A stretch of 62,285 nucleotides of DNA, the filler included. It is 6 parts of 6 records of this genome, joined end to end, with 100 filler letters (N's around TTAATTAATTAA, not from the genome) between each part and the next. Parts side by side here need not be neighbours in the genome. Positions count along the whole stretch, not along the records: positions 7,186 to 24,054 come from DRR723986_4015; 5 more parts are not named here. The stretch is one strand, 5' to 3'. A program made the position numbers and the translations under genes. The notes under the pieces were generated by a model. That model searched no databases. It saw nothing but the letters and a program-made list of their open reading frames with translations, and was not told the origin of the DNA. This document shows positions 1 through 62,285 of this stretch, piece by piece; positions within the stretch are counted from its first letter, which is position 1, and the number at the start of each line of letters is the position of its first letter.

Positions 1-305
1 CCGCCGCCCACGCCCATGATTTTGCCAGCACCGAAGAGCGGGTAGAGCTGTCGGCGGCGCTGATGTTTCACTATGCCTTAGGCGCCATCGCCGCGCCCTT
101 GGTGGCCTCGTGGCTGATCGAGGCCTTTGGCCCCCCGGCCATGTTTGTGATGATCGCCTGCGGCCATGGCGCGCTGGTGGTCTTTGGCCTTGTGCGTATG
201 CGCAGCCGCCCCAGCGCCCGGCGCACGCGCTATATTTACAGCCCGCGCACCTCGTTTCTGGTGGGCCGCCTGACCAGCCGCGCCCGCGACCAGGGCGAAC
301 CTTAG
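1..305 (+). CDS. MFS transporter, C-terminal fragment (5' truncated)
   Basis: Hydrophobic helices ('[29 protein letters not shown]') typical of MFS TM11-12; frame open to the window edge. Confidence 0.75.
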
Positions 306-408
306 GCCGGCCCACACAGCGCAGCCAAATTGCCCGCGCATAGATACTGGCCCTCGCACGGAAGCTGCGATAAACGGGGCCAAACGCAAACATCCAAGGA
401 CGCGCAGC

Positions 409-2121
409 ATGGCACGGCACCTGATTACCTCGGCCATTCCTTATATCAATGGCATCAAGCATCTGGGCAACCTGGTGGGCAGCCAGTTGCCGGCAGATCT
501 GTTCGCGCGGTATCAGCGTGGGCGCGGGCACGAGGTGCTGTTTTTATGCGCCACCGACGAGCACGGCACCCCGGCCGAGCTGGCCGCAGCCAAGGCCGGC
601 CAGCCCGTGGCCGAGTATTGCGCTGAAATGCACGCCGTGCAGGCGGGCATTGCCCAGGGGTTTGGCCTGTCTTTTGATCATTTCGGGCGCTCGTCCTCGC
701 CCGCCAACCACGCCTTGACCCAGCATTTTGCCGGCAAACTGGCCGAGCGCGACCTGATCCGCGAGGTCAGCGAAACGCAGATGTATTCGCATACCGATGG
801 CCGCTTTTTGCCCGATCGCTATATCGAAGGCACCTGCCCGAATTGCGGCTTTGACAGCGCCCGCGGCGATCAATGCGACAATTGCACCAAACAGCTGGAT
901 CCGGTCGATCTGATCAACCCCCGCTCGGTGATCTCGGGGTCAACCGATCTGGAGATGCGCGAGACAAAGCACCTTTACCTGCGCCAATCCACGATGAAAG
1001 ATCAGCTAGAGGCGTGGATCGACAGCAAAACCGACTGGCCCGTGCTGACCACATCGATTGCCAAGAAATGGCTAAACGATGGTGACGGGCTACAAGACCG
1101 CGGCATCACCCGCGATCTGGATTGGGGTATTGCGGTGAAACGCGGGCAAGAAGACTGGCCCGGCATGGAGGGCAAAGTATTCTATGTCTGGTTCGACGCG
1201 CCCATCGAATATATCGCCTGCGCGCAAGAATGGGTCGAGGCGGGCAAGGGCCAGGATTGGCAGCGCTGGTGGCGCACCGATATGGGCGCCCAAGATGTGA
1301 CCTACACCCAGTTCATGGGCAAAGATAACGTGCCCTTCCACACCCTGTCGTTCCCTGCCACCATCCTTGGCTCGGGCGAGCCATGGAAGCTGGTGGATTA
1401 CATCAAATCGTTCAACTACCTCAATTACGATGGCGGCCAGTTCAGCACCTCGCGCGGGCGTGGGGTGTTTATGGATCAGGCGTTGGAAATTCTGCCCGCC
1501 GATTACTGGCGCTGGTGGCTGCTCAGCCATGCGCCGGAATCGTCGGATGCGGAATTTACCTGGGATAATTTCCAGGCCTCGGTCAACAAAGATCTGGCCG
1601 ATGTGCTGGGCAATTTTGTCAGCCGCATCACCAAATTCTGCCGCTCGAAATTTGGCGAAACCGTGCCAGAGGGCGGCAGCTGGGGCGCCCAAGAGGCGGC
1701 GCTGATGGCCGAGCTGGGCCAACGCCTGCGCGCCTACGAGGGGCATATGGAGGCGATGGAGGTGCGCAAATCAGCGCAAGAGCTGCGCGCCATCTGGGTG
1801 GCGGGCAACGAATATCTGCAATCTGCCGCGCCCTGGTCGACCTTTAAGGAAAACCCAGAACAGGCCGCAGCCCAGGTGCGCATGGGGCTGAATTTGGTGC
1901 GCCTTTACGCCGTGCTATCGGCGCCCTTCATTCCCTTTGCGGCAGATCGGCTGCTAGAGGCGATGAAATGCGACGATCGCAGCTGGCCGGGTGACATGCA
2001 AACCGCGCTTTCTGCCCTGCCTGTGGGCCATGGCTTTGAGGTGCCCGAGGTGCTGTTTGCCAAAATCACCGATGAACAGCGCGAAGATTGGCAAGCCCGG
2101 TTTGCCGGGCAACGCAGCTAG
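409..2121 (+). CDS. metG: Methionine--tRNA ligase
   Basis: [15 protein letters not shown] (HIGH-like), Zn knuckle CPNC...CDNC, FMGKDN, QFSTSRG (KMSKS variant). Confidence 0.97.
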
Positions 2122-2144
2122 GGCTGTTAGTCACTGGGCGGGGC

Positions 2145-3593
2145 CTAGCCCCGCCAAAAGGCTGCGGTAAACAGCACATAGACCACAACCAGCTCTAGCC
2201 GCCCCACCAGCATTGCAAAGATCATGATATATTTGGCGCTGTCGGGAAAGGCCGTCAGCGCCCCGCTTTCATGCACCATCGGGCCAAAAGCCGGGCCGAT
2301 ATTGAAAACGGATGTCCAGGCGCCGGTTGTGGCCTCGATAAAGGGCAGGCCCGTCAAAGACAGCGCCACAGCCACAAGCCCGTAGGTTAAAATGAACATC
2401 GAAAACATCAACATGACCGACTCGATCACATCGCGCTCGATCGGGCGGCCACCCAAACGCACCGAAACCACGCGGTTTGGGCTGCCAATCAGGCGAATTT
2501 GCGCCACAACCGCACGAAACAGCACCAGATAGCGGAAGATTTTGATCGAACAGCCAGTCGAGCCGGTGCAACCGCCAATGGCCCCCACCGCCAGCACCAC
2601 CACCATGCCCAACGGCCCCCACAGCAGCAAATCGCCATCGCCATAGCCCGTGCCAGAAAAGATCGACACCACGTTAAAGGCGGTTTGGCGGATCATTTCC
2701 TCGCCCAGCTGCTCGCCCCGCGCAAAGCGCGCCAGCACGATGATGGCAACCGAGCCCACAATCAGCGCGGCATAGACCTGCACCTGAAAGTCGCGCAGCA
2801 AGGGCATAAGCTTGCCCGTGCCAATCAGCATCAAGCGCACAAACGGCACCGAGGCCAGGAACATAAACACGATGCAGGCATATTGCAGCGCCGGCCCATA
2901 GGCCCCAAACGAGGCATCTGTGGTAGAAAACCCACCCGTTGAAACCGAGGTCAAGGCATGCACAGTGGCCTCGAACGGATCCATCCCCAGGGCGATATAG
3001 GTCAGCGTGCAGATGATTGTCAGCGCCACATAGGTGGCCAGCAAGGCCTTTGATATATCAATCGCCCGCGGAAATACCTTGCCCAGCGTATCAAAGCTTT
3101 CGCTTTTGAAAAACTGCATGCCCCCAACCCGCATGATGGGCAAAAACAGCAGCGCCACAATCACAATACCCAAGCCACCCAACCACTGCAGAATGCCCCG
3201 CCACAACAACAGCCCCTTGGGCAGTTCATCGAGGCTATAAAACACCGTAGATCCGGTGGTGGTCATGCCAGACATGGCCTCAAAGAATGCATCCACAAAA
3301 CTGGCATCGGTTTGCCCCAGCATAAAGGGCAACGCCCCAAACAAGGGCAAGCTGACCCATAAGCCAACGGTTAACAAAAAGCTTTGGCGAATAGACAGGC
3401 GGTGGTGGCGAGTGTTGTGGCAGGCCAGTGCCACCAAGCTACCCACCAAAAATGTCAGCACCGCGCTTTCGAAAAAAACTGGCCAATGGCCGCGGCCCTC
3501 GGCCACATCCACCAAAAGCGGTGGCACCATGGTCAAGCCAAGCACAGCAACCAACAGGCCAATCACATATCCAATAGGGCGCAGATCTAACAT
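2145..3593 (-). CDS. trkH: TrkH family potassium uptake protein
   Basis: 482-aa membrane protein with pore loops FEAMSGMTTTG, STGGFS, GTGY, GGCTGSTGCSIK, NIGP; LVGRLE near the C-terminus. Confidence 0.93.
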   Translation of the reverse strand: MLDLRPIGYVIGLLVAVLGLTMVPPLLVDVAEGRGHWPVFFESAVLTFLVGSLVALACHNTRHHRLSIRQSFLLTVGLWVSLPLFGALPFMLGQTDASFVDAFFEAMSGMTTTGSTVFYSLDELPKGLLLWRGILQWLGGLGIVIVALLFLPIMRVGGMQFFKSESFDTLGKVFPRAIDISKALLATYVALTIICTLTYIALGMDPFEATVHALTSVSTGGFSTTDASFGAYGPALQYACIVFMFLASVPFVRLMLIGTGKLMPLLRDFQVQVYAALIVGSVAIIVLARFARGEQLGEEMIRQTAFNVVSIFSGTGYGDGDLLLWGPLGMVVVLAVGAIGGCTGSTGCSIKIFRYLVLFRAVVAQIRLIGSPNRVVSVRLGGRPIERDVIESVMLMFSMFILTYGLVAVALSLTGLPFIEATTGAWTSVFNIGPAFGPMVHESGALTAFPDSAKYIMIFAMLVGRLELVVVYVLFTAAFWRG

Positions 3594-3687
3594 GGATCGC
3601 AGGCTTGGCGGGGTGCTGTGCCGCTGTCAAGCGCCAAGCGCCCCCTCATCCGCCCTGGCCCTGGCCCAAGATGGGCCAAAGCCGGAT

Positions 3688-3903
3688 TTAGACGTAGTAA
3701 AGATCGCGGAAAACGTGATGCGCGATCATATCGCGGCGAATGCCCATTGCGGCCAGTTCATCGTCAGTTTTCGCCTCGAGTGCTGCGATCTGCCCATGAC
3801 GCGAGCGTGCCTCGCCCAGGGCGGTCATCCAGTTCACAATCGCGGCGCCAACCCCAGCAAACGGATTGCGGATTGCGGCGATATTTGTTGCATGCGTTGC
3901 CAT
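3688..3903 (-). CDS. DUF1127 (YjiS-like) small protein
   Basis: 71 aa with 'LEAKTDDELAAMGIRRDMI' matching the DUF1127 core pattern; purine-rich RBS upstream. Confidence 0.8.
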   Translation of the reverse strand: MATHATNIAAIRNPFAGVGAAIVNWMTALGEARSRHGQIAALEAKTDDELAAMGIRRDMIAHHVFRDLYYV

Positions 3904-4019
3904 TTTTGGAACCTTTCAACAGTGTTTCGGTTCCTCCCCTGGCACTGATATATGTCACGCCTGCTGACATAAACACAGACAATGCTGCATATCCGCCCTG
4001 CGCGCGCTGCAATGCAGCA

Positions 4020-4376
4020 TCAGCTGGCGGGCGCCGCCCCATTGGCCCGCGATGCGGCGGGGCCGGGCCTGGCGCGCCGCGGCGCAGGCGCGCTGGCGCT
4101 GGGGGCTGTGGCGGGGGCTGTGGCGGCGATGGCCAATGGCGCAGCTGGCACCGCCTGCGCAACGGTCGGGGCAGTATCTGCACCGGTTGTGTCAGCGGGG
4201 GCCGCGTTGGGGCCGGGTTTGGCGGCCTCTGGCCCGCTGCGGGGCGCCAGCGGGTGCAGGGCCACCATCGCCTCGATCAGGGCGCGCGACAGGCGGGTTT
4301 GGTATTTGTAAAACGTGATCATCGCGCTGGCCATGTGCCAGCTGTATTTCACAGGTAAGGGGGTGTTGGGCATCAT
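4020..4376 (-). CDS. Hypothetical protein with Ala/Pro-rich low-complexity tail
   Basis: GGAGGAT directly upstream of ATGATG at 4376; short helical N-terminus then A/P/T-rich tail; same strand as neighbours. Confidence 0.5.
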   Translation of the reverse strand: MMPNTPLPVKYSWHMASAMITFYKYQTRLSRALIEAMVALHPLAPRSGPEAAKPGPNAAPADTTGADTAPTVAQAVPAAPLAIAATAPATAPSASAPAPRRARPGPAASRANGAAPAS

Positions 4377-4544
4377 ATCCTCCGTGGCTGCATATCGGAA
4401 AATATGGGCGCGCTTTACGACATCTGCACAACAGATCCACAATCTGGGGTCGAAAATCGCAGAAATTTGATCGCGCAAAAGAAAAACGGCATGCCGTATC
4501 ACCGACATGCCGCTGAATTGGGCACGTTAGAAATCAGCCCGCGC

Positions 4545-5645
4545 CTAGCCTACGTGGAACAGGCTGGCAAACATCCGCGGGTCGATAGACTGGGCCTGAA
4601 AGGTTGGCCCCTCGACCAAAACGCTGATGGCATCGTGGCTGTGCAAGCTTTCTTGGTGGCTGGCCACCACGCGGAAATCGCCGATGCGCAGATCGGGCTG
4701 CAGCTGGGCGCAGAACAGGCGCACCGCATCTTCCACGAAAATCGGGTTTGCGGCGTTCAGCTCGGCAAAGGCCTGTTCGTCTTCGCGCTTGACCATCACC
4801 TGCGTTTCGGTGGGCACCGCGCGGCGGGCCATGTCGATCAGGTCTTCGAACCACAGGCACTGGCCATCCAGCACCTCGACCGAGATCCGCGCAACCGAGC
4901 GCTGCGAATGCGGCGTGGCCAGCTGCCCGCGGGTGATGCGCGCATGTTCAGACAATTCCAGCGAACATGGGCAGGTCGAGGAATAGACGTAATCAAGATG
5001 CACAATCTTTTTGCGCACCCCCGCCTGTTCAACCAGCTCTAGCGCGATGTCGTAATATTGATACCCCTCCAACCCCGAGCGCAGCGACTGCACCTTTAAC
5101 GGATAGGAAAAGCGCATTTGAATGCGGGCATCGAAACTGTCGAGATCGGCGATATAGTCATCCAGCGCCGCCTCGATCACCTCGAAGCTAAAGGTTTTAT
5201 CGGCATGTTTGTAAAACGAGCGCATGATGCGCGACATGTTGATGCCTTTTTTGTCGGCCTCCAGGCTGACCGAGCCGGTCACGCTGGTTTCCAACGTCAA
5301 ATCGCCATTATCGCGGGTGTGAAACCGGATGGGCAGGCGAAAATTCGAGATGCCCACATGCTGGATCTGCTGTTTTGCACCGCGGATCAGGCTGCTGGGG
5401 CCATTTTGCAGATCGGGCATCTGCGCCTTATAGGCGGCATCCACGGCAAAGCCTGCGGGATAATCGCGGCTAAGCACGGGGTAGGTATCGGTGCTATCTT
5501 GGGGCAGCAGCCGCGCAATGGCCGGATCCAGCGCCGCCACATCCTCGGGGCTGGCCGCCCCGGCCCAGCGCCGCAAGCGGGCCAGGGCCTCGCGCGCGTC
5601 TTCGCGGTTTAGCTCACGGTCGATTTCGGGCGTGTGCAAATTCAT
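4545..5645 (-). CDS. folE2: GTP cyclohydrolase IB (FolE2)
   Basis: KGINMSR, TCPCS, PHSQRS, VKREDE, PIFVEDAVR, ESLHSHDA motifs; start placed at MNLHTP. Confidence 0.95.
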   Translation of the reverse strand: MNLHTPEIDRELNREDAREALARLRRWAGAASPEDVAALDPAIARLLPQDSTDTYPVLSRDYPAGFAVDAAYKAQMPDLQNGPSSLIRGAKQQIQHVGISNFRLPIRFHTRDNGDLTLETSVTGSVSLEADKKGINMSRIMRSFYKHADKTFSFEVIEAALDDYIADLDSFDARIQMRFSYPLKVQSLRSGLEGYQYYDIALELVEQAGVRKKIVHLDYVYSSTCPCSLELSEHARITRGQLATPHSQRSVARISVEVLDGQCLWFEDLIDMARRAVPTETQVMVKREDEQAFAELNAANPIFVEDAVRLFCAQLQPDLRIGDFRVVASHQESLHSHDAISVLVEGPTFQAQSIDPRMFASLFHVG

Positions 5646-5784
5646 GCCGATTCCCTCGCTTCTGTCGCTTTGTACCCCAAACCCGGGGGGCAAAGCGTTA
5701 ATATCCGTATACCATTACGTCAGAAACGACGTGGCAGATCATTTATATCTGCCGAAAACGGCTATCATAGTAGCTAAGCGCTGA

Positions 5785-6966
5785 TCACACCCTTTCCAAG
5801 GCCTGCACCAAATCTGCCAGCAAATCATCGGCATCTTCCAACCCAACGCTAAGCCGCACCAAGCCATCGGAAATGCCCAACAGATCTTTTTGCGCCTGTG
5901 GCAGGCGCTGGTGGGTGGTGGTGGCTGGATGGGTGGCGATCGATTTTGCATCGGCGAAGTTGTTGGAAATGGTAAACAATTCCAAGGCATTCAAAAAGCG
6001 GAAACAGGCCGCCTTGCCACCCTTTACCTCGATCGTAAACACCGTGCCGGCCGCCGGCGCCTGCGACAGGGCCAATGCCTGTTGCGGATGCGCCTGATGG
6101 GTTGGATAGCGCAATGCCTGCAAGGCAGGGTGCCCCATCAGCCCATCGGCCAGTTTCATCACCGTATCGGCCTGCGCGCGCACCCGCAGTTCCAGCGTTT
6201 CCATCGCTTTCAGATGCGTCCAGGCGGCAAACGGGTTCATCGCCCCGCCTGTGTGCTTCATATAGGCCTCGATCGGCCCACGGATCAGCGCGGTTGGGCC
6301 GCAAATCGCACCGCCCAACATGCGCCCCTGCCCATCGACATGTTTGGTTGTGGAAATCACCGCAATATCTGCGCCACAGGCGCGCGCATAGGAAAAGACC
6401 GGCGTGGCCATGGCATCATCGACAACCACCAAGGCCCCCACCGCATGGGCCAGCGCGCAGACCGCGCGCAAATCGATCACCTCTAGCGTCGGGTTCGAGA
6501 TCGATTCCAAAAACACCAGCCGCGTATCGGGGCGCAGCGCCCCCTGCCAGGCCTGCAGATCGCGCCCATCAACCAGCGTCACCTCAACCCCGAAGCGCGC
6601 CAAGATCTCTTCCAGCACATAAAGGCACGAGCCAAACAGCGCCCGCGAGGCCACCACGTGATCGCCCGCCTTCAGCAACGACATCAGCGCCCCATTTACC
6701 GCAGCCATCCCCGAGGCACAGGCAAACGCATCTTCAAACCCCAGATAGGTGGCAATGCGATCTTCAAACATGCGCATCGTGGGGTTGCCATAGCGGGCAT
6801 AAATAAACTCATCTGCGCCCGCCTTTTCAAACCGTTGTTCGGCCTGCTCGGCACTGTCGTATACAAAGCCTTGGGTCAGAAAAACCGCCTCGCTGACCTC
6901 GCCCCATTGGCTGCGGCGGGTGCCGCTATGCACCAGTTTTGTGCGTGCTTTCCACTCGTTCGTCAT
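5785..6966 (-). CDS. metZ: O-succinylhomoserine sulfhydrylase
   Basis: Cys/Met PLP family motifs YARYGNPT, ASGMAAV, STTKHVDGQGR, HPATTTH, RLSVGLED; SAM riboswitch upstream. Confidence 0.93.
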   Translation of the reverse strand: MTNEWKARTKLVHSGTRRSQWGEVSEAVFLTQGFVYDSAEQAEQRFEKAGADEFIYARYGNPTMRMFEDRIATYLGFEDAFACASGMAAVNGALMSLLKAGDHVVASRALFGSCLYVLEEILARFGVEVTLVDGRDLQAWQGALRPDTRLVFLESISNPTLEVIDLRAVCALAHAVGALVVVDDAMATPVFSYARACGADIAVISTTKHVDGQGRMLGGAICGPTALIRGPIEAYMKHTGGAMNPFAAWTHLKAMETLELRVRAQADTVMKLADGLMGHPALQALRYPTHQAHPQQALALSQAPAAGTVFTIEVKGGKAACFRFLNALELFTISNNFADAKSIATHPATTTHQRLPQAQKDLLGISDGLVRLSVGLEDADDLLADLVQALERV

Positions 6967-6995
6967 TGCGCGTTCCTTTGGCCATAGGGCCCAAT

Positions 6996-7031
6996 AAAAA
7001 ACCCCCGGTCGCGGCCAAGCGAAAGGGGGTT
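6996..7031 (-). terminator. Intrinsic terminator in the metZ leader
   Basis: Minus strand AACCCCC...GGGGGTT stem followed by a T run, between aptamer and start codon. Confidence 0.65.
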
Positions 7032-7043
7032 CCTTACGTCTGA

Positions 7044-7085
7044 CCTTTTAGCGGCATGTTTAACGTGGCCCGCAATCCGGTAACA
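7044..7085 (-). promoter_or_regulatory. SAM-II (SAM-alpha) riboswitch, 3' part (cut by contig end)
   Basis: Minus strand CCGGATTGCGGGCCACGTTAAACATGCCGCTAAAAGG resembles the SAM-alpha 3' consensus (TTGC..CCACGTTAAAC....GCTAAA); upstream of metZ. Confidence 0.85.
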
Positions 7086-7185
7086 NNNNNNNNNNNNNNN
7101 NNNNNNNNNNNNNNNNNNNNNNNNNNNNNTTAATTAATTAANNNNNNNNNNNNNNNNNNNNNNNNNNNNNNNNNNNNNNNNNNNN
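7086..7185. other. Artificial contig spacer (also at 24055-24154, 32689-32788, 40115-40214, 55108-55207)
   Basis: Identical 100-nt N44-TTAATTAATTAA-N44 linker with stops in all six frames. Confidence 0.99.
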
Positions 7186-7290
7186 GCCAGAGCCGCGTGT
7201 GCCGCCAGAGCCGGAGCCCTTCGTGCCGCCAGAACCAGAACCGCGCGTGCCGCCAGAGCCGGAGCCGCGCGTGCCGCCAGAGCCGGAGCC
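7186..7290 (-). repeat. 24-nt coding tandem repeat (GSGSGGTR/K, at least 4 units)
   Basis: Units like GGCTCCGGCTCTGGCGGCACGCGC with mostly synonymous variation; the assembly breaks inside the array. Confidence 0.9.
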
Positions 7291-7461
7291 GTTGGCATCA
7301 CCGTCATCGTCCGCAAACTGAGCTGCAAGGTGCTGGTCGTACCACTTGGCAAACCGTGAACCTTCTACACCACCGTTATGGTAGGATTTCGTTCCGCTGG
7401 CACCGCTGCCATCCGTGTCTCTGTCTTGTGACGACTTCCAATTCCGAAATCTATAACCCAT
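7186..7461 (-). CDS. Gly/Ser-rich repeat protein, N-terminal fragment
   Basis: GGAG RBS before ATG 7461 (MGYRFRNWK...); runs into tandem GSGSGGT[RK] repeats and off the contig. Confidence 0.75.
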
Positions 7462-7793
7462 AGCGTGTTTCTCCAATTCTACGTTTGCAGCCGGGGACGG
7501 ATGTGCGGCACATCCGCCCTTGGTTGTTCAGAGAGCGAAATTAAGAGAAACGCTGCCTTTTCAGCAAATTTTTTGCACATTCTGGCCAAACTTGCCCGAT
7601 TCTGAAGATTTCCCGGAAACAGTAAACAGAGCTTTTGGCGGATTTGCGCAGGATTTGGATACAATCAAAACGCGACCCCGCCAGAATCACCCTGACGTAA
7701 GGGCAACTGCGCCACGTTTTGTCATGCGCGTGCCACAGTGACGCCCTCTTGTTCTGATTTACCACGAAACAAATCCACTTTTGGGACAGTCTG

Positions 7794-8834
7794 ATGAGCA
7801 ACGGCAAAGAGCAAAGCACACAGGATAAGATCATCGAATGTGCAGAGGCACATTTTGATGCGCGGGTGAAAAATATCTCTGCGCCGGGCGGTGAAGGGCG
7901 GTCCAGCTTTCGCCTTTCTGTGGCCGGTAGGTCGGTGATCGCAACTCTGAGGCCCAACTTTCGACGCACCCATCTGGAGGCGCATGTGCTTGAGCAGTTG
8001 AGCGCCCATAGCGATGATCTGCCTCAATGCCTTGGTGTGGTCGGAGAGATCATGTTTCAATCCGATGTGGGCGACCGCCGGCTCAACGTCGAGATCGCCG
8101 AAGTGACGCCCAGCACACGGCTTGGTCTCGCGCATGACGCAGTTTCCGCGATCTTTCGCATCCAATCAGCAGCACGGAAAACCCAGCTGCATGAAATGAT
8201 GCCGCATCTGGGCACCAACGACGACTGGATTTTGAACTTTGTCGATGCCATTGATTTTCTGCGCGACCTGGGCGGCGGCATCTCGGACAAGTTTGACCGC
8301 GAGGCGGCCTATGAACGGGTTGCGGTCGCTGGCACACAGTTTGTGAAATGGGATTGCCGGTCCGGCAACGCAGCCATCGACAGCAAGGACAAACTGCGCT
8401 GGTTCGATTTCGAATATGCAGGTCTGCGCCACGGTGCAGAGGACATCGCTTGGCTGATCGGCGATGAGGCATGGCCGATCCGGCCGCAGGACATGGTTGA
8501 TATCGTGATCGATACCTTTGACCCCGAATGCGGTTACGAGCTGGATGATTACCTTGATTACCTATCGGTATATCTGACGTTCCACGCGGTGCAGCGACTA
8601 AAGCTGATCAGCAAGGAAAGCCGCAAGCGCGGGTGGTTGAGCAAGGAAAAGATCCGCAAATATGACGATGCCGGCGTACATCCCGAGTTTGCCGCCCAGA
8701 TTTGCAGAGTTGGCGCATATTTCTCGGCGCAATCGCCGTTAACGGCACCGTTGTCGCGGAATTTCCTCGCTGCGCTGCACGGATTTATCCAGATCAACAA
8801 CCAAGAAGATCAGCGGAACTTGCGCAGGGCTTAA
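7794..8834 (+). CDS. APH/choline-kinase-like phosphotransferase (atypical)
   Basis: Brenner-like loop FVKWDCRSGN, metal loop WFDFEYAG, then EDIAWL; Gly-rich PGGEGRSS near the N-terminus. Confidence 0.65.
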   Translation: MSNGKEQSTQDKIIECAEAHFDARVKNISAPGGEGRSSFRLSVAGRSVIATLRPNFRRTHLEAHVLEQLSAHSDDLPQCLGVVGEIMFQSDVGDRRLNVEIAEVTPSTRLGLAHDAVSAIFRIQSAARKTQLHEMMPHLGTNDDWILNFVDAIDFLRDLGGGISDKFDREAAYERVAVAGTQFVKWDCRSGNAAIDSKDKLRWFDFEYAGLRHGAEDIAWLIGDEAWPIRPQDMVDIVIDTFDPECGYELDDYLDYLSVYLTFHAVQRLKLISKESRKRGWLSKEKIRKYDDAGVHPEFAAQICRVGAYFSAQSPLTAPLSRNFLAALHGFIQINNQEDQRNLRRA

Positions 8835-9090
8835 GCTAAGGTCGCGGCAGGACTGCGACCTCCACAAGCCTGCGTGCGATACCGCAGGTGCGCTTGCTGT
8901 TGGCGGTCTGTTTCCATCGCATGTGCAAACGCAAGCGTCCGGCTTCTCTTGCCTCCCCGGAACACGCGGGGTCTCGTCACACAATGGCATTTTCCCATTG
9001 CACGGGATAAATCCAGCTTGATTCTGATTTGAAATCCAATCTTACTGCATCAGATTACGTCAAATAACATCAAATCAAGGCAGGGTGACG

Positions 9091-10113
9091 ATGAAGGCAA
9101 CCATAAGTGACATCGCCGCGGCCGCCGAGGTTTCAACGGCCACGGTTGACCGGGTGTTGAACGGCAGGTCGGGTGTGAAAGCGGCCAATCGCTACCGGGT
9201 GTTGGATGCCGCGGCCAAGCTTGGCTATTTGCCCGAAACCGGTGATCTGTCGATGCCGGCCAAGCCTGCCCGGTTGGAATTTTTCCTGCCGGTAGGGGGC
9301 AACCGGTTCCTTGAAAACCTTGCCTTTCAAATTGAAGATTATTGCCTGCGCCTGCCGCTTGTTTCTGAATGCAGGGTCACAAGGCTGCCCGATGCGTCGC
9401 CGTCCACTTTGCTGGCGGCCTTGGACAACCTTGATCCGAATACGGCGGGCCTTGGCGTTGTGGCCGTTGACGATCCCAAGACCAGAGCCGCGATCCAGCG
9501 TTTGGTTGAGGCCGGGGTGAGGGTTGTGACAATCGCATCAGATTTGCCCTCTTCGATGCGGGCAAATTATGTTGGTGTCGACAACCGGATTGCAGGTCGC
9601 ACCGCTGCCAAGTTGATGGGTTCGATGCTCCGCAAAGAGGATGCCAAGATTGCGCTTTTTCTTGGCTCGCGCCGTTATCGCGGCCATGACGAACGGGAAT
9701 CGGGCTTCCGTTCGGTGCTGTCCGAAGAATTCCCGCATTTGCAGGTTATCGAAGCGGTCGAGATCAACGACGATGCCGAACGCGGCTATCAGCGGGCGGC
9801 GTCGATCCTTGCCCGGCATCCTGATTTGGGCGGCATCTATGTGGCCGGGGGTGGCCGTTCGGGCGTGATCAAGGCGGTAGAGGACAGAGGCGATGCGCCG
9901 GGTCTTGTCGTGTTTTGCCATGACCTGACGGATCAGACACGAAAGTTCCTTTTAAACGATCGGGTCACCGTGGTCATTGATCAAAACGCGCGGTTGATGG
10001 CCGAACAGGCCACCATCCAGCTGCTTGGCTCACTGGCCTCTTCCGCGCCCTATCTGACCAAAAAGTTCATCGAGCCGCGGGTCATCACAAGAGAGAATAT
10101 TCCCGCCATGTGA
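9091..10113 (+). CDS. LacI family transcriptional regulator
   Basis: TISDIAAAAEVSTATVDRVLNGR HTH plus PBP1 domain (YVGVDNRIAGRTAA). Confidence 0.93.
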   Translation: MKATISDIAAAAEVSTATVDRVLNGRSGVKAANRYRVLDAAAKLGYLPETGDLSMPAKPARLEFFLPVGGNRFLENLAFQIEDYCLRLPLVSECRVTRLPDASPSTLLAALDNLDPNTAGLGVVAVDDPKTRAAIQRLVEAGVRVVTIASDLPSSMRANYVGVDNRIAGRTAAKLMGSMLRKEDAKIALFLGSRRYRGHDERESGFRSVLSEEFPHLQVIEAVEINDDAERGYQRAASILARHPDLGGIYVAGGGRSGVIKAVEDRGDAPGLVVFCHDLTDQTRKFLLNDRVTVVIDQNARLMAEQATIQLLGSLASSAPYLTKKFIEPRVITRENIPAM

Positions 10114-10121
10114 TCCGCCGA

Positions 10122-11885
10122 TCATTTCGCCCGTTCGGCCCTCAACATCTCGACCATCTGATCCCGCATCACAAATTTCTGCGGCTTTCCGGTGATTGTC
10201 ATTGGCAATTCATCGACCACACGGATGTGCCGCGGCACTTTGAAATGGGCAATCTGGCCCTGACAGAACTGGCGCAGTGCATCCGGTGTCAGACTTGCAC
10301 CATCCGCCGCAACAACCCATGCACAGACCTCTTCGCCCAGTCGGTTATCCGGCACACCAAAAACCTGCGCCTCGCGGACTTGCGGATGGGAATATAGAAA
10401 TTCTTCGATCTCGCGGGGATAGATGTTTTCGCCGCCCCGGATGATCATGTCTTTGACACGTCCGGTGATGGTGCAGAACCCGTCTTTGTCAAACACGGCC
10501 AGATCACCGGTGTGCATCCAACCATCGCGGATGGCTTCGGCGCTGCGCCCCGGATCGTCCCAATAGCCTTTCATCACGGAATAGCCGCGCGTACACAGCT
10601 CGCCCTGCGTCCCTGCGGGCACGATCTGCCCGTTCTCATCGACAATCTTGACCTCAAGATGCGGATGCACCCGGCCAACTGTTTCGCAACGCTGGGTCAC
10701 CGGATCATCGACAAAGCTTTGGAAAGACACCGGCGCGGTTTCGGTCATGCCATAGCAGATCGTGACCTCATCCATGTGCATCACAGAATTGACCGCCTTC
10801 ATCACATCCACCGGGCATGGCGCCCCGGCCATGACCCCTGTGCGCATCGCCGACAGATCGCGCGGCGTTGTCTCAAGATCTTGCAGCATCGCCACAAACA
10901 TCGTCGGCACACCGTAAAGCGCGGTGCAGCGTTCCCGTGCCAGCGCATCAAGGGTTTGCGCCGCATCAAATCCCTCTCCGGGAAAGACCATGGCCGCGCC
11001 TTTGCTGACGGCGCCCAGAACGCCCATGACCATGCCAAAGCAATGATACAGCGGCACCGGAATGGCCAATCTGTCATTTTCGGTCAGATTGATCCTGTCG
11101 GTCACAAACCGCGCGTTGTTCACCACGTTGTAGTGAGACAGCGTGGCCCCCTTGGGCTGTCCGGTCGTGCCGGAGGTGAACTGGATATTGATCGCATCAT
11201 CAGGCTGCAACGTGGCGCCGATCTGTGGCAGGCGCAGTTGCTGGGCCGGGCCACCCAGTTCGGACAGCGTATCAAAGGACCAAATGCCTTGGTCGGCAGG
11301 TGCCTCTCCCATCACGATGACATGCCGCAGATGCGGCAGCTTGGCGGCATGCAGTTTGCCCCGTTCCGCTGTTGCCAACTCGGGCGCGAGGGTCTGGATC
11401 ATGCCCAGATAGTCTGAACTTTTGAAAGAGGGGGCCAGCACCAGCGCCTTGCAGCCGACTTTGTTCAGCGCATATTCCAGTTCGGACAACCGGTAAGCCG
11501 GATTGATATTGACCAAGACCGCGCCGATCCGTGCTGTGGCAAATTGTGTAAGCACCCATTCCAAACGGTTCGGCGACCAGATGCCAACCCTGTCCCCCTT
11601 TTCCAGACCCAACGCCAGCAGCCCCGAGGCCAGTGCATCCACAGCGCGATCCAGATCATAATAGCTGAGCGTGCGACCGGGAAACACCAGCGCATCCCTT
11701 GGGCCGTACCGCGCCACGGCATCCTGCAACAACTGGGGGATGGTGGCGAAAGCCAGCGGCGGATGTGCGGGGCCCTGGACATAGGATTTGCCATCGCGGG
11801 GTGTCAGGTCGGCTTGGTCTGCGCTGCCGTCACTCACCCCGAACTTCTGGATCTGGTCTGCAATGCTTTCGTTCAAAATGGTCAT
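10122..11885 (-). CDS. AMP-forming acyl-CoA synthetase
   Basis: QFTSGTTGQPKG, YGMTET, WMHTGD, GRVKDMIIRGGENIYPREIE, PMTITGKPQK; GGGAGG RBS before MTILNE. Confidence 0.93.
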   Translation of the reverse strand: MTILNESIADQIQKFGVSDGSADQADLTPRDGKSYVQGPAHPPLAFATIPQLLQDAVARYGPRDALVFPGRTLSYYDLDRAVDALASGLLALGLEKGDRVGIWSPNRLEWVLTQFATARIGAVLVNINPAYRLSELEYALNKVGCKALVLAPSFKSSDYLGMIQTLAPELATAERGKLHAAKLPHLRHVIVMGEAPADQGIWSFDTLSELGGPAQQLRLPQIGATLQPDDAINIQFTSGTTGQPKGATLSHYNVVNNARFVTDRINLTENDRLAIPVPLYHCFGMVMGVLGAVSKGAAMVFPGEGFDAAQTLDALARERCTALYGVPTMFVAMLQDLETTPRDLSAMRTGVMAGAPCPVDVMKAVNSVMHMDEVTICYGMTETAPVSFQSFVDDPVTQRCETVGRVHPHLEVKIVDENGQIVPAGTQGELCTRGYSVMKGYWDDPGRSAEAIRDGWMHTGDLAVFDKDGFCTITGRVKDMIIRGGENIYPREIEEFLYSHPQVREAQVFGVPDNRLGEEVCAWVVAADGASLTPDALRQFCQGQIAHFKVPRHIRVVDELPMTITGKPQKFVMRDQMVEMLRAERAK

Positions 11886-11901
11886 CTCAAAGCCTCCCCG
11901 C

Positions 11902-14301
11902 TTACATGTCGCGCCAGTCGCCTGATTGTTCAAACGCATGGGCGGCTTGGTAAATCTTCATTTCCCCATAGTTCGGGCCAACCAGTTGCATCCCGATTGG
12001 CAAGCCCTCGCTCAGCCCGCAAGGAATGCTCATCGCGGGCAAGCCGCCGTTGAAGGGGGCCGTATTAGGCACCATCTCAAAGGCACGCTGGACATACAAG
12101 CTAAGCGAGCAATCGGCGGGCGGATGTTCTTGCGGTTTGATCGGCAGGGTCGGCATCAACAAAAGGTCATATTGTTGAAGCGCGGCGAGATAGCGTTCGT
12201 TGACCTTGCGCATGATGTTCTGCGCCTTGCCGTAGAAGCGGCCGCGATACTGACGCTGGAAATGCTCGCCCACAAACATGCAGGCCTTCAGAGAATGGCT
12301 CAGCTCATCCGCCCTGCCCTTCCACTGCGCCATGTGGTCGGTCATCGACGGCAGGAACAGACCGCGATAATTGGTGCCGGCGGAATTGCCCCACATCATC
12401 CCGTCTTGCAGACCTTCCAATGTGATCGCGGTCCAGGCGTCCATGGCTGTGTGATGCTCCGGCACTGAGATCGTATCGACCCTTGCGCCCAATTCACGGA
12501 ACCGTTCGGCGGCGGCCATGACTTTTTGTTCCACGTCACTTTCGGAGTTGGGATGCCCGAAACCTTCTGTCAGGATGGCGATCCGCATGCCATGAACACC
12601 GCGCCCGAGACTTTCGGTATAGCTGTAGGTTTTGGGTTTGTACTGGCGCGGGTCCAGCCCGTCTTCGCCTGCCAGAACCTCCAGCAATAGGGCATTGTCG
12701 GCAACGTTGTTGGTCACCGGGCCGAGGTGATCAATGGTTTGTTCAATCGGCATCGCGCCTGTGTAGGGCACCAACCCATGGGTGGGTTTCATGCCGTAGA
12801 CGCCGCAATTGGATGATGGAATGCGAATGGATCCGCCCTGATCGCCCGCGATGGCCATATCGACCTCTCCCGCTGCAACCAGTGCCGCCGAGCCACCCGA
12901 AGACCCGCCCGCCATATAACCGCGTTTCCACGGGTTGTGGATTGGTCCTTTGGCGTTGGTGTGCGATCCGCCCGAAAGGCAAAAGTTCTCGCAATGCGCT
13001 TTGCCTGCGATCAATGCACCTGCATCCAGCATACGGGTTACGATGGTGGCGTCGATCTCGGGTGTGTAACCCTCCATGATCGAGGAACCATTCATCATCG
13101 GAACGCCAGCAAGACAGATCGTGTCTTTCAACGCAATGCGTTTGCCGCGCAGTTTGCCATCCGGTGCGCCGCGCACTTCGGTCTTGACGTACCATGCGTT
13201 CAGCGGATTCTCCGTCTGGTCGGGAAAATACCCCGGACTGCGCGGATAGCGGACCTGCGGCAGGTTATCGGGCAAAGCGTCAAGCCGGTCATAGGCTTGC
13301 ATGTAAGGCTCGATAATCTCGGTGTATTCGGCCAGATCTTCGTCAGACAGGCTCATCCCGAACCGATCCGCCATGGCGCGCATCTGGGACAATGTGGGGC
13401 GTTTGATGGTCATGGCTGTCACCGTGGGGCTGTTGGGTTGCGAATGAAGCGGCGGCGATGGCTTTGCGGCGCTGTCTTTTGGGAACGTCTGCGGGCGGCG
13501 ACTTGCGGGCGGCGCGGCGAGCGCGCCTGCGGGCGGTTCGGCCCGTGTGCCAGAGGTTTGGCGGGTGCCACGCGCCGCGCCGAACCCGAGGAATTGATCC
13601 ACTTTGGCCTGATCCGACAGTTCCGCCCGCGTCAGCGTGCCGGTGATCCGGCCCCGTTCCAGCACCAGAACCCGGTCGGACAGATCGGCGATAAAGTCAA
13701 AGTTCTGCTCGACCAGCAGGATCGACAACCCGCGCTGTTCGCGCAGGTGCAGCAGCGTTTCGGCCATCTCTTCGATGATCGAAGGCTGGATGCCTTCGGT
13801 CGGCTCGTCCAGCAGCAGGAAATCGGGATCCCCCATCAGGCAGCGGGCCAACGCCAAAAGCTGTTGTTCACCGCCCGACAATGCCCCCCCTTCGCGATCC
13901 AGTAGGCGTTGCAGGCGTGGGAAGTCAGCCAATACCGCGTCCATCACTTCGGCCTCGGACCCGCCGGCGTGATCGTGCCAGGCAAAGCGCAGATTGTCGC
14001 GCACGGAAAGCTGCGGAAAGATCCCGCGCCCCTGCGGTACATAGCCGATGCCCATCTGCCCGCGTACATTGGGCGGTGTTCGGGTGATATCGGTTTGGTC
14101 ATATCGGACCTGCCCGGCGGTGGCTGGCAGGAACCCCATCAATGTCTTGAGCAAGGTTGTCTTGCCCATACCGTTGTGGCCCAGCACGCCGACTACCTCA
14201 TTTTCGGCCACGTCCAGATCAATGCCATGCAGGATCGGCACACGGCCATAGCCACCCGATACCCCCTTGGCAGACATCAATATTTCGCGCTCTTCGGTCA
14301 T
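11902..14301 (-). CDS. Fusion: UrtE/LivF-like ABC ATPase + amidase-signature amidase
   Basis: One ORF: GHNGMGKT, LSGGEQQ, LLLDEP, Pro/Ala/Ser linker, then amidase with ALKD, CENFC, GGSSGGS, GDQGGSIRIPS. Confidence 0.88.
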   Translation of the reverse strand: MTEEREILMSAKGVSGGYGRVPILHGIDLDVAENEVVGVLGHNGMGKTTLLKTLMGFLPATAGQVRYDQTDITRTPPNVRGQMGIGYVPQGRGIFPQLSVRDNLRFAWHDHAGGSEAEVMDAVLADFPRLQRLLDREGGALSGGEQQLLALARCLMGDPDFLLLDEPTEGIQPSIIEEMAETLLHLREQRGLSILLVEQNFDFIADLSDRVLVLERGRITGTLTRAELSDQAKVDQFLGFGAARGTRQTSGTRAEPPAGALAAPPASRRPQTFPKDSAAKPSPPLHSQPNSPTVTAMTIKRPTLSQMRAMADRFGMSLSDEDLAEYTEIIEPYMQAYDRLDALPDNLPQVRYPRSPGYFPDQTENPLNAWYVKTEVRGAPDGKLRGKRIALKDTICLAGVPMMNGSSIMEGYTPEIDATIVTRMLDAGALIAGKAHCENFCLSGGSHTNAKGPIHNPWKRGYMAGGSSGGSAALVAAGEVDMAIAGDQGGSIRIPSSNCGVYGMKPTHGLVPYTGAMPIEQTIDHLGPVTNNVADNALLLEVLAGEDGLDPRQYKPKTYSYTESLGRGVHGMRIAILTEGFGHPNSESDVEQKVMAAAERFRELGARVDTISVPEHHTAMDAWTAITLEGLQDGMMWGNSAGTNYRGLFLPSMTDHMAQWKGRADELSHSLKACMFVGEHFQRQYRGRFYGKAQNIMRKVNERYLAALQQYDLLLMPTLPIKPQEHPPADCSLSLYVQRAFEMVPNTAPFNGGLPAMSIPCGLSEGLPIGMQLVGPNYGEMKIYQAAHAFEQSGDWRDM

Positions 14302-14302
14302 C

Positions 14303-15019
14303 TTATGCCTTCTTTCCAAGATAGACGGCGCGGACCGTCGGATCAGACATCACGCGGTCAACGTGGTCTTCCATCAACACGGCTCCTTGATGGAAAACCG
14401 TGACGGTCTCGGCAATGGAGCGGATGAACTGCATGTCATGTTCGACAATCACCACTGCGGCGCTGCGGGTCAGTTCGTGGATGATTTCGGTCATCCGGTC
14501 CACGTCGTTCGCGCTCATTCCCGCGGCGGGTTCGTCCAGCAGCACAAGCCATGGATCGGCCACTGCGACCAATCCCAGTTCCACCCGCTGCCTCTCACCA
14601 TGGGCCAATTGCCCCAGTTCGGTGCGGGCAATTCCGCCCAAGGCAAGCCTGTCGATGATGCTATCAGTGCGGGCCTTTGCCTCTGCCGCGTCATGAAAAC
14701 GGCGGGCGGAGAGCCAGATGTTTTCATGCACATTCAGCGCGTCCATCACATTGGGCGTCTGGGTTTTGATCCCAACCCCAAGCGAGGCAATCTGGTGGGG
14801 TTGCCAGCCCGTGACGTCCTGCCCGCGCATGAACACCTGCCCCTCGCTTGGGGTCAGAAGGCCGGTCACGCATTTAAAGAACGTGGATTTGCCTGCGCCG
14901 TTGGGGCCGATCAGGCAGCGCAATTCGCGTGCCTTGAGCGAGAAATTCACATTGTCGCTGGCCGTGACCCCGCCAAAGCGCATGGTCAGCCCATGGGTTT
15001 CCAATACAGTTTCAGCCAT
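14303..15019 (-). CDS. ABC ATP-binding protein (UrtD/LivG-like)
   Basis: GPNGAGKS, LAHGERQ, LLDEPAAG, VEHDM; start overlaps the upstream stop. Confidence 0.92.
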   Translation of the reverse strand: MAETVLETHGLTMRFGGVTASDNVNFSLKARELRCLIGPNGAGKSTFFKCVTGLLTPSEGQVFMRGQDVTGWQPHQIASLGVGIKTQTPNVMDALNVHENIWLSARRFHDAAEAKARTDSIIDRLALGGIARTELGQLAHGERQRVELGLVAVADPWLVLLDEPAAGMSANDVDRMTEIIHELTRSAAVVIVEHDMQFIRSIAETVTVFHQGAVLMEDHVDRVMSDPTVRAVYLGKKA

Positions 15020-16040
15020 GTCTTGCTTTCCGTCTTTGCCGCGCAAGTGGTCTGCGCCGGGCGCGGCCAAAGCTGGCCTTCCAGAGGGCGGCCACCGCAG
15101 GCACCAGACCTTTGGGCAGGAACAGCACGAACAGCACGAGGATCAGCCCGGTGATCAAGGTGTTGTCGATCAGGCTTTGCTGGCCCAGAACAAATTTCAG
15201 ATAGGCCAACCCTGCCGCGCCAAGGATCGGCCCAAGCCGCGTGCCAAGCCCGCCGACAATGCACCAGATGATAATCTCGGCCGATTGGCCCAGCGAGAAC
15301 AGCCCCGGCGTGACGATCTCGCCCCAGTTCGCAAAAAGTGCCCCGGCCAGCCCGGCGATGGCCGCGCCGGTGGCAAACAGCACAGTTTTGCGGGCGGCCA
15401 CGTCATAGCCCATCAGCGCCATGCGGGTCTCGTTCTCGCGGATACCGATAGCGACCCGACCAAAGGACGAGCGCAGCAACCATGTGACCAGCAGGAAGAC
15501 AATCACCAGCGCGACGGCGCAGAAATAGAAATAGGGGTCGCCCCAGATATAGGCATCCGGATTGCCCGGCACGTTGAGGGTCTGGAACCCCGGAATACCG
15601 TTGTAACCGCCCAGTCGCGCGTTGCCGATCACGTATTGAGGGCCTGCGGTGGAGTTCACAAACTTGAAAAGGATCAGCGTCACAACGAGGGTGATCACCC
15701 CCAGATAGACATCCGTCAGCCGCCCGTAGAACATGAGCGCGCCCAGCACAGCCGCAAAGATCAGCGGCACCAGCACCGCCAAGAGCATTGGCACCGTGCT
15801 TTCCCCAAAATTGATCGCCGCGATGGCATAGGTGTAAGCGCCAAGGCCAAAGAACGCCGCCTGACCAAAACACAAGATTCCGCCGAAGCCCCAAATCAGA
15901 CCAAGGCTCAGCCCCAGCATGCCGTAGATCACCAGCACCGTCAGCGTATAGGTTGCGATCACCATCGGCAGAAGCCAGATCAGCAGCGCCGATACGATCA
16001 ACGTGGCGATGATCTCTTTTCCCAATGACCGCTCCATCAC
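15012..16040 (-). CDS. ABC permease (UrtC/LivM-like)
   Basis: GLIWGFGGILCFGQAAFFGLGAY; SSFGRVAIGIRENETR. Confidence 0.9.
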   Translation of the reverse strand: MMERSLGKEIIATLIVSALLIWLLPMVIATYTLTVLVIYGMLGLSLGLIWGFGGILCFGQAAFFGLGAYTYAIAAINFGESTVPMLLAVLVPLIFAAVLGALMFYGRLTDVYLGVITLVVTLILFKFVNSTAGPQYVIGNARLGGYNGIPGFQTLNVPGNPDAYIWGDPYFYFCAVALVIVFLLVTWLLRSSFGRVAIGIRENETRMALMGYDVAARKTVLFATGAAIAGLAGALFANWGEIVTPGLFSLGQSAEIIIWCIVGGLGTRLGPILGAAGLAYLKFVLGQQSLIDNTLITGLILVLFVLFLPKGLVPAVAALWKASFGRARRRPLARQRRKARHG

Positions 16041-16903
16041 AGTTTACCTTTGAAAAAGCGGCCTGTGATCCCTTGCGGCATGAGCCGCAGCAAGACGACA
16101 GCCGCAACAAGCAGCGCCACCTCACCGATCACCGGCGAGACCGCAAAGGTGAACACTTGATTGACGACGCCAAAGGAGGTGGCCGAACTCAGCAAACCCG
16201 CGATCAACGAAGGACCGCCAGCGATCACGGTGATGAAAGCTTTGGCGATGTAAGCGCCGCCCGATGTCGGCACCAAGCCAACCAGCGGCGCAAGCACCGC
16301 GCCCGCCAATCCCGACAGGGCAGAGCCGCAAAAAAATGTCGCCATATAGATGCGGTCCGGGCTGTAGCCGAGGGCAGCGGCCATATCAGCGCGCTGCATC
16401 GTGCCGCGTGCAATCAGCCCCGCGCGGGTGCCGCGCAACACCGCCAGCATCGCGATCACCAGAACGGCAGCCACCACAATGATAAAGAAGTTATAGCCGC
16501 TGATCTGATAGTCCCCCACGGCAAAACCGGGGATCGGGGTGGAGATGCCGGTGGTGGTATTGCCAAAGATCATCGTGGCCAGACCAATGAACACAAGGCT
16601 GAGACCCCATGTCGCCAACATCGTATCGACCAGTCGCCCGTAAAGGTGCCGGATCACCAATCGTTCCACAATTAGCCCGATCAGCCCCACAACCAAGGGC
16701 GCAATCACCAGCATCGCAACAAAGACATTCACGCCCAGCCCCACGGCGCTGATGGTCGTATAACCGCCCAGCATCATGAACTCGCCATGCGCCAGATTGA
16801 TGACCTTCATCATGCCAAAAACCACGGCCAATCCGGCGCTGATCAGCACCAGCGAGGCAACCGCGTAGAGCACTTCAACCGCTATGACAAAACTGAGATC
16901 CAT
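16037..16903 (-). CDS. ABC permease (UrtB/LivH-like)
   Basis: GLAVVFGMMKVINLAHGEF; LATWGLSL. Confidence 0.9.
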   Translation of the reverse strand: MDLSFVIAVEVLYAVASLVLISAGLAVVFGMMKVINLAHGEFMMLGGYTTISAVGLGVNVFVAMLVIAPLVVGLIGLIVERLVIRHLYGRLVDTMLATWGLSLVFIGLATMIFGNTTTGISTPIPGFAVGDYQISGYNFFIIVVAAVLVIAMLAVLRGTRAGLIARGTMQRADMAAALGYSPDRIYMATFFCGSALSGLAGAVLAPLVGLVPTSGGAYIAKAFITVIAGGPSLIAGLLSSATSFGVVNQVFTFAVSPVIGEVALLVAAVVLLRLMPQGITGRFFKGKL

Positions 16904-16975
16904 GGAGGCCTGCTTGAATGAGAATTCAGGGTATGGCGGGGCGCGAATGGCACCCCGCCTGGGAGAAACACGCAG

Positions 16976-18196
16976 TTAGATTTCGATTTCGTACTGCGTG
17001 TTGTCATTTGGGTTTGCGCTGAGGTCACAAACCGCTTGGGTGTCCACCGGTTGCCGCTGTGGCAGGGTTTCGATCACCTTCATCTGCTGGTCCTGCATCT
17101 GCATCAGATGCACATCCAGAACCGCGTGGTGGGTTTTGGGATCAACCGTCACCTTGCCGCCCGGCCCCATGATGGAAATGCCGGTTTCCAAGGCTTTGAT
17201 GATCGCCATCCGGTCAAGTGATCCGGCTTGGCGCACCCCTTCGGCCCAGGTTTTGATACCGTGGTAATGCGATACGGCAATCTCGTGCATCGACTGATCG
17301 CCATCAAACATCGCGGCCCATTTTTCCTTGAACTGGGCGTTCTCCGGCGTGTCCAGTTCCTGGCTGTAGTTGTAGGCACACATGATGCCGTTGCCCTCTT
17401 CTGGGGTCAGAACCTTGTGTTCGTTGCCCACGCCCAGGGTGGTCGAGGCCAGTGCTATCTTGTCTTTCATGCCGGCAGCGGCCCACTGGCGGAAGAAGGA
17501 CAGATGCGCACCGCCGACAAGCGGGGCAATCACCAGATCGGGGGCGGCGGTCTGGACCTTGGCGATGGTGGAGCCAAAGTCGCTCACATCCAATGGGAAG
17601 AAATCCGTGCCGACCACTTCGCCGCCGTTGTCCGCCACAAATTTCTGGATCCAACGCGCGGTGATCTGGCCGTAGTTATAGTCGGCAGCAAGGATATAGA
17701 CCTTCTTGCCGGAATTTTTCATCGCGAAAGGCACCAATGCCTCAACCTGCTGGGCCGGGGTGACACCGTTGATAAAGATGTTCCGGTCGCATACGCCGCC
17801 CTCGTAGAGGACGTTGTAGAAATACAGTGTTTTGGTCTTGCGCATGGTTTGGCGGATCGCCTCGCGGGAGGCGGACAGGATGCCGCCCTGCACCACATCC
17901 ACCTTGTCCTGGCGGGTCAGTTGTTGACCATATTGCGAATAAAGCGCCATGTCCGATTGGGTGTCATAGGCCGTGACCTCAACCTGACGGCCCAGCAGAC
18001 CGCCCGCTTCGTTGATCTCAGCGACGGCCATGCGCATGGCCTGATCCATCGGTTTGCCATAGGCGTCAAAGGGGCCGGATGCGTCCAGGATGGAGCCAAG
18101 TTTGATGGTGCCATCCGCAAACACAGCTGTAGGCAGCATCGCGGTTGTGGTCAGGGCGGCCGTGCGGCCAAGGAAATCTCTTCTGTTCAGAGACAT
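16976..18196 (-). CDS. Urea/short-chain amide ABC substrate-binding protein (UrtA/FmdD-like), Tat signal
   Basis: NRRDFL twin-arginine leader; SASREAIR, YEGG, ADYNYG motifs; hairpin at 16935-16959 follows the gene. Confidence 0.9.
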   Translation of the reverse strand: MSLNRRDFLGRTAALTTTAMLPTAVFADGTIKLGSILDASGPFDAYGKPMDQAMRMAVAEINEAGGLLGRQVEVTAYDTQSDMALYSQYGQQLTRQDKVDVVQGGILSASREAIRQTMRKTKTLYFYNVLYEGGVCDRNIFINGVTPAQQVEALVPFAMKNSGKKVYILAADYNYGQITARWIQKFVADNGGEVVGTDFFPLDVSDFGSTIAKVQTAAPDLVIAPLVGGAHLSFFRQWAAAGMKDKIALASTTLGVGNEHKVLTPEEGNGIMCAYNYSQELDTPENAQFKEKWAAMFDGDQSMHEIAVSHYHGIKTWAEGVRQAGSLDRMAIIKALETGISIMGPGGKVTVDPKTHHAVLDVHLMQMQDQQMKVIETLPQRQPVDTQAVCDLSANPNDNTQYEIEI

Positions 18197-18247
18197 GTGT
18201 AAGTCCTCCGTTAAACGACTGTTGGATGTGTGGAAAGGTGACTTAGA

Positions 18248-19873
18248 TCACTCTTTGTCTTTGGGTTTCGGATCGTCTTTTGCCTTTATCCGGTTGGCGT
18301 AATCCGCCGTCCGACCTGCGATGTTGGGGTCGAAATCAAGGCCTATTTCATCGCCCATCTGTTTCATCGCGGGCAGGCGGACGGCCATGCCAAGGATCTG
18401 GTCCATTGCCGCACCAAAAGCTCCGTCGACACCCTCTGTCTGGCCAGTGCCGCCGCTGCCCAGACCGCCGATCTGGTTGATGCGGATCGAGTCGATCTTT
18501 TCGACGGGCTTCATCATCTGGGTCATAATCTCGGGCATCCGGTCGAGCTTGCGCTCTTCGAGGCGCATGCGGATCACTGCATCGCTCAGCGTGTTTTCCG
18601 CCGTGTTCAGCGCGGCCTGACCTGCGGCCTGCGCTTCCATGGCTTCTTTATCGGCGCTGGCGGCAGCGGTTTTGGCGGCGGCGTCGGCTTGGGCACGGGC
18701 CAGCAGGGTGCTGACATCGCTTTGCACGCGCGCGTCTTCGAGTTCGATGTCGCGCTCTTGCTTGAGCTTGGCAATTTCCCGTTCGCGTTGGGCGATGGCG
18801 CGTTCTTTCTGGGCCTGCACATTTTCGGCGGCGAGGATCACCTGAATGCGGGCTTCCTCCTCGTCCGCCTTGGATTTTGCCTCTTTGGTGCGGGCCTGGG
18901 ACAGCTTGATGTTGTTGGCAATCTTTGCCTCTTCCAGCTCCATCAATGCGGTCATCTCGGCTTTGCGCAACGCCTCGTCATTGGCAACCTGTGCGGATTT
19001 GGTCAGGCGTTCCTCGGCGATTCGGACAGCCTCTGACGCGCGGTGCGCCTCGGCACGGGTCTGGGCAGAGCGGCTTTCGGCTTCGGCCTCAAGGCGGGCT
19101 AGGTGTTCTTGCTGGGCAATCTCGGCCTCACGTTCCGCCTTTTGCAGCTCAATCTGCCGTTGATGCTGTGACAGGCGGTGCTCACGCACGGCCACTTCGG
19201 TTGAGGTCTCGATGGCGATCCGCGCCTTGCGTTCTTCGGCCACCAGCTCGGCCAAGCGCCGCATGCCCGTGGCGTTGAAGGCATTGTTTTCGTCGCGGCC
19301 CGACAGATCACTTTGATCCACCGAAATCAGCGAGGCGGACACCAGTGCCAGCCCAAGCCGGTCAGCATGATCCGCAACCATGTCCGCCACATCCTTGGTA
19401 AATTCGGCGCGGTTGAGATGGATGTCTGTCAGCGCACGGGCCGCTGCGGCGCTGTGTACCGCATTGATCAAAGCACCGGAGAGCACCTCTGCAATGGCAT
19501 CACCGCTGCGGGCGATCCGATGACCAAAGGCTTGCGCTGCCGTTGCAATACTGTCCGTGTCAGGGGCGACGCGCAGTTCAAACTCCATTGCGATATCGGC
19601 CCGCAATTGATCGGCGGTCAGCACTGCCTCACGGCCACTGCGGGCAATCTCGGTGGCTGCGGTCTGCATGGAGACCCGTTGCACCTGATGCAGGATCGGC
19701 AGGGCAATGCAGCCCCCGTCGGTCAACACACGTCGTCCTCCCATGCCGGTCCGAACCAAGGCCGTTTCTAGCGTCGCCTTGGCGTAGAAACGCTGAAGAA
19801 ACCAGATGCCGACCAACAGCACGACGATAAAAATGACAACAGCTAGCGCCCAATACAAAGTAAATTCCCCCAC
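18248..19873 (-). CDS. Flotillin family (SPFH, YqiK-like) membrane protein
   Basis: N-terminal TM, ALVRTGMGG SPFH start, NNAFNATGMRRL, long EA-rich coiled coil, KPVEKIDSIRI C-terminal motif. Confidence 0.85.
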   Translation of the reverse strand: MGEFTLYWALAVVIFIVVLLVGIWFLQRFYAKATLETALVRTGMGGRRVLTDGGCIALPILHQVQRVSMQTAATEIARSGREAVLTADQLRADIAMEFELRVAPDTDSIATAAQAFGHRIARSGDAIAEVLSGALINAVHSAAAARALTDIHLNRAEFTKDVADMVADHADRLGLALVSASLISVDQSDLSGRDENNAFNATGMRRLAELVAEERKARIAIETSTEVAVREHRLSQHQRQIELQKAEREAEIAQQEHLARLEAEAESRSAQTRAEAHRASEAVRIAEERLTKSAQVANDEALRKAEMTALMELEEAKIANNIKLSQARTKEAKSKADEEEARIQVILAAENVQAQKERAIAQREREIAKLKQERDIELEDARVQSDVSTLLARAQADAAAKTAAASADKEAMEAQAAGQAALNTAENTLSDAVIRMRLEERKLDRMPEIMTQMMKPVEKIDSIRINQIGGLGSGGTGQTEGVDGAFGAAMDQILGMAVRLPAMKQMGDEIGLDFDPNIAGRTADYANRIKAKDDPKPKDKE

Positions 19874-19933
19874 CTGTCACGCAGCGCTCGAACGGCCTGC
19901 ACGATTCTGTTGCTTTACGGTGGGGGAGATTAG

Positions 19934-19966
19934 TTTCCAGTTCAAGTATTTTATTTGAAATGGAAA
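19934..19966. promoter_or_regulatory. Imperfect inverted repeat, candidate MarR operator
   Basis: TTTCCAGTTCAAGTA-ttt-TATTTGAAATGGAAA (13/15 arms); third related site TTTCCAAGTCAACTA at 21166-21180. Confidence 0.65.
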
Positions 19967-19988
19967 GTTAATTTCATTTTTTGTTTAT

Positions 19989-21083
19989 TTACAAAAGCTT
20001 GAAGTCGCAGAATTGAACGCCATCGGCCCGCGCCATGTAAACAGATGGCCGCCTCAGAGCGGGCGAATGTGTGAAGTTGCGTCCGCTGGCATAGCTGACA
20101 GGCAGTTGGTCGCGGGTTGATTTTTGCTGCCAGACATCACCGAACTGGCCAATCAATCCGGCAAGGTAGTGCAGCCCCTCATAGGTCGATTGCCCCAGGG
20201 CATTCAGCGCCGGTGCGGTGTCGCCGTGCATCCCGTAATACCGTTCCTTGAAGGCGGCATTTTCGTCGTTGGAAATAGAGCCAAAATACGAAGACACTGA
20301 AAACAGACGCTCCAGATTGCCCCTGCCACAGGCCATCAGCCCATTCTCTTCCAGCGCGGTGGACAGCCGGACGATGTTTTTGTGAAGCCCGCGCCGCCCG
20401 AAGGTGCGATTGAACATCACCGCATCCTGTCCCACCAAAGACACCAGTACCGCATCCGCGCCCGAGGCTTCGAGTTGCGTCACCAGACCGCTCATATTCG
20501 ACAGGCCAAACGGCACGTAGCATTCCATCGCCAGATCAACATTCATCTGTCTGAGGCAGGATTTCGCATAATCATGTGAACTGCGCGGCCAGACATAATC
20601 ATTGCCGATCAATGCCCATTTGCGGGGCTTGAACCGCTTTTGCATGAACATCATTGCAGGGCCGAGTTGTTCTTTTGGGGTTTCGCCAATGGCAAAGAGA
20701 CCCGCCGTGGTTTCACCGCCCTCATAGAGCGGCGTATAGATATAAGGAATGCGCTGGCGCACGACCTTGGACAGACGTTGCCGGATCGCGCTGAGGTGCA
20801 TGCCGACAATCGCGTCGATTGCACCCAGATCAATCAGGTCGTTTACGATCTCTTCGATCGGCTCCGCGGCCTCAACTGCGGCGTCAATCATGATCAGTTG
20901 CACCTTGCGCCCGTCGATCCCGTCCGCCTTGTTCAGCTCGGCCACGGCAACCTGTGCGCTGGAGATGCAGGACGGTGCCCAGATGCCCGCCGCCCCGCAA
21001 AGCGGGATCAATAGCGCAACGCGATAGACGCCACTTGCGTGAAACTGTCCATTCTCGCGGAAGTCAGCGAGTTCCATCGGCAT
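19989..21083 (-). CDS. AmiC-like cytoplasmic amide-sensing PBP1 protein (start uncertain)
   Basis: VGMHLSAIRQ, YTPLYEGGE, IGNDYVWPR motifs; no evident signal peptide. Confidence 0.82.
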   Translation of the reverse strand: MPMELADFRENGQFHASGVYRVALLIPLCGAAGIWAPSCISSAQVAVAELNKADGIDGRKVQLIMIDAAVEAAEPIEEIVNDLIDLGAIDAIVGMHLSAIRQRLSKVVRQRIPYIYTPLYEGGETTAGLFAIGETPKEQLGPAMMFMQKRFKPRKWALIGNDYVWPRSSHDYAKSCLRQMNVDLAMECYVPFGLSNMSGLVTQLEASGADAVLVSLVGQDAVMFNRTFGRRGLHKNIVRLSTALEENGLMACGRGNLERLFSVSSYFGSISNDENAAFKERYYGMHGDTAPALNALGQSTYEGLHYLAGLIGQFGDVWQQKSTRDQLPVSYASGRNFTHSPALRRPSVYMARADGVQFCDFKLL

Positions 21084-21210
21084 GGTCACGTCGTGTCGCA
21101 GCGTCCCTCCCCCTCTGCGATGTGCGCTTGATGCAAGCTTGGTGGCACATTGCAATTGAATTTGCTTTCCAAGTCAACTAAATTCAGGTCAGTGATCATT
21201 GGTGATAAAC

Positions 21211-21636
21211 ATGTCTGAGCAGACCAGTTCGTTTGAAACGCATATTTCCTATGCCGTTGCGGCCGCGCATCGTTCGGTCAATCAACGGATGACGGCGCAG
21301 CTGAAAAAGCACGGGATTCAGATCGAAGCCTGGCGCGTGATGGAATGTCTGGATGCGGGCGAGCGGCTGACCATGGGCGCGCTGGCCAGCAAGGCGTTGA
21401 TCAACCCGCCAACGCTCAGCAAACTGGTGGATCGCATGGTTTCCGATGGTCTGGTTCATCGCCAAATCTCGCAGAGCGACCAACGCGAAATCAATCTGCT
21501 GCTGACCCATTTGGGGCGCATTCGGATGCTCGACATTCGCAAGGATGTCGAGGAACAAGACGGCGCGTTAAACGGATTGCTTGAGACAGAAGACGGGGCG
21601 CTGCTGCTCAAGCTGCTGTCGAAGATTACGGTCTGA
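21211..21636 (+). CDS. MarR family transcriptional regulator
   Basis: PPTLSKLVDRMVSDGLVHR...DQR...LTHLG winged HTH. Confidence 0.92.
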   Translation: MSEQTSSFETHISYAVAAAHRSVNQRMTAQLKKHGIQIEAWRVMECLDAGERLTMGALASKALINPPTLSKLVDRMVSDGLVHRQISQSDQREINLLLTHLGRIRMLDIRKDVEEQDGALNGLLETEDGALLLKLLSKITV

Positions 21637-21658
21637 TCTCAGCGGCGATCAACGTCCA

Positions 21659-22591
21659 TCAACTGTCGTTGCAAGGCTCCAAGGCCGTGGCCAAAACCGG
21701 CGCCAAATGACGTGCAATGCTGCCCGCACCGGGTGCCGCTGGATGAATGTCATCGCGGTAATCCCCCACCTGCATCTGGACATCGCCCAGATCTATCAAG
21801 GAGATACCTTGGCCGCGTGACCATTGCGCAAACCTTGCCTTTGCCGGTTTCACCGCGCCGCCGCGTTCTTGTTGAGTGGGGTGATAGATCAAGAAAGGAT
21901 GCACGCCCTGATCGCGCAACAACATCGCCATCCGGTCCAGCGCCTCAAGACTTTGCCTTTCACGCTCCTCCAGTGGTGCCAGATCCACCCCAGCATGTGC
22001 CGCTTGCTCAGTACGCTCAATGACGGCCTGAACCGCATCGCCGATGGCCGACCAGGAAGGCGCTTGGCGATAGGGCAGAATGTCCGAGGCGGTTTGCGGT
22101 ACGTCGTAAAGATCATGGGCGGAAACCACGATGCCCGCGACACTGGATCCAAATGTGCCCCGCTCGGCCAGGAATGCCGCCTGATTGATCGGCCCCCAAC
22201 TCGCCACCGCCATGGGCAACACCCGAATGACACAGCCGTCCAGATCTGGGTCAGCCTCAAACGCAAGCCGCACTTGCGCCGATATCGTCTCTGTCTGATC
22301 CAGAAAGTGACCGCCATAGACAACACTGTCACCGATCAAAAGCAGATGCCGTTCATCGCTGGCGGGGGTATCGGGATGATCTGGCGCACGCATTCCGTTG
22401 GCGTTGATCGAAATGGTATTGCCCCAGCGCCGATAGGTTGCCGAGGGCACCAGTTCGTATTCTGTTGCAGGGTCCAGCCGGGCCAGCGGCGGATCACCAA
22501 GACCAATTCCCCAACGCAAGGCGCATTCCGCCGCAACCAGCGCAAGCGCCGCTGTTGCGGCCAGATATGACAAAACACGCCGGTTCATCAA
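21659..22591 (-). CDS. SGNH/GDSL hydrolase-like protein with N-terminal anchor
   Basis: LIGDSVVYG (block I), YRDDIHP (block V), INANGMR preceding motif. Confidence 0.8.
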   Translation of the reverse strand: MMNRRVLSYLAATAALALVAAECALRWGIGLGDPPLARLDPATEYELVPSATYRRWGNTISINANGMRAPDHPDTPASDERHLLLIGDSVVYGGHFLDQTETISAQVRLAFEADPDLDGCVIRVLPMAVASWGPINQAAFLAERGTFGSSVAGIVVSAHDLYDVPQTASDILPYRQAPSWSAIGDAVQAVIERTEQAAHAGVDLAPLEERERQSLEALDRMAMLLRDQGVHPFLIYHPTQQERGGAVKPAKARFAQWSRGQGISLIDLGDVQMQVGDYRDDIHPAAPGAGSIARHLAPVLATALEPCNDS

Positions 22592-23640
22592 TGTCCCGTG
22601 AGCCGCCGCCGAAGTGGGTGAAACGGCTTTTCAAGCCAGCGATAGGTCGCCGCCGCAAATGCCGCCGAAAGCGCAGCCGAGGTCACGACCAATGCCCAAT
22701 CGCCCAGCGCGGCAAAGCCGGAATAGACCAGCGCCTCGATGATAACGTAATGGATCAAATAGATCGTGAATGACCATTGCCCGATCTTGCGCAGCGGTGC
22801 CCAGTTCAAGGGCCGGAACCAAAGGTCGGAGGGCTGTGTCACAGCGTAGTGGAATATCGGCATCAACGCCAAACCCTGCAGGCTGTAGCGCGGGATGGAG
22901 CGGAAGGTCTCATCGCGGATCGACAAACACACCAACAACACAACAACCGCCCCGCCAAGCCACACCAGGCGGACCGGCAAGGATGGGCCAAACAACCGAT
23001 CAGCGTGGCCGCGCCATGTCAGCATCGCCAGCAAACACCCATACAGCAGGCTGTCGAGGCGGGTGTCTGTTGAGATGTAGATCGTCCATTCATCCGTCCC
23101 GAGGCCAAAAACCCTGATCGCCCGCCAAACCACCACGGCCAACAACAGCACCAGCAAATAGCGGATTTCGAACCTTGTATTGACCAACAGAATGAACAGC
23201 GTCGGCCAGATCAGATAGAAATGTTCCTCAACCGCGAGGGACCAAAGGATGCCCAGACCATTCACCGTGGCCGGATCAGACGCATAAAGTGAGAAGTAGT
23301 TGTAATAAAAGAAGATCTGACTGCTGATGGTTTGGATATCCAAACGCCCTTCGGCCCATCCGGCCCAAACCAGCAGCGCACTGACCAAAAGCACGAACAA
23401 GATTGGCGGGCTGAGCCGAACGATACGGCGCAGGTAGAACGCCCCCATTGCGATTGATCCATGTTGATCCCATTCGCGGGTCATCAATGTGGTGATCAGA
23501 TAACCGGACAGGAAAAAGAAAATCGTGACCCCAAAACCGCCCGGCACAACATGTCCAAAGCCGACGTGGCTCAAGAACACAAGCGCGATGGAAACCGCGC
23601 GAAGTCCGTCAAGCGATGGGATATAGGACGGTTTAGCCAT
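22588..23640 (-). CDS. Acyltransferase-3 (OafA-like) O-acyltransferase
   Basis: LDGLRAVS, GVTIFFFLSGYLIT, FYLRRIVRL, LWSLAVEEHFY. Confidence 0.92.
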   Translation of the reverse strand: MAKPSYIPSLDGLRAVSIALVFLSHVGFGHVVPGGFGVTIFFFLSGYLITTLMTREWDQHGSIAMGAFYLRRIVRLSPPILFVLLVSALLVWAGWAEGRLDIQTISSQIFFYYNYFSLYASDPATVNGLGILWSLAVEEHFYLIWPTLFILLVNTRFEIRYLLVLLLAVVVWRAIRVFGLGTDEWTIYISTDTRLDSLLYGCLLAMLTWRGHADRLFGPSLPVRLVWLGGAVVVLLVCLSIRDETFRSIPRYSLQGLALMPIFHYAVTQPSDLWFRPLNWAPLRKIGQWSFTIYLIHYVIIEALVYSGFAALGDWALVVTSAALSAAFAAATYRWLEKPFHPLRRRLTGH

Positions 23641-23789
23641 TTCTACACTGGCCTTTCCCTGCCAACTCTTTTCATGCCGCCTGTTGCATCATTGGCTTTG
23701 GAGCGCTTTCAAAAACCCTAAGTTGCAAGGGACACATGCGCAATTGGTTTTGTTCCTGATCATTGCGGGACATGCGCCTTTGGCCGCTT

Positions 23790-24054
23790 TCAAGATGGCG
23801 TAGGTTCCGGACCGTAGGTTCGTTCGGCAATGTCGATGGCAGAGAGTTCTTTCGCAAGCGCGGTGAGAAACACCGCGTCCGCCTCTGATTGGCGGCGAGC
23901 CGGATTGCTGATCAAATAGATGTTCACCATTGGCAGATCTTCATAGGGCGGCAACTGGCGGATGTGGCCCGCGATCACGTCTTGCTGCGCCACGTGGACC
24001 GGCAAGGCCCCGATGCCGATATTGGCCATGATCATCCGCCGGATTTCATTCAAG
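23790..24054 (-). CDS. LysR family regulator, C-terminal fragment
   Basis: EIRRMIMANIGIGALPVHVA effector-domain pattern; cut by contig end. Confidence 0.8.
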
Positions 24055-24154
24055 NNNNNNNNNNNNNNNNNNNNNNNNNNNNNNNNNNNNNNNNNNNNTT
24101 AATTAATTAANNNNNNNNNNNNNNNNNNNNNNNNNNNNNNNNNNNNNNNNNNNN

Positions 24155-25042
<888 letters not shown>

Positions 25043-25190
25043 CTCTACCCCGGCAGGCCTGTTGAAACTTACAGCTTGCCGCAGTTACGCCGCACGCCGG
25101 AACTTGTCCACACATGACGGAGCGACAAAAGGCCTTGGGAATTGCAGCGCTTTATGTTAGTGAGCGCTCACAATTGAAAAGGAGGCCACC

Positions 25191-26159
25191 ATGGCCACGA
25201 TCCGGATTGATCCGCAGCAATTACAGGCCGAGGGCCTGATCGATGCCGAAATGGCCCGGCTGATCGAGGCGCACGCCTTGCCGGATTCCCGGTTCGGCCT
25301 GTTCGTGAACCTGTCCCTGATCATGGGCGCGCTGGCCGTCGCGGCGGGGACAATTGCCCTTGTGCCTGACGCAACGACAGGCCTGCTGCTCGCCATTGTG
25401 GCCATTGCCGCGGCAGAAATCACCCGCCGGTTCGCGCCCGGCGCGTCTCTGAAAGTGCTATCAGCGGGTCTGGCGCTGATGGGGGTTCTGGGCCTCGCCG
25501 GCTGGATCGGCTGGCAATATGAAGACGCCCCCGACACAACGATGCCTGCCCTGCTCATCACCTTGTTGCTGGGTGCCGGCGCTGTCTGGTTCCGCTCGGC
25601 ATTCCTTATGGTCTTGTCCGTCCTGGCCTTCGGCGCCGTCTTCGGCACCGGTACCGGTTACTGGCATGCCTGTTACGGCCTGTTTGTCGAAGAGCCAATC
25701 ATGACACTCGCCGTGTTCGGTGCGTTGACGGCTGGCCTTTACGCGCTGCGCAGCCGGATCGCCGAGACCCGGAAGAATCTGGCCGGAATTGCGGCCCGCA
25801 CAGCCTTCTTCCTTGTCAATTTCGCCTTATGGGTCGGCTCGCTCTGGGGCGACGACCTCGGCCCTTCCTACCGCTATTCCGATGAGACCGACTGGGAAAC
25901 CTGGCGCGCAGCCACCACGCATGTGCCTGAAGCCGTGTTTTCCATCGGCTGGCCGGTCCTTCTGGTCGCGATCATGGCGCACAGCCGGAATGGCGGTTTC
26001 CTGTCGGTAACATCGACCATCTTCCTGGCGATCCACGCCTATACGCAGTATTTCGAGACATTCGGCGCCCATCCCTGGACGCTGCTGGCTGGCGGGATTG
26101 TCCTGGTGGGCCTGGCGGTCGGCGCAGCAAAGCTGATGAAGCAGCCCGCGAATGTCTGA
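25191..26159 (+). CDS. Uncharacterised multi-pass membrane protein
   Basis: AAGGAGG RBS; many hydrophobic helices; GTGTGYWHACY loop. Confidence 0.8.
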   Translation: MATIRIDPQQLQAEGLIDAEMARLIEAHALPDSRFGLFVNLSLIMGALAVAAGTIALVPDATTGLLLAIVAIAAAEITRRFAPGASLKVLSAGLALMGVLGLAGWIGWQYEDAPDTTMPALLITLLLGAGAVWFRSAFLMVLSVLAFGAVFGTGTGYWHACYGLFVEEPIMTLAVFGALTAGLYALRSRIAETRKNLAGIAARTAFFLVNFALWVGSLWGDDLGPSYRYSDETDWETWRAATTHVPEAVFSIGWPVLLVAIMAHSRNGGFLSVTSTIFLAIHAYTQYFETFGAHPWTLLAGGIVLVGLAVGAAKLMKQPANV

Positions 26160-26166
26160 TTAGGGC

Positions 26167-26628
26167 CTAGTCGTCCCGGCCTTCAATCTTGGCCTCGAAG
26201 GCCCGCACGCGGGCCGTCAGGGAGACAAGGAAGGCGGTCGACCAGCTGATCAGCAGGAAGCCGTTCATGGATTCCGCGACGCCCAGCATCCGCCATTTGT
26301 GCGACAGGATCACGTCGCCAAAGCCGACGGTGGTAAAAGTCGACGTGGAGAAATAGACCGCCGTTTCGATCTGGTGCAGCTCACCCACGAAAAGATAGGC
26401 GAAGGCATAGAGCCAGATCTGCAGCGAATGCAGCGCAAACAGGCTGAACACGACGATCAGGATACCAATCCCCTGCCCCATGGTTTCACCCATTTTCGAC
26501 GTCCGGCGCCGGAACTCCCGCCCCCGCTGGCGCAACAGGGCTGTCAGGCCGACCAGCCCGGCAAAGTGAATCGCGAAAGTGATAGCGACCATGACCGTCG
26601 CCACAGCAAGATTCTGGAACAGGATCAT
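26167..26628 (-). CDS. Small potassium-channel family (Ion_trans_2) protein
   Basis: VYFSTSTFTTVGFGD pore/filter motif; GGAGG upstream of MILFQN. Confidence 0.88.
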   Translation of the reverse strand: MILFQNLAVATVMVAITFAIHFAGLVGLTALLRQRGREFRRRTSKMGETMGQGIGILIVVFSLFALHSLQIWLYAFAYLFVGELHQIETAVYFSTSTFTTVGFGDVILSHKWRMLGVAESMNGFLLISWSTAFLVSLTARVRAFEAKIEGRDD

Positions 26629-26758
26629 GTCCTGAGCCTCCATAAGTACAAGCCTGTTTACCCTGCAGCCATTTAGCTTTCGTTGACGGAGCGAAAATCT
26701 GCCGCCACAAGCGCAGTCACAACACAAGACACTCAAAAAACAGGCAGGGAGGCCGACT

Positions 26759-27574
26759 ATGGCAGACAGCAAGGATCTCGCAGGGCGCAAGGCGATCGTC
26801 ACAGGGTCGGCCACCGGGCTCGGGCGCTCCATCGCCCTGCGGCTGGCCGAGCGCGGCGCCGATGTGATCATTAATTGCACCAAGTCTGTCACCGATGCCG
26901 AACAGACCGTTTCCGATTGCCAGTCTGCCGGCGCGCAGGCCCGGCTGGTCCAGGCGGATGTCTCCACCGAGGAAGGCTGCAAGGCCCTCGCTGACGCCGC
27001 CAGCACCTGGGGCCGGCTGGATATTCTGGTCAATAATGCGGGAATCACCCGTCACGCCCGCGATCATGCGGACCTTGATGCCCTCTCCCGGCAGGATTTT
27101 CTGGATATCTACGCCGTCAACGTCGCAGGCCCCTTCCTGATGATGCAGGCCTGCAAGTCGCTTCTGGTGAAATGCCATGAGGAAACGGGACGGGCGGCTG
27201 CGGTGCTGAACGTGTCCTCCATCGCAGGCGTCACCGGGGTCGGCTCCTCGGTCGCCTATGCCGCTTCCAAAGGCGCTTTCAACACGATGACACTGTCTCT
27301 GGCCCGGGCACTCGCCCCGGCGATCAGGGTTAACGCAATCTGTCCGGGATTCATCGGCACGCGCTGGTTCAAGGATCAGATGGGCGAGGAACAGTACCGG
27401 AAAATGGAGGCGGGGGTCGCTGCGTCAGTCCCGCTCAATGTGGCCAGTGGGCCCGATGACATTGCAGATTCGGCCGTTTTCTTCTGCACGGATGCGAGTC
27501 GGCATGTGACCGGTGAAACGCTGCTTGTGGATGCCGGAATGCATCTCGGTTACGCACCTTTGGTGGCTCGCTAA
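26759..27574 (+). CDS. Short-chain dehydrogenase/reductase
   Basis: TGSATGLG, NNAG, YAASK, RVNAICPG. Confidence 0.95.
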   Translation: MADSKDLAGRKAIVTGSATGLGRSIALRLAERGADVIINCTKSVTDAEQTVSDCQSAGAQARLVQADVSTEEGCKALADAASTWGRLDILVNNAGITRHARDHADLDALSRQDFLDIYAVNVAGPFLMMQACKSLLVKCHEETGRAAAVLNVSSIAGVTGVGSSVAYAASKGAFNTMTLSLARALAPAIRVNAICPGFIGTRWFKDQMGEEQYRKMEAGVAASVPLNVASGPDDIADSAVFFCTDASRHVTGETLLVDAGMHLGYAPLVAR

Positions 27575-27748
27575 CGCATTCGTGACGCCCAAATTCAAGG
27601 CAGCACTGCCTCAAGTCTGCTCAATTCAGCGGCGATCCTTAACTCGGTACCCGGATAACTTCTTTTTCAGTCCGCCGCTGTACAAAGGCGCGGCAATCTG
27701 ACCCCGGCGCTCAACGAAGCGCGCTTATCAAGAACGGGGAAGTTCAAA

Positions 27749-28426
27749 ATGGTATCCAAGTTTACACGGGCGGGGGTCGCCCTCGCAGCACTCGCCGCCG
27801 CAGCCGGCGGCGCCTATGCGGAAGGCGAATGGTCGGGCAATGTCGCGCTGACGACAGACTATGTCTGGCGCGGGGTTTCGCAGTCCAATGAAGATTTCGC
27901 CATCCAGGGCGGCTTCGATTACTCCAATGGCATGTTCTACGCGGGCACCTGGGCGTCGAACGTTGACTTCGGCGACGAGCCGGAAGATGCCAACCTGGAA
28001 CTGGACCTGTATGGAGGTCTCGCGGGGGAGACTGAAAGCGGGATCAGCTGGGACGTCGGCTTCATCTACTACGCCTATCCGGACACGGAAGAAGCAGACT
28101 ACGACTTCGTAGAACTGAAGGGCGCGCTCGGCTACACCTTCACCGGCGGCGTATCCGTCGGCGGCGCCGTGTACTGGGATCCGGACAATGAGAACATCTA
28201 TGTCGAAGGGTCTGCCGGTTACTCCTTCACCGATAACTTCTCGATGGACGCAACAGTCGGCAACTACAGCTTCGATGCTGGCGGCGACTACACCAACTGG
28301 TCGCTCGGCGGCACCTACTCCCTGCCGATCGGCATCGATGTCGACGTGCGTTACTGGGATACGGATGTGGACGGTGTCGGCGTCTCTGACGAGCGCGTTG
28401 TCCTGACCCTGGCGAAGTCCCTCTAG
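27749..28426 (+). CDS. TorF (Gcw_chp) family putative outer-membrane porin
   Basis: Signal peptide; TTDYVWRGVSQ, AIQGGFDY, GTWASNVDF, ELDLYGG. Confidence 0.88.
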   Translation: MVSKFTRAGVALAALAAAAGGAYAEGEWSGNVALTTDYVWRGVSQSNEDFAIQGGFDYSNGMFYAGTWASNVDFGDEPEDANLELDLYGGLAGETESGISWDVGFIYYAYPDTEEADYDFVELKGALGYTFTGGVSVGGAVYWDPDNENIYVEGSAGYSFTDNFSMDATVGNYSFDAGGDYTNWSLGGTYSLPIGIDVDVRYWDTDVDGVGVSDERVVLTLAKSL

Positions 28427-28484
28427 GGCTTCGAATTCCTCCAACTGCGCGGGGATCATGCCCTCCTCCACGCGCAGCAAGGTG

Positions 28485-28524
28485 AAGGCCGCTGGTTCCC
28501 GCCGGAACTGGCGGCCTTTGTTTT
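28485..28524 (+). terminator. Intrinsic terminator
   Basis: AAGGCCGCTGGTTCC...GGAACTGGCGGCCTT followed by TGTTTT. Confidence 0.8.
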
Positions 28525-28596
28525 ACCCCATTCCCTTCCTATCTGTAGCATAACGGGGGTACCCCAAAACCAGATTGGCCAGAAGGAGACGATTGC

Positions 28597-30420
28597 GTGG
28601 CAGCCGAGTTCACCCCTGTGCAAGCTGTGGATGCGCTCGTCCCGGCAATCACGCTGCTGGGCTTCGGCGCGGCATCAGCACTGGTGACGAAAGCCGCGCG
28701 GCTGAGTCCGATCGTCGGCTACCTCATTGTTGGTATACTGATCGGGCAATACGGTCTGGACCTGATCCATGAGAGTTCGGCAACGCACCTGCTTGCTGAA
28801 CTCGGCGTTGTGTTCCTGCTGTTCGACATCGGCATGCATGTCTCCATGCGCGAGCTGAAGGAAAGCCGGCGGGACCTGCTGGGCCTTGCCCCGGCACACC
28901 TGATGCTGACCGGCCTGATGTGCGCCGGTGCGCTCTGGATGATCGGGATCGCCTGGCCAATTGCGCTGGCCGTCGGGCTCAGCCTTGGCCTGTCCTCCAC
29001 GGCCGTTGTTGCCCGTATCCTGACAGAGCGGGAACAGAATTCCTGCCCCATCGGACGCGCTGCCACGCATGTCCTGATCTTCCAGGACATGGTGGCGATC
29101 TTCCTGATGATCTACGCCACGTCGCTGGGCGGCGCGGAAACCGGCGCCTCCGGCCTTGCGGGCGTCATCTCCACCCATCTGCTTGCCGGGGCCGACCTGC
29201 CGCTGATTGGCTCCTTGGCCCTCTCGCTCGTGCAGGCGGGACTCGCCTTTTATGCCGCGGTGCTGGCCGGCAAGTTCCTGATCAATCCGATCTTCCGGAC
29301 GCTGGTGGCGATCCGCAACGAGGAAGCCTTCACGGCATTTACCCTGCTATTCGTACTGGCAGCCGCCTGCGCAACGGCCATGAGCGGCCTGTCCTTGACG
29401 CTCGGTGCCTTCCTGGCCGGCCTTGCTGTGTCCGGCACGCCTTATCGCCACGAAGTGCAGACCGAGATGGCCCCTTTCCGCAGCCTGCTCCTCTCCTTCT
29501 TCTTCATCAGTGTCGGCCTGTCCATCGACATGCCTGCCCTCCTCCGCAACCTGCCACTGGTCCTGCTGGCCGCCGGCGGCCTGATCGGTTTCAAGACCGC
29601 GCTGGGCTTTGCCGCCGCGCGTCTCAATGGCTGGAGCCTGCCAGGCGCGACGCAGATGGCCTTCCTGCTGGCGCAGGGGTCGGAGTTCACGCTCGTCGTG
29701 CTGTCGCTCGGCGCCATTGTCACCGGCATGCCTGGCCCGCTGATGAGCAGCGTGGTCGCCGCTGTCGCCCTGTCGCTCGCCATCGCGCCGGTCTGGGCGG
29801 ACCTCGGCGCGCGCCTCTCCCGCGAGATCGTGCGCCGGACCCAGTCCCGAACGGAGGCGGCGCCGGCCGGCACTCCGCTGCTCGACCGCCCGGTCATCAT
29901 TGTCGGCATGACGCAGACCGGCCGCCTCGCCGTCGATGCGCTCGAAGATCACGGCATCCCCTATCTTGCGACGGAGTTCGATCCGGACCGGCTCTTGTCT
30001 GCGGTTGCGGACGGATACCGCGTCTCATTCGGCGATGCGTCGAACCTCAAGCTGATCGAGGCGATTGGCGGCAACCAGGCCCGCGCCATGGTGCTCGGCA
30101 TTCCGCGCTACGAAGTCTCGCTTGAAGTGACACCGGTCGTGAAGCGGCGCTTCCCGGATCTCAAACGTTTTGTCACTGTCGACAATGGCGAGGACATGGA
30201 GCGGTTTTCCAATCTCGGCATCCGCACCCATTTCGCGATGGGCGAACCGCGCGGCATCGAAATGGTGATCGATATGCTGAACGCGCTTGGCGTGCCGGAA
30301 GAAAAGGTCAGCGCCTGGATCAGCTACGAAACCGAACGCTTTGCCATTGGCGAAGCCAAGTCTGACGAGGATGATGACGACCTCGATCCTGCGGAACCGG
30401 ACCTCGACAAGGCTGCCTGA
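28597..30420 (+). CDS. CPA2 (KefC-like) cation:proton antiporter with TrkA-N domain
   Basis: LAELGVVFLLFDIG, LSSTAVV, FQD, LGAFLAG, LLAQGSEF; FGDAS in the KTN domain. Confidence 0.9.
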   Translation: MAAEFTPVQAVDALVPAITLLGFGAASALVTKAARLSPIVGYLIVGILIGQYGLDLIHESSATHLLAELGVVFLLFDIGMHVSMRELKESRRDLLGLAPAHLMLTGLMCAGALWMIGIAWPIALAVGLSLGLSSTAVVARILTEREQNSCPIGRAATHVLIFQDMVAIFLMIYATSLGGAETGASGLAGVISTHLLAGADLPLIGSLALSLVQAGLAFYAAVLAGKFLINPIFRTLVAIRNEEAFTAFTLLFVLAAACATAMSGLSLTLGAFLAGLAVSGTPYRHEVQTEMAPFRSLLLSFFFISVGLSIDMPALLRNLPLVLLAAGGLIGFKTALGFAAARLNGWSLPGATQMAFLLAQGSEFTLVVLSLGAIVTGMPGPLMSSVVAAVALSLAIAPVWADLGARLSREIVRRTQSRTEAAPAGTPLLDRPVIIVGMTQTGRLAVDALEDHGIPYLATEFDPDRLLSAVADGYRVSFGDASNLKLIEAIGGNQARAMVLGIPRYEVSLEVTPVVKRRFPDLKRFVTVDNGEDMERFSNLGIRTHFAMGEPRGIEMVIDMLNALGVPEEKVSAWISYETERFAIGEAKSDEDDDDLDPAEPDLDKAA

Positions 30421-30508
30421 CGCCGCGCCTGCCGACCGACCCAAGTGCGGGCTGGAAATTGCGTAGTATGAGGTCTATAGGCACCATCATTCCCTTCAGG
30501 AGGCTGAA

Positions 30509-31624
30509 ATGCGCATTGGTGTTCCAACAGAAATCAAGAAACAGGAATCTCGTGTCGGCCTGACACCGGAAAGCGTCGGCGAGCTGGTCCGGGCTGGCCA
30601 CACGGTCGTCATTCAGGATGGCGCAGGCCTCGGGTCCGGTTTTTCGAACGAAGATTACACCAAGGTCGGCGGCAAGATCCTGCCGGACGCAGACGCCGTT
30701 TTCAAAGACGCCGAACTGATCGTGAAGGTGAAGGAGCCCCAGCCGGAAGAGACCGCGCGCCTCACGCCGGAGCATACGCTCTTCACCTACCTCCACCTCG
30801 CGCCGGACCCCGTGCAGGCCGCAGGCCTTAAAAAGTCCGGCTGCCTCGCTATCGCCTATGAGACCGTCACCGATGCGCAGGGCGGCCTGCCGCTGCTACG
30901 CCCGATGAGCCAGGTGGCCGGCCGCATGTCGATGCAGGTCGCCGCCTGGGCCCTGATGCGCACCAAGCGCGGCCGCGGCATCCTGCTGGGCGGCGTGCCG
31001 GGTGTCATGCCCTCCAAAGTCGTCATCATCGGCGGCGGTGTCTCCGGCACCCACGCGGCAGAGATCGCGGTCGGCATGCGCGCAGATGTGACCGTGTTCG
31101 ACCGCAACAATCGCCGCCTCGACGAGCTCGACAGCGAATTCCGCGGCAGCCTGAAGACGATGTACTCCACGGCTCATTCCCTCGCTGAAGCCATCAAGGA
31201 AGCCGATCTTGTTATCGGCGCCGTGCTGATCCCCGGCGCGGCCGCCCCGAAACTGGTCACGAAAGCGCAGCTGAAGACGATGAAGCCGGGCGCCGTGCTT
31301 GTTGATATCGCGATCGACCAGGGCGGCTGTTTCGAGACCAGCCACGCCACCACGCACGAAGATCCGATCTATGAGGTCGACAGCGTGCTGCATTATTGCG
31401 TGGCCAACATGCCGGGCGCCGTGCCGCGTACATCCACCTACGCCCTGAACAACGCCACCCTGCCCTTCGTGATGCAGATCGCGAACCTCGGCGCGCGTGA
31501 GGCGATCAACGCGAACCCGCACCTCGCCAACGGCCTGACGGTCGACGCCGGCAAGATCGCGCATGAGGCTGTCGCCCATGATCTCGGCGAAGACTATGTC
31601 CGCCCGGCCTGGCTGAAGGCTTGA
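30509..31624 (+). CDS. ald: Alanine dehydrogenase
   Basis: IGVPTEIK, KVKEP, FTYLHLA, GGGVSG, DIAIDQGGCFETS, YCVANMPGAVPRTST. Confidence 0.97.
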   Translation: MRIGVPTEIKKQESRVGLTPESVGELVRAGHTVVIQDGAGLGSGFSNEDYTKVGGKILPDADAVFKDAELIVKVKEPQPEETARLTPEHTLFTYLHLAPDPVQAAGLKKSGCLAIAYETVTDAQGGLPLLRPMSQVAGRMSMQVAAWALMRTKRGRGILLGGVPGVMPSKVVIIGGGVSGTHAAEIAVGMRADVTVFDRNNRRLDELDSEFRGSLKTMYSTAHSLAEAIKEADLVIGAVLIPGAAAPKLVTKAQLKTMKPGAVLVDIAIDQGGCFETSHATTHEDPIYEVDSVLHYCVANMPGAVPRTSTYALNNATLPFVMQIANLGAREAINANPHLANGLTVDAGKIAHEAVAHDLGEDYVRPAWLKA

Positions 31625-31651
31625 TCCCGGCCGAAGCCGACTGACAACAAG

Positions 31652-31684
31652 CAAAAGCCGTCCGGACACATCGGACGGCTTTTG
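31652..31684. terminator. Bidirectional terminator
   Basis: CAAAAGCCGTCCG...CGGACGGCTTTTG between convergent genes. Confidence 0.85.
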
Positions 31685-31708
31685 ATTTTTATACAGACCA
31701 AATCAAAG

Positions 31709-32242
31709 TCAGGACAGCGCCGCGATAGCGTCGTCGATCGTGGCGCGGGGACGGTCCAGAATCGCGCTGATCTGGGCGCGCTGCTCGATGGCCAGCCACA
31801 GGCCGAGCACTTCGACGTCCACGACGCGCCATTCGCCGTTCCGCTCGATCACTCGCCAGCGCACGGTCATCGGGTCTTCACCCTTTGGCGTGACCCGGGT
31901 TACGACGATGGAGTCGGTCGCGCTGCGGTCCGTAGACCCAAGCACAACGATTTCGGCTTCCTGGAACTTGTCGGCATTGTCCCGGAACGTGTCTGACAGG
32001 AACACGCTGAGCGCCTCGGTGAAGCGGGCTTGTTCGTCTGCACTGACACGGCGGGCATGCTTGCCAAGGGCGAAGCGCGCGACGGCGGCGATATCGATCG
32101 AACGGGTAAAGGCTTCTTCGCCTTTGACCGGATCGGAAATCTCGGCGGCAGCGCCTGCGATCAGCGCCTCGGCCTCTGGGCCTGCCAGCGCCGGCAGCGG
32201 CGCCAGGGCGATGACGGCGGATGCGATGAGCGTGCGGATCAT
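31709..32242 (-). CDS. MlaC/Ttg2D family periplasmic phospholipid-binding protein
   Basis: Signal peptide; VARFALG, WRVVDVEVLGLWL...QRAQ. Confidence 0.82.
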   Translation of the reverse strand: MIRTLIASAVIALAPLPALAGPEAEALIAGAAAEISDPVKGEEAFTRSIDIAAVARFALGKHARRVSADEQARFTEALSVFLSDTFRDNADKFQEAEIVVLGSTDRSATDSIVVTRVTPKGEDPMTVRWRVIERNGEWRVVDVEVLGLWLAIEQRAQISAILDRPRATIDDAIAALS

Positions 32243-33326
32243 GAAACTCAATCCTTCAGGTTGAACGACACACTAAATATGGCGTGCCACCCCGCTGAGT
32301 TCCCCGAGTAACTATATAGTAATCATGCGGATCGCGCATGAACCCGCCCTCTTGAAACGCCGGAATCCGAATCAGGCGCGGCTTTTGTGTCACATCGAAA
32401 CAATTCTGTTTCAGGCTGAAGCGATACAGACCCGTCTGTGTTTTGCTGGTCACAAGCCTCTGTGCCTAAAAGAGTTTTTGGTAAACCGGCCGGTAACCAC
32501 AAAAAGAATGTCCAAACAGCCGCCTGCAGCCGGGTCAAACGTGCGGACATCGGGCTTTGAAAAAATGAACCGGGAACCCGGGTGGTGCGCGCTGTGGGAT
32601 TCATACGGTCTTAATTTGTTATATTTTTTTGAATTTTCCACGACTGACTCCCAGAGAACTAGGTGTGGACTCTCAACAGGTTGTCCTCNNNNNNNNNNNN
32701 NNNNNNNNNNNNNNNNNNNNNNNNNNNNNNNNTTAATTAATTAANNNNNNNNNNNNNNNNNNNNNNNNNNNNNNNNNNNNNNNNNNNNATTGACCGGCCG
32801 CCTATCAAGTCTTGCCAGAGGCAATCCCGTCGCGGTGTCACTCTTGGCCTGATTAAAGCATGCTGGACGCCGTCCGAGTGTGGCTGAGAAGCCTCCGTCT
32901 TTGGCGGTGTTCTTCCCAGCCACTCATCATCGATATGAATCCGTCCCTACGCATCGATTCCAACCATTCATTGAACCGCTGTTCGAAGATCTTCGGGAAT
33001 GAGGTCATGGACTCCGGTAACGCCCCACTTTTCTGAAGCACATGAAGCCCGGCCGGAACATGAACCGGTGTGACCCGAGACCCGTTTCTCCTCCACATCA
33101 GCGTGGAGTCCTTCGGATGATATTTTTGGCCATATGCGGCCCGTGTTTGCAGTGTCATTTTCAGGGCACATTCGCAGGACGCGAGATTATCCGGGGCTGA
33201 GTGGTGTCTGTTTCGGTTGTGGTCACCCTTCCACGAGGTGATTTGAGATCGGTATTCGGAGAGCGATGTGAAGAGTATGAATTCGAGGCATTCGTCCCGG
33301 ACGCTTTCGTCAAGAAGGTGACCGAC

Positions 33327-36246
33327 CTAGAAACGGAACGTCAGGTTAGCCTTTAGATCATGCAACGCACTCTCTCCGGAGAGATAGCCGCCATAGGCAA
33401 CACCGAACGTGGTGTTTTCAGCGAGGTCGATGTCTAGCCCGGCATCGACGGTCAAGACATCGCGTGCGATAGGCGCGCCCCAAACCGTAAAGTCCGCGCC
33501 ACCTGCAAAACTATTTTGGACCGACGGGTTCAAAGGTCCGAAGGCGTGCTGCCAGCCGAGGCCACCATGAAAATTCACCGCCGCCTGGTCGAAGTTGACA
33601 ACACCAGCTGCACGCAAGCCAAGGGTCGTGAAGGTAGCTGAAGAGGTCGCGGCATTGACCGTCAGGGCGGCTGCGCCGCCGCTCTCGGTGAAACCGTCCG
33701 TGTGCAGGTTGACATGGGCCAGCCCCGCAAAGGGCTCGAGCGAATAGGCACCGAGATCAATCTCGTACCGGGCTTCAGTGAAGGCCTGGAGGGTTCGTCC
33801 GGTATAGTCCGCAGACAGGCTGTCGGAGAAATTGCCGACGGTGACATCGCGGTCGGTGTCGATGCCATGCCAGGAATAGGAGCCACCGAAACGCAGGGCC
33901 AGCGCGTTCACGTTGGTGGAGCCGTAGGCCCCGAATAGATAGCTGTCCACTTTCGACGTGGACGAGCGCGCCTTCACATCGACATTTTCCCTCTGGTATC
34001 CGCCCATCAGGCCGAGATGCACGGCTTCGCCCAGAACACCGTCGGCCCCAGCCAGGAAGCCACCGCTTGAGCTGGAAAGACTCGCTGTGTTTCCGGTCGA
34101 GGACCAGTCCCCAAAACCGCCGATCGCGGTCATCCAGAGGGCGCTGCCCGCAGCGGAAAAGCTGTCCCCATAGGTGGCGGTTTGCGCTGTGGCCCCACCC
34201 GGTTCCAGGTCTACCGCGCCCATATGGGTCCTGACGGCACGGCTTCGGTCGTAGGCGGCATTGCGCAGGAACCGTGCATCCTCGATCACAACCGTTGAAA
34301 GAGACGCGTGGATTTCGCCCGACAGGTCATCAAAAGCGGCGCGTGCGCCCGAAGCACTTTGCGAGATAACGGCGTCATAAAGGCTGGACCCGGTGCCGAT
34401 ATCCTCGATTGCAGACGCCGTCTTTGTCTGGTTGAGGGTCTGCGCGACACTTGTCAGGCTCGTGTCGTTACGGGTCAGCGTAAGATAGACATTCAGCGTG
34501 TCGTAGCTGAGCGCTCCGTCCAGGAAGGCGAAGTTTTCGCTCAAGGACCCGAAGGTTCCGGTAATCCCACCAGACGCGGTCAGGATAGTGTAGGTCGATA
34601 CAGCGGCATAACTGGAACCATTGTCAGTCCCGTTTTCGGCCAAAACAGTGACGGAGGCGCCACTATCGAGAGTTGCTGTGCCCGTTGCGGAAATCAGGTC
34701 GTTGTTCGTTCCAGCCGTCGTGCCGCCGTCATTGACCTCGACTTCGTAAACCGAGCCACTCGCGAAATTGACATCGCCGGAAACTGTTGTCGTGCCGATG
34801 GAATTACCCGGTGCGAACGTGCCGCCAGATTGAACAACAACAGACCCGACCGTGCCGGAGCCGCCGAGCTTGCCGCCCGTCACAGTTACGTCACCTTGTC
34901 CCATTGACTGAAAGCAAACCAGCGAGAATTTCTGTGCCGCCGGTATAGGTATTCGTCCCACTGAGCGTCAGCGTTCCTGCACCAGCCTTCGTCAGGCGGC
35001 CAGAACCGCTAACGGTGCTCGAAATGGTTGCGTTATTCCCGTTGGTATTTACGGTGCCGCCAGCGCTGCCGAGGGATATTGCGGTATCGAAGGCCAGATC
35101 TGTTCCGCCAACCAAGAGCGTTCCACCAGTGAAATCGGCAGAGGTTCCCGTGCAGCGGAGCGCGGCACCCGTTTTGGCCACAAAGGTGCTTCCACTCGCC
35201 AGAAAGTTGTCACCGTTGGCGCAGATACTCGGATGCAGGGGCCCACTTCCGCCGCCGATCGCCCCGACGGCTGTGAGAAGACCGGTTGAGGAGTCGATGC
35301 TGTAAGTGGCGACTCCCTCGCTCCCGCCCTGGACGCTGACATAAAGAAACGACCCGTCAGGAGACAGGGCAACCCCGTTCGTCTGGCTGCCGGTGGAATA
35401 AATGGCGACAGTGGTGTTCGTTGCCGCATCGATGACGGAAAGGTTCCCGGTCGACCGGTTCGCGACGTAAACGAAACTTCCGTCAAGGCTGGTGGTGACG
35501 CCGTCTGGTCCGAAACCGTCGGTGGCGCCGAAGCTCACGCTGACGGTTGCGGTCACGGTGTTCGTTGCCGTGTCGATGACCGAGACATTATCGTCGGAAA
35601 AATTGGTAACGTAGACTTGCGACCCGTCCGGACTTACGGTCACGTCAAGCGGCTGGTCCCCGACGGAAATGGTTGCGCTGATCGCGTTTGTGGCGGTGTC
35701 GATCACATTTATCTCGTCCTGGAACTGGTCGACAACGTAGAGCGTCGATCCGTCCGGGCTTAAAGCCAGATCCCTGTTACCGCTTCCTGCACCGGTGTCG
35801 ATACTTGTGCCGGCCGTCAGCAGGCCTGTGATCGGATCGGCGGACAGGACCGTCACCTCGCCATCGCCATTCGCCGTGTAGAACGTCGTTCCGTCCGGGC
35901 TAACGACCATGCCAGACGGCTGGGTTCCGGCAGCAATCGACTGGACTACCGTCTGCGTGGCCGTGTCTATGACGCTGATTGTATTGGACGACCTTGCGGC
36001 CACATAGGCGAAGGCCTGGTCCGGACGGACATAGTTGAAGAGCAGCGTAAACCCGAGGCCGCTGATCGTCGTGGTAGCCGACAGGGTCCCGTCGCTCTGG
36101 GTCGTGTAGACACTGACCGTGTTATCGCCGAAATTCGGAGAATAGACCAGCAGCCCTTCCTGCGCCTGAACTGACGTCGCTGCCAGACCGGCTATTGCAA
36201 CAGTTGATAGTAGCAGGCTTCGGCGACTTTTGAATGAAGTCATCAA
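33327..36246 (-). pseudogene. Autotransporter (YVTN beta-propeller + PATR repeat + beta-barrel), split by a frameshift near 34895
   Basis: ORF 34891-36246: signal peptide, SPDG..YV/VSVIDTATN repeats, LTKAGAGTLTLSGTNTYTGGT. ORF 33327-34961 continues GDVTVTGGKLGGSG..APGNSIG to a barrel ending LTFRF. Confidence 0.85.
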
Positions 36247-36879
36247 TTTCTCAGGTGCGCTATTTGCACCACTCCTCCAGCAAACGGCAAGGGTATTGCG
36301 CTCCGTTTGAATCGGTAAGACCGTAACATCAAATCCGAGGTGTCTTACAGGAAAAAAATCCAGATCTAAATCTTTAGCAATTTACATCATAAAAATAAAA
36401 GTAATTCTCATTCCGAGAAAGCTGGAATATCTGAGCCGTTACTGAGTATTGGCGCTCATTTTTTGAGTTTAATTTACTGCCAACTAATTCTATTCACGAA
36501 AAGTTCGATTTTTTGTGCTAATCGCCATTCTTCCTAATGTGTTTATTCAAGAAATATTTGAAGTTAAATTTCTAATCTATAAATCGTCTTAGTTGTAACA
36601 ATAAGCTTCTCTACCGGATGACGGCGATTGGAATTCCTAAAGCAAAAACCGACTTTCTCCTTTCGGCCCCCTTTGGTCATTCGTTCCGGCCACAGCGAAT
36701 GTCCGCTCTCCGCCCTATATGGACCTTTGTACGCCCCGCAATGCACGACAGCTTTAAAGATCACGCCGAAAGCTTGTGATTGACCGAAATAGGGAGGCGA
36801 AGCCGACGGTTGGCGGCATTCTGCACATAGGAAATTGCCATGTAATGCGCCGCCCCGCGGTGTGTTGGGCCGCACGTTT

Positions 36880-36993
36880 TCAAATCTGAGCATGTTCCGC
36901 TGATTACAGGTCATCATCGATGTCCACGCCAGATACCTGACGGTGTTTTCAATCTTGGTGTGCCCCATCAGGATTTGAATTGCGCGAATGTCT
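36880..36993 (-). pseudogene. Tyrosine recombinase C-terminal relic
   Basis: DIRAIQILMGHTKIENTVRYL then, after a 1-nt shift, VDIDDDL*SAEHAQI*; box II H...Y motif; no N-terminal part. Confidence 0.8.
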
Positions 36994-37068
36994 GCGATCA
37001 GGCTCGGTGCAGCGGAGCCAGTCTTTCGGCATCTTCAGATTTAACCGATGCTGAGAGTTATTTTCCCT

Positions 37069-38157
37069 TCACACCAGTGATTTAACCTTGAAGGCAGGAA
37101 ACACGCGACCGTCAAAGAGCTTTCTCGCGGTTCTCATGACGCCGGCTCCGGTGACGCCACCGGAGGCATTCTGTTCGATCAGCACTTCCGCGGCACCGCT
37201 CGGATGCTCAACCTTGAAAACGCCGTCGTTCGGCAGCCTGGCACAGTCTGCGGCCGGGCCGGTTGCAAGCGTGCAGGCAGTGGCAGCCGTTACGGCACCA
37301 AAAACGCCGATGGAGGCATGGCATCGGTGCGGAATGAGGCTACGGGTCGAGATTGTCCCTCCCCCCATAGGTGGTGAGACCAGAGTCATTTTCGGCACCG
37401 ATTTATCGGTGACATCGTCGAGGTTCATCAAGGGTCCGGCTTTCAGGCGGATTGCCTCGATGCGGGCTTTCAGCGCTTCGTTGCCGTCGATCTCCTCACG
37501 GCTTTCAGTTCCCGTCAGGCCGAAATCGGAGGCGCGGAGGATTACGCAGGGCATGCCGTTGTCGATCAGCGTGACTTCGACCCCATCGATAGTGTCGGTC
37601 TCGTTTCCTGTCGGCAGCAGAGCGCCGCACATGGCGCCGGCAATGTTCTGGAAGAACAGTGGTACCGGCGCGTGATGGCCGGGGACACCGGCAATCGACG
37701 TTGACCCCGCATAGCTGACGCGGCCGCCAGGCGTTGTCACTCTGGCAACTGCCGTCTCGCCAGAATTTACCATATGGATACGGACCGGCGTCTCACCTTC
37801 TTCCGCCTTTACCAAGCCGCGTTCGATCGCGAAGGGAGCAACCGCTGCCAGGATGTTACCGCACGCTTGCGCATCGGTAACGACCGCCCGGTCGACGAAA
37901 ACCTGTAGAAACAGATAGTCGATATCCGCATCATCGCGTGTCGGCGCACTGACAATGGCCGCCTTCGAGGTCAGCGGATCGGCACCGCCTATGCCGTCGA
38001 TCTGGACCGGGTCGGGCGAGCCCATGATACGAAGCAGAAGTGCATCGCGTTCCTGAGGGTCGGAGGGCAGGTCGGACGCCAGAAAAAAGGCCCCCTTCGA
38101 AGTGCCACCACGCATCCAGAGACAGGGAATGCCGTCGATTTCGAAAGCTTCAGACAT
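37069..38157 (-). CDS. galD: 4-oxalomesaconate tautomerase (PrpF/GalD/LigU family)
   Basis: [39 protein letters not shown]; pathway context. Confidence 0.88.
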
Positions 38158-38821
38158 ATTTCAGGCCCTTCTCTGCAAGCCGTGGTCGCATGTCATAGAT
38201 ATCGAGCCCAAGTTCCCCCGCCGCAAGCCGTTTTCGCTTGGCTTCTTCGGCTGCAAGACGCTTTTCGGCGGCGGCGAGAACGATTTCCGCATCCTCTCGG
38301 CGCACAACACAGACGCCGTCCTCATCGGCGACGATGACATCGCCGGCATCGATCGCCTGTCCGGCACAAACGATGGGCACGTTCACTGAACCTAGAGTTT
38401 CCTTGACCGTTCCTTGCGCCGAGATCGACTTAGACCAGACGGGAAAGCCCATTGCAGCCAGATCGGCCACATCGCGTACGCCGGCATCGATCACCAGTCC
38501 TCGGCAGCCACGTGCCATGGCCGAGGTTGCCAGGAGATCACCGAAATAGCCGTTATCGCAGGGACTGGTTGGAGCCAGCACCAGGATGTCACCTTTGCCG
38601 AGCTGTTCGATAGCAACGTGCAGCATCCAGTTGTCGCCCGGAGGCGCGGAAATGGTAACGGCGGAGCCTGCAATGCGAGCGCCTCGGTAAATGGGGCGCA
38701 TGTAACTGGCAAGACAGCCGATGCGTCCCTGGGCCTCGTGCACGGTCGCAACGCCTGCCGCACCGAGAGCCTTGATCACCGCGCCATCGGCACGTTGGAT
38801 ATTGGTTCGGACGATACCCAT
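38150..38821 (-). CDS. ligK: 4-carboxy-4-hydroxy-2-oxoadipate aldolase (HMG/CHA aldolase)
   Basis: [54 protein letters not shown]. Confidence 0.93.
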
Positions 38822-38830
38822 GACGAAATC

Positions 38831-39784
38831 CTATTTCCTGGTCGGCGGTGTGCCGTGGGTGTGGAAGGTTTCGATGGTCTTCAGACCCCAAGCCTGTCCT
38901 TTTTTACGGTCCGCCTCTGTCCAGCAGACCGGTTCCCAGTCGGGTGCGAGGATCAGCCGAGCGCCAGCATTGGCAAGCTCGACCCGATTGCCGGCCGGTT
39001 CCCAGACATAGAGGAAGAAGGTGCCCTGGATCGCATGTTTGTGCGGCCCGGTTTCGATATGAACGCCGTTCTGAAGGAAGATATCGGCGGCCCGCAGAAT
39101 GTCTTCACGCTGGTCGGTCGCATATGTAACGTGATGCAGCCGCCCGGCACCGCCGCCATGTTCTTCCGTGCAAGCAAGATCGTAAGTCTTGTTGTTGACC
39201 GTGAACCAGCAGCCGCCGATCCGGCCATTGTCGAGCTGGATATATTCCGTCACCCGGCTGCCAAGGCAGGTTTCCATGAACTGGCGGAACTCGCTGACGT
39301 CTTCGGACAGCAGGTTGAGGTGATCAAGTCGTCGCGGCGCTGCGCCGGTAAAGGCGGAGGCAGTGTTCTTGAGTGCCGCCTTCTCTGTATCCTGTTGTGG
39401 CTTGAACCATTTGGTTTCGTAGTAGATTTCGAACACGTGGCCAAACGGGTCCTCGAAGCGGAAAGCGCGGCCATGGCCAAGATCACCGGGCACCCAGCCG
39501 TGCACCTTGTAGCCAGAGCCCTCGATAGCACGGACACGCCGGTTGAGCGCCTCCGGTGAGGCAGCACGATAAGCCACGTGACCGATGCCCGTGGTCGTGT
39601 GACGCGTCAGCTTCAGCGAATGGAATTCGTAGTCGTCCCAGGCCCTCAAGTAAGCGGATGTCTCGTCCTCACCGGAAAGCGTCAGGCCGTAGACATCGGT
39701 GAAGAAGGCTAGGCTTTCCTCATAGCGGTCGGTGTACATCTCGAGATGGCCCAGATGGGCGACATCATTGCAATGATCCGGCAT
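38831..39784 (-). CDS. VOC-superfamily (XylE-like, type I) extradiol dioxygenase
   Basis: RLDHLNL, RLHHVTY, GPHKHAIQGTFFLYVWEPAGNRVE (His/His/Glu triad and Tyr). Confidence 0.9.
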   Translation of the reverse strand: MPDHCNDVAHLGHLEMYTDRYEESLAFFTDVYGLTLSGEDETSAYLRAWDDYEFHSLKLTRHTTTGIGHVAYRAASPEALNRRVRAIEGSGYKVHGWVPGDLGHGRAFRFEDPFGHVFEIYYETKWFKPQQDTEKAALKNTASAFTGAAPRRLDHLNLLSEDVSEFRQFMETCLGSRVTEYIQLDNGRIGGCWFTVNNKTYDLACTEEHGGGAGRLHHVTYATDQREDILRAADIFLQNGVHIETGPHKHAIQGTFFLYVWEPAGNRVELANAGARLILAPDWEPVCWTEADRKKGQAWGLKTIETFHTHGTPPTRK

Positions 39785-39792
39785 TGGAGACC

Positions 39793-40114
39793 TCAGAGTT
39801 CGTCTACGGTGCGCGGAAAGATCGACTGAAAGCCTTCCGCATATTTGCAGTCCCGGCCACCTGACTGGCCGCCGGAATTGCGTTTGAAATGGTTGGCTCG
39901 GTTGATCGCGACGCGGGTGTAATAGTCCCAGAGATGTTCCTGGCCAGCCATGCTTTCGATGGCCGCACGCTTCTTTTCCCAGACGGATGTGATGTCCAGG
40001 AACGTGTCCGGCTTCCAGCCCATCTGCTCCGTCTGGTGCGGTTCAAAGAGGTAAAGCTGCGGCGCACCGAGCACTTTTTCACCCGGGTTGTGGCCCCAGG
40101 CCTGTGCGATCATC
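39793..40114 (-). CDS. galB: PIG-L family 4-oxalomesaconate hydratase (GalB-like), C-terminal fragment
   Basis: AQAWGHNPG, FEPHQTEQMGWKPD, LDITSVWEKK, GQEHLWDYY, YAEGFQ. Confidence 0.85.
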
Positions 40115-40214
40115 NNNNNNNNNNNNNNNNNNNNNNNNNNNNNNNNNNNNNNNNNNNNTTAATTAATTAANNNNNNNNNNNNNNNNNNNNNNNNNNNNNN
40201 NNNNNNNNNNNNNN

Positions 40215-40260
40215 CAATCCGTTATGAGCGGACGGCTCTAACCAATTGAGCTACAGGCCC
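40215..40260 (-). tRNA. tRNA with CAT anticodon, probably tRNA-Ile2 (lysidine), 5' part only
   Basis: Minus strand GGGCCTGTAGCTCAATTGGTTAGAGCCGTCCGCT-CAT-AACGGA: acceptor 5' strand, D arm, anticodon arm; cut by contig edge. Confidence 0.85.
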
Positions 40261-40517
40261 ACGGCAGGGCGAAGCCTTTGCAAGGCCCTGCGTCTGGTTC
40301 CCTATACCATGGCCAATCTCCGGGGCAAGTGCTTTGCAACGGCAGGGTGAAAAAGGTTGGGAAACTGGCGCGGTGGAAGCGTTTCTCAGGAGGTCTGGAT
40401 CGCCTTAATGGAAAAAGCGGTTCCGTTCGCCTGCGCCATCGGGTCTAAATGAGGCAGCCGGGCCTTTGACGAGTCGCCCGAGGAACAGACCTGCCAAACT
40501 CGCCCGCCGGAGCCACC

Positions 40518-41585
40518 ATGCGATCACCGCTTCTCACCGCCACGCTGAGTGTCCTGCTTGTGTGCATGATCGGCTGGCTGCTGGTGGTCGGGCGGTCCCT
40601 CATCCTGCCGTTCGTGATAGCGCTGATCGTCTGGTACATGATCAACTCGCTGGCACATGTCTTTGCGCATATTCCGCTTGGCCGCTGGCGCCTGCCCCGT
40701 TTGGTGTCGTTTTCACTGGCGTTGCTGACGATCTTCTTTGCCAGCACCGTGGTGCTCGACATCGTGACCGTCAATCTCACCCAGCTTGCACTGGACGCAC
40801 CAACCTATCAGCGGCGGCTGGAAGAACTCTTCACCCAGGCATCCACCCAACTGCACCTTAATGATCCGATCGAGTTGAAGGACCTTCTGCCCGATTCCAT
40901 CGTACCGCGCATGGTGACCGCGGGGGCGAGCCTGGTGACGACGCTGGCCGGGTCGGCCAGTCTTGTGTTCATTTATGTCCTGTTCCTGGTGCTCGAGCAG
41001 TCGACATTCGACCGCAAGTTCGAGCGCCTGTTTCCTTCGCCCGAGCGGGCGGAAGCCGCGTTTGCCATGCGGGCCGAGATCAACCGCTCGATCATGCATT
41101 ATTTCTCGATCAAGACCGCCGTCTCCGTTGCCACGGGCGTTTTGACCAGCCTTGTTCTGATCGCCATCGGCCTGCCTTACGCGGCCTTGTTCGGCTTCAT
41201 CGCCTTTCTGCTCAACTACATTCCAACCATCGGTTCGCTGATCGGCGTGATCTTTCCCAGCCTCCTGGCGGTGGTCTATTACGACACGCTGGGTCCCTTC
41301 ATCGCAATTGCGACGGGCCTCGGCCTCATCCAGTTCACCATCGGCAATCTGGTCGAACCGCGCCTGATGGGATCCAACCTCAATCTGTCAGGCCTTGTCA
41401 TCATGTTGTCGCTGGCCTTCTGGGGGGCGATCTGGGGTGTTGTCGGCATGGTTCTGTGCGTCCCGCTGACGGTGATGATCGTGATCGTCTGCGCCCGTTT
41501 CGAAGGTTCCAGGCCGATTGCGATTCTGTTGTCGCAGACCGGCGAGGTCGGCGGCCTGTCGGGCAAGACCGGCACCACGGGTTAG
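40518..41585 (+). CDS. AI-2E family transporter
   Basis: AFLLNYIPTIGS, GNLVEPRLMG, WGAIWGVVGMVLCVPL. Confidence 0.92.
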   Translation: MRSPLLTATLSVLLVCMIGWLLVVGRSLILPFVIALIVWYMINSLAHVFAHIPLGRWRLPRLVSFSLALLTIFFASTVVLDIVTVNLTQLALDAPTYQRRLEELFTQASTQLHLNDPIELKDLLPDSIVPRMVTAGASLVTTLAGSASLVFIYVLFLVLEQSTFDRKFERLFPSPERAEAAFAMRAEINRSIMHYFSIKTAVSVATGVLTSLVLIAIGLPYAALFGFIAFLLNYIPTIGSLIGVIFPSLLAVVYYDTLGPFIAIATGLGLIQFTIGNLVEPRLMGSNLNLSGLVIMLSLAFWGAIWGVVGMVLCVPLTVMIVIVCARFEGSRPIAILLSQTGEVGGLSGKTGTTG

Positions 41586-41735
41586 GCCTCCAGGAAAGAT
41601 TTTCAAACGACTTTCGAGGACATCTGCCGGGTTTTGCCGATGAACGGCAGATGAACACAACCGTCATTACGCCGCCGCAATCACAAGCGAGTGTCCGGCC
41701 ATCGAACAAACTGTTTCCATCAAGGATAAGTTCAT

Positions 41736-42482
41736 ATGAATGCCCCTCTTTTCCCCTCCGTCTCCCTGCTGCGCAAGGCTGTTCTGGCCGCTGGCCTCAG
41801 TGCCGCGCTCGTGAGCGCCGCACCGGCTGTCGCGCAGGATTCCCCGGCGCCGGCCGGCACGATCACCATGCAGGGCCGCGGTGCAGTTTCCGTTGCCCCC
41901 GACATGGCCGTCATTTCCGCAAGCGTCGTCACCACCGGCAAATCCACTGCAGATGTTCTGGCTGAAAACAGCGCCGCAATCGCCAAGGTCATTGAAGCGG
42001 TGAAAGCAAACGGCATCGAAGCCAAGGACATCCAGACCAAGGGGTTCGGCATCTACCCGCGCTACGATCACTCCAAGAACTCCAGCAGCCAGCCGGATAT
42101 TGCCGGTTATGAGGTTCGCAATGGTGTTGAGGTCAAGATCCGCGATCTGGCCAAGCTTGGCGGGCTGTTGACGCTTGTCGTCGAAAGCGGTGCAAACTCG
42201 GTCGATTCCATCCGCTTTGAAGTCAGCAATGCTGACGAGATACTGGATGAAGCCCGCAAGAAGGCCGTCGAGGACGCTCGGCACAAGGCAGGCATCTTTG
42301 CTGCCGCTGCCGGTGTCGATCTCGGCGCCATTGCCGACATCACGGAAACCGGCACCGAAATGCCGCGCCCCTACATGATGCGCGCCGAGGGCATGATGAT
42401 GGCCAAATCCGCCGATGTGCCGATCGAGGCGGGCGAAGAAACCATCAGCGCGAATGTCACCATCCGCTGGACGCTGAAGTAA
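41736..42482 (+). CDS. SIMPL domain (DUF541/BP26-like) periplasmic protein
   Basis: Signal peptide; GRGAVSVAPDMA, GIEAKDIQT, GANSVDSIRF, AVEDARHKA. Confidence 0.9.
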   Translation: MNAPLFPSVSLLRKAVLAAGLSAALVSAAPAVAQDSPAPAGTITMQGRGAVSVAPDMAVISASVVTTGKSTADVLAENSAAIAKVIEAVKANGIEAKDIQTKGFGIYPRYDHSKNSSSQPDIAGYEVRNGVEVKIRDLAKLGGLLTLVVESGANSVDSIRFEVSNADEILDEARKKAVEDARHKAGIFAAAAGVDLGAIADITETGTEMPRPYMMRAEGMMMAKSADVPIEAGEETISANVTIRWTLK

Positions 42483-42497
42483 CCACGCGCGGGAAAC

Positions 42498-42538
42498 AAA
42501 AAAACCGGGGCCTGGTTTCCAGGCCCCGGTTTTCTTTT
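42498..42538. terminator. Bidirectional terminator
   Basis: AAAACCGGGGCCTGG-ttt-CCAGGCCCCGGTTTT. Confidence 0.85.
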
Positions 42539-42579
42539 GTCCAAAACCTCGTTCACCGGTCAGCGGCTGCCGGGTTCCC

Positions 42580-43167
42580 TCAAAGGTTCCGGTGCCAAAC
42601 CTGCATCGGCTTGTCGGTTTCTTCGTTCTCGCCGACATCGCGCCAGGGAAACGTCACGACGACACCCTCCAGCTTTTCGTAACCGCGTTTGCGCCAGAAC
42701 GGATCGAGCGGGGCGTAGTCCGCCGGCTTCAGCGGGTGCGTGTCCGGGCGGATCACCGCACAGAAGGCTGCTTCACCGAAACCGAGCCGCCTGGCGTGCG
42801 CTTCGCGCTCGTCAAAAAAGCGATGACCGATGCCCTGGCCACGGTAGACAGGATCCAGAACGGATTCGGCCATGTAGAAGACGTTTTCCGGATCCAGTCC
42901 CTGCTTGAGGAAAGGGGTCTTGAAAGCCTCCAGTTCGGCACCGAGCGGCTCACCTGTCGCCGCGCCAACCAGCCGGCTGCCGTCATATGCACCGACAATC
43001 ACCGCCCCCTCCGTCCGGGCATAGCGTTGCAGGTATCCGGCCTCGTACTCCAGAGACCCCTCATAGAGATATGGCCAGCTGCGGAAGACGGATATCCTCA
43101 GGCGCGCAAGATCGTTCAGCGCAGCTGTCAACTCCTCGCCCGTCAGCGTTCTGATCTCAGCTGGCAT
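42580..43167 (-). CDS. GNAT family N-acetyltransferase
   Basis: ESVLDPVYRGQGIG acetyl-CoA motif; FWRKRGY. Confidence 0.88.
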   Translation of the reverse strand: MPAEIRTLTGEELTAALNDLARLRISVFRSWPYLYEGSLEYEAGYLQRYARTEGAVIVGAYDGSRLVGAATGEPLGAELEAFKTPFLKQGLDPENVFYMAESVLDPVYRGQGIGHRFFDEREAHARRLGFGEAAFCAVIRPDTHPLKPADYAPLDPFWRKRGYEKLEGVVVTFPWRDVGENEETDKPMQVWHRNL

Positions 43168-43343
43168 GATGCCTCCCGTCCTTCAAAAGCCGCCTGACCG
43201 CTGGGCACAGGTCCGTTTGTTTCAATTGTCGCAAAACCGCCTGGACCTGTTACCAAATAGTACAAATCCCCGATACCTCTGCCTGCCCTGGCGTGGCACT
43301 AATATTTGGCATTTCTTTTCTTTGCGAGGAGCCAAAGCGCGCC

Positions 43344-43844
43344 ATGTCCACGACACAGCCAGCGTCCTACAGTCCGATCCATATCATTCTGCACTGGGTG
43401 ATCGCCGCCCTGATCCTGTTTCAGCTGATCTTCGGCGAAAGCATGGGCGATCTGAAGCACGTGCTGCGCGACGGCGGCGTGCCGGATACGGCAACCGCCT
43501 TTCTGGCAAATGCCCACATCTGGGTTGGCATTGCCGTTCTGGCCTTGACTGTCATCCGTCTTCTGGTGCGGGCAAAATTCGGCGTCCCTGCCCCGCTCCC
43601 CACTTCAAGAGTCCAGGAACTGGCCGCCAGGGGTGTCCACGGCCTGCTCTATCTGCTGATGTTGCTGGCACCGATCACCGGACTTCTGGCCTGGTACGGC
43701 GGCATCCACACTGCGGAAGAAATCCACGAATTGAGCAAGCCGTTCTTCATCGTGCTGATCGCACTGCATGTGCTGGGAGCGCTCTACCATCATATTGCCC
43801 TGAAGGATGGCATCATGATGCGGATGGTCTCTTCCCGGCACTAG
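43344..43844 (+). CDS. Cytochrome b561 (YceJ-like)
   Basis: Four TMs with His ligands: ILHWVIA, AHIWVG, VHGLLY, EIHE, LHVLGALYHH. Confidence 0.9.
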   Translation: MSTTQPASYSPIHIILHWVIAALILFQLIFGESMGDLKHVLRDGGVPDTATAFLANAHIWVGIAVLALTVIRLLVRAKFGVPAPLPTSRVQELAARGVHGLLYLLMLLAPITGLLAWYGGIHTAEEIHELSKPFFIVLIALHVLGALYHHIALKDGIMMRMVSSRH

Positions 43845-43855
43845 CCGAAACAGAA

Positions 43856-43895
43856 AAGACTCCGGCAATCTCGCAAGCCGGAGCCTTCTTTTTTT
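43856..43895. terminator. Terminator between convergent genes
   Basis: CTCCGGC...GCCGGAG followed by a T run. Confidence 0.7.
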
Positions 43896-43907
43896 GCGGC
43901 AGATGAC

Positions 43908-45005
43908 TTAATCGCGTGCTTCCAGCCACACACGCGCAGCGTCCATGTCGTTGCCGGTAAAGCCTTCCGCCAGTTTCTGCCCCACGACGGCGCCAAACTT
44001 GTAGCCATGTCCGGAACAGGCCGAGACGACAGTGGTCTTGCCTTCGCTCATTGCGAAGAAATGTTCATCGGAGGTGAAGGTGTAGGCACAGGTGACGACG
44101 TCATCGACGCGGTATTCCTTGATCCGGCCGAACGGCGGAGAGAAGTAGTCGCGCAGGGTCTCGCCTTCGCCTGCAACCGGTATCCGATCCTGGTTCGGCG
44201 GAGCCTTGTACTTGTGAATACCCGCCCCGAACTTGAGGCCGGTTCCGGCGACCGGAGGCAGGATGTAACCGTCGATCGGCCCGCCCGGATCGAGAATCGC
44301 CGGCGATCGTTCCCAGGCCTCGCGCAGATCTTCAGGCGGCGTCAGATAGACAACCGCGGTCCGGTAGGTCGTCAGGCTGATGTCCAGCTTCGGGAAGAGC
44401 CCCAGCGTCCAGGCACCGGCCGTCACGATCACATGCTCTCCGGAAACCGTGCTGCCATCGGCAAGGGTCACCGTGCCTGCGGATGTGTCGACGGCAGTCA
44501 CCTGAGCGTTTTCGCGAACATCAGCTCCCTTGGCGATCAGCCAGTCGCGCACCCCGGCGGCAATTTTCTGGCACAGCAGAACGCCGCCCTCATCGCTGAC
44601 AGCGCCATAACGGATCGTCGCCGGATCAACGAAGGGAAACCGTTTCGCCGTTTCTTCCGGTGTCAGGTCCTCGAACGGATAACCGCCCTCGACCAGACCG
44701 TCCCGATAGACCTCGCCGCCATCGCCCGGTTCCTGAGACAACAGCATGAATCCCGTTTCGGCGAGGTGCTTCTCACCCAGGTCGTCCCACATTTCGTCCC
44801 ATGCCGCGTAAGCATCGCCGATGCGGCGCTGATAACCGCCCTGGCCGCCATAGGCCCGGCGGATGATACGGTGCTGGTCACCGGATGCCGAAAGCGGGTT
44901 GGGGATTGGCCCCTGCTCCAGAAGCGTGACGGGCACACCTCGTTTTGTCAGGGCCCAAGCGGTGGAAAGTCCGGAAATACCGGCTCCAACAATCACAACT
45001 GTCAT
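43908..45005 (-). CDS. FAD-dependent amine oxidase (monomeric sarcosine oxidase/DAO-like)
   Basis: VGAGISG, RIIRRAYG, TAGAW, CAYT (position of the MSOX flavinylated Cys), SACSGHGYKF. Confidence 0.85.
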   Translation of the reverse strand: MTVVIVGAGISGLSTAWALTKRGVPVTLLEQGPIPNPLSASGDQHRIIRRAYGGQGGYQRRIGDAYAAWDEMWDDLGEKHLAETGFMLLSQEPGDGGEVYRDGLVEGGYPFEDLTPEETAKRFPFVDPATIRYGAVSDEGGVLLCQKIAAGVRDWLIAKGADVRENAQVTAVDTSAGTVTLADGSTVSGEHVIVTAGAWTLGLFPKLDISLTTYRTAVVYLTPPEDLREAWERSPAILDPGGPIDGYILPPVAGTGLKFGAGIHKYKAPPNQDRIPVAGEGETLRDYFSPPFGRIKEYRVDDVVTCAYTFTSDEHFFAMSEGKTTVVSACSGHGYKFGAVVGQKLAEGFTGNDMDAARVWLEARD

Positions 45006-45184
45006 GAATTCTGTCCTGCGGAATGGAGGGCCAGATTATCTGCCTGTCCGGCGAGCGCAAGAGACGTTCTGACGCAAACCGCGCATGACGGTTATGTATT
45101 TTCGGTTGCCGTAAAGAGAGAAGCCGCTACGCTCCGTTCCGATAGGCTCAGGCCGATCGTGATCAGGGTGCGGGAGGACAAGCC

Positions 45185-45874
45185 GTGCTGGAAAATAACA
45201 TGTCGGAAGAACAGCCTCTGGCCAGCCGCCGCCTCGCCGAGTTCCCGGATTGGGGCTATCTTTTGCGGGAATTCTACGAGGCCTACCGGTTCCTCTCGTC
45301 CGGTGGCAGCGACAAGATTCGGGCCCATCAGCGCGCGGTGCGCGAGGCAATTGGGCGGGTGCTGAAATCCGATCCGGAAATGCGCTTCGATGCCCCGGCC
45401 CACAAACCCGTGACGGCACATCTCCGGCGTGCCCTTGACGAGGGCAAGCAGGAGCGGACCGCTCCGCTGGTGCGTGCCATCGAAAGTGTCCGGGACCATC
45501 TCATCTGGCAGTATGGCTACGAGAAAGTGCCGCGCGGCCTCGACAAGACGTATGCCTACGCGGAAATCTGCGGACCGAACGGACCGGTTCTGACGACGGA
45601 CGTCATTCTGGGCCTGGTCCTGTTCGCACCGGGCTGTACATATCCGGCTCACGCTCACAGCGGCATATCGGAAAGCTATATCTGCGTTTCAGGATCAGTT
45701 TCGGAAAATCACCAGGGGGTCTATGCCCCCGGGTCGATGATCTTCAACCCGCCGGAGCATATGCACCGGATCACCGTGTCCAAACTGGAGCCGGCACTTC
45801 TGGCCTGGGCCTGGATCGGCCCGCCGGAACGCCTCGCCAACCAGAAGATGGTCTTCAGCCGCAAGAAGGGGTGA
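45185..45874 (+). CDS. dddL: DMSP lyase, DddL family cupin
   Basis: PDWGYLLREF, GGSDKIRAH, KPVTAHL.RALD, WQYGYEKVP, YAYAEICGP.GP, LFAP..YPAHAH..I.ESY, HRIT, LLAWAW; collinear with DddL as I recall it. Confidence 0.9.
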   Translation: MLENNMSEEQPLASRRLAEFPDWGYLLREFYEAYRFLSSGGSDKIRAHQRAVREAIGRVLKSDPEMRFDAPAHKPVTAHLRRALDEGKQERTAPLVRAIESVRDHLIWQYGYEKVPRGLDKTYAYAEICGPNGPVLTTDVILGLVLFAPGCTYPAHAHSGISESYICVSGSVSENHQGVYAPGSMIFNPPEHMHRITVSKLEPALLAWAWIGPPERLANQKMVFSRKKG

Positions 45875-45896
45875 GAGACCTCTTCCCCAGGCGACG

Positions 45897-46721
45897 TCAG
45901 ACGATATCCCGTCGGATCGTGATCTCCGCCTTTTCCGGCCCGTCCGGCGAAAGCCAGACGGGTTCGGCAATCAGTTTTTCGCAGAAGATCCCCAGTTCGG
46001 GAAATGTCAGCCCCATGGAATGGGCCAGCGCGACCCGGTCACCCGGCTTCGGATTGAGCCCGCAGCAGATCTCCCGTGTGCCCATCTTCAGATGATGGGC
46101 AATGTCCCACTCCAGCACCACGCCCTGATGACGTGTCACCACCCAGCAGTGCATGTCGTCGCAACAGCCGTTCTTTTCTTGCGGGAAAAAGTATCCGGTC
46201 ACGTAACCGGCTTCGAAGCCGGCGGCACGCAGGCTGGCGATCAGGTAGGTGTTGATGTCGACGCAGGACCCTTCCGTCAGCCCGCACGACAGATAGGGCA
46301 CTTCTTCGCATCCCTCGTTGAAACGAACCTGAGGATGGGCATACCGGAACTTTTCGGCCGCCGCGTTGACGAGCGCCTGAATGGCGGCGTGACCGTCGGG
46401 CTGACTGTCGGCAATGTTGATCGCATCATAGACGAGATCTTGAGCCGCCCGGGTAAAACGGTTGCGCAGTGGCGCAAACACTGCATCAGGATAGCCCGGC
46501 CCTTCGTCGCGGTATTCGTAATTCACCACAACGTCTGCCCCGGGTTCCACCGTCACCACGGCCACCATCTGGCCGGTAGTGATTTCTCCGGCCAGGCCCA
46601 GCTGTCCGCCCTTGACCTCGAAACCGACCGGCATCTGGTGTGGCGTCGGCAAGCCGACCGGCACCAGCAGCTTGTGGCGAGCCTCATCCGCTCTGACCGT
46701 GACAGAAACGTTCGTGCGCAT
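45897..46721 (-). CDS. Cys-rich transglutaminase-like protein
   Basis: GSCVDINTYLIASLRAAGFEAGYVTGY (Cys), MHCWV (His), EWD (Asp); extra CC pairs. Confidence 0.82.
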   Translation of the reverse strand: MRTNVSVTVRADEARHKLLVPVGLPTPHQMPVGFEVKGGQLGLAGEITTGQMVAVVTVEPGADVVVNYEYRDEGPGYPDAVFAPLRNRFTRAAQDLVYDAINIADSQPDGHAAIQALVNAAAEKFRYAHPQVRFNEGCEEVPYLSCGLTEGSCVDINTYLIASLRAAGFEAGYVTGYFFPQEKNGCCDDMHCWVVTRHQGVVLEWDIAHHLKMGTREICCGLNPKPGDRVALAHSMGLTFPELGIFCEKLIAEPVWLSPDGPEKAEITIRRDIV

Positions 46722-46731
46722 TGTCACTCCC

Positions 46732-47841
46732 TCAAAAGATCAGCTGGAAAACAAGACCGGACAGCACCGCACCCGCAAATCCCAGTCCGATGTAAGCGGC
46801 AAAGACCTGCGGCCTGACCAGTGACCAGACGGCAGCCATTGCCGGGATCGAGCTGACAGCGCCTGCAATCATGAACGCCATCGCGGCCCCGGCGCTCATG
46901 CCCTGGTCCATCAGACCAGCCAGAAGTGGCGGCGCCACGTAGCTGTTGAGATAGGCAGGCATGCCGATCAATGCGGACAGAAGAATTGCCCCCAGCCCGT
47001 CGCCGCCAACAGCCCGCGCAATCAGGTCTGCGGGGACATAGGTGACGAGAGCTGCTTCCAGCACATACGCCAGTGCCAGCCACTTGATCAGAAACAGTGC
47101 ATTGGCTTTCAGTTCGATCCGGAACTTGTCGGTGCGCTCAGTCTCTTTCCAGATTTGCCAGACCGGCCGCCCTGTTTTCGCAGAAGCGCCACAGCCGCAG
47201 CCACCGGTCGCCGCCCCGATTTTCACCGGATTGGCCAGAAAGCCGCTACGCAGCGCAAGTGCGACGGAAAAACCGCCGAATAGACCCAGCGCCACCGCAA
47301 AGACCGCCTTGCCGACGGCAAAGGGCCATCCCAGTGCACCGGCAGTGATCAGCAATGTCGGCGGGTCAATCAAGGGAGAGGACAGCCAGAACGCCATGAT
47401 GGCCGACAACGGCGCACCAACCGCCAGAAGACCGGCAATGAACGGTATGACCTCGCAGGAGCAGAACGGTGCAAGACCACCAAACAGGGCCGCGAGAAAG
47501 ATCGCCTGTGTCTCGCGTCCCTCGAACGCACGTCCGACAAAAGCCTCTGCGCCGGCCGCCTTGAGCCAGGCGATCAAAACGACGGCAAAAGCAATATACG
47601 GCAATGTTCCCGCAAAGGCGGAGAGCGCGAAGGTTACGAAAGCGACGAAGTGCGGCTGGTCCAGCAACAGCACCAGCAACGGACCGCCGACGACAATCGT
47701 CCAGGTCGACAGAAGGTATTTCGAAATGGCGAGAGACTTCAGGGACCATTTCGAAGCAGGCGTGCTGCAGCAGGCGGTCTTCGGAGCGCAACAGCTTGCG
47801 CCGCTGCCGCTTGGCTGAAGGGTGTTCATCGCATCAGACAT
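46732..47841 (-). CDS. ArsP/DUF318 family permease
   Basis: PFCSCEVIP, AFWLSSPLIDP, LIGMPAY, GMSAGAAMAFMIAGAVSSIP; start overlaps the arsR stop. Confidence 0.85.
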   Translation of the reverse strand: MSDAMNTLQPSGSGASCCAPKTACCSTPASKWSLKSLAISKYLLSTWTIVVGGPLLVLLLDQPHFVAFVTFALSAFAGTLPYIAFAVVLIAWLKAAGAEAFVGRAFEGRETQAIFLAALFGGLAPFCSCEVIPFIAGLLAVGAPLSAIMAFWLSSPLIDPPTLLITAGALGWPFAVGKAVFAVALGLFGGFSVALALRSGFLANPVKIGAATGGCGCGASAKTGRPVWQIWKETERTDKFRIELKANALFLIKWLALAYVLEAALVTYVPADLIARAVGGDGLGAILLSALIGMPAYLNSYVAPPLLAGLMDQGMSAGAAMAFMIAGAVSSIPAMAAVWSLVRPQVFAAYIGLGFAGAVLSGLVFQLIF

Positions 47842-48166
47842 CGACGGTCTCCTTTGGCGGGGTTGGGCACTCACAACCCTTTTCGTCCACGCAGCACTCT
47901 TTCAGGATGTAACCGGCAAGGTTTTCCAGATGGCCATAGGCTGCCCGGTTGATGACCGAGCGGCCGTCCTTTTCCTGGGACACCAGGCCTGCCGACGCGA
48001 GAAACTTCAGATGATGCGCAAGCGTTGACGCAGGCATGCCCGTGCGGGTCTGAATATCGCCGACCGTCAAACCACCTTGCCCGGCTTTCACCAGGGTCAA
48101 CACCACCTGCAACCGGGCTTCCGAGCCCAGTGCCGCAAACCCTTGCGCTGCAATTTCCAGATCCAT
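47834..48166 (-). CDS. arsR: ArsR/SmtB family regulator with C-terminal vicinal cysteines
   Basis: FAALGSEARL, PASTLAHHLK.L..AGLV, GRS, C-terminal ECCVDEKGCEC. Confidence 0.88.
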   Translation of the reverse strand: MDLEIAAQGFAALGSEARLQVVLTLVKAGQGGLTVGDIQTRTGMPASTLAHHLKFLASAGLVSQEKDGRSVINRAAYGHLENLAGYILKECCVDEKGCECPTPPKETVDV

Positions 48167-48180
48167 CTGCGCCTCGTTTA

Positions 48181-48204
48181 ATATAACTATATTTCTAGTT
48201 ATAT
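48181..48204. promoter_or_regulatory. Perfect 9-6-9 inverted repeat, candidate ArsR operator
   Basis: ATATAACTA-tatttc-TAGTTATAT about 15 nt upstream of the arsR start. Confidence 0.7.
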
Positions 48205-48310
48205 AGTTTCTTTGGCGCTGTCAATTGCCCCCACAGGCTGAGCAGCCTCCGGATCAGGGGAGGAAACGAGAAGGTGGGTACAGAAGAAGAGCCTTGCTGG
48301 CGCTCGAACA

Positions 48311-48976
48311 TCAGGCAGCGACGAAACGCATTACCGTTTCGCAGACATCGCCCTTGAGGGAAACCTGACCGGATGCCGATTGCAATTCCGGACCAAACAG
48401 CATGGAGAAGGTCGTTGCATTGGAGACGTTGAAAAAGCTCATGGCCGAGATCAGCCAATGGATCCTCAAAGGCGTCAGGCCATCGCGGAAGACGCCTTCG
48501 GCCACCCCTTTTGCATAAATGCCGGCAATTTGGGAAATCGCCGCTTCGTTCAGGCTTTTGATCTCGTCCGACTGCTCGAGATAGCGGCCATGATGAATGT
48601 TTTCGATCATGACCAGACGGATGAACGCAGGGCTTTCGCGATGATGATCGAAAGTGAAGGCCACAAGCCTCGACAGTGCATCCCTTGGCGGCAAATGGTT
48701 CAGCTCCAGCTGTTCTTCGCCTTTGCGCACCTTCTTGTAGGCCGCTTCCAGAGCCTTGAGGTAGAGGCTCTCCTTGTCGCCGAAATAATAATAGATCATG
48801 CGCTTGGACGAGCGTGTCTTGGCCGCGATTTCATCCATGCGCGCACCGGAAAGACCGTTCGCGGAGAACTCCTCCAGGGCGACGGCCAGGATATTCGCAC
48901 GCACTCCCTCCGGGTCCTGCTTCCAGCGACCCCGTGAAGAATTTTTTTCCGGCAGCTCAGATTCATTGATCGACAT
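48311..48976 (-). CDS. TetR family regulator
   Basis: EFSANGLSGARMDEIAAKTRSSKRMIYYYFGDKESLY. Confidence 0.93.
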   Translation of the reverse strand: MSINESELPEKNSSRGRWKQDPEGVRANILAVALEEFSANGLSGARMDEIAAKTRSSKRMIYYYFGDKESLYLKALEAAYKKVRKGEEQLELNHLPPRDALSRLVAFTFDHHRESPAFIRLVMIENIHHGRYLEQSDEIKSLNEAAISQIAGIYAKGVAEGVFRDGLTPLRIHWLISAMSFFNVSNATTFSMLFGPELQSASGQVSLKGDVCETVMRFVAA

Positions 48977-49015
48977 GCCTTTTTCTAAACCAGCCCGGAC
49001 CGGGTTACCAGCCTA

Positions 49016-49067
49016 AATTAACCGGGCAGTACATTTCGCTTGACTGAATTAACTGGTTAGTACATTT
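49016..49067. promoter_or_regulatory. Two 21-nt direct repeats, candidate TetR operators
   Basis: AATTAACCGGGCAGTACATTT (49016-49036) and AATTAACTGGTTAGTACATTT (49047-49067), 18/21 identical, 31-nt period. Confidence 0.7.
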
Positions 49068-49147
49068 TGAAACTCAGGAGATGCGGTCTCCAGCCATACA
49101 GACCCCGACAACGGGGCTGCCAAATGAGGTTTCTGGGAGGAACCTGG

Positions 49148-50032
49148 GTGGAAGCAGCAAGCAACATCGTACTGGCCGGCCTGATCGGAAGGGGTATTAC
49201 CCGTTCCAGGACGCCGGAAATGCACATGGCCGAAGCAGCAGCACAGAGTCTGCGCGGCGTCTATCGCATTATCGATGTCGATACGCTTCCCGAGAACGAA
49301 CAGAACCTGAAAGCTATTGTGCACGCGGCCGAAGTGACTGGTTTCAACGGTCTCAACGTGACCTACCCGTTCAAGATGGAAGTTATCCCGCTGCTGGACC
49401 AGCTATCGCCCAACGCGGCGGCTGTCGGCTCGGTCAACACCATCGTGTTCCGGGATCGAAAGCGCATTGGCCACAACACCGACCTGTGGGGATTTGCCGA
49501 GAGTTTTCGCCAGAACATGATCGGCGTGTCCCTGAAGACGGTGCTTCTCATCGGCGCTGGTGGAGCCGGCGTTGCAGTTGCCCACGCGCTGGCGGATTGC
49601 GGTGTCCAGCACCTGAAGATCTTCGACGTCGACACCGTGCGCGTGGAGCAACTTGCCCGGCAGGTCCGCTCAAATCGTCAGGGACTGACCGTGGAACCGG
49701 TCACGACCGTTGATGCTGCAAGCTGCGCCAACCTGTCCGGCATCGTCAACGCAAGCCCGGTCGGCATGGCCAAGACACCAGGAACACCGTTCCCGCTCGC
49801 GCTGCTCAAGCCCGACATGTGGGTTGCGGACATCGTCTATTTCCCGCTCGAAACGGAACTCCTGGCTGGTGCGAGAAGGCTCGGCTGCCGGGTGCTCCCC
49901 GGGTCAGGCATGGCGGTGTTCCAGGCTGTACGGGCCTTTGAACTCTTTACCGGTCGGCGTGCCGATCCGGTCCGAATGAAGGCGACGTTCGACGCCTTCG
50001 ACGAAATGCCGCGGGAGACCGCGGACGCTTAA
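49148..50032 (+). CDS. Shikimate/quinate dehydrogenase (AroE superfamily)
   Basis: SRTPEMH, GLNVTYPFK, SVNT, GHNTD, GAGGAG, DIVYFP; GGAGG before GTG 49148. Confidence 0.92.
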   Translation: MEAASNIVLAGLIGRGITRSRTPEMHMAEAAAQSLRGVYRIIDVDTLPENEQNLKAIVHAAEVTGFNGLNVTYPFKMEVIPLLDQLSPNAAAVGSVNTIVFRDRKRIGHNTDLWGFAESFRQNMIGVSLKTVLLIGAGGAGVAVAHALADCGVQHLKIFDVDTVRVEQLARQVRSNRQGLTVEPVTTVDAASCANLSGIVNASPVGMAKTPGTPFPLALLKPDMWVADIVYFPLETELLAGARRLGCRVLPGSGMAVFQAVRAFELFTGRRADPVRMKATFDAFDEMPRETADA

Positions 50033-50105
50033 CCCCTTCCGGTTTCGCATCATCACGAAAGCGGAAATGGTCATTTTGAAAATGTTACGCAAACGGGAGG
50101 AAGTC

Positions 50106-51113
50106 ATGCGTTTCAAATTCTCATCCCTGGCAGCTACTGCCCTTCTCACAGTCGGCATCGCCGCCGCGGCCCAGGCTCAGACTATCCGTCTGGCCCATGT
50201 CGACCCGGACGAATGGACCGCCTCCAAGAAAGGTGCTGCCGCTCATATCTTCAAGAACATCGTTGAAGGCGAAACCGATCTGACGGTGGAACTGTTTCCG
50301 GCCGGTGCGCTGGGCAACGAAGACGAGCTGGTCGCCCAGGCCCAGGACAACCTGACCCAGGTCGTGCTGGTGTCCGGCGCCATGTCCAAGGCTTGCCCGG
50401 CCGCGTCCGTTCTGGACATTCCCTACACCTTCTCTTCGGCAACCATTGCCTGGGACGTGCTGGATGGTGACTTCGGTGATGCACTTGCCGAACACTGCCT
50501 TGCACAGACCGGCCTGCGCACGCTGGCTTATGGCGAAACCGGCTTCCGGAACTTCACCAATGGCACTCGCGAAATCCGGACGCCAGCGGACATGGAAGGC
50601 CTGAAGTTCCGAGTGCAGCCGATCCCGCTTTATGTGGAAATGGTGAAAGGCCTCGGCGGCGAGCCGACCCCGATCGCCTGGACCGAACTGCCCAACGCGC
50701 TTTCCACCGGTGTCGTTGACGGCCAGGAAAACCCGGTCGGCGTGATCTACAACAACGGTCTGCACAAGCTGCAGAAATACATGACCCTCGACGGCCACGT
50801 CTATGCCGCCGACTTCATCCTGATCTCCGACGAGTTCTACCAGTCGCTCACTCCGGCCCAGCAGGCCGTGGTTGCCCGTGCGGCGCGCATTGCCGGCAAC
50901 ATGGGCCGTTCCATCCAGCAGTGGAGCACGGCTGAAGGCGTCAACAAGGTTCAGGCAGAAGGCATGCAGGTCTATTCTCCGACCGCTGACGAAATCGCAG
51001 CCTTTGCCGAAAAGGCACAGCCGGCGGTTGTTGAATATCTGCGCGGCGAACTGGGTGAAGATGCGGTCTGGATCGACCGCCTGCAGGAATCCGTTGCTGC
51101 TGCGAGCCAGTAA
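50106..51113 (+). CDS. dctP: TRAP transporter substrate-binding protein
   Basis: Signal peptide; GETGFRN, GLKFRVQ, GVVDGQENP; hairpin after the stop. Confidence 0.93.
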   Translation: MRFKFSSLAATALLTVGIAAAAQAQTIRLAHVDPDEWTASKKGAAAHIFKNIVEGETDLTVELFPAGALGNEDELVAQAQDNLTQVVLVSGAMSKACPAASVLDIPYTFSSATIAWDVLDGDFGDALAEHCLAQTGLRTLAYGETGFRNFTNGTREIRTPADMEGLKFRVQPIPLYVEMVKGLGGEPTPIAWTELPNALSTGVVDGQENPVGVIYNNGLHKLQKYMTLDGHVYAADFILISDEFYQSLTPAQQAVVARAARIAGNMGRSIQQWSTAEGVNKVQAEGMQVYSPTADEIAAFAEKAQPAVVEYLRGELGEDAVWIDRLQESVAAASQ

Positions 51114-51234
51114 TCCGGTCAAGACCCCGGGCGGATTGCCGCCCGGGGTTCTGGAATGTTGGAAAAGATCAGCTTTTGGCTGTTCAATCAAAGGCAGTTG
51201 AATAGCCAAAAGCTGAACAAGCAGGACCTGGAAC

Positions 51235-51768
51235 ATGAAAACGGTCAACGAATTTGCCCGGCGCCTCTTTGCGCTCGGAGCCGGCCTGTCGATGGCCCTC
51301 GTCTTTGCCATCATCTTCGTCAATTCGCTTCGCCGTTACACGGTCGGCCAGTCGGTATCCTGGGGCGAGGAACTGCCGATCTATCTGACCATCTACGGTG
51401 TCATGTTCGGTCTCGCGCTTGCCTATCTGCAGGACAGGCATATCCGCTTCACGGTGCTGACCGATTTTCTCTCCGTCTCCGTTCGTGAAAAACTCTTCGC
51501 GGCCGTCGACCTGGTCAGTTTTGCAACCGGTGTTGCCCTCGCCTTCTCCGGGCATGCCTTCGCCGTTCGCCGAGGCAACCTTGACGCTTCGGGCCTGAAA
51601 TCAGCCGGCAACTGGCTTGCGGAAACCACAGGCATCGACTCGCTGGTCTGGGTCGCCAAGGTCGGCACCTGGCAGTATGCGATCGCCATCGGCGGCGCAT
51701 TGCTGGCCGTGGCCGCCGCTCTCAAGTTCTTTGAACGCATCTCGGCCATCAAGGCGGTGCAGGCATGA
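51235..51768 (+). CDS. dctQ: TRAP transporter small permease
   Basis: SWGEEL...HIRF; four TMs. Confidence 0.88.
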   Translation: MKTVNEFARRLFALGAGLSMALVFAIIFVNSLRRYTVGQSVSWGEELPIYLTIYGVMFGLALAYLQDRHIRFTVLTDFLSVSVREKLFAAVDLVSFATGVALAFSGHAFAVRRGNLDASGLKSAGNWLAETTGIDSLVWVAKVGTWQYAIAIGGALLAVAAALKFFERISAIKAVQA

Positions 51769-53039
51769 TCTACGCAATCCTTCTCATCGGGCTCGCCACC
51801 GGCGTTCCAATCGCTCTTGCCATCATTGCAGCCTTGCTGGTGTTCATGGGTTATGGCGAAGCGCCCTATTCCCTGCGCGTGGTCGCAACGGAAATGTTCA
51901 AAGGCATGAACTCCTTCCCCCTGCTTGCCATTCCGCTGTTCGTGCTGGCGGGCGAAGTCATGAACGAAAGCGGCATCACCGGCCGCATCATTGCCTTTGC
52001 CAATGTTCTGGTCGGCCGGCTGCGCGCCGGTCTGGCGCTCGTCAACATCTGGGCGTCGGTGATCTTTGCCGGTCTTTCCGGGTCCGCGGTTGCCGACACA
52101 TCCGCCATCGGCCGGGTCTTCATTCCCGAGATGGAAAAACACGGCTATTCCCGCCCCTTCGCGGCAGCATTGACGGCGGCCTCATCCGTGATCGGGCCCA
52201 TCATCCCGCCATCCATCCCGGTGATCATCTACGCGCTGATCGTCTCCGGCGTTTCGGTGCCGGCTCTGTTCCTTGCCGGCATCATTCCCGGCATTCTGCT
52301 GGCGATTTTCCTCTCCGTCTTCGTAATGCTGACCGTGAAGGTCGATCATGGCGATCAGGCGGTAGGGCTGACCGCGGAACCGGCCAGCAAGGCCATTCTC
52401 GGCGGGATACTGCCATTGCTGATGCCGGTGTTCGTGGTCGGCTCCATCCTGCTCGGCGTCGTCACACCGACAGAGGCGGCAAGTTTCGCTGTCGCCTATG
52501 CGCTTTTCCTCGGCATCTTCGTCTATCGAAACATCAAGCTGTCTTCCCTGCCACGACTTTTCTCCGAAGCCATGCGCGACAGCGCGGTCATCCTGATCAT
52601 CATTGCCGCGGTCTCTGCCGCCAACTGGCTGCTGACCTACAACCGCGTTCCGAACATGCTGACCGACTGGGTGCTGTTGAATGTGGACAGCAAGACCACG
52701 TTCCTGATTGCCACCATTCTCCTGTTCCTGTTCGTCGGACTGTTTCTGGAAGGCATCGCCGCCATGCTGGTGCTGGTACCCATCTTGCATCCGATTGCGG
52801 TCGGCATGGGCGTGGACCCGGTCCACTTCGGCATCCTTGTCATCTTCAACCTGATGATCGGCCTGATCACCCCGCCACTCGGCCTATGTCTGTTCGTCGC
52901 CGAAGGCATCGCCCAGGTCGGCATGGCCCGGCTGACCATGGCCATACTGCCATTCTTCTTCGTTGAAGTGCTGGTGCTGCTCCTCCTCACATTTGTACCG
53001 GAAACGGTCATCTGGCTGCCCCGCATAATGGGCTACTGA
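51765..53039 (+). CDS. dctM: TRAP transporter large permease
   Basis: LLAIPLFVLAG, GLSGSAVAD, IIPPSI, TPTEA, GLITPPLG. Confidence 0.95.
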   Translation: MIYAILLIGLATGVPIALAIIAALLVFMGYGEAPYSLRVVATEMFKGMNSFPLLAIPLFVLAGEVMNESGITGRIIAFANVLVGRLRAGLALVNIWASVIFAGLSGSAVADTSAIGRVFIPEMEKHGYSRPFAAALTAASSVIGPIIPPSIPVIIYALIVSGVSVPALFLAGIIPGILLAIFLSVFVMLTVKVDHGDQAVGLTAEPASKAILGGILPLLMPVFVVGSILLGVVTPTEAASFAVAYALFLGIFVYRNIKLSSLPRLFSEAMRDSAVILIIIAAVSAANWLLTYNRVPNMLTDWVLLNVDSKTTFLIATILLFLFVGLFLEGIAAMLVLVPILHPIAVGMGVDPVHFGILVIFNLMIGLITPPLGLCLFVAEGIAQVGMARLTMAILPFFFVEVLVLLLLTFVPETVIWLPRIMGY

Positions 53040-53056
53040 ACCCACGGAAGGTCCCC

Positions 53057-54949
53057 ATGAAAACCGCCATCGCCACAGTCTCCATCGCAGGCGACCTAGC
53101 CGAAAAGCTCAGCGCAATCGCGGCTGCTGGCTTCGATGGCGTCGAGATCTTCGAAAACGACTTCCTGGCGTTTGACCGCAGTCCGAAGGATGTCGGCCAG
53201 ATGGTCCGCGACCATGGCCTGGAGATCTCACTGTTTCAGCCTTTCCGCGACTTTGAAGGCATGCCCGAGCCGCAGCGCAGCAGAACCTTCGCCCGCGCCG
53301 AACGCAAGTTCGACCTCATGCAGGAAATGGGCGCGGATCTTGTGCTGATCTGCTCCAACGTCTCTCCCATCGCGCTTGGTGGCATCGATCGTGCCGCCAA
53401 TGATCTTGCAGAGCTGGGTGACCTTGCCGCCAGGAGCGGTATCCGCATCGGCTATGAGGCCCTCGCCTGGGGCCGTTTCGTCAACGATCACCGCGATGCC
53501 TGGGAAATCGTGCGCAGAGCCGACCACCCCAACGTGGGCCTGATCCTGGATTCCTTCCACACCCTGTCGCGCAAGATAGACCCAGATTCGATCCGGGCCA
53601 TTCCCGGCGACAAGATCTTCTTCGTCCAGCTGGCCGACGCGCCGAACTTCAACATGGACCTGCTCTACTGGAGCCGCCATTTCCGCAACATGCCAGGCGA
53701 AGGTGATCTGGACGTGACCGGTTTCATGCGGGCCGTTGCGGCAACAGGTTATGACGGCGTGCTGTCGCTGGAGATCTTCAACGACCAGTTCCGTGGCGGT
53801 TCGCCGAAATCCATTGCGGTCGATGGCTACCGCTCCCTGCTCTACCTGATGGACCAGGTCCGGCGAACCGAACCCGGCATCCGGATCCCCGTTCCCGAAA
53901 TGCCCGACAGGGTACCGGTTGCAGGTATTGAGTTCGTTGAATTTGCCGCCGACCGCAAGGAAGCAAACGACTTGTCGGCCATGCTGACGACGCTCGGCTT
54001 CCACAAGGCCGGCAAGCACGTCTCCAAGGAGGTCGAACTCTGGCGGCAAGGCGGCATCAACATCGTCATCAACACCGACCCGCGCGGCTTCGCCCATGCG
54101 TCCTACATCTCGCATGGCACCAATGTCTGTGACATCGGCCTTAAGGTTGCAGACGCTTCGGCAACTGTTGCCCGTGCCGAGACCCTGGGGGCCAAAACCT
54201 TCGAACAGCCGGTCGGGCCGGGCGAATTGAAGATCCCAGCGATCCGCGCTCTCGGTGGCAGCGTCATTCATTTCGTCGACGACAGCAAGGATCTGTCACG
54301 GGTGTGGGAAATCGAGTTCGAACCGGTTGGTCAGGGCGGGGCGACAGGCGATGCCGGCCTTATCCGCATCGACCACCTCGCCGAGACGATGAACTATGAC
54401 GAGATGCTCACCTGGCTTCTGTTTTACCGGTCTATCTTCGACACGGAGAAGACTGCCATGGTGGATGTCATCGACCCGGCAGGCCTCGTCCGCAGCCAGG
54501 CCATCGAAAATGATGACGGCAGCCTGCGGATCACGCTCAACGGGGCGGAGAACCGAAGGACCCTAGCCGGGCATTTCATCTCGGAAGGTTTCGGATCGGG
54601 TGTGCAACATATTGCCTTCGAAACCACCGACATCTTCAAGACGGTGAAGGCGCTGCAAGCCAACGGTTTCACCCCGCTGGTGATATCGCCGAACTACTAC
54701 GACGATCTGGATGCCCGTTTCGGGCTGGAGGAAGACTTCCTCAACGACCTGAAAAACTCGGGCATTCTCTATGACCGGGACGAGAACGGCGAATATTTCC
54801 AGCTGTACAGCCCGACCTACGGCGAAGGCTTCTTCTTCGAGATTGTCGAACGCCGCGGCGGATACAAGGGCTATGGCGCCGCCAACGCCCAGTTCCGCAT
54901 CGCCGCCCAGAAACGCCATTTCCGCGCGAAGGGCATGCCGGCAAGGTAG
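53057..54949 (+). CDS. quiC: 3-dehydroshikimate dehydratase, QuiC1 type (TIM barrel + HPPD-like VOC fusion)
   Basis: YEALAWG, LDSFH, VQLADAP, SRHFRNMPGEG, SLEIFND; C-terminal IDH/QHIA/FFEIVER.GY.GYG; context with shikimate dehydrogenase. Confidence 0.85.
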   Translation: MKTAIATVSIAGDLAEKLSAIAAAGFDGVEIFENDFLAFDRSPKDVGQMVRDHGLEISLFQPFRDFEGMPEPQRSRTFARAERKFDLMQEMGADLVLICSNVSPIALGGIDRAANDLAELGDLAARSGIRIGYEALAWGRFVNDHRDAWEIVRRADHPNVGLILDSFHTLSRKIDPDSIRAIPGDKIFFVQLADAPNFNMDLLYWSRHFRNMPGEGDLDVTGFMRAVAATGYDGVLSLEIFNDQFRGGSPKSIAVDGYRSLLYLMDQVRRTEPGIRIPVPEMPDRVPVAGIEFVEFAADRKEANDLSAMLTTLGFHKAGKHVSKEVELWRQGGINIVINTDPRGFAHASYISHGTNVCDIGLKVADASATVARAETLGAKTFEQPVGPGELKIPAIRALGGSVIHFVDDSKDLSRVWEIEFEPVGQGGATGDAGLIRIDHLAETMNYDEMLTWLLFYRSIFDTEKTAMVDVIDPAGLVRSQAIENDDGSLRITLNGAENRRTLAGHFISEGFGSGVQHIAFETTDIFKTVKALQANGFTPLVISPNYYDDLDARFGLEEDFLNDLKNSGILYDRDENGEYFQLYSPTYGEGFFFEIVERRGGYKGYGAANAQFRIAAQKRHFRAKGMPAR

Positions 54950-55024
54950 GCTGGCCTCGGGAGGAACGCCGGGCTGATGCATCGACAGGAGCGACAGTCA
55001 GTCAAGACCTATCCTGTACCACGC

Positions 55025-55107
55025 CCTCATCCTGAGGAGCCGCCACGCGGCGTCTCGAAGGATGGGCGACACACTCTGAGCAAGCAGCCCATCCTTCGAG
55101 ACAGCGC
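55025..55107. repeat. Palindromic interspersed repeat (REP/RIME-like)
   Basis: CTCATCCTGAGGAG..., perfect 16-bp IR GTCTCGAAGGATGGGC (55052-55067) / GCCCATCCTTCGAGAC (55087-55102); the contig ends inside it. Confidence 0.7.
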
Positions 55108-55207
55108 NNNNNNNNNNNNNNNNNNNNNNNNNNNNNNNNNNNNNNNNNNNNTTAATTAATTAANNNNNNNNNNNNNNNNNNNNNNNNNNNNNNNNNNNNN
55201 NNNNNNN

Positions 55208-55547
55208 GCAACAGCTGAACGCCGAACGCGCCCGCCGTGCGCAGGTGACCGAGGCCGAAGGGTCCAAACGCGCGGTCGAACTGGCCGCCGACGCCGAACT
55301 TTACGCCTCGGAGCAAACCGCCAAGGCCCGCCGCGTGCTGGCCGAGGCAGAGGCCTATGCCACACAGGTGGTTGCCACTGCGATCAATGAAAACGGGCTG
55401 GAGGCCGCGCAGTACCAGATTGCGCTCAAACAGGTTGAGGCGATGGGCACGTTGGGCAAGGGCGATGGCAATCAAACGGTCTTTGTGCCCACACAGGCGC
55501 TTGAGGCCTTCAGCGATGCCTTTAAGCTTTTGAAAGGACGTGGATAA
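55208..55547 (+). CDS. SPFH/stomatin (QmcA-like) protein, C-terminal fragment
   Basis: QQLNAERARRAQVTEAEG...AEAEA; adjacent nfeD. Confidence 0.85.
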
Positions 55548-55822
55548 TGGCCGATTACCTGTCGCTTTGGTGGGTCTGGATCTGCATCGCACTGGCGCTT
55601 GGCGTGGTTGAACTGCTGGCGCCGGGGTTCATTTTCCTTGGCTTCGGGCTGGGCGCATTGGCGATGGCGGGTGTGGTTCTGATCGCGCCGGGGATCAACA
55701 TCCCTGCCCTGCTCGCCCTCTTTGCGGTGCTGTCGCTGATTGCCTGGATCATCCTGCGGATGGGGTTTCGCAAACAATCCAGCGGCGCACGGATTGTCAC
55801 CAAGGACATCAACGACAACTGA
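55547..55822 (+). CDS. NfeD-like small membrane protein
   Basis: WICIALALGVVELLAPGFIFLGFGLGA; translationally coupled to the SPFH gene. Confidence 0.8.
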   Translation: MADYLSLWWVWICIALALGVVELLAPGFIFLGFGLGALAMAGVVLIAPGINIPALLALFAVLSLIAWIILRMGFRKQSSGARIVTKDINDN

Positions 55823-55893
55823 TCTGATCAACAGGCCGCTTGTGCGGACACGGGCGGCCTGATACCTCTGCATATTCAATAAAACAAAAGGGT

Positions 55894-57282
55894 ATGCTGA
55901 TGGAAGAATTGGTCTTTGGGTGGGAAGAATGGGTTGCACTGCCGGATCTCGGGCTGCCTGCCATCAAGGCCAAAGTGGACACAGGCGCCCGCACCTCCGC
56001 CCTCCACGCCCACGACATCGAAGTGTTTGGCCCCGCCGCCAAACCCAAGGTGCGCTTTAACGTACATCCCATTGCCGGACGCGACGACATTGCGATCACC
56101 TGCTCTGCCCCGCTGGTGGACCGGCGCGAGGTCACATCTTCCAACGGCGAATCCGAGCAACGCTACGTGATTTCCAGCACCCTGACAGTGGCCGATCAGC
56201 AATGGCCGATCGAGATCACCCTGACCAACCGCGCCGGTATGACCAGCCGTATGCTTTTGGGCCGTCAGGCGCTGGCCGATCACATCTCCATTTCCGCCAC
56301 CGAACGGCGTTTGCAGCCAGAGCTGAGCTATGACGCCTATCACGATGCCACCGTGCGCCGCTCCGCGCCCAAACGGGCGCTGCGCATTGCCGTGCTGAGC
56401 CGTGAAAACAACTATTCCACCCGCCGCCTTGTCGAAGTGGGCGAAGCGCGGGGTCATGTGGTTGAGGTGATCGACACGACCCGCTGCTATATGGCGATCA
56501 ATGCAATGGCCCCCGAGGTGCATTATGATGGCAAACGCCTGCCGCGTTATGACGCGGTGATCCCGCGCATCGGGGCCTCCATCACGCCTTATGGCACCGC
56601 TGTCATCCGCCAGTTTGAGACCATCGGAACCTATTGTGTGAACGGCAGCGCCGGCATTACCGCCAGCCGCGACAAACTGCACGCGCATCAGGTCTTGGCC
56701 TCCAAGAAAATCGGCATGCCGACCACAGCCTTTGCCGCCTCGCCCAAGGACACATCCAACCTGATGGGGCTGGTGGGCACTGCGCCGCTGATCGTGAAAC
56801 TGCTCGAATCCACCCAAGGCAAGGGCGTGGTCTTGGCCGAAACCAAAAAAGCCGCCGAATCCGTGATCGACGCCTTCCGCGGGCTCAAGGCCAACTTTCT
56901 GGTGCAGGACTTTGTCAAAGAGGCCGCAGGCGAGGATATCCGCTGTCTGGTGATCGCAGGCAAGGTTGTGGCCGCTATGAAGCGCACCGGCGCGGAGGGG
57001 GATTTCCGCTCCAACCTGCATCGGGGCGGATCGGCCAAGGTGGTGCGCATCTCCAAGGAAGAACGCGAAACCGCTGTGCGGGCGGCGCGGGCCTTCGGGC
57101 TGGGCAAGGCGGGCGTTGATCTGCTGCGCTCCGAAAGCGGGCCAAAGGTGCTTGAGGTGAACTCCTCCCCCGGTTTTGAGGGGATCGAGACCGCCACAGG
57201 CAAAGACATCGTTGGCAAGCTTTATGACGAGATCGAAGCGCGGGTGAAACCGCAACCCGTGCGCCGCCGCAAATCAGGCTGA
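55894..57282 (+). CDS. rimK: RimK ATP-grasp glutamate ligase with fused N-terminal retropepsin-like (RimB-type) protease
   Basis: GWEEWVAL..L....[16 protein letters not shown]...MLLGR; then [39 protein letters not shown]. Confidence 0.93.
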
Positions 57283-58161
57283 GGCGCTGCCCTGCTCAAG
57301 CCAGCGTTGTTCTTGCGGGGACAGCATGCCAGCGATCCGGGCGCGATAGGCGGCCAGATCCTTGTCTGACAGCACCCCTTCCCATTTGTTCGACGATGCC
57401 GTGTCGAAAAATCCGGCGTCGTCGTGCCAGAACCCAACGCCAGCGCCCGGTGCAAACCGCACCGCATTGGCTTTCATATTGGCAAAGGATGCGGCTTCAA
57501 CCAACTGCGCCATGACTGCGGGCGGATGGGTGATGCCGATGTGATCAGCAATACCCGCGATGGCCGCCGCCGGATCACGGCACATATCGGCATAATGCAG
57601 ACGCAGCAGATTGCTTGCCCCTTCTTCCTCAAGGGCCAGGGCGCTGCGGTAGTGATCCGTGATCATCTGCAAACTTGCTGCATCAAATCGGTCTTCGTCG
57701 AGAAACTGATAGAAACTTTCGACCGGATCATCGGGAAAAGTCACCCCCGTGCCTGAATGCGCCAGATTGGCTGCGTGACGGCGGAACGAAAAATGCACAT
57801 CAATCGGATGCCGGTAAACGCAGATATAGCGCAGCGCCTCCCAGACCGGCAGCCCGTCAAATGGCGTGTGCGATTTCACCTGTCGCCGTCCCGTCTGGGC
57901 CTCCAGCCGCTCAACCACCTCGGCGATGTCCCGCACATTGATGTCGATCCAAGGGGCGTTCTGGCTGGGCTTTGCGTCCACCTGCGGATCGCCGGAGATG
58001 AGCAGCGCCAAAATCGCCTGTATCCATGTGGTGCCGGATTTGGGCGGGGTGGACAACACGATGTCGCCATCGCGCGGCTCAAACGCCTGCCACCGGGTGG
58101 AATCGGTGATCGTATCCCCGTAGATCTTGACCGGAGGCCGCTGCGCCATGTTCATTGTCAT
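57274..58161 (-). CDS. PAPS-dependent sulfotransferase (SULT-like)
   Basis: TPPKSGTTW (5'-PSB), [13 protein letters not shown] (3'-PB). Confidence 0.9.
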
Positions 58162-58260
58162 GCTTCATCCCCATTTGTCGCAGTTCTTCTGCCCGGCCCC
58201 TATGGACGCCTGCCCGCTTAAACCCTATATAAACGCTCAGGAACCAAAACCGAGGCCCAT

Positions 58261-58623
58261 ATGACCGATCAGTCCCAACCCCTTGAAGGCACGCCGCTAA
58301 TTGCGCCGTCCAGCACCGATCATCCTTTGTATGAACAGGTGGTCGAGGCCTGCCGTTCGGTCTATGACCCTGAAATTCCGGTCAACATCTATGAATTGGG
58401 TTTGATCTATACCATCGACATCAATGACCAAAACGAGGTCGATATCAAGATGTCTTTGACAGCGCCCGGATGCCCTGTTGCCGGTGAAATGCCCGGCTGG
58501 GTCGCCGATGCGGTCGAACCTTTGCCCGGTGTGAAACAGGTCAATGTAGAACTGGTCTGGGAGCCGCCATGGGGCATGGATATGATGTCTGACGAGGCGC
58601 GTCTCGAACTGGGCTTTATGTAA
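58261..58623 (+). CDS. sufT: SUF system Fe-S assembly protein (DUF59/SufT)
   Basis: VYDPEIPVNIYELGLIY, LTAPGCP, WEPPW. Confidence 0.92.
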   Translation: MTDQSQPLEGTPLIAPSSTDHPLYEQVVEACRSVYDPEIPVNIYELGLIYTIDINDQNEVDIKMSLTAPGCPVAGEMPGWVADAVEPLPGVKQVNVELVWEPPWGMDMMSDEARLELGFM

Positions 58624-58702
58624 CAGGCGCAAAGCTTTGCCGCGCGCCGCTTGAGATATTGCATCCGGCCTCCTATCTTGAGGCCAAGCAGGAGATCACA
58701 CC

Positions 58703-59065
58703 ATGTTCGGCATTCCCGGCAAGCAAGCCGTCACCATCACACCCAAGGCCGCTGCACAAATCACCAAGCTGATGCAATCGGCGGGCCACGCTGGCCTGCG
58801 CATTGGCGTCAAAAAGGGCGGCTGTGCGGGCATGGAATACACCATGGAATATGTCGATACGGCCGATCCCAACGATGAGGTTGTGACACAGGATGGCGCC
58901 TGTGTGATGATCGCTCCAATGGCGCAGATGTTCCTGTTCGGCACTGAAATCGACTATGAAACCTCCCTGTTGGAATCCGGTTTCAAGTTCAACAATCCTA
59001 ACGTGTCCGAGGCCTGCGGTTGCGGCGAGTCGATCAAGTTTGACGAAGCCCTGTTCGCCAAGTGA
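58703..59065 (+). CDS. A-type Fe-S carrier (HesB/IscA/SufA)
   Basis: GGCAGMEY, FKFNNPN...CGCGES. Confidence 0.95.
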   Translation: MFGIPGKQAVTITPKAAAQITKLMQSAGHAGLRIGVKKGGCAGMEYTMEYVDTADPNDEVVTQDGACVMIAPMAQMFLFGTEIDYETSLLESGFKFNNPNVSEACGCGESIKFDEALFAK

Positions 59066-59391
59066 GCCTGAGCGCGGGTGATATCGCCTTTGCCACCGAA
59101 CTGTTTGAAGACCTGCCCGATCTGACCACCCGCCGGATGTTTGGCGGCATGGGGATCTATTCCCAAGGGGTGATCTTTGCCCTGCTGCATTCGGACGGCC
59201 AGATCATGATCAAATCCACCGGCGGTACTTTTGCGAGCGAGCTGGAGGCGATGGGCGCGGTCAAATGGACCTACACCCGCAAGGATGGCGCGGCCTCTTC
59301 GATGCCTTATTACACCCTGCCGGATGCCGCACTGGAGGACAGTGAACTGGCGCTTGATCTGGGCCGGCGGGCGCTGGCGGCGCTGGATTAG
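59062..59391 (+). CDS. TfoX/Sxy N-terminal domain protein
   Basis: RRMFGGMGIY...FAL...MPYY.LP. Confidence 0.88.
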   Translation: MSLSAGDIAFATELFEDLPDLTTRRMFGGMGIYSQGVIFALLHSDGQIMIKSTGGTFASELEAMGAVKWTYTRKDGAASSMPYYTLPDAALEDSELALDLGRRALAALD

Positions 59392-60023
59392 GTTGGCGCC
59401 AGTTCTGCTCCCAACTGCTGCTGAAATTGCTTCATGAAATCAACACGATCCGCCGCGATTGCGCGAGCAGCCTTTGTGTGCAATTGCGCGGCAATCTGGA
59501 ACAGTTTCACCTCAAAATGATCCAAGGCAAATGCGGTGTCATCCAAAGGACGATCCGTTGCCAAAGGGTCTGCCCCGTCGAACAGATCGCGCCCAATCTG
59601 GCCTGAGACGTTGAAACACCGGGCAATCCCGATGGCGCCGAGTGCCTCCAGCCGATCCGCGTCCTGCAAGATCTGCGCCTCCAGTGTGGTGGCAGGCACA
59701 TTGGCGGAAAAGCTATGGGCGTGGATCGCGTGATGCAGCGCATCCAAGGCCCGTTTATCAAAGTCCTGCGCCAGAAACTGCACCGCATGATCCGCCGAAA
59801 GCCGCGCCGCATCGCTGCGGTCAGGGTGATCTTTGGGAAGGTTGATCACGTCATGAAAGATCGCTGCCGCTTGCAGAACCTTCAGATCTGCACCGCCCTC
59901 TGCTTTGGCAATCTGTTGGCAAAGCGCCCAGACACGCCGCAAATGCCACAGATCATGCGCGCCGTCCTGCGCATCCCCCCAAACACGCAGCACCTCCGCC
60001 TCATATCGGGCTTGTCGTGTCAC
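59388..60023 (-). CDS. HD domain phosphohydrolase (YedJ-like)
   Basis: AHDLWH..RV, FHD, HAHSFS, QDADRLEALGAIGIAR, DHF..KL. Confidence 0.9.
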   Translation of the reverse strand: MTRQARYEAEVLRVWGDAQDGAHDLWHLRRVWALCQQIAKAEGGADLKVLQAAAIFHDVINLPKDHPDRSDAARLSADHAVQFLAQDFDKRALDALHHAIHAHSFSANVPATTLEAQILQDADRLEALGAIGIARCFNVSGQIGRDLFDGADPLATDRPLDDTAFALDHFEVKLFQIAAQLHTKAARAIAADRVDFMKQFQQQLGAELAPT

Positions 60024-60925
60024 TTTTTCTGCAAATGCACGTAGGTCTCGTTGTAGCGTTTGGACAGGTGATCGCCTGCCAGGATCACCTGATCACTGCC
60101 CTCGGGGGCGACATTGGTGTCATGGGTGGGGTTAAAGAACATCGGAACGGATATGCGTTCATTGCTGCCGCCGACCACGCGGTGCGGGGTCGCTTTGACG
60201 GTTCCGCCGCTCCAAAATTCCATCATCTCACCGAAATTGATGACAAATTCGCCGGGCGGGGCCGCCACAGGGATCCAGCCGCCGCCGCGTTTGCGCACTT
60301 CAAGCCCGGGTGATCCGTCCGCCGCCAGCAGCGTCAGACAGCCGTAATCGGTATGGGTGGCAATGCCAAAATCTTTGGCACCCGCATCCGCAGGGCGCGT
60401 CGGATAATAATTGCCGCGCAGCAGGGCCATGGGTTTGCCAAAGGCATCGTCAAAACTGTCTCGCGGCTTGCCAATCGACGCTGCAACCCCGCGCAGCACA
60501 TCCATCGCAACCGCGCAGGCAGCCTCATAATAATCGGACACAACCGCCTGAAACGCCTCTGGTTGGTCCGGCCAATGGTTGGGCGCGTAAAACGGATTGT
60601 CCAACAAGGGATCGCCAGCAGGAAGGGTCAGGCCGCAGTCAAACACCTGTTTGAAATCAGGGTTGGCATCCGGGTCCACCTGTTCTGAGGCCGCAGCCCC
60701 CCAGCCGCGATTGGATCCGGTTTTGGCCATGTCATAGGCTGCCTTTTGTGCCTCGGGCAGCTTGAAAAAGGCGCGGTAGGTTTCAATGACCTCAGAGACC
60801 CGTTCGGCGGTCAAGGCGGTGTTATGCACCGTGGCAAAACCCACATCTGTCGCTGCGCCCTGCATCGCCTCAAGCGCGGCGTTGTCTCCTGCCGTCAATG
60901 CGGCCAGATCAATCTTTGGTATCAT
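60020..60925 (-). CDS. 2-oxoglutarate/Fe(II) dioxygenase (IPNS-like)
   Basis: IPKIDL, HTDYGCLTLL, HRV, RISVPMF. Confidence 0.92.
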   Translation of the reverse strand: MIPKIDLAALTAGDNAALEAMQGAATDVGFATVHNTALTAERVSEVIETYRAFFKLPEAQKAAYDMAKTGSNRGWGAAASEQVDPDANPDFKQVFDCGLTLPAGDPLLDNPFYAPNHWPDQPEAFQAVVSDYYEAACAVAMDVLRGVAASIGKPRDSFDDAFGKPMALLRGNYYPTRPADAGAKDFGIATHTDYGCLTLLAADGSPGLEVRKRGGGWIPVAAPPGEFVINFGEMMEFWSGGTVKATPHRVVGGSNERISVPMFFNPTHDTNVAPEGSDQVILAGDHLSKRYNETYVHLQKK

Positions 60926-61042
60926 CACACATCCCCCCCTTGCCCATGAGCATGATGCCATGCGCCCCTGTCAAGAGTTGCCTTGCGTTGCCTCGCACTG
61001 GGCCGGGTGGTAACAACGGACACAACAACAAATGAGGGATAT

Positions 61043-61789
61043 ATGCGCCGCAAAATTGCCGCCGGAAACTGGAAGATGAACGGCACCGCCGCCGCGCTGA
61101 ACGAGCTGGAAACGCTGGCCCAGATGATGCCAGAGGCCCCTCCCGAAGTGGTGATTTGCCCGCCTGCCCCCCTGTTGTTTCGCGCCGTTGACGCCGCGCC
61201 GGAAGGCATCGCCATCGGTGCGCAGGATTGCCACATGCAGGCCAAGGGTGCCTTCACCGGCGATATCTCGGCAGAGATGATCGCCGACACCGGTGCGGGC
61301 TTTGTCATTGTCGGCCATTCCGAACGCCGCGACGCCCATGAAGAGACCAACAGCGACATCCGCGCCAAAACCCGCTGTGCCTGGGGTGCTGGTTTGACGG
61401 CAATCGTCTGCATCGGCGAAAGCGGCGAAGACCGCGCGGCCAACAACACGCTGGACATCATCGGCGGGCAATTGGCCGGATCACTGCCCGATGGCGCAGA
61501 TGGCGCGAACACCGTGATCGCTTATGAGCCGATCTGGGCGATTGGCACCGGCAAGGTGCCGACGCTGGAACAGATCATCGAAGTGCATGATTTCATCCGC
61601 GCCCGTCTGATCACCCGCTTTGGCGCGGAAATTGGCGATGCCATTGCCCTGCTTTACGGCGGATCGGTCAAACCGGACAACGCCGAGATGATTTTTCGCG
61701 CAGAAAACGTGGATGGCGCCTTGGTGGGGGGGGCATCGCTCAAGGCGTCGGATTTTGCGCCGATCATTGCCGCGCTGGCCAATTCCTGA
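61043..61789 (+). CDS. tpiA: Triose-phosphate isomerase
   Basis: AGNWKMNG, VGHSERR, AYEPIWAIGTG, LYGGSVK, DGALVGGASL. Confidence 0.98.
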   Translation: MRRKIAAGNWKMNGTAAALNELETLAQMMPEAPPEVVICPPAPLLFRAVDAAPEGIAIGAQDCHMQAKGAFTGDISAEMIADTGAGFVIVGHSERRDAHEETNSDIRAKTRCAWGAGLTAIVCIGESGEDRAANNTLDIIGGQLAGSLPDGADGANTVIAYEPIWAIGTGKVPTLEQIIEVHDFIRARLITRFGAEIGDAIALLYGGSVKPDNAEMIFRAENVDGALVGGASLKASDFAPIIAALANS

Positions 61790-61798
61790 GCGGCCGAC

Positions 61799-62017
61799 AT
61801 GGACAAGACATTCCGCACCAAAGCCGCGGCCATATGTGACGACAAGATCGCCAAGAAAGGTGAAGGGGTCGGCCTGTCCTTTTACGCGTTCTTTGCCAAT
61901 CGCAATGATCGCCCTGAATTGTTGTTTGAAGTGGCAGAATGGTGGATCAAGACACACAAGATGGACCATTTTGAAAAGGCGGTGAAAATCCGCGAGATGC
62001 TGCGCTCCGGCGCTTGA
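61799..62017 (+). CDS. Small conserved hypothetical protein (72 aa)
   Basis: Follows tpiA after 9 nt and precedes a terminator; KGEGVGLSFYAFF...WWI...DHFEKA. Confidence 0.7.
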   Translation: MDKTFRTKAAAICDDKIAKKGEGVGLSFYAFFANRNDRPELLFEVAEWWIKTHKMDHFEKAVKIREMLRSGA

Positions 62018-62036
62018 CCGCAGCACAGCAAAAACG

Positions 62037-62073
62037 CAAAGGGCGGCGCATCTGGTGATGCGCCGCCCTTTTG
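62037..62073. terminator. Bidirectional terminator
   Basis: AAAGGGCGGCGCATC-tggt-GATGCGCCGCCCTTT. Confidence 0.88.
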
Positions 62074-62092
62074 TTTGACTATGGCTGCCGGC

Positions 62093-62285
62093 CTATTTGG
62101 TGATGATCTCCGGCCCCATCATCATGGTCGGTAACCATGTGCTGAGGATCGGGATATAGGTCACCATGATCAGGAAGACGAACAGCACCGCAAGGAAGGG
62201 CAGCGCCGCACGCACCACCGACATCATCGGCATATTGGCCACGCCCGAGGTCACAAAGAGGTTGAGCCCCACCGGCGGTGTGATC
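62093..62285 (-). CDS. dctM: TRAP large permease DctM, C-terminal fragment (not in the ORF track)
   Basis: Hand translation: ITPPVGLNLFVTSGVANMPMMSVVRAALPFLAVLFVFLIMVTYIPILSTWLPTMMMGPEIITK*. Confidence 0.9.
   Translation of the reverse strand, partial: ITPPVGLNLFVTSGVANMPMMSVVRAALPFLAVLFVFLIMVTYIPILSTWLPTMMMGPEIITK

Follow-up and report, generated by a model that had tools for sequence, protein, structure and literature searches.

An in-frame fusion of a UrtE/LivF-type ABC importer ATPase to an amidase-signature enzyme in a probable amide uptake operon of marine bacteria

ABC importers are thought of as releasing free substrate into the cytoplasm, and extensions at the C-terminus of their NBDs are commonly regulatory. 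MetN and MalK carry C-terminal regulatory domains, and the CBS domains of OpuA/OpuC likewise sit at the C-terminus of an importer NBD. Accessory domains of the MalK/MetN/OpuA type are small ligand-binding regulators that are packed on the NBD dimer. The UrtABCDE and LivFGHMJ (HAAT) importers consist of five parts, i.e., a binding protein, two permeases and two different ATPases. Among amidases, RhAmidase from Rhodococcus sp. N-771 (PDB 3A1K/3A1I) is encoded beside nitrile hydratase. Enzymes of the PRK07235/RhAmidase type are expected to form homodimers and to hydrolyse both aliphatic and aromatic primary amides, and RhAmidase is described as a free soluble dimer (PMC11732141). An AmiC-like sensor, an amidase and an amide-type ABC importer occur together in AmiC-sensor amidase operons, such as amiEBCRS in Pseudomonas and the acetamidase/formamidase operons with urt-like genes. 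In these operons, the amidase is either an AmiE, of the nitrilase superfamily, or an FmdA, encoded by a separate gene, and AmiR acts as antiterminator. The unfused amiE and fmdA operons often include ABC transporter genes (PMC13209695).

The locus described here resembles each of these systems, but joins the transporter ATPase and the amidase in one chain. In the window, i.e., the whole stretch of 62,285 nucleotides (filler included) that was analyzed, an uninterrupted ORF of 799 aa on the minus strand (11902..14301) encodes an NBD, a linker and an amidase. It runs from an ATG at 14301 to a stop at 11902, while the plus-strand translation of 11902..14301 is full of stops. The longest ORF begins at a TTG at 14319, but translation probably starts at ATG 14301, which follows the stop codon (TAA) of the preceding ATPase gene by one base. 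An earlier note on this DNA had read the gene as a complete NBD, about 55 aa of linker and a complete amidase; Pfam and NCBIfam bear this out and place the parts at aa 1-240, 56 aa and aa 297-799. Both domains are considered complete because the NCBIfam models are covered almost in full (UrtE, positions 4-228 of 230; PRK07235, positions 1-505 of 506). The explanation that probably accounts for the locus as a whole is that a genuine, old fusion of a UrtE/LivF-type ATPase to an amidase, which arose by loss of a stop codon, belongs to an operon for amide uptake and use and gives rise to two products.

The NBD (aa 1-240; 13582..14301, minus strand) is of the UrtE/LivF-like type, as assigned by Pfam, NCBIfam and its motifs. 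ABC_tran (PF00005) is matched at aa 24-168 with an E-value of 6e-32, and the UrtE model TIGR03410 at aa 12-238, the latter with 262 bits, below the equivalog cut-off of 285.8. All elements expected of a PF00005 ATPase are found, i.e., Walker A (GHNGMGKT, G41-T49), the Q-loop glutamine (Q90), the signature (LSGGEQ, 141-146) and Walker B with the catalytic glutamate (LLLDEP, D165-E166), and they are invariant in an alignment of 38 sequences, on which all motif invariance was judged. At the place of the H-loop the fusion has VEQN, compared to VEHD in UrtD; a residue pattern like VEQN is usual in LivF/UrtE at this place. In the AF2 model, the NBD mostly has a pLDDT of 80-90.

The amidase domain (aa 297-799; 11902..13413, minus strand) is of the Rhodococcus type, as assigned by the PRK07235 model and a PDB match. 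Amidase (PF01425) is found at aa 375-781 (E 2e-87), and PRK07235 (NF005565) at aa 297-798 with 755 bits, above its cut-off of 545, which places the domain in this subfamily. The structures 3A1K/3A1I match aa 301-792 with an E-value of 9e-136, and the alignment is full-length, the stretch aligned to the N-terminal helical domain of RhAmidase being present in the fusion too. K392, S467 and S491 align with Lys96, Ser171 and Ser195 in the residue numbering of 3A1K, so the Ser-cisSer-Lys triad of amidase-signature enzymes is in place, with S467 lying in the GGSSGGS stretch. The Lys/Ser/Ser motifs and the CENFC stretch that had been noticed earlier were thus located, as K392, S467-S468, S491 and C437-E438-x-x-C441, and all are invariant in the 38 sequences. 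The proposed CX3C kinship to the Rhodococcus nitrile-pathway amidase is supported by the 3A1K match as well as by the alignment of its CEDLC to CENFC. Compared to RhAmidase, the enzyme described here sits behind a transporter ATPase in one fused chain, and there is no nitrile hydratase among the annotated genes of the block.

The two domains are joined by a hypervariable linker (aa 241-296, 56 aa; 13414..13581, minus strand) that is rich in Pro, Ala, Ser and Thr, these four making up 34 of the 56 residues by hand count. Across loci its length varies from 38 to 137 aa, and conservation is confined to both ends. Residues 239-296 have a pLDDT below 50 and no secondary structure in the AF2 model, which predicts a disordered linker; the whole-protein model was consulted for the linker only, as the amidase part is of moderate quality (mean pLDDT 67.8).

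A join in such a variable region could in principle be produced by assembly or sequencing, with two genes joined in a single record through an indel or the loss of a stop. No evidence supporting this artefact was found, and its probability is negligible, as the same frame recurs in numerous genomes, metagenomes and complete plasmids that are independent of one another. The best 120 database matches are all 779-809 aa long and all contain both Pfam domains, which is what the proposed search for the combined ABC_tran and Amidase architecture was to reveal. Carriers among these best matches include Sulfitobacter, Planktotalea, Ruegeria, Phaeobacter, Roseibium and Rhizobiaceae. The NBD and the amidase lie in a single stop-free frame in 79 of 80 loci from related species; in the remaining one, the contig is cut inside the gene. 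Contigs from three independent studies run across the linker, with 0 gaps. On these three grounds the artefact was rejected; homologs that are always two genes, with a stop or indel in the linker, as would have spoken against a fusion, were not seen. The fused genes form two clades, with members of clade 1 being approximately 80-99% identical and clade 2 standing at approximately 60%. At the genome level, where the comparison was centered on the genome of locus L001, 11 intact copies of clade 1 and 10 copies of clade 2 turned up among 301 sampled genomes of the family. The in-frame NBD-amidase fusion of the earlier note is therefore one that has been kept in two clades and many genera, and judged from these comparisons it has an old origin and is widely retained among marine bacteria.

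The fusion gene is part of a nine-gene block in the order MarR regulator, AmiC-like sensor, flotillin, binding protein, two permeases, UrtD-like ATPase, fusion and acyl-CoA ligase, the genes of which are present in 66-77 of the 80 loci. Apart from the regulator, all lie on the minus strand. The UrtD/LivG-like partner ATPase (14303..15019, with an inferred start at ATG 15019) is found in 77 of 80 loci and scores 232 bits with TIGR03411, below the cut-off of 304. It is preceded by a UrtC-like permease (15012..16040; PF02653, with TIGR03727 and TIGR03408 under their cut-offs; 77 of 80 loci) and a UrtB-like permease (16037..16903; PF02653, with TIGR03622 under its cut-off; 76 of 80 loci). The periplasmic binding protein (16976..18196; Peripla_BP_5/6) is of the urea/amide type and has a Tat signal, RRDFL. 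The five-part build and the gene order are those of UrtABCDE and LivFGHMJ, while the second ATPase bears an enzyme here.

The other genes of the block set it apart from the amiE and fmdA operons, as the NBD-fused amidase-signature enzyme is accompanied by a MarR regulator, a flotillin and an acyl-CoA ligase, and AmiR was not seen in the block. The flotillin gene (18248..19873) encodes SPFH and Flot domains according to Pfam and keeps this position in 74 of 80 loci as well as in clade 2. The AmiC-like binding-protein homolog (19989..21083, starting at ATG 21083; Peripla_BP_6) matches AmiC (PDB 1PEA) with an E-value of 2e-15 and was found in 67 of 80 loci. Its N-terminus shows no signal peptide, and the MarR gene adjoins it; the protein is probably a cytoplasmic amide sensor. 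The MarR-family gene itself (21199..21636, plus strand; PF01047, E 7e-12; 66 of 80 loci) is divergent from the block. At the other end, the acyl-CoA ligase gene (10122..11885; 77 of 80 loci) has an inferred start approximately 16 nt past the fusion stop. Its AMP-binding domains (PF00501 and PF13193) are clear, although the PRK12583 score of 793 bits stays below the cut-off of 832.

The likeness to Urt proteins raises the question of whether the importer takes up urea or a compound derived from it, with the amidase acting on an intermediate of the urea pathway, e.g., allophanate or biuret. The Urt models are indeed the best NCBIfam matches of all five transporter parts, and UrtA, along with 8TG1 (the closest) and AmiC, ranks among the PDB structures most closely related to the binding protein. 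A literature search on the PDB code 8TG1 retrieved no paper. However, every Urt match stays under its curated cut-off, with the binding protein scoring 239 against 492.75 for TIGR03407 and 350 against 494.8 for TIGR03669. Trp120 and Asn246 of UrtA are described as strictly conserved and required for urea binding (PMC10392092), whereas the binding protein has Ile and Val at these sites, as well as Gly instead of Ser274, in 76 of 76 loci. Gln144 is replaced by Leu in 56 of the 76 and retained in 20, while S122, Y141, E146 and Y190 of UrtA are retained. As far as the urea-binding residues named in that source are concerned, the binding protein thus departs from UrtABCDE, and its replaced residues speak against a urea importer. 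The amidase scores far under the cut-offs of the allophanate hydrolase and AtzE models and above the one of PRK07235, and an acyl-CoA ligase has no role in the use of urea. Altogether, a link to urea or its derivatives is very improbable. A substrate class that would fit the locus is that of primary amides with a hydrophobic side.

As to the origin of the fusion, five unfused relatives are informative. In these, UrtE ends in GMSxx followed by the stop codon, after which 1-48 codons in the same frame lead to a GAGGAG or AAGGAG and the ATG of the amidase. Given this succession of UrtE, stop, short in-frame spacer, canonical Shine-Dalgarno sequence and amidase ATG in the closest unfused relatives, the fusion looks like the result of stop-codon loss in UrtE. 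The in-frame intergenic spacer would then have become the linker, with the RBS and ATG of the amidase retained. A quick amidase tree was built from 47 of the 110 available rows, in which clade 1 was thinned to every fifth locus and L052 was dropped as cut. In this tree, an unfused clade of L086, L096 and L097 branches closest to the fused clades. The node that unites the two fused clades is supported by an SH-aLRT of 84, and the unfused amidase L081 groups with them. Both one and two fusion events fit this tree, which does not decide between them. The locus would offer a clean evolutionary series from split genes, through stop loss, to a fused gene with its old start site.

The old start site of the amidase is still recognizable. 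The internal Met was found where it had been reported, at 13413 (ATG 13411..13413, minus strand), and corresponds to position 1 of the PRK07235 model in the NCBIfam alignment. The earlier note saw no clear Shine-Dalgarno sequence for it, which does not hold, as an SD-like GGTGA (13419..13423, minus strand) lies 5 nt ahead of the ATG and is conserved at the nucleotide level. In the 80 sequences compared, which are related and not independent, the ATG is present in 78, the exact GGTGA in 64 and any SD-like word in 77. Position -6 is A in all 80 and position -10, a third codon position, is G in 79 across 13 different codons, while G makes up 28% of third positions in the linker. In clade 2 the SD-like element is AGGA, for which 10 of 10 sequences employ AGG, a rare codon that accounts for 20 of 409 Arg codons elsewhere. 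The duplex of the GGTGA region with the 16S tail amounts to -7.4 kcal/mol; SD-like words of equal strength occur at 9.6% of the in-frame sites within the gene, so SD strength alone was dropped as an argument and the case for an internal start rests on conservation. Moreover, mRNA structure has a minimum that is centered on the internal ATG, with a mean z of 2.26 (above 1 in 76 of 80) that declines to 1.10 and 0.86 in the flanks 30 nt away. The C/A-rich linker accounts for part of this low structure, given a z of 0.9-1.1 at -30 and -60. Judged from this pattern of nucleotide conservation, the SD-like element and the ATG are kept by a constraint at the RNA level. Since the old ribosome-binding site and ATG are kept under selection, two products are expected, and free amidase is probably made from the internal start besides the tethered form.

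The same observations could be taken further, in that, though the fusion is real in the DNA, the functional forms are separate proteins, with most of the amidase coming from the internal start or with the linker being cut by proteases. The full-length product would in that case be tolerated as a by-product, or serve only to keep the two proteins in step, and the tether would be idle. Such a reading agrees with the conserved internal SD and ATG and the structure minimum at the latter, as well as with a hypervariable, disordered linker and with the gene order that is shared by unfused relatives. It does not explain why the frame remains open across a rapidly evolving linker of 38-137 aa, as it does in 79 of 80 loci and in both clades, which are approximately 60% identical. 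Neutral read-through should gather stops and frameshifts, whereas only one broken copy, the frameshifted L082, was seen. An idle tether is therefore rather unlikely.

In the preferred reading, in which both forms are at work, the following course of events is proposed. The Tat-exported binding protein would hand an amide to the two permeases, driven by the pair of UrtD-like and UrtE-like ATPases. At the cytoplasmic exit, the amidase tethered to one ATPase would split the amide into ammonia and a carboxylate, and the resulting acid would be activated by the acyl-CoA ligase from the next gene. The AmiC-like cytoplasmic sensor and the MarR regulator would control the block. Because the homologous enzyme is a dimer, the free amidase could pair with the tethered one, by analogy with RhAmidase. 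Tethering may serve channeling or regulation. A tentative extension is a membrane "import metabolon", in which tethered and internally started free amidase dimerize at the exit, the amide is hydrolysed on arrival and flotillin acts as scaffold. A complex prediction of the amidase on the UrtD/UrtE ATPase pair (three chains with alignments) scored 0.00 and has no bearing either way.

The amidase domain might instead mainly be a regulatory sensor of the transporter, comparable to the domains of MetN and MalK, that switches the ATPase in response to a cytoplasmic amide or its product. This would be in line with what such C-terminal extensions commonly do, and catalysis could be supplied by a separate free amidase. 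Retention of the catalytic residues and of the full PRK07235 model argues against a sensor, the block already has an AmiC-like one, and a long, disordered linker of variable length is a poor transmitter of allosteric signals, which leaves this option with very little probability. Here, a catalytic enzyme of 503 aa on a disordered tether takes the place of a small regulator packed on the NBD dimer.

In the fusion, the enzyme of the first catabolic step is physically bound to the motor subunit of the importer. If the import metabolon exists, this would be a bacterial ABC importer equipped with a catabolic enzyme of its own, and one fused gene would program two proteins. Small amides cross membranes, and therefore hydrolysis at the exit would trap carbon and nitrogen. 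The locus could be a natural system in which to test whether tethering speeds the capture of a scarce or leaky substrate, and it provides a candidate client for a bacterial flotillin. The earlier note knew of no characterized importer NBD-amidase fusion, and the literature searches likewise found no paper on one; PMC7643831, retrieved for UrtE and amidase, matched falsely through the name of an author. The fusion nevertheless occurs in many marine Alpha- and Gammaproteobacteria, also on plasmids, and databases hide its architecture behind the name "amidase". On a Sulfitobacter plasmid, PGAP annotates it as one CDS.

The gene proposed at 11902..14301 in the earlier note keeps these coordinates and is placed on the minus strand, since translation of the plus strand is riddled with stop codons. 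An ORF scan and translation of the window give a single minus-strand ORF, 14319..11902. Translation probably begins at ATG 14301, a single base beyond the TAA that ends the upstream ATPase gene, and the product then has 799 aa. The N-terminal part is a nucleotide-binding domain (NBD; UrtE-like ATPase at aa 12-238, NCBIfam; ABC_tran at aa 24-168, Pfam) and the C-terminal part an amidase (PRK07235 at aa 297-798, NCBIfam, model positions 1-505 of 506, 755 bits against a cut-off of 545; Amidase at aa 375-781, Pfam). Both domains are complete. They are joined by a linker of 56 aa (aa 241-296) that is rich in Pro, Ala, Ser and Thr. In the AlphaFold2 model, aa 239-296 have a pLDDT below 50 and lack secondary structure, compared to a pLDDT of about 80-90 for the NBD. 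Among the loci, linker length ranges from 38 to 137 aa, and only the two ends can be aligned. The longest linker seen, of 137 aa, belongs to L078 (8801-11443), a locus in a Gammaproteobacteria MAG with an amidase part 77% identical to that of the window. Among solved structures, the Rhodococcus sp. N-771 amidase (3A1K/3A1I, E 9e-136) comes closest to the amidase part, and its CEDLC motif aligns with CENFC of the fusion. Lys96, Ser171 and Ser195, described as the catalytic residues of the Rhodococcus amidase (PMC11732141), have K392, S467 and S491 as their aligned counterparts.

That this is a true fusion, as the earlier note had read it, is borne out by homologues, open frames, gap-free contigs and a plasmid CDS. 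A homologue search was conducted in a 5.8-billion-protein collection, and the best 120 matches, examined for the ABC_tran plus Amidase architecture, all carry both Pfam domains. They are 779-809 aa long and 79-98% identical, mostly bear the plain database name 'amidase', and come from Sulfitobacter, Planktotalea, Chachezhania, Shimia, Ruegeria, Phaeobacter, Nioella, Roseibium and Rhizobiaceae, with 98% identity in S. mediterraneus. Species-representative genomes contain 268 stretches coding for a relative; of the best 80 loci analysed, 79 have NBD and amidase in a single stop-free frame, the lone exception (L052) being a 1527-base contig that ends inside the gene. A break in the linker, which was to be looked for in reads, is absent from the contigs of three independent metagenome studies that span it without gaps (X1 record 5; X3 records 13 and 14; X7 record 30). 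The sole indel among the contigs is a compensated pair at 13389/13393 in one X4 contig, within the amidase part. On a complete Sulfitobacter plasmid, the NCBI pipeline annotates one 793-aa CDS, 'amidase'.

The fusion thus stands, although not the additional claim that it is without an internal ribosome-binding site: ahead of the internal ATG (13413-13411, Met 297), where no clear Shine–Dalgarno (SD) region had been noticed, an SD-like word is kept at the RNA level. At the linker end next to the amidase Met, it is the RNA and not the protein that is conserved. Position -10, a third codon position, is G in 79 of 80 sequences via 13 different codons, compared to only 28% G at third positions within the linker, and -6 is A in all 80, with Thr, Asn or Ser as the encoded amino acid. 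The Val codon before the internal ATG is GTG in 69/80, against 42% of Val codons gene-wide (1406/3387). Exact GGTGA, which base-pairs with ...UCACC... of the 16S rRNA tail, occurs in 64 of the sequences, some SD-like word in 77/80, and ATG as internal start codon in 78/80. For the window GGTGA, the duplex energy with the 16S tail is -7.4 kcal/mol, between the -3.5 to -5.0 at the UrtB-like, UrtC-like, UrtD-like and fusion starts and the -9.5 at the binding protein; equally strong pairing is found at 9.6% of in-frame sites of the fusion gene. Clade 2, a second fused clade about 60% identical, has a different SD-like word, GA(A/G)AGGAT, in which the Arg codon is AGG in 10/10, whereas in the rest of these genes AGG makes up 20 of 409 Arg codons. 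The mRNA is predicted to be least structured around the internal ATG, where the minimum is sharp (mean z 2.26, above 1 in 76/80); mean z is 1.10 at -30, 0.86 at +30 and 1.31 at the fusion's own start. Judged from sequence, the conserved SD-like word, ATG and structure minimum are features typical of a functional initiation site. They are read here as probable selection for continued synthesis of free amidase beside the fusion, with the caveat that the 80 sequences are related.

To place the fusion among its relatives, 301 genomes from the family of locus L001 were sampled with the amidase part as query. A match with E ≤ 1e-100 was found in 30 of them, in three identity groups: 12 places at 82-99% (open frames of 792-853 aa; exception G175, 622 aa), 12 at 59-62% (794-858 aa; exceptions G228, 508 aa, and G217, at a contig end) and 8 at 42-56% (506-552 aa). 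Among the best 150 representatives of 1.84 billion proteins clustered at 50%, there is one full-length fused representative (P0122) besides junction-crossing fragments, and the closest unfused amidases are 51-54% identical. In five unfused loci (L085, L086, L096, L097, L098), UrtE ends in ...GMSxx*, where fused proteins have ...FLGFGAAR, and the stop is followed by 1-48 same-frame codons, GAGGAG/AAGGAG and the amidase ATG. Removal of one or two stops would therefore create the fusion, and the linker would derive from what had been the spacer between the UrtE and amidase genes. In a quick tree built from the amidase part, each fused clade has an SH-aLRT of 100; the two group with a single unfused amidase, L081, at 84, and the unfused L086/L096/L097 clade branches next (89). 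A single origin of the fusion is possible. L081 (G228:C12, 2874-6326) encodes an unfused amidase 61% identical to the window amidase part, whose only companions are MarR and AmiC-like genes, no transporter being nearby; as the tree groups it with the two fused clades, it may have lost the fusion secondarily or be a relic. A clade-1 copy, L082 (G175:C21, ~5889-6173), changes frame somewhere after NBD residue 208 and before the linker, and the UrtC-like gene of this locus is also split in two pieces; either the copy is decaying or the assembly is prone to errors.

Carriers in the species-representative genomes are Alphaproteobacteria of several orders and Gammaproteobacteria MAGs. Three Sulfitobacter-group plasmids carry the fusion gene together with its block, which fits some horizontal spread. 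Copies 63-86% identical over the whole protein (L009, L029, L050, L058, L078, L079) are labelled Halieaceae, Pseudomonas marincola (MAG), Arenicellales, Poriferihabitaceae and other Gammaproteobacteria, pointing to horizontal transfer or, for MAGs, to mis-binning.

The surrounding block is largely fixed over the best 80 of the 268 loci. It comprises a divergent MarR regulator (21199-21636, plus strand; 66/80), an AmiC-like protein (19989-21083, minus strand; 67/80), a flotillin with SPFH and Flot domains (18248-19873, minus strand; 74/80), a binding protein with a Tat signal and a UrtB-like permease (76/80 each), and a UrtC-like permease, a UrtD-like ATPase and an acyl-CoA ligase (77/80 each). 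Clade 2 has the same gene order as clade 1: flotillin, binding protein, two permeases, UrtD-like gene, fusion, acyl-CoA ligase. The flotillin gene lies directly upstream of the transporter genes in those 74 loci and also in this 60%-identical clade, and the fixed neighbourhood gives this bacterial flotillin a testable candidate client. The AmiC-like protein has no signal peptide and matches the acetamide sensor AmiC (1PEA, E 2e-15); no AmiR/ANTAR gene was seen beside the AmiC-like and MarR genes.

The best models for all transporter parts are Urt, each below its cut-off. Urea-binding residues were transferred from Prochlorococcus UrtA via the 8HIC alignment; in that protein, Asn246 is described as binding one urea nitrogen, Trp120 as positioning it and Gln144 as binding both nitrogens (PMC10392092). 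The binding protein retains Ser122, Tyr141, Glu146 and Tyr190, whereas Trp120 is replaced by Ile, Asn246 by Val and Ser274 by Gly in 76/76 loci, and Gln144 by Leu in 56/76. As the Trp120 and Asn246 positions are hydrophobic in every locus and Gln144 is mostly Leu, the site would suit a primary amide with an apolar group rather than urea. The enzyme type and the downstream acyl-CoA ligase point to a route from amide to acid and NH3, and on to acyl-CoA.

HAAT importers have two different ATPases, and one tethered amidase per transporter is therefore expected. RhAmidase, a homologue of the fusion amidase, is described as a dimer (PMC11732141). A free subunit made from the internal start might supply the second half of the amidase dimer at the transporter; alternatively, the dimer might bridge two transporters. 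The long and variable tether suggests proximity rather than a fixed channel. The parts of the fusion are ordinary members of known families. What is new, as a variation on both NBD accessory-domain architectures and amidase operons, is their combination, in which an importer NBD carries the catabolic enzyme and the ancestral start persists within the gene; no description of an NBD-amidase fusion was found in the literature searched.

Among the best 80 loci, an adjoining LacI gene and a 346-aa ORF (7794-8834, plus strand), of which the sole family match is a weak one to APH phosphotransferase (E 0.008), are common to the window and L001 only. A 311-aa ORF at 24107-25042 (minus strand) has only biotin carboxylase N-terminal and ATP-grasp domains, and could represent either the beginning of a longer carboxylase gene or a truncated one.
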